Positions 1-26,326 are shown, counted from the stretch's first letter. The stretch is 26,326 bases of DNA from Macrostomum lignano (GCA_002269645.1 NIVC01005099.1:1-26326); one strand, 5' to 3'. Numbers and translations: made by a program. The notes: generated by a model from the sequence alone, not told the origin.

Positions 1-50
1 TCCCAACCTACGTCCGCTTCTCGCCCCCTTTTCCCCGCTTCCTGTCTAAG
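1..50 (+). CDS. Possible 3' part of an upstream coding exon of the spliced gene (PTYVRFSPPFPRFLSK)
   Basis: Frame from nt 3 is open to AAG|GTCAGC, a phase-0 donor at 50/51 that matches the phase-0 acceptor at 1740. It is very short and has no homology support. Confidence 0.3.
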
Positions 51-304
51 GTCAGCCGAGGCCATGAATGCTTTGAAAATTGGCACAATTTTATTACGCT
101 TTATTAAATTTAAATACATGAATATTGTATATTCTGTTATATTCTGTATATTCTGTATATATCTGTATATATCTGTATATTCTATATATTGTATAGGGGA
201 TCGGCGTCAACAGACTAGTAAAGTATTAATTTTTTCCGGCTTCAATTTTTTTAGGTGACAAAAAATTTATAAAATTACTCATAAAGCAGAAAAATGACAT
301 TCTT

Positions 305-372
305 AGTGTCTGTCTGTCTGTCTCTGTCTATCTGTCTGTCTGTATGTCTGTCTGTCTGTCTGTCTGTCTGTA

Positions 373-419
<47 letters not shown>

Positions 420-542
420 ATGTCTGTCTGTCTGTCTGCCTGCCTGCCTGCCTGTCTGTCTGTCTGTCTGCCTGCCTGTCTGTCCCTCTGTCTGTCTGCC
501 TGCCTGCCTGCCTGCCTGCCTTCCTGTCTGCCTGCCTGCCTT

Positions 543-597
<55 letters not shown>

Positions 598-660
598 GCA
601 TGCCTGCCTGTCTGTCTGTCTGTCTGTCTGTCTTTCTATCTGTCTGTCTGTCTTTCTATC
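305..660. repeat. (CTGT)n/(CTGC)n tetranucleotide microsatellite
   Basis: Directly visible. It explains ORFs 275..601, 294..671 and 344..667. Confidence 0.97.
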
Positions 661-1029
661 TATCTAGTTGACCAGCGTTCTCAGAACGCGTGCTCAATAA
701 CATTCGATCATCTGACCAGGCGATCGATACAGCCTGTGTGTAGCGATGAGTCCCCGTTTGTATTGGGATTGATTTCTCTCTTTGATATGCCCAAGCGCGT
801 GTAGCACTCGGTCCTTTGGATTTGATACTCCTAAAAAATCGGTTTGTAACGCTTTAAATAGAACGATTTGGTTTATCTCTTAGACCCTGTATAATTTGAT
901 ACTGCTGACAGCAGTGTCTCACATTCACCATTGAATGCTGCCGATTCTTGCGGTCAGCAAGCAGTCATTACTTCTGGGATCGGTGCACTAACAGTACTAA
1001 CTCATGCTGTACGAGTACTGTCTGTTTTT

Positions 1030-1512
<483 letters not shown>

Positions 1513-1739
1513 ATTCTCAAACTTTTCCGATAACTGATATCGGGTAAAAGTAGCGTGCTTTTATACATGTACAATAAATGCGCAAACAGCCAACAAACAG
1601 CAATACATCCACGTCATATATCACCCGAGCTCAAGTTGCATTCAAATGCCAATTTAAATGTCCTGCGCGATTAATCATACGTCCCACCAGTGCCAGTACA
1701 AACTCGCTGATTTCCAATCCGTTTCTACTCCACCCGCAG

Positions 1740-1886
1740 CGCTGCAAAGAGGTGATCCGGCTGAGCCGCCAGGCCCTGACCATGTGCGACACGGAGACCC
1801 CCGGCGACAGGCGGGACAGCTTCCGCTACCAGGCCGCTCAGGCGCACAAAAACGTTGCCGACATGCTGCTGAGGGCCTACTTGGAG
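1740..1886 (+). CDS. Internal coding exon (49 aa, RCKEVIRLSRQAL...ADMLLRAYLE) of an unidentified alpha-helical, TPR-like protein
   Basis: Acceptor ctactccacccgcAG ends at 1739 and donor GAG|GTAGGA starts at 1887. The 147-nt exon is phase 0-0, a GC-rich island between low-complexity repeats, and splices in frame to the exon at 3794. Confidence 0.75.
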
Positions 1887-1899
1887 GTAGGAGAGTGCT

Positions 1900-2580
1900 C
1901 CCATCTCACCCCATCTTATCTGAATCTCTACCTCCCATCTCACTCTGAACTCACTCCACCTCAACTCCATCTCACCCTATCTCACTGAATCTCAATCCCA
2001 TCTCACCCACCTCACCCCCATCTCATACCAATCTCACCCATCTCACCCCCATCTCTTTCCAATATCACTCCATCTCACCCCCATCTCATACCAATCTGTC
2101 TGTCACCCATCTCACCCATCTCACCCCTATTTCATACCAATCTCACCAATCTCACCCCCATCTCATACCAATCTCACCCATCTCATACCAATCTCACCCA
2201 TCTCACCCCTATCTCACTCTTATCTCACTCCATCTCATCTCTATCTCACTTTATCTCGATCACCCCCATCTCACTTCGATCTCACTTTAATCTCACTCCA
2301 TCTCACTCCTATCTCATCCCCATATCACTTAATCTCACTCCTCTATCTCACTCCGATTTCACTCCATCTCACCCCCATCTCATCCAAATCTCACCCCCAC
2401 TTACTCCATCTCACCCCCATCTCATCCCTATCTCACCCAATTTCACTCCATCTCAATCTCAACCCATCACACTCCATCACACCCCATCTCACTCTGATCT
2501 CGCTCCATCTCATTCCATCTCATCCTTCAACCTCAACCACCCCATCCCACCCTCCAATCTTACCTATCCCTCCCTATCTA
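1900..2580. repeat. Degenerate pyrimidine-rich (CCATCTCACC-like) intronic repeat
   Basis: Recurrent ATCTCA/CCCCAT motifs throughout. Confidence 0.9.
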
Positions 2581-3334
2581 AACAAATAGAGCAGTTTATT
2601 TATCTTGGTTCCGGAGTGCGCACGGCACACTTCGTGGAAATTTAATTGCCTTTTTTATTAGCCATCAGTTTTCGTAAGTCTCCACGCAATCATTCCTACA
2701 ACAGGGAATTCTGTAGCCTAATCATTTCACTTACCTCTGTGAGGCGGCTAGGGTGGGGCAGAGCTCTGACATGATTAAATATTTAGTCAGTATTGATTGG
2801 AAAATTCCCTCTAGTGGAACCGAGAGGGGAGGGTGGAGGTTCGGCTGTTTTCAAACGCCATAAGAAAAATTGATTTCCTAGGCGAGACTATTGTGTGTGT
2901 TTGTGTGTTAGGCCCGCCCAGTGTTTCCTTTGCTGAGGTAGCGCTTTTTTGCCCATAATTCTGCGTGGTTTTTATATTCTTTTATTGCGTGCAAAACAGT
3001 CACGTTAGTTAGCCTTTGTGCGGCCTGGATCTGTCTTGTTTTGTCTTTGTAGTGAGTGCCTTTGAGGCAGTGTTAGTATTTTTAGATTGTGTCCGGAAAG
3101 CCATCGAACTAATAAAAGGTCCAATTAAGGTGACAATCATTACATTAATTGTCTTGCCGATTCCCTGAGGGTGTCTGTAATTGTAAATTAACTTCCAGAG
3201 ATCTAAGATCTTTAAGATGTCTTTATAGTCCCTGAGAATTACTTTAATTTCCCTAAAATAATATTCAGGAATCTTATTACGAGTAAAAAAAATTAATCCC
3301 TTTGGAATCACCCTAATTCTTTTTTAAATTGCCC

Positions 3335-3752
3335 CAATCACCTTAGAATCGCGCTAATCCCCCTAGAATCACGCTAATCCCCTTAGAATCGCACCAATCC
3401 CCTTAGAATCGCACCAATCCTATCAGAATCGTGCTAATCCCCTTTATAATCGCGCTAATCCCTTCAGAATCTCGCTAATCCCTTCAGAATTACGCCAATC
3501 CCCTCAGAATCAAGCTAATCCCCTTAGAATCGGGCTAATCCCCTCAGAATCAAGCTAATCCCCTTAGAATCGCGCTAATCCCTTTAAAATCTCGCTAATC
3601 CCCTCAGAATCAAGCTAATCCCCTTAGAATCGCGCTAATCCCTTTAAAATCTCGCTAATCCCCTCAGAATCACGCTAATCCCCTCAGAATCGTGCTAATC
3701 CCCTTAGAATCGCGCTAATCCCTTTATAATCTCGCTAATCCCCTTAGAATCG
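3335..3752. repeat. 20-bp minisatellite (CTTAGAATCGCGCTAATCCC), about 21 copies, intronic
   Basis: The 20-nt periodicity is visible in the sequence columns. Confidence 0.93.
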
Positions 3753-3793
3753 CTCCATAGTGAATGTTTCCCTGGTAACTGGTTGACCCGCAG

Positions 3794-4459
3794 GGCTGGT
3801 CAACAGCAAAGAGCCTGTCCGACTGCCGGTCGAAGTGGATGTCAGGCTACACGAGCTGCATCAGTCTGCTGCTCAGCATCCGAGCAGACAAGCAGTTGCG
3901 CAATCCTCACATGTGCTTGGAAGCCATCGGCAAGCTGGCCAAGTTCCAGATGGACCGGGCCGACGAGCACAGGAAGCGAGCCACTGCCACCGGAGCAATT
4001 CTCGGGCCCAATCAGCGACGCTACCGTCACGAATTAGCGTTGCTAAGGATACTAGCCGTTGCTAGGCACCCGTTGGAGGAGCTGCTAGCGGACAATGCCG
4101 ATCTAGATTGGTCCGTGGTTCGCTCCCTGATTCGCGTGGTGTCTCGCGAAGCTCTGGACGCTGTTCGAGGCCTGCTGCAGCTGGCTCGAATTTTGCGCGA
4201 CTCGGAGAAGTTGGACCAGGTGAAAAATCTCTACGCTGCCCTGCTGAGACGGCTGAACAGTGTGGTGTCTGATAGTGAGACAGGATCTACCGAGAGAGAT
4301 CTTCTGACTGCCGCTAGGGAGGCGTTCTGCATTCTGTCAGACTGGTGCACAGAGCATGCCACGCCTTCGACAGCCGGCGCCACCTGTCAGTCTGGAGATG
4401 ATGAAGTCGACTCGATGCCAGATTTCGTGGAACCGCCGGCAGCTGCTCTGAGAGACTGA
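3794..4459 (+). CDS. Terminal coding exon (221 aa + stop) of the same unidentified helical protein
   Basis: Acceptor ttgacccgcAG ends at 3793. The frame continues through GWSTAKSLSDCRSKW into supplied ORF 3839..4459. The product is Leu/Ala/Arg-rich and amphipathic with an acidic tail, and is followed by AT-rich sequence with AATAAA near 4813. Confidence 0.78.
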   Translation, partial: GWSTAKSLSDCRSKWMSGYTSCISLLLSIRADKQLRNPHMCLEAIGKLAKFQMDRADEHRKRATATGAILGPNQRRYRHELALLRILAVARHPLEELLADNADLDWSVVRSLIRVVSREALDAVRGLLQLARILRDSEKLDQVKNLYAALLRRLNSVVSDSETGSTERDLLTAAREAFCILSDWCTEHATPSTAGATCQSGDDEVDSMPDFVEPPAAALRD

Positions 4460-4988
4460 TTCTTTGACATTAGCAATGACCGTTCTTTCGTGTCTACTTT
4501 CAGTAGTTGGTCATTTATTGCAACATATTTTTCTAATCAAAATCGCATTTTTTCTGTGTCATCTTTTTTATTAAGACAAAATATTCATATTCAGGCTTCA
4601 TAGTATAATTATTAATTACTTGTTATTATTCCAGAGACTTTAATTGTAAATTTTATCATAAGATAAACACACAAAGTAAACAGTTACAGCCTATTGGAAA
4701 CATGAAAGTTGCCGTGTCCCCCATTGTTCGAGTTATTTGTTTAAACTTTTTGTACTCATTTCTAGTAGCTAAATGAGTGACTGGTGTACTGTCTTTAATT
4801 GTTTTTCTAAGTTAATAAATTCATCGTACGATTCACAGCCACGATCGGGGGGCCAAGCTTCCAAGGCTTAACTTGTATGTGCGCTAAGAGTCAACGGATG
4901 GGCGGAACTGCCTCATGAATGTTCATCGAATTTTCCAATAATAATTGTAGCACCTTATTCGAGACATGGATTTTTTTATTCATAAAAT

Positions 4989-5250
4989 TCAATGCAGAAC
5001 ATTTTTGTTTATAAATACTCCAGGTGGAACGAAAGTCTTTTCGTCAGTACGTCTGGACAAGCAAATGGTGAAAATCATCCACCTGGTCTCGGAGAGGGCA
5101 CTTTCGCAGACGCTCCGCAACACCTGCAATGAGGCGTCTTCAACCTCTTGACAGCTGTTGAAGGTCATGCCACGGAGTGCGTTCTTCAGCCAGAGGAATA
5201 GAGTTTGGTTCCACAGGTTCAGATCGGGACTGTAGGGCTCTGCCAAATCA
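4989..5250 (-). mobile_element. Tc1/mariner transposase C-terminal remnant
   Basis: Translation PYSPDLN...LFLWLKNALRGMTFNSCQEVEDA matches the mariner YSPDLxPxD...LF..LK..LRG..F signature. The third catalytic Asp is not intact and no TIR was identified. Confidence 0.8.
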
Positions 5251-5271
5251 CGGTGACAGCGATCGTGCAGG

Positions 5272-5562
5272 AAATCTCGAAAGAGTCGTGGTAAATCTCG
5301 AAAGAGTCTTGGTAAATCTCGAAAGAGTCTTGGTAAATCTCGAAAGAGTCTTGGTAAATCTCGAAAGAGTCTTGGTAAATCTCGAAAGAGTCGTGGTAAA
5401 TCTCGAAAGAGTCGTGGTAAATCTCGAAAGAGTCGTGGTAAATCTCGAAAGAGTCGTGGTAAATCTCGAAAGAGTCGTGGTAAATCTCGAAAGAGTCGTG
5501 GTAAATCTCGAAAGAGTCGTGGTAAATCTCGAAAGAGTCGCGGTAAATCTCGAAAGAGTCGC
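5272..5562. repeat. 21-bp minisatellite (AAATCTCGAAAGAGTCGTGGT), about 14 copies
   Basis: Direct periodicity. It produces the LFRDLPR and NLERVVV read-through ORFs. Confidence 0.97.
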
Positions 5563-5687
5563 GCTACGTGCGGTCGAGCATTAATTTTCTTTTCAGGCTC
5601 CATGCTTTGCGCTTTTACTATAGGCTCGTTGCATGCACTATTAGCATGGACAACTAGAGTAGCAGCTACTCTAGTTGTCCATGACTA

Positions 5688-6875
5688 ATAGACACTTAAG
5701 GATTTTAAGCCTGACTCCAAGTGAGTGTTGCTCTTAGAAAGCGACTTTTATTGGCAGCTGGTTCGTTCATGGCCAAACGACAAGATTTTGTTCAACCCGA
5801 GTACAAACCAGCAAGGAGTAAATAAACAAGAAGGCAACAATAAATAAAGCTAGTTACTAAACGCCGTCGGTCTCTGGTTCACACTGATTCACACTGGTCA
5901 CTGGTTCACACTAGTCACTGGTTCACACTAGTCACTGGTTCACACTGGTCACTGGTTCACACTGTTCGTCACTGGTTCACACTGGTCACTGGTTCGCACT
6001 GGTCACTGGTTAGTTTACACTGGTCACTGGTTCACACTGATGGTCACTAGTTCGCACTGGTCATTGGTTCACACTGGTTACTGATTCACACTGTTCGTCA
6101 CTGGTTCACACTGGTCACTGGTTCACACTGATGGTCACTAGTTCGCACTGGTCACTGGTTCACACTGGTTACTGATTCACACTGTTCGTCACTGGTTCAC
6201 ACTGGTCACTGGTTCACAGCCTTCAACTCAACCCATGCTTCATCGCCAAAAATAAGGTTTAGCAAGTCGTTAATAAATTACGAGTAAAAAAGTGACACGG
6301 TTGTGGCGTTATTGATTGAGGAAAATAAACAGATCTCTGCATGTGCTCTTTTAAATTAATTTTCTATAGAGTAAATTAATGAATAAGGACAATCAGAGCA
6401 AACTCTTATCTCTATCAAAAATCTAAGCGCGTTCAGGCCCAATGTGAAGAAAGCAAACATGTACAGCCAAGGTATTAGACTCGCAAGAGGCGTAACAGAG
6501 AGAGAGAAAGAGCTGGCTGCTGATGCTGCAGGCTTGAAGAAGCTGATGCAGGTGCCCTCCTTATTTCAGGATGGTTAGTGGCGTAGCCGGTTGATTTGCG
6601 AAATCCCCAGCTTTTTTGGAGCCCAAGGTCGCTCCCGTGACTCTCTCTCTCTCTCTGATTGGCCTCTGGTCTTCAGACGTCACTAGCATGTTTCTAAAAA
6701 TAGAATTGTCACGTGGGGCACACGGGGAAGGTGAGGAAAAACGTGGATTCAGATTGTATTGACGCATTCAGATAGCTAGTGTTGCAAATCTGGGAGTCGA
6801 GTAGACAGGTTCAGCGAACAACAGAAGCAAAAGGCGAGAAAGATAGAGGAAAACAAGAAAATTCGGTTGCGAAAC
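5688..6875. mobile_element. Copy 1 of an unclassified ~1.1-kb interspersed repeat with an internal 17-bp minisatellite
   Basis: 5850-6875 aligns by eye to the reverse complement of 22233-23095, with shared blocks such as GAGCTGGCTGCTGATGCTGC.GGCTTGAAGAAGCTGATGCAGGTGCCCTCC and CTGATTGGCCTCTG. The left boundary is approximate. Confidence 0.75.
5874..6218. repeat. Degenerate 17-bp minisatellite (CACTGGTCACTGGTTCA)
   Basis: Direct periodicity. The reverse complement recurs at 22951-23077. Confidence 0.93.
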
Positions 6876-7160
6876 TAATTAACAGCGAATAAAATTATTA
6901 TCCATATTAGGTAAAAAGCCGCACAAAAAAGAGAAAGCTTCATAAAATCGAAAGCATTTAAAATCTCGAATAAAACTTTGTACTGGAAAAACTGAAAGCC
7001 ACCAAAGGTTAAGATTAAGCCTGTGCATTACAGAAAGTATAGGAATGGATGATTCCTGCACGCCGATGAGTGTGTCAATGGCCATTGACGCACGAGTCGG
7101 CGTGTTGGAATCCCATTGTCGATTGACTATTAAGTTGCATCATAAATTTGAGTGAGTGCA

Positions 7161-7327
7161 CAGAGAGGGGTCAAGGGGGCGAAGCCCCCTTGTGGGGGTG
7201 TGGGGGCAGAGTCTCCAGAGAGGGGTTAAGGGGGCGAAGCCCCCTTGCGGGGGTGTGGGGGCAGAGTCTCCAGAGAGGGGTTAAGGGGGCGAAGCCCCCT
7301 TGCGGGGGTGTGGGGGCGGAGCCCCTA
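7161..7327. repeat. Three 55-bp G-rich units, each with a GGGGGC-GAA-GCCCCC hairpin
   Basis: Units start at 7161, 7216 and 7271. Confidence 0.93.
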
Positions 7328-7970
7328 CATACTAACATTAAGAAGTTTTATCAAAATGCTGCGCTTGTCAAAATAATTGACTAGCTCGTATGTGTGGCGG
7401 CCAGACTGTACGCGACCGGCAGCATCCGGTGCAGCCACACTGCAGCCTTTTTAGGGGGTGTCAGACAGGCGCGGCTAAGGGTAGAAAATATTTTATGGCA
7501 GACGCAGCGAGGGCTTGGGGGGAGGTGGGTCTAGGACTCACGTGACTCACGATCGATAATTAATGGCTGTGAAATGTACAGTAAGCGAGACGGCCTGAAG
7601 AAGTTCATCAAATTCCACGATAGTATACTGTCTACTGTCTATCTATCGGTCCTCAGTTCTTATCTCACAAATCAGTTCTCTAATCTCCTCAAACGCAATG
7701 CCAGTTTTACGAGCGTAAAAGGATCCCCCGCCTCTCTAACTTGCACGAATAAAACTTCGTGCAGGAATAAAATCTTGCACGCGTGGTCAATCGACAATGA
7801 ATATGAGCACACAAGAGCACACATTGTCATAGTCATCACCCAAGCACTGAAAACCAGTTTTAACACAAGCGATACGACAATAAAACAAACTATGCTCGTA
7901 TTATTTTATTTCAACAAATTTAAGTGCATCAAAACGAATCACAACGAATATGGGGGCTAGAGGTTCCCAT

Positions 7971-9270
7971 TGGGGGTGTTCGGGTCGGCCATTTTTTCGG
8001 GAACCCGGTACCCCTACCCCGAACCCCGTCCCGAACATTTCTTCCAACCCCGAACCCCGAACCCGGTACCAAAACCCGACCCGACCCCGAACGTAACCCC
8101 GAAAATTTTCACGCTTATTTTGGTCAATCATTTTAATAAATTCAGTTTTCAGTTTTCAATTTTTCAGTTTTCAGTTTTGAATTTCAGTTTTAAATTCAGT
8201 TTTATATATTGAGATGTGCCTTAACAGCTTCAACCACTTAGCCTTGTGGTTTTATTTCCCTTAGCTACTCTACAACTAGGAAAAGAAATATGAAACACTT
8301 CTTGCAATGGGATTGGGATTGAGATGGAAGGAATACCAAGACCCAAGATCTAATAGTAAGATACATGAAAGTTCGCAACTAAAATCAGGACCATTTCGTA
8401 CCTATACTTACAACGAAATTGCTTTCATAGTACATAGCTTTCATATTACATCTATGAGTTTATTTAAGCTGCAAAAATAGAGTACAATAAAATTAGATTA
8501 TACCCTGTAGTGTAGATATCAGTAGAGATAGAACTAGAGCGATAAAGAGATGGCACAGATAAAACAATGATACAATGAAACAGGAGAGTTAATCACAAAT
8601 ATATATTTATTTTTACTTTTGACTACAGTTAACAGTAAGTCAGTAGTGGTATAACAGAATTGCTATGTAAAAACTAAAGTGACGTCTTTACATAAAATTG
8701 TATGCTGATATGAGTAGGTAATCATTGTGATAATTGATTATTGGCGACTGATGCGTGGAGAATAATAGTGTATTTATAAATTTTAAGCTTCCTCATCCAA
8801 TCCAGAAGTTCAGACCATGTTACACGTAGCACATGTAAAATTATTACTGAGCGTAATTTTTTAAATCATCAACTGCAAGACTGAATGGGTCGAAAAACGA
8901 CAATCGTTATTTACCAGAAAGTGTAAATGAATCCATGGTTCTATCTGCTATTTCCGTTTCAAATTGTATGTAAAATATAACTTAAGTTGTACCTGAAACT
9001 CAATGCATATCTTTTGCATTGTGGATTTTGCATGAGGAGTAAAAAGTGCTTGAAAATACTATTGAGAATGATAATTGTTCAAAACCCCGAAAACCCGGTG
9101 GCCAAATCCGACCGAAACCCGAACCCGGTACCCTTACCCGAACCCCGAACCCGACCCGGAACACCTACCCCAAACCCCGAACCCGACCCGGAACACCTAC
9201 CCCGAACCCCGAACCCGGTACCAAAACCCGACCCGAAACCCGACCCGACCCCGAACCCCGAACACCCCTA
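7971..9270. mobile_element. Non-autonomous hAT-type DNA transposon (MITE-like), 1300 bp
   Basis: TIRs are T[G]GGGGTGTTCGGG at 7971 and CCCGAACACCCCTA ending at 9270 (13/14 match). Flanking 8-mers GTTCCCAT (7963-7970) and GTTCCAAT (9271-9278) match 7/8, giving an 8-bp TSD. Subterminal ACCCGA/AACCCG repeats are present and the AT-rich interior has no transposase. Confidence 0.82.
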
Positions 9271-9517
9271 GTTCCAATTAATTAATAGCGCCAAAGGTGC
9301 ACGCCTTGCTGCTGTTTGCTCACAAGAGCAGTAGCTCTTGCTTGATGCTCAATCTTTTAAAGAGATCATTAATGAAGCATCACTACAAAACGTCAATTAC
9401 GACGAATCATAATTTTTGTATAGTCAGTTGGTTGCTTAAATCGTAGTTCTTTTTCAAGAATTGTTGTTGACAACTATTTCTGGGCTTGATTATGAAGCTG
9501 TCCGCTCGTACTGAGTT

Positions 9518-10518
9518 TCACACTCCAAAGAAAATTTTATTGATGGTTTCTTCCGGCAGATTCGTATTAGAAACGGCCACGGCTCTGACCAAACCTTGCA
9601 GCATGTAGTTGCCGTTGTACCGCCAGCCCACGTGGACGCAGGCTCCGGCTTGGTTGAAGCTGTTCGTCCGAGCGAAGACGCCGGCAGTCGGTAGAAACTT
9701 TGCTCCATAGAAGAAGCGAGTCAGGTTCTGCTGCCTCCTGAATGAGACGCCAGCGATGAAGAACTCGTTCGGGTCCGAAGGCAGCACCGAGCCGGTCTGG
9801 AATCTGGCGAAGTAGCCCGGGTTCAGGAAGATTGCGCGACTCACTCCGGTCATCACTGAGTACTCAGCGAGGTGGTCGAGCATGCTGCCGGATCCGATGC
9901 AGCTGCTCAGCTCCAGAAAGATTGCTTTACCTGGCGTTCTCTTTAGGTGCAGCACCCAGGTGTAGGACGCCGTGAAGTCCAGACCTGTGGGGTCGTCCAC
10001 CCACAGCCGAGACGAGACTCCGTCCATGCGAGCGCCTTCGTTCGTCCACGAGACACCGCTGGACTTCATGGGGTTCCTTTGTCCCTCGGAGCCGCACACC
10101 AGGTTCTCCAGCGCCGGTCCCCTGTCTCCGACCCACACAGCGCTGAAGTGCTCGTTCGCAGCGATCGCGTCGTACTCCGAGTCCACCAAGGTCTCGCAGA
10201 TGCTCTCAGCGGCCACTCCGGCAGTCGTGTCGTCGAGGTCATGTTGAGCAGGTGGCACACCTCTCCGAAGCGGAACAGCGCGCACGAGGCGTCTCGCTTG
10301 TTCCGTTGCACAACGCCGACGCTGCCGAGACGGAGAGAGCGACTGGACGAGAAACAGTTGATCATTGAGGCCGAGGGCTGAGGCTTCTGCCACACCGCCA
10401 ACGACAAGTTCAGGCACTTACGCTTTGACATTTTCAGCTTCGTGAATTGGGGGCTCTTTTGACCATTGCAGTCGAGTAGCAGGGCACTCAAAACTATTAA
10501 GAAGAAGACAGTATTCAT
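9518..10518 (-). pseudogene. Paralog A: secreted PAN/apple-like + LamG (concanavalin-A-like) protein with one -1 frameshift near 10227 (333 aa if restored)
   Basis: ATG at 10518 starts signal peptide MNTVFFLIVLSALLLDCNG. ORF 10066..10518 and ORF 9518..10417 together align end to end with copy C. Versus copy B, ACACCGACT has become ACACGACT. This could be an assembly indel rather than a true pseudogene. Confidence 0.85.
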
Positions 10519-10724
10519 TACAAGTGTCTTTTTAAAGCTTTATACGAATGTTTGATTTTGCGTCTCATGAAACTCAATTTCAAAATTCATTTATTCATAG
10601 GGACGGAACTCAGGATTTTTTTGCTGAAAATGTTCCGATTGGCTGAGACAGTTTGCAGCTATTTGTAGACCATGGACAGCTGAAGCACACAGCACTTCTG
10701 TTGTCCCTATAAATGAGATGAGAC

Positions 10725-11600
10725 GTGAGGGGCAGGGGAGCTGGAGTGTGTGTTGCAATGGGCAGAGGAGCTGGAGTGTGTGTTGCAAGGGACAGGAGAG
10801 CTGGAGTGTGTGTTGCAAGGGACAGGAGAGCTGGAGTATGTGTTGCAAGGGACAGGAGAGCTGGAGTATGTGTTGCAAGGGACAGGAGAGCTGGAGTGTG
10901 TGTTGCAAGGGACAGGAGAGCTGGAGTATGTGTTGCAAGGGACAGGAGAGCTGGAGTGTGTGTTGCAAGGGACAGGAGAGCTGGAGTGTGTGTTGCAAAG
11001 GACAGGAGAGCTGGAGTGTGTGTTGCAAGGGACAGGAGAGCTGCAGTGTGTGTTGCAAGGGACAGGAGAGCTGCAGTGTGTGTTGCAAAGGACAGGAGAG
11101 CTGCAGTATGTGTTGCAAAGGACAGGAGAGCTGCAGTGTGTGTTGCAAGGGACAGGAGAGCTGCAGTGTGTGTTGCAAGGGACAGGAGAGCTGCAGTGTG
11201 TGTTGCAAAGGACAGGAGAGCTGCAGTATGTGTTGCAAAGGACAGGAGAGCTGCAGTATGTGTTGCAAAGGACAGGAGAGCTGCAGTATGTGTTGCAAGG
11301 GACAGGAGAGCTGCAGTATGTGTTGCAAAGGACAGGAGAGCTGCAGTGTGTGTTGCAAGGGACAGGAGAGCTGCAGTGTGTGTTGCAAGGGACAGGAGAG
11401 CTGCAGTGTGTGTTGCAAGGAACATGAGAGCTGCAGTGTGTGTTGCAAGGGACAGGAGAGCTGCAGTATGTGTTGCAAGGGACAGGAGAGCTGCAGTGTG
11501 TGTTGCAAGGGACAGGAGAGCTGCAGTGTGTGTTGCAAGGGACAGGAGAGCTGCAGTGTGTGTTGCAAGGAACATGAGAGCTGGAGTGTGTGTTGCAGAA
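10725..11600. repeat. 30-bp minisatellite (GAGCTGCAGTGTGTGTTGCAAGGGACAGGA), about 29 copies
   Basis: Exact 30-nt periodicity. It produces the six overlapping repetitive ORFs at 10591-11751. Confidence 0.98.
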
Positions 11601-12439
11601 ACTCACCATAGAGTGGAGAGCAGAGCAGCCAGCAGCCACGAATTTTAAGAAGAAGATTAAAGAAATTGCCCGAGAGTTGGTGACGCGCCAGCGACCACCG
11701 ACTGTTTCCCGGCATCAGACACGCGTTATCAGTCACAACGGAGCACAGCAATAATTTATTTATTCAAGCGTCAATTGTATTCTTGCCAAGACAGTTCTCT
11801 GGAAAACCTACAGAGATGCAACAGCTTGCGAAACTCTCACGGAAGCCACTCGCTTGCAGGAATGCAGGAGCAGAGGCATGCATGAGTTGGGCTCACAAGC
11901 AAGATGCTGTGAAGCCTCATTGGCTTCTAACCCTCATCAAACATCCGCTGTGAAACCAAATTTGAGCCCAGCAGCTTCAAACGTAAAGACTTCGACGTTT
12001 TTTCGAAAATAAATTTTACCTAAAGCATTTTCAGAGAAAACTCAGCTCTAATGGGAAGCTAGAGTGCGTTGAAAATGATTAATAAACACCTGCATAGGTT
12101 TAGCACTAGCCGGGATAATTTTTATTATATAACTTGTATTTATAAAAAAATAACCTCGTTGCAGATCTCCGTTGCAGATCGCTTAATCAGAACTGGGACT
12201 CCGGCAAACCGTGGCCATAACAGCAACGTTTTCAAAAACCATGTAGGTCTGGGTAATGCATGGGTACGGATACGCCAAAAGTTTTAGCAAAAAGCTGACT
12301 GCAAGCAAGAAACCGCTTAGTCACTCGCGACATTTTGTGCCCTATAAAGCCCCAAATTCAGGCCCTTAATGGCGCCGTGGTACTGATCCGAAGCCGGGAT
12401 TTTCCATCTAACTAGTCCACGCTTAACGCCAACTTGTCA

Positions 12440-13790
12440 ACAACAACACGAGCAACAACACCAGTGGGAAGGCACTCGTCTCCCCACCAAGAGAGAAGTC
12501 CGCTACATTGGCGTCTGGATAGACGATGGCCTTACCTTCAAGCGTCAGGCGGCCGAAGTTGTTTCGAAGATGCACCGCCGATGCAGCATCCTCCGCGCCC
12601 TGGCCCCCAGAGAGTGGGGCTGGGACTGCAGCACCCTCCGTACTGTCTACAAGGCAGTCGTCGAGTCCGTCGCTTGGCATGCGGCCGCGGCTTGGATGCC
12701 TTGGCTGCCCAAAACGCCGTTTGGAGGAGCTGGAGCGAGCACAGCGAGAAGCCCTAAGACTTGTTACCGGCCTGCCAAAGTTAAACTCCTGTGCGGCTGT
12801 CTATAAGGAGGCAAATTGCGATCCTATTAGCGCCGAGGCCAAACAGAGAGCCCTCACCGCCATTGAAAAGTCCAAAAGAAGACGGTTAGCGACCCTGGCG
12901 CCAGATTTGCGAGCGCGAAACCGATGTCCGCCTCAAAGCTAACCGGGGACTCCGTGAGCAAGCCAGCAAAATTCTGGCCAACCTCCTCCCGTTCGAGAGG
13001 CTGCCGAACTCCTGGATTCGTGCGCCCCAGGGGAGGCGCTTAATGGCTTGAAGCGACTCCGCCTCTTCCCCGAGCTCCTCCGCCACTGCAGCAAGTCCGA
13101 AGACATCCAGGCCAGGCGTGACCTCATCGAGGAGATCCGCAGAAAGTGCCTTCCGGACACCTGCTACTACAACGATGGATCAGCCACCAGCGGTACTCAG
13201 CTTGGCGGGGCGGCCTGGATACTGTACTGCAGCCGCCATGACCTGATCATTCGTTCGGGGCGTGCTGCGGCCTGCAGATGGTGCAGCTCCTTTGTAGCTG
13301 AGCTCCGGACCCTTTGACTGGCCCTGGGCGACATATTAACGGAAGAACCGCCGAAAGCACAATCCTGACTGACAGCCAGGCCGCCATCCGAGCCATCCAA
13401 GCCGACTGCACCACTACGAACAGCCTCCTAGAACACTCAAGAATCTCATCCGACGTGCTATCGGGTCACAGCCATTACCATCCAGTGGATCCCTGGGCAC
13501 GTGGGCGTTAGCGGAAATGAGCTGGTCGACCTGGAGGCCAAGCGGGCCGCGCGCCTGCCTCAACAGCACATCCCCCTTGCGCTTGCTGCGTCCAAGAACC
13601 TACTGCGCAGGTCCGTCGGGTACCAGCCCGTCCTTGAGGGCCACCTGGAAGCAGTTTACTCGGGCGCATCACCTTCCATGATGGCACCAGAAACCAGAAA
13701 GTCCTAGTCTCGCAGGTCCGCGCCACTGCTGGCCACTGCCCGGCGTCGGTCTACTACAAGAAGCGCATCGGGACGACAAACGATGCTCCC
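12440..13790 (+). mobile_element. Degenerate non-LTR retrotransposon fragment (I group, Ingi-like): RT thumb + RNase H, truncated at both ends
   Basis: The RT C-terminal region reads VRYIGVWIDDGLTF...LRALAPREWGWDCSTLRTVYKAVV...LEELERAQREALRLVTG. RNase H motifs are YNDGS...GGAA, SSFVAEL, ILTDSQAA and WIPGHVGVSGNELVD. Several frameshifts and stops are present, and the sequence ends at AGHCP...YKKRIG...DAP. Confidence 0.9.
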
Positions 13791-14125
13791 CTGTCTCCGA
13801 CCCACACAGCGCTGAAGTGCTCGTTCGCAGCGATCGCGTCGTACTCCGAGTCCACCACGGTCTCGCAGGTGCTCTCAGCGGCCACTCCGGCAGTCGGTGT
13901 CATCGAGGTCAAGTTGAGCAGGTGGCACACCTCACCGAAGCGGAACAGCGCGCACGAGGCGTCTCGCTTATTCCGTTGCACAACGCCGACGCTGCCGAGA
14001 CGGAACGACCGACTCGACACGAAGCAGTTGAGCAGGAAGGCGGAGGGTCGCGGCAGTTGCCACACCGACAGCGACAAGTTCAGACACCCCTGATTGACTT
14101 CTTTATATTTAGTAATGCTGGAGAA
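13787..14125 (-). pseudogene. Paralog B, second part (FSSITKYKEVNQGCLNLSL...FSAVWVGDRG), 3'-truncated
   Basis: High identity to copies A and C from CLNLSL to WVGDRG. Homology stops at 13787, where the sequence joins the LINE. Confidence 0.92.
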
Positions 14126-14319
14126 CTCCCGTCGAACTTTTCACCCGGAATTTCGCCCGGAATTTTTTGCGTTCACCCGGAATTTTTTCATATTCCAGTA
14201 ATGCAATCCGATCCGGGTGGAAATTCCGGATCTGTAACGAAAGTTTACAGAATCCGGGCGAATTTTCCGGATCAAAAAGAAAAATTCCGGTGACCCGGAG
14301 TTCCGGGCGAATTCCGGGC

Positions 14320-14590
14320 GAGTGAACCGGATCTGCAGCCGAATCCGGGCTAATTCCGGGCGAGTGAACCGGATTAGCACACAAATCCGGGCGAGTGAAC
14401 CGGATCAGCACACAAATCCGGGCGAATTCCGGGAGAGTGAACCGGATTAGCACACAAATCCGGGAGAGTGAACCGGATCAGCACACAATTCCGGGCGAGT
14501 GAACCGGATCAGCACACAAATCCGGGCGAGTGAACCGGATCAGCACACAAATCCGGGAATTCCGAGAGTGAACCGGATTAGCACACGAAT
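14320..14590. repeat. 31-bp subterminal tandem repeat (GAGTGAACCGGATCAGCACACAAATCCGGGC) within the transposon
   Basis: Units at 14362, 14393 and onward, with small indels. Confidence 0.9.
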
Positions 14591-15182
14591 CCAGGTGAAT
14601 TCTGGATGATTGAACCGGTTTTTCAGCCAAATCTTGGGCTTATCACAGTAGCAGAAAATTAAATAAAGAACGGGTCATTGTTCCATACATTTTCCACGAC
14701 TACGAATAGAATCGAATTCGATTTAGCCGTCCACGAACAGAAATACTGAATTCAGTTGTGCACAACTGCAAATCGTATATTTCTATGCACTTCTACGTAC
14801 TTTCAGAAACAAAAAATGCTGACCTTCTGAATGTCACTCGGATGGGCAGCTGGACTTCGATGCTACCATTAACTTTTTTGAAGCCGTATACGGTTTTATA
14901 TACCTTATCGCGACATTGGCTGCTCTTCAGGGATCCCCATCGCCTACCTCTGATTGCATCTGTCAGGTGGGTCACTCACTATACAGCTAATTAGCTAGTT
15001 AACTCAAGTCAGCTGACTTGTCTATTCACTTGCTTAAGAATTGTAAAGATTTCCGCAAAAATTAAGGAACGACTTTTGTCTCATTTTCCAGGACCTATCA
15101 GGGCTCATAAATGTAGACAGCCAATGTCTCGAAGAGCGTTTCTAATGAAATCGAATCCAGCAAATTTGGCCTTAACAAAAAG

Positions 15183-15858
15183 CTAGAAATTAATTGCAAA
15201 TAAATGCGGTGGTGGTGTTATGCACTCGATCTTGGACATCGCCCGCATTTCACTCCTCGAGTAGCTCGCCGTCTGGAAATATATGTTTCCAGAAGTCGGC
15301 CCCTCATTTTCGGCAGCACTGGCGATTCGTCGCGCCTTCACCTGGTCCGCCTTCTTTTGCCGCTCTGCGGCTGGCCGAGATTGAAAGAGCACTGCCTGGC
15401 TTCTCGCCACGGTCGTGTCGGATTCCGACGAGCTCGTAGCGGAGATAGCTTCCAATCGAAGAACTTCAGCTTTCATCTGACGATTTTCGGCTTGAGCCTC
15501 CGACAGCTTTTCACGAACTCCGCTCAATTGATGGCCTATTAAGTACATAAAAATGAGGAGAGTGGCGAAGCAGATTCAAACTTAAGAATCGACAACACTT
15601 ATATATATACGAGGCTGCTAACGTCTTCTAGTATATGCATAAAAAACTTACACAGTTCGTCCTCGGCTTCGCCTTGGGCCCGAATCTGATCCATCATTGT
15701 GGTGCATGACGGGCATCGTGACGGCTGCGGTTGCTGCGACGGCACACGCGCCAAAGCAGTCGCTTCAATCGCTTGGGCCTTTCTATCCAAAGGCCCCTTC
15801 CAGAGAGTGGCGGAATACCGGGATCCGGTACTCTTGTTAGCAGCCGTGACAACGTGAT
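15183..15858 (-). CDS. Spliced gene remnant inside the transposon (CxxC + coiled-coil protein), two exons about 15858-15652 and 15535-15183
   Basis: Donor CTGT|GTAAGT at 15651 and acceptor ttatgtacttaatAG at 15536 define a 116-nt intron. It joins ORFs 15599..15790 and 15183..15548 in frame (EAEDELC-HQLSGVREKLSEAQAENRQMKAEVLRLE). The 5' boundary is uncertain. Confidence 0.55.
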
Positions 15859-16900
15859 CTGCTCACGGCTGGTGCAGCTGCAAACGCCTTAGACAAACCA
15901 ATGGAGCATGCACCGACAAAAATCGGATTAGCGTCTGTCTTAATAGGAAAGCTGCTTTGCATACTGGGCCAGTTAGAGCTATTTGGAACTATGCCACAGT
16001 CTCCGTCTAGACACCCAGCTGTGCCAAACAATATGGTTGGCTGATTTTATGCTTCTAAAAGCGTCAAATATGACGATCGATAGAATCATTCAGCCCGTTG
16101 ACACACTAAGCAGCTGTGATAGACTACATGCCAGTGGAAGTCAAACCTCTTGCACGCAACAATTTTTCAATTGTCACCTTCAATTGTACGGAGGATGGGC
16201 TCAGCCTCACATTACGGACGCTACAGTGCCGCCGTAAAGCAGATAAGTTGTCTCATCAAAGCGAGGCTTTATTACCCCTCGCAGGTCAGCTTAGCAGCTG
16301 CCTTGAGCCACAACAGAAGCGAGGATTGATTATCCATCGCAGGTCAGCTTATCAGCTGCCTTGAGCCACAACAGAAGCGAGGATTGATTATCCATCGCAG
16401 GTCAGCTTATCAGCTGCCTTGAGCCACACGATATGGTTACCGACCATAGTAGTCCGTATAGACTACCTAGACGTGATCTGCTCACGGCTGGTGCAACTGC
16501 AAACGCCTTAGACAAACCGCTGGAAGCATGTACCGACAAAAATCGGATTAGCGTCTATCCTAATAGGAAAGCTGCTTTGCATACTGGGCCAGTTAGAGCT
16601 ATATGGAACCATGCCACAGTCTCCGTCTAGACACCCAGCTGTGCCAAACAATATGGTTGTCTGATTTTATGCTTCTAAGCGTCAAATATGACGATAGAAT
16701 CATTCAGACCGTTGACACACTAAGCAGCTGTGATAGACTACATGCCAGTGGAAGTCAAACCTCTCGCACACAATCAGGGCGCAACAATTTTTCAATTGTT
16801 ACCCGTACGGAGGATGGGCACAGCCGCACATTACGGACGCTACAGAGCCGCCGAAAAGCAGATCAATTCACATTGCAATTTCGAGGCTTTATTACCCCTC
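15853..16900. repeat. Imperfect direct duplication (~15853-16280 vs ~16471-16910) with an intervening 58-bp tandem repeat (16281-16427, 2.5 copies)
   Basis: Both blocks start ACGTGATCTGCTCACGGCTGGTGCA and run collinearly. The 58-bp units start at 16281, 16339 and 16397. Confidence 0.92.
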
Positions 16901-17451
16901 GCTTTCCAAGAGGAATTAGCGCCGTTGACCGAATGGATGTCAGGGATTGCCTGATGGGATAGCCATTTGCTGGGGTCTGTATTCAGCGGTTTTCCATCGG
17001 AGGCTTCCTCTCAAAATCCCCATGGTACTTGTATAATGGATGCCGGATTGATTCCGACTCAAGTCCCGAAATTTTCCCGGATCAGCTTCGCCCGGAATTT
17101 GGCTGAAATTCGGGTCAAGGGAGCTGATCCGGGTGAATTTTCTGGATCATTTGGTCCGGATCACTGGAGAATTCCGACTGAAGTCCCGAAATCTCACCCG
17201 GAACATTTTCACCTGGAACACTGCTGAAATTCGGGTGTACACCCAGAATTCCATAGTGTTCCGGGTGAAAAATTCCGGAAAATCCAACCGGAACAGCTTT
17301 CCTTTTCCCGAAATTTTACCGGATCTTTTTCCGGAAAAAGGGGCTGTTCCGGGCCAAAAAAGCTGATCCGGGCGTTCACCCGGAAATCAATTAAAAATCG
17401 GGCCCGGATCACAAAATTCCGGAAAAAATTCCGGGTGAAAAGTTCGACGGG

Positions 17452-17529
17452 CTTTTGGCATTCGCAGCTGGTGCAGAAGACGGTCAGAGCTGCCAGAACC
17501 GCCGCCAGGGCTGCCTTCATGTTTAGCAT
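17452..17529 (-). pseudogene. Paralog B, first part: signal peptide MLNMKAALAAVLAALTVFCTSCECQK
   Basis: ATG lies in a ccgccATG context and encodes a hydrophobic leader. These 26 codons end exactly at the transposon TSD and continue in frame at 14125. Confidence 0.88.
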
Positions 17530-17835
17530 GGCGGTTTGAAGGATTATTTCAGTAACTATTCAGTAACTAAGGACTATTGGGTAGTACGGTGAGGAACGGG
17601 TGCGGTTTTCGTTTTGGGAATCGTTTTTAAAGGTGAAATTGGCTCGACTCTGATTCGCTCTTAGACTTGTAGCAAATCTTGCGATTATTTCCACAATTTC
17701 GTCAGGCTATAATTTTTTATCATAAAACTAATTGGTAACAGTCTTTGTCCGTTAATTCGATAGTTCACCAGCATGCTGTCAATCTTCTATGCGAGATTAA
17801 TGTCAGGGACTCAAATATAAACACTTGCGTCACAA

Positions 17836-18343
17836 GTTTGTCCGCACACGGAGATATTTTGTCCGCACACGGAGAAGTTTTGTCCGCACACGGAGATATT
17901 TTGTCCACACACGGAGATATTTTGTCCGCACACGGAGATATTTTGTCCGCACACGGAGATATTTTGTCCGCACACGGAGAAGTTTTGTCCGCACACGGAG
18001 ATATTTTGTTCGCACACGGAGATATTTTGTCCGCACACGGAGATATTTTGTCCGCACACGGAGATATTTTGTTCGCACACGGAGATATTTTGTCCGCACA
18101 CGGAGAAGTTTTGTCCGCACACGGAGATATTTTGTCCACACACGGAGATATTTTGTCCGCACACGGAGATATTTTGTCCGCACACGGAGATATTTTGTCC
18201 GCACACGGGGATATTTTGTCCGCACACGGAGATATTTTGTCCGCACACGGAGAAGTTTTGTCCGCACACGGAGATATTTTGTCCACACATGGAGATATTT
18301 TGTCCGCACACGAAGATATTTTGTCCGCACACGGAGAAAGTTT
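17836..18343. repeat. 21-bp minisatellite (TTTTGTCCGCACACGGAGATA), about 24 copies
   Basis: Direct periodicity. It explains the ORFs at 17745-18401. Confidence 0.98.
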
Positions 18344-20109
18344 GTATACTGACTTCAACCCAGTTTCCTCAGTAAACCGTGTAATGTCGAAATTTCTATA
18401 AAAATGCTGCTTGCTTTAAGGAAAAGAAAAAGATAGTTTCGGTGACTGTTGAATTTGTTTTGTAGCTCAATGAGAGACTTTGAGAACATTGTCTGCTTTT
18501 GTTTCCTAATTCTTTAAAAACTTCAATTTTGATTACGTGATTGTATTTTTTTCAATTTGATGAGCACTTCAAGAGCGAATTTTTATTGATAATTTCATTT
18601 TGCAATATTCCATTGTGTTTACTGGAAGTAGAGTGTAAGGAAAACGGTAGTATTGTTTTTTATTAGTAGAGACAGGAGGCTGTGTGCGCATCGTCGCACA
18701 GCCGGCGAGAGGCATTACTACGAGCAGAGGCACACACTCACACAGGAGTGTACAGCGGCTCTAACTTTATTTATCGTCAGACATGTGCACTTCACTGTGC
18801 TTTGGAGTTGGCCCTCAAAGCCATTAATATCACGAGCAGAGGCAATTAAGCCAAAGTTAATTTGACTGCACTTGGAATCACGCCCCCCCCCCGAAATAAA
18901 ATTGGTACGATAATTTTGTTTTGTCAGTCAGCTGAGCATTGATAGTTGAGTCTATTAACATAAAAACATTTTTTATTATTGTCGCTAAACCTATTATTTA
19001 TATCGCTAGTATTTGTGAGTAGCGATCTCCTACTCTTTACGTAGCCTTTGTCAGCAACCATATCAGAGATACGACACCCAACTCAGGTCAGTCTATCCTT
19101 GGAGCGATGTATATCATCGATTGCTGTTAGCCTGTACCACAATTCAAACAGGCATGCGGTATGATTTTCTCAACTCTCCTTTTGATACCAATATGATCGC
19201 AGAGTTTGACTTTGCTTTGCCTCTAATAAAATAATATTAACTGGTTGCACCTGCCCTAATGGAGGCTGTTGCAACCGACAGCTCAGCCGCCGCTGTTGCG
19301 CGACGCATCTGAAAGCTGCGTACGGCTTGACTTCGGGACTGATACAAGCCAGCCCTTCAGGGGCAGGCGTACAAAATCTTTAGCCTTGACAATTTTCAAC
19401 AATGCGCTCTGAAACGTGTCTATCAATCTGCTGCGTGTAAACGATGAAAACTACATGAGCCTGAACATCTTCACCAAGTCAAGAGAGAAGCTATTCTAGC
19501 ACAGGTGCCCTGTCAAGTGTTGACAACGAGATTCTTCTCTCAAGATTCCTGCTGCCTGGATTGACAGGCCTCCCCTTTATCCTCAATGTTTTCGAACCGA
19601 ACCCAACACTTCAGAAGCAAAATACTTTGAGAGGGCTCGGTTTTCAGCACGTCAATCTGATAAACAGCAACGCTGTTTGCTTACCTTTAGATGAACCGTG
19701 AGCGATGGGCTGTTGACCTCGCGACAATGCGCTCGGTAAACTTGTTTTAAGATGAGGAGGAATCCGCTGCAGTGACAGCAGAAGCTCTAGGACGCTACAG
19801 CAATTTACAGCAAAACTTACAGCCATGCAGAATTTGTCGAGTTTTGCAGAGCAAACTGAAGCCACCCAGCATGGATACCTAGCTACCTACCTACCTACCT
19901 ACCTACCGACAAACCATGTTTAGTATATGGATTCAAGACAAACTGAAAATAGTTCTTTTCGAGCTTGGGCCACTTTACGCGTAGGCTTTTTCCATCAGTG
20001 ACTCTAAAGCTAATAAGGCAATGTCCCCGGATAGTTGATTCTGGAATTCAATATAAAGTTATACTGGAAACAGACACCGCGTCTCTCCTGTTAATAAACT
20101 TAATTCACA

Positions 20110-20251
20110 AAAGTGGCTTCAGAATAAGCTGGACGCCTCCTAATGATCCGCAATGGTCCAGCCCAATGAAGCGCTGAGCTCTGGGAGTTCTCTTCAGGTG
20201 CAGGACCCAGGTGCAAGACGCCGTAAGTTCCAGACCTGTGGGGCTGTCCTC
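20110..20251 (-). pseudogene. Fragment D: degraded internal piece of another paralog
   Basis: Minus-strand translation EDSPTGLELTASCTWVLHLKRTPRAQRFIGLDHCGSLGG aligns with copy C DDPTGLDFTASYTWVLHLKRTPKVQCYIELDNCESLGS, followed by in-frame stops. Confidence 0.85.
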
Positions 20252-20254
20252 AAA

Positions 20255-20450
20255 TGAACAAGAAAAAGGTCTGCATTGTGTTTAACATATCCCTCTTGCT
20301 GATTTTATGAACTCAAGTGATCGTTGCTTCAAAGTTAGGGCAACTCAAAAGAAATTGTAGCGTCAAGGTAAACAAGCCGTCAAAGTTAGCGACATGCTGC
20401 AAGAGCCAATGGGAAACCAAAACCAATCAGAACACCTCCACTGATCAGCA
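20255..20450 (+). promoter_or_regulatory. Putative proximal promoter of paralog C with two CCAAT boxes
   Basis: CCAAT at 20406 and 20423, 130-150 nt upstream of the ATG. The block is conserved in a second copy at ~26084-26295. Confidence 0.5.
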
Positions 20451-20552
20451 GAAAGTTAAAAACTTTGATGCGATCTGATGCCGAGGCTCTCCATACTGGC
20501 AGACTCCTCTTCTACTGACTGACAGAAGCTTACAATACATGTACGTCACAAA

Positions 20553-21566
20553 ATGTCCAGCCTCCTACATCTCGCTGTTCTGTGCGCCCTGCTCTCGGTC
20601 TCTGACTGTTTGAACGGAGACAAAATTGCACAGCACAAAGTAGCCAACAATGACTGCGTGAACTTGTCGCTCTCGGTGTGGCGGCAGCCGCGACCCTCCG
20701 CCTCCCTGCTCGACTGCTTCGTGTCGAGTCGGTCGTTCCGTCTCGGCAGCGTCGGCGTGGTGCAGCGGAGCAAGCGAGACGCCTCGTGCGCGTTGTTCCG
20801 CTTCGGTGAGGTGTGCCGCCTGCTCAACATGACCAGCTCGTCTACACAGACTGAGGGAGTAGCCGCTGAGAGCACCTGCGAGACCGTGGTGGACTCGGAG
20901 TACGACGCGATCGCTGCGAACGAGCACTTCAGCGCTGTGTGGGTCGGAGACAGGGGACCGGCGCTGGAGAACCTGGTGTGCGGCTCCGAGGGACAGAGGA
21001 ACCCCATGAAGTCGCTCAATGTGACCTGGACGAGTGAGGGCGCTCGCATGGACGGAGTCTCGTCTCGGCTGTGGGTGGACGACCCCACAGGTCTGGACTT
21101 CACGGCGTCCTACACCTGGGTGCTGCACCTGAAGAGGACTCCTAAGGTTCAGTGCTACATTGAGCTGGACAATTGCGAATCACTAGGAAGCTCATTCTTA
21201 AGCCTCTTTTGGGAACTCAGCTTCATTACAAGCTATATGCAATGTCTGTTTTTCTATACTGGCAGCCAAAACTGGCTCCTAAGCGGCTCTGTGCTGCCCG
21301 CTGACCCTGAGCGCTTCTTCATCACTGGCTTGACAACCGATAAGCCGTCGGGTGAACGCCGATTTCTGCTTGGATCCGCGTTCTTGACCGAGCCGCTGGT
21401 CTCTGGCAACGGTTCCAAATTTAATTATAACGATACTGGCGCCTGCATCAAGATCGGCTGGCGGTCTCCAGGCCAGTTCATATTGAATGGCGTCATTCGC
21501 GCCGTCGCTGTGGCCAACTCGGCTGTGACTGAGCAGGCGGTGCGACAGCTGCTTCAGCAGCCCTGA
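20553..21566 (+). CDS. Paralog C: intact intronless secreted protein, 337 aa; signal peptide, PAN/apple-like Cys region, C-terminal LamG/concanavalin-A-like (Laminin_G_3/pentraxin-type) domain
   Basis: Hydrophobic leader MSSLLHLAVLCALLSVSDC. LamG-type opening GARMDGVSSRLWV...LDFTASYTWVLHLK and ending IKIGWRSPGQFILNGVIRAVAVANSAVTEQAVRQLL. Paralogs lie nearby. Domain names come from motif recognition, not a search. Confidence 0.92.
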   Translation: MSSLLHLAVLCALLSVSDCLNGDKIAQHKVANNDCVNLSLSVWRQPRPSASLLDCFVSSRSFRLGSVGVVQRSKRDASCALFRFGEVCRLLNMTSSSTQTEGVAAESTCETVVDSEYDAIAANEHFSAVWVGDRGPALENLVCGSEGQRNPMKSLNVTWTSEGARMDGVSSRLWVDDPTGLDFTASYTWVLHLKRTPKVQCYIELDNCESLGSSFLSLFWELSFITSYMQCLFFYTGSQNWLLSGSVLPADPERFFITGLTTDKPSGERRFLLGSAFLTEPLVSGNGSKFNYNDTGACIKIGWRSPGQFILNGVIRAVAVANSAVTEQAVRQLLQQP

Positions 21567-22232
21567 AGCTTTGGCTTGGTTGTTGTGAGAAGTTGAAAAA
21601 TTAATAATTTGTTGCAACAATATTTTATTTGAGCTTTTAAGTTCTTTACGATTGTCTGAACTGTTATCTGTGCTTCTTTATGCGGCTATTTTACCCACTA
21701 TCGAAAATGTATTTTTAACGCTTTTAATTACGGATAGGGAGATAGCATAACAGATCTTTGTTTCTAACTTTCTTTTTTAAGCTCTGTCTAATTTCACCCT
21801 CCTTTATTTAGAAGATTAAGCATGTCTCTTGAGAGAGCTATTGGTATAAATCACTAGGGCTGATGGTGTTTTTGGTCATGAGAAGTCTCGTATTTCAGTC
21901 GCGTTGTGTTTTGAAGCAGTAACATTTTTGTAGTGGAAGATTTTCATTTGAATAACTATTTATTTACATATCATTATCAATGCCTTAGATTTTTAATAAA
22001 GGACAAAGCTTTATCATTGCTATTGACAGCTCTTGACAAGCTGTAAACCCAATATCTGCATGCGCTTTAATACGTTTTGATTACGCTTTAATACGAAGTG
22101 GAGTTAAAAGTACTTCTGTAAGCTTAATCAGAGCGCAGGAAGCTCGGCCCATCCTTTTGTTCCACGTGGCTCCTGTGCTCGGGCTGGGGGGTTTTAGACG
22201 CTGGCGGATCTGGTCTGATCCGATCTTTATCT

Positions 22233-23223
22233 TTGTTGCGCAACAGATTTTTCTTTTGTTGTCCCTCTATTGTTATCAATGATTGCCCCTAGTTTTCTCG
22301 CTTTTTGCTTTAATTTGTTGTCCACTGACACTGTCTATTAGACTCCCCGATTTGTGTTACTAGCAATTTGAATGCGCCAATCTAATATACGGCTCGTAAA
22401 TCCTCATATTTCGTCTCTTTCACCGCGTGCCCCAGGTGACAATTGTACTTTTAGAAACAGGCCAGTGACGTCAGAAGATCAGAGGCCAATCAGAGAGAGG
22501 GAGTCATTGCAATGATCTTAGAGAGAGTCGCGTGACCGACTTCGGGATTCTATTTAAGCTGGGGATTTTGCGAATCAACCGTCTGCCCTACTGACCCTAC
22601 TGAGGAGGAGGGCACCTGCATCAGCTTCTTCAAGCCCGCAGCATCAGCAGCCAGCTCTCCCTCTCTCTGTGGCGTCACCAGTGTGTCTGTAATCCTGTAT
22701 TTAACATGTTCTCTTTGCTCACATTGGGCCCTAACTCGCTTAGCTCTTTGCCAGATACAAGAGTCGGCTCTGATCGTCTTTATTCATTTTGTTACTCTGT
22801 GACCAATAAATTAAAAGAGCACATAAAAAGAATTATTTTAATCAATAACGCCATCAACTCTGTTTCACTATTGTACTGGCAATTTATTTGTTAATGGCTT
22901 GCTAAACCGTTTCGTGATGAAGCATGTGAAACCTGTTGGAGGCTGTGATCCAGTGACCAGTGTGAACCAGTGACCAGTGTGAACCAGTGACCAGTGTGAA
23001 CCAGTGACTAGTGTGAACCAGTGACCAGTGCGAACCAGTGACCAGTGTGAACCAGTGACCAGTGTGAACCAGTGACTGGCGGCGCAATTAGTGTGACAGT
23101 GAGCTCGCAGGTTATAGCATTGAAAGGCCAGAAGTGTCAAAAGCTCTGGACGTATGACTCTTTTTGCACTGAGCAGCTGGAAACGATGGAGTTCACGTTC
23201 CCCGTACTACTCTTAGTAGTCTA
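22233..23223. mobile_element. Copy 2 (inverted relative to copy 1) of the unclassified repeat; contains TGACGTCA, CCAAT and TATTTAA motifs and a 17-bp minisatellite, and ends in hairpin + CTAG
   Basis: Reverse-complement similarity to 5850-6875. 17-bp array at 22951-23077. ACTACT-ctt-AGTAGT at 23205-23219 is followed by CTAG at 23220-23223. Confidence 0.75.
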
Positions 23224-24756
23224 GCAGCCACAAGGTATAGGGCGTTCTCATCTCCACACAGTTCATCACACTCTCGTCGTGAATTGTTTATTATTTACTA
23301 ATTCTTGATCTATCAGGCATCACTTCTGCTTACACCCTCTGCCTGTCTTGGCGGAGTCAATAAAATGCAAAGATCACTGCTGAAAGATATTCGCTGAAAT
23401 CAGGAAGCACAGCGACACTTTATTGAAAGTTGCAGATATGATTTGCTGTAGGCAAGGTGCACTTAGCTGTAGGTTCCCATTTAAGACTGTAGCTTAGGAT
23501 GTAAACTACTAGAAATATTGAAACCCTGCTAGCTAGGCTGTCGACAGGATGGCGTTATATTTTTAATTTATCCTAGCAAACTCGAAAAGATAATTCTATT
23601 AGTGTTGAGGGTTTTTACTATTAAATGTCTGTCTTGAAGGTGACAAAATTGTCGAGAGCATGCACCGGTAGTGGAATAAACTGTAACCAGACATCTTTTC
23701 TTGATTATTAAAAGATACGAGTGTATTCGTTCGAAAAATGTCATATGGATCAACTACTTTCTTTTATTGTTATTCCAAAGCTCTGAGCAAATATATAATT
23801 CTTTGTTATGCGTTATGACTAACCATGAGCACAATATAAAATTGTTGGCACGTATTTTTCTAAGGGCTGCGCATGGCCAGTCTTAAATGTAATCAATATT
23901 GTTTAATTGAAAAATTGGGGTTACTGGGAGATAATTAGCTGATGAGCTATTCCAAGAAATAAATATAAAAAATTCAATATTGTTAAAAGGATAAACCATT
24001 CGGTAATTCGTACATAAAAATAAGTAAGAAGGCTTACCCGTATGAATAAAGGTTTGTTCTCCGACTTATTCAAAGAGTAAAAGACTGTATGTTCAGAAAT
24101 CAATCTGGAAAAAGACAGCTTTTGAAAGCCAGTAACTCAATATTATTGTCTAGTCACTACGTGGTTGCCTTAAGTGAAAAATCACTGAGGAAGAACCCTT
24201 ATTACCCCCAGTACAGCTTAGGCACACACCGTGGGATAGGTTAATAGTATACACGTATTCGAATACCACTGCAATGCACAAAGATAGATCGGATTTCGAG
24301 TTAAATTTGATATATATGCACCAAATTTGAGAACACTTCCTTCTGTTACTACCTAGATGTAGTGTTCGACCAGCGGTCTTCCTCAAATTTTGGCAGCGCA
24401 GTCAGAGCATCACTGCAATTCGCTTATAGTGCCAGTTGATTTTCAATAAGTCTCAACAAGTGGCATATGAGAGAAAATGAACTCTGTGCAGCTTTTAGAT
24501 TTGCTTGATTCAACCATCCTTAGGCCCTGATATTATATCTTGTATATAGTCGGATGCGAATTTCCCAAACTCATTGTAGTTCAGTGTATTTTATTGACAC
24601 AGAAATACATGTAATTGCTTCTGACATTCTGAGAATGTTTCTTCAGCAAATTCTGCTCAAACGAGATTCTATTGTCTGAGAATGTCTGAAAATTGTGATT
24701 AAATCAGACTTCAGTAAGGAAATGGTTTTTTAGTATCGGCTACTAACAGTAGCATT

Positions 24757-24830
24757 CTAGACTACTAAGAGTAATTTAACGGAACCTGAACTCCAAGTTA
24801 TCCAGATGTGAGCAGTGCTGAAGTACACAG
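24757..24830. repeat. Short third copy of the terminus of the same repeat family
   Basis: CTAGACTACTAAGAGTA...GGAACCTGAACTCCA...CCAG.TG matches the reverse complement of 23150-23223, and the match starts at the same CTAG. Confidence 0.7.
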
Positions 24831-26083
24831 TTTGGTCATTTGATCCAAGGCAATTCTCATCTTGCAGACTTGATATCAGGTAGTACCTGAAAAGTCGAAA
24901 AATTCCATCAAAGTTTCTTTCTTTAATTATTCCATTTTGATGCAAAAATGATACATGAGTTTCAGCGATTGTACGTCAAATATCAACGGTAAAATATGCG
25001 TTGGATCAAGCATGAGTAGGAGAGTGAAATAGGATAATCCACGAGTCCAATAGGTCACGGGAGACACAGAAACCTTAAATGTGATTAATGGCCTGTCAAA
25101 AAATGAGAAAAATTACTTTAGTCACGTGATTTTCCCAGTGCGCACGGGTCCGAATGCGAGCTTGGTCGGCTGATACCTCAAAAATGTGTGGTTATTTGTG
25201 ATCCGCAAATTAATAAGTGACACAAAAGGTAAGAAGAGAATATACATGTAGGAGAGAGGAAAGGATATGAGAAGACATGGCTGGAAAAAGAGAGTGCCAT
25301 TCCTACTGAAGGTAGAAAGTAAAGTGCAAAGGAGCGATCTCATGGAGGAAGAGAGCTTTAATGACGCTAAAGTGACGAAATGAAGCCAGTTCTAGCCTAC
25401 TCAGAATGCTTGGTTATTTCAGACTACTAGCAAAAGTAGTGATTAATGAATATTAGGAGAAAATGTACCGAAAACGAATGCAAAATATTTGATGCTTGAT
25501 TTTGATTTGACTTTGATTTGATTCAACTTTTTAAAGCTAAATATGCAAAGCTTCAGTTTGAAAGATTTCATTTTTGCAAGAGATTTATCTCACGTACTAC
25601 TACGCGATCATATATAAAAATTCCTGATTAAACCTCTGGAAGCTCCGTCCTTCTGTCCGGCTTTGAGGATGTACCCATCGGAAGATATCAGTATGATAGC
25701 TGATATCTTAGACAAATTATTTGCAAGTATAGCAGCTTAGCAAGGTGCTGATTTAGGAAGTTGAAAAGTCGCCTGCTTGGTCCTGACAAGCTAGGAGCTA
25801 TTCATAGCCGAAGAAGCAGGAATGAGTTTGCATCTCAGCAGAACTTCTTACGATGCAAAAAGCGTTCTCTTTCAAAAAAGTAAAATCACCAACCCCGAAA
25901 CTTTTTCTCCATCAAACCCGCAGCTTCGCGGAAGCCATCCTTTGTTGACTCGGCACACCACCACTGCGTGTGAGAGGAAGCGAGTTTGCCTTGCAAGACA
26001 AAGAAGATGGATTTCTAGAATTTGCGAACAGTCAGGAAACATCACTGCTTCCGCTAAATATGTTGCCTCGTTAGGAGGCTGTG

Positions 26084-26295
26084 AACATGAAAAAAAGCCT
26101 GTGTATTGTTCAAGCTACAATGCATCTCGCTTGCTTTTCTTTGACTCTAATGGTGATCGATCGTTGCCTCAAAGTCAGAACTCTGGCAACCCGCCGCAGA
26201 AGTGTGCAGCGTCAAGAAAAACAGGCGTCAAAATTATAGACAGGTTGCTGGAGCCAATGAGCAACAAAGCCAATCAGGATGCTTTCACTGATCTG
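26084..26295 (+). promoter_or_regulatory. Diverged duplicate of the paralog C upstream region
   Basis: Collinear shared blocks with 20255-20450: TGAACA.GAAAAA, TCGTTGC.TCAAAGT.AG, AGCGTCAAG..AAACA, GAGCCAATG, CCAATCAG and CACTGATC. Confidence 0.7.
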
Positions 26296-26326
26296 ATCAG
26301 TGAAGTATATCTGGGACAAAACAGAT

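Follow-up and report, generated by a model that had tools for sequence, protein, structure and literature searches.

Two members of a putatively secreted protein family lie in opposite orientations in a stretch of 26,326 nucleotides from Macrostomum lignano (the window), and they raise the question of how two genes come to be nearly identical through their middles, even at synonymous sites, and strongly diverged at both ends. The original prediction for this locus attributed the pattern to recent gene conversion rather than to selection alone, and saw in the cluster a diversified recognition family.

Copy C (20553–21566, plus strand) is a continuous open reading frame of 337 aa and the only intact family copy in the window; copies A, B, and D are damaged. 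Copy A (9518–10518, minus strand), delimited from open reading frames and alignment, is a full-length paralog inverted relative to C. The two copies are 10.6 kb apart and share an inverted repeat (I1) of 294 nt with 93% identity, within which A 9945–10188 (minus strand) matches three consecutive segments of C. The first is an exchange tract at C 20887–21013 (plus strand; A 10188–10062) that encodes the block DSEY...PMKS and contains 1 mismatch in 127 nt (G/A at 20996). It is followed by an apparently unconverted patch (C 21014–21038; A 10061–10037) with 11 mismatches in 25 nt, where C reads SLNVTWTS, which contains an N-glycosylation sequon, and A reads SSGVSWTN. The second exchange tract (C 21039–21130; A 10036–9945) encodes EGAR...VLH(L) and has no mismatch in 92 nt. 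Pairwise DNA alignment showed a sharp 3' edge of identity at C 21130/A 9945. The first differences past this edge (C/A: CTG/CTA at 21131, AGG/AGA at 21137, ACT/ACG at 21140, and CCT/CCA at 21143) fall in codons for L, R, T, and P, and all four are synonymous. Further on, the DNA of A and C is about 44% identical and the last 137–140 residues of the proteins are 34% identical (46/137). The signal-peptide regions of the copies are also strongly diverged (19–42% identity) and are saturated at synonymous sites. These results agree with the original prediction about the two near-identical blocks, their abrupt end, the synonymous codons at the edge, a remainder that is about one-third identical, and signal peptides that differ strongly among copies.

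The longest identical run between A and C is 109 nt in an alignment of 485 sites with 50 differences (permutation p=5e-5). Where the amino acid is conserved, the codon is unchanged at 65 of 70 positions in the core compared to 21 of 45 in the C-terminal part (Fisher p=6.5e-8). We also calculated dS by segment along the A/C pair. It is saturated over codons 1–34, 0.37 over codons 35–99, 0.08 over codons 114–154, saturated again over codons 155–162, 0 over codons 171–190, and above 2 over codons 199–337. Recent exchange had been predicted to leave dS uneven, and it ranges here from about 0 to saturation. GC3 is 0.80–0.86 in the N-terminal domain and core versus 0.59–0.73 in the signal peptide and C-terminal part. 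Fragment D provides an internal control: its identity to C is 88% before the edge and 77% past it, so the drop between A and C is not a property of the site.

Three-way comparison of A, B, and C showed that the copies do not keep the same partner. Between 20650 and 20750, 19 sites join B with C against 5 that join A with B, but between 20751 and 20865, 10 sites join A with B and 1 joins B with C (Fisher p=1.5e-4 between the two intervals). A maximum chi-square analysis placed the switch between 20736 and 20759 (permutation p=0.008); the breakpoints were read from the data, a choice for which the permutation corrects, and the sample is 37 sites. Along A and C, dS runs from about 0 to saturation, and the three copies switch partners; interlocus gene conversion or recombination among them is therefore a well-supported reading of these sequences. 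Together with the higher GC3, these data bear out the idea that recent sequence exchange lies behind the identical synonymous sites and the sharp edge. The form of exchange was presumably conversion rather than another kind of recombination. This DNA comparison comprises two full-length copies and two fragments, which are too few to give tract directions or ages.

An alternative to gene conversion is that one or a few reciprocal crossovers, or events of illegitimate recombination, exchanged the halves. If the inverted cores of A and C crossed over, for instance, a 10-kb segment would be inverted and the 3' halves would change places. The orientation and spacing of I1 suit such an event, and the M. 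lignano protein P0002 has exactly the C-front/A-back structure that it would produce: a C-type upstream flank, signal peptide, and N-terminal domain, then the shared core, and then an A-type C-terminus. The gene model of P0002 contains frame anomalies, and a word-based search with the C-terminal part of A returned no further A-type proteins. However, divergence between A and C flanks the similar segment on either side, an unconverted patch of 25 nt lies inside it, a graded older layer lies upstream, and B switches partner within 100 nt. These features require several short internal tracts of the kind that conversion yields. Crossover may have added to the pattern, but alone it is insufficient, and we consider it unlikely as the explanation.

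We also weighed whether the pattern is an artefact in which A or C is chimeric, or in which short-read polishing copied one paralog onto the other. The genome is very repeat-rich. Moreover, one nucleotide of a CC run at 10227/10228 is deleted in A compared with B and C, because of which the signal-peptide frame of A differs from its main frame. This indel could be an assembly error, so that A is either a pseudogene or carries an assembly indel, and the P0002 gene model has its own frame anomalies. On the other hand, the identical tracts are 92–127 nt, which is far below long-read length, and a highly dissimilar patch interrupts them. A fall from about 100% to about 44% identity is beyond what polishing can create, and the same architecture is seen independently in P0001 and P0002 from UniProt and in metagenome contigs. 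An artefact is thus very unlikely, although small differences between similar paralogs could be lost when short reads are used to polish a long-read assembly, which would make dS look closer to 0 than it is.

Selection could in principle maintain the core at the nucleotide level, through the structure of the RNA, a target site for small RNAs, or an antisense gene that overlaps it. Two antisense open reading frames of 185–187 aa lie across 20546–21128 and end near the identity edge, in a region that is rich in GC3. At a GC3 near 0.85, however, open frames on the antisense strand are to be expected; these two had no Pfam match, and Rfam and tRNA scans of the window gave no matches. This reading also leaves unexplained both the partner switch among A, B, and C and the fact that pairs of metagenome paralogs have different identical runs. 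In the metagenome contigs L001–L007, which may include assembly chimeras or a mix of species, there are runs of identical codons with breakpoints that differ by pair, and the C-terminal parts are uniformly diverged. We regard nucleotide-level selection as extremely improbable. Constraint at the protein level is a different matter. It contributes to the contrast between core and C-terminal part because the core is the most conserved part across distant members (entropy 1.2–1.4 bits versus 2.2–2.5).

We therefore favor exchange, and consider it quite probable that the locus is a small, decaying cluster of a lineage-restricted secreted family in which gene middles were overwritten by repeated ectopic exchange. 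The paralogs would be old, given the synonymous saturation of the signal-peptide regions and the last ~140 residues. The exchange would have occurred by gene conversion, possibly with an occasional crossover between inverted copies. It may have affected the N-terminal domain earlier (dS about 0.2–0.5) and the segment from DSEY to VLHL very recently (dS about 0–0.08). The tract may end at C 21130/A 9945 because DNA similarity beyond this point is too low to carry exchange further. The LKRTP residues would have been kept by selection on the protein because they form a family-wide strand motif, with their codons retaining the old divergence.

The state of the other copies is consistent with a cluster in decay. 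The main piece of B (13787–14127, minus strand) was found by homology and aligns to C residues ~25–138. Its signal-peptide piece (MLNMKAALAAVLAALTVFCTSCECQK; 17452–17529, minus strand) lies 3.3 kb away. The two are separated by an insertion of 3.3 kb (14128–17451) with perfect 25-nt terminal inverted repeats (CCCGTCGAACTTTTCACCCGGAATT), AG on both sides, and internal tandem repeats; no transposase open reading frame was seen in it. When the flanks of B are joined, the product is in frame and can be aligned with P0001 starting at ECxxxITKY. Homology of B stops at 13787 beside a degenerate retroelement remnant (12434–13786, plus strand) with frameshifted open reading frames that abuts this truncation point; when stitched, these frames have a weak, below-threshold Pfam match to RNase_H (E=0.004). 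Fragment D (20020–20248, minus strand), recognized from inverted repeat I5 and alignment, corresponds to about C residues 176–247. It lies inverted 300 bp upstream of C and contains one frameshift and one stop. The original prediction took D for a third variant after KRTP, but its DNA there is 77% identical to C and 43% to A, and D is a decayed C-type fragment. A repeat scan also located a 30-nt tandem array directly upstream of A (10608–11717) and a 21-nt array between B and D (17711–18466). With one intact copy, one frameshifted copy, two fragments, and mobile-element insertions, the description of the locus as a birth-and-death cluster holds.

To place the edge within the protein, we considered the architecture of C. 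It has a signal peptide (residues 1–~19), an N-terminal domain (residues ~19–113) with six cysteines (C19, C35, C54, C78, C87, and C108), and a core plus LamG_3/ConA-like jelly roll (residues ~125–337). An AF2 model built on a 15-sequence family alignment has a mean pLDDT of 65 and a pLDDT of 75–90 over residues 150–337; the single-sequence model reached a pLDDT of 32. Strands are predicted throughout residues 128–321 in a beta-sandwich spanning ~125–337. A Foldseek search against the PDB gave 212 matches at E<=0.001, and the best were ConA-like lectin domains (E 2e-7; TMt 0.65 to 5hon_A). At 9–14% identity, the matches include the trypanosome sialidase lectin domain, AbnA domain 4, the NanA carbohydrate-binding module, and the lectin-like subdomain of clostridial neurotoxin binding domains. 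These data indicate that the model is a two-sheet jelly-roll beta-sandwich of ~200 residues.

At E<=1, none of the window proteins (A, B, and C) had a Pfam match, and the family profile gave no match at E<=10 among PDB sequences. Laminin_G_3 (PF13385) was detected in 7 of 10 distant relatives (profile positions 1–151, 14–26 bits, E 1e-5 to 0.05), all below the gathering score of 27.6 bits, which neither the relatives scanned nor the window proteins reach; P0026 bears a precomputed PF13385 mark. The C-terminal motif G-T-x-R-A-V-x-x-A-x-x-x-M/L-T-x-x-E-I matches the usual end of this domain. The LamG label thus stands as a predicted ConA-like/LamG_3 fold but not as a Pfam match of the window proteins. 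Because the Laminin_G_3 matches in relatives begin at a position aligned to C residue ~163 and the sandwich spans ~125–337, the second identical block would form the first strands of the jelly roll. The KRTP edge is thus predicted to fall in a loop within a single jelly roll, and the earlier picture of a constant core plus a variable LamG domain is not supported. The PAN-like assignment found no support. PAN_1-4 had no match at E<=10 in the N-terminal domains of C, P0023, and P0027-type proteins, or at E<=1 in the four window open reading frames. The N-terminal domain resembles a PAN/Apple domain in having six cysteines in ~90 residues and, by eye only, a C-x-x-F-x-[FY]-x-x-x-C-x-L stretch similar to the PAN hairpin. 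Its model (helices at 32–39 and 52–59, hairpin at 68–83) has a pLDDT there of only 30–66. Two other features considered near the edge were discarded. An intron, suggested by CAG followed by GTAAAG in A, was dropped since the open reading frame runs on in frame into conserved LamG motifs, and a proprotein-convertase site (R-x-K/R-R) in LKRTP was set aside since the motif lies in a predicted jelly-roll beta-strand.

A complete family member is thus predicted to be a protein of ~335 aa in which a signal peptide and an N-terminal domain with six cysteines precede a single ConA-like/LamG_3 jelly roll. The predicted signal peptides suggest secretion, and the jelly roll may bind a ligand or glycan, a function read from the fold alone. 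A family search among 1.8 billion representatives gave 22 matches. The named ones are all M. lignano proteins and the remainder are unassigned metagenome sequences, and the literature yielded nothing relevant on the family or on gene conversion in Macrostomum. The family is undescribed and lineage-restricted, and seems to be confined to macrostomid flatworms. The UniRef names of its relatives (peptidase S1, UBC core, COIA1, MAM, ricin B) were disregarded because domain scans do not bear them out. Cores are 91–100% identical within the subfamily of the window and M. lignano and nearly identical among the metagenome relatives, with wide differences between the two sets. P0001 has a core that is 99% identical and a third C-terminal type. 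The NVT/SGV dimorphism at the patch has a parallel in the metagenome relatives.

These features could be taken to indicate a diversified recognition system, whether in immunity, allorecognition, mucus, or reproduction, in which a constant scaffold is combined with selection for new C-terminal surfaces and fragments and repeats supply raw material. Signal peptides, a predicted lectin-type fold, a near-identical core that carries three or more types of C-terminus, reassortment of modules in P0002, a C-terminal part that is more variable family-wide, and the setting among tandem repeats are all consistent with this. In the closest metagenome pair (L005 and L006), pN/pS is also higher in the C-terminal part than in the core (0.35/0.52 versus 0.12/0.31). 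However, pN exceeds pS in no comparison, which is a weak test with saturated synonymous sites, and C-terminal pN/pS between A and C is below 1 with saturated pS. Identity between A and C is similar in strands (36%) and loops (32%; p=0.72), in a comparison by secondary structure only. Of the 4 local copies only 1 is intact, the literature search gave nothing on the family, and none of the tests lent support to a recognition role. Because pN/pS is below 1 and the differences are not enriched in loops, the recognition idea is weakened on the terms that the original prediction itself had set, and we consider it rather unlikely. A related reading is that the shared core is a recombination handle that joins varied fronts (signal peptide, N-terminal domain, and NVT/SGV patch) to varied backs (the jelly rolls), with truncated copies such as D as donor cassettes, conversion and inversion between inverted copies as the means of combination, and a secreted lectin-like repertoire for immunity, mating, or adhesion as the outcome. 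Taken as a whole, this is a quite improbable proposal.

At this locus, partial concerted evolution can be seen cleanly and on a small scale, with its edge inside one protein domain and direct evidence of reassorted halves. The locus has also revealed a putatively secreted lectin-fold family, apparently limited to macrostomids, that lacked annotation and literature. The modularity of front and back would deserve a closer look if the family proves to be gland-specific or challenge-induced.

As a comparison, the predicted beta-sandwich of ~200 residues is like that of the Laminin_G_3 (PF13385)/ConA-like lectin-glucanase superfamily. The differences are that the window proteins are below every Pfam threshold, that the six-cysteine N-terminal domain and the DSEY...PMKS segment have no known counterpart, and that the family is restricted to Macrostomum and unassigned metagenome sequences. 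Clustered secreted immune-type families that recombine are found in other invertebrates, such as Sp185/333 of sea urchins and the FREPs of snails. By analogy only, the family resembles these in its small secreted proteins, repeat-flanked clusters, mosaic sharing of blocks, and lectin-type domain. It differs in its fold (ConA-like, as against fibrinogen-like or disordered), in that most copies at the locus are dead, and in that pN is below pS in every comparison. Partial-gene concerted evolution by interlocus gene conversion occurs in globin, opsin, RHD/RHCE, and MHC genes. As in those genes, near-identical synonymous sites occur here in short, sharp-edged tracts flanked by old divergence, partners are mosaic among at least three copies, and GC3 is raised in the exchanged parts. 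In contrast to those genes, identity here ends within one fold domain, not at an intron/exon edge, the genes having no introns, and the copies lie in inverted orientation amid mobile-element debris. The suggestion that this is an undescribed system therefore holds for the family but not for the process, which is familiar: the locus is a clear but ordinary case of gene conversion, in which a known evolutionary process acts on an undescribed lineage-specific family.

Four copies (A to D) of the secreted lectin-fold family were located in the window by tblastn with copy C as the query, and only one of the four is intact. Copy C (20553-21566, forward strand) is an intact ORF of 337 aa. Copy A (10518-9518, reverse strand) is full length and has one base fewer than B and C at 10227/10228, so that its signal-peptide frame differs from its main frame; it is either a pseudogene or carries an assembly indel within a CC run. 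Copy D (20248-20020, reverse strand), a frameshifted fragment matching C residues ~176-247, lies inverted 300 bp upstream of C. The main part of copy B (14127-13787, reverse strand) matches C residues ~25-138 and stops where frameshifted retroelement-like ORFs with a weak RNase H match start. Its signal-peptide part (17529-17452, reverse strand) is split off by a 3.3-kb insert (14128-17451) that has perfect 25-nt terminal inverted repeats with AG on either side. Once the flanks of the insert are joined, the reading frame is whole again and the joined product can be aligned to P0001, a public Macrostomum lignano protein of this family. Because the gene-strand ends also read GT...AG (CCC/GTCGAAC ... 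GACGGGAG/TTC), the insert could in principle be spliced out in the manner of an introner-type element. Its interior holds 31-nt and 58-nt tandem repeats and one 620-nt duplication, and no transposase ORF was seen inside it.

The window is eukaryotic DNA in which repeats are extremely abundant (44 tandem-repeat rows). Long, very regular arrays lie at 10608-11717, 17711-18466, 5272-5561, 3336-3753, 307-665 and 1018-1511 (periods 30, 21, 21, 20 and 4 nt), and two of the long arrays flank the family copies. Scans of the window for tRNAs and Rfam families gave no match, nor did a Pfam scan of a 206-aa ORF outside the family genes (3839-4459, forward strand).

The central observation of the original prediction, a near-identical core shared by A and C, is confirmed, and its identity figures hold. 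One tract (C 20887-21013 = A 10188-10062) has 1 mismatch in 127 nt and a second (C 21039-21130 = A 10036-9945) has none in 92 nt; the longest identical run far exceeds chance (p=5e-5). The 25 nt separating them (C 21014-21038 = A 10061-10037), with 11 mismatches, are a small stretch that escaped homogenisation. This patch occurs either as NVT(W/F)TS, which contains a glycosylation sequon, or as SGV(S/E)WT(N/K), and both forms are found in the Macrostomum lignano subfamily, the window included, and in distant metagenome relatives; they could be an old maintained dimorphism or convergence. Past the edge at C 21130/A 9945, the first four differences are synonymous, in L, R, T and P codons as had been described, and beyond these codons DNA identity is 44%, near random similarity, and protein identity 34%. 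At conserved amino acids the codon is unchanged in 65 of 70 cases in the core vs 21 of 45 in the C-terminal part (p=6.5e-8), so the difference between these parts is not simply protein-level constraint. Copy D had been taken for a third variant after KRTP, a view that fails: its identity to C is 88% before the edge and 77% after, where identity to A is 43%. D is a decayed C-type copy and provides an internal control: nothing about the site itself compels identity to fall there.

Gene conversion between copies, as originally inferred, is well supported. Synonymous divergence between A and C, whose uniformity would have counted against this reading, is uneven. Nei-Gojobori dS (codons in C numbering) is saturated at codons 1-34, 0.37 at 35-99, 0.08 at 114-154, saturated at 155-162, 0 at 171-190 and above 2 at 199-337. 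In the region common to A, B and C, copy B sides with C at 20650-20736 (19 sites vs 5) and with A at 20759-20861 (10 sites vs 1), a switch of partner supported by Fisher's test (p=1.5e-4) and by max-chi-square permutation (p=0.008). GC3 is 0.80-0.86 in exchanged parts and 0.59-0.73 elsewhere, the pattern that biased gene conversion would give. In the Macrostomum lignano protein P0002 the upstream flank, signal peptide and N-domain are C-type, the core is the shared one and the C-terminus is A-type; P0001 combines a core 99% identical to that of C with a third type of C-terminus. A and C form an inverted repeat, and crossing over within their core would flip the 10 kb between them to yield exactly a gene with a C front and an A back.

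Two antisense ORFs of 185-187 aa (20546-21128, reverse strand; 9947-10381, forward strand) cover the GC3-rich front plus core of C and A, stopping close to the edge. Pfam matched neither, and a GC3 near 0.85 most likely explains them as a by-product. Public gene models of the family are fusions: in that of P0002 (UniRef A0A1I8H0C0), pieces of reverse-transcriptase and integrase type are fused to a family member, with an alternative frame in use, and that of P0004 (A0A1I8H4S8), also from Macrostomum lignano, joins two front-plus-core units, each ending in KRQP. UniRef names of relatives (peptidase S1, UBC core, MAM, ricin B) were unsupported by domain scans.

Pfam matched nothing in the window's family proteins. 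An AF2 model from a 15-sequence family alignment predicts a beta-sandwich at residues ~125-337 (pLDDT 75-90 from residue 150), for which Foldseek returned ConA-like lectin jelly rolls. Laminin_G_3 matched full length, below threshold, in 7 of 10 relatives, beginning opposite C residue ~163 in the alignment. With the fold model, this start implies that EGAR...KRTP forms the first strands of a domain whose remainder diverged. The domain layout originally proposed must be corrected: the edge lies inside that domain rather than bounding it, in a loop joining the predicted strands 187-195 and 200-207. The PAN-like label finds no match in the six-cysteine front domain, where the model is of low confidence. 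Family-wide, the core is the most conserved part (entropy 1.2-1.4 bits; 2.2-2.5 elsewhere), so constraint and exchange both add to the contrast between core and C-terminal part.

Seven metagenome contigs encode distant relatives (25-30% identity). Their pairwise codon profiles show long identical-codon runs with breakpoints that vary by pair, and their C-terminal parts have diverged uniformly. Five contigs (L002, L004, L005, L006 and L007) start inside the conserved gene front, as expected if the assembler breaks at sequence repeated among paralogs. Since these pairs are also mosaic, mosaicism is a trait of the family and not a peculiarity of the window, although the contigs may be chimeric or mix species.

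A role in recognition is speculation, weakened by the proposal's own criteria. In the C-terminal part of A vs C, pN (0.48) is below pS (0.72), with a similar relation in the metagenome relatives; for A vs C, loops show no excess of differences over strands (p=0.72), and most local copies are broken. Both tests are weak, given the saturation of synonymous sites and the restriction to secondary structure.

The window's own family proteins were absent from the public protein collection searched, literature searches turned up nothing on the family, and its named relatives are all proteins of Macrostomum lignano, a free-living flatworm, which places the origin of the window in this species or one closely related to it. 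Within the ConA-like/LamG superfamily, this family is undescribed and lineage-restricted. The process at work in it is well known, and its setting is a decaying, transposon-ridden cluster.
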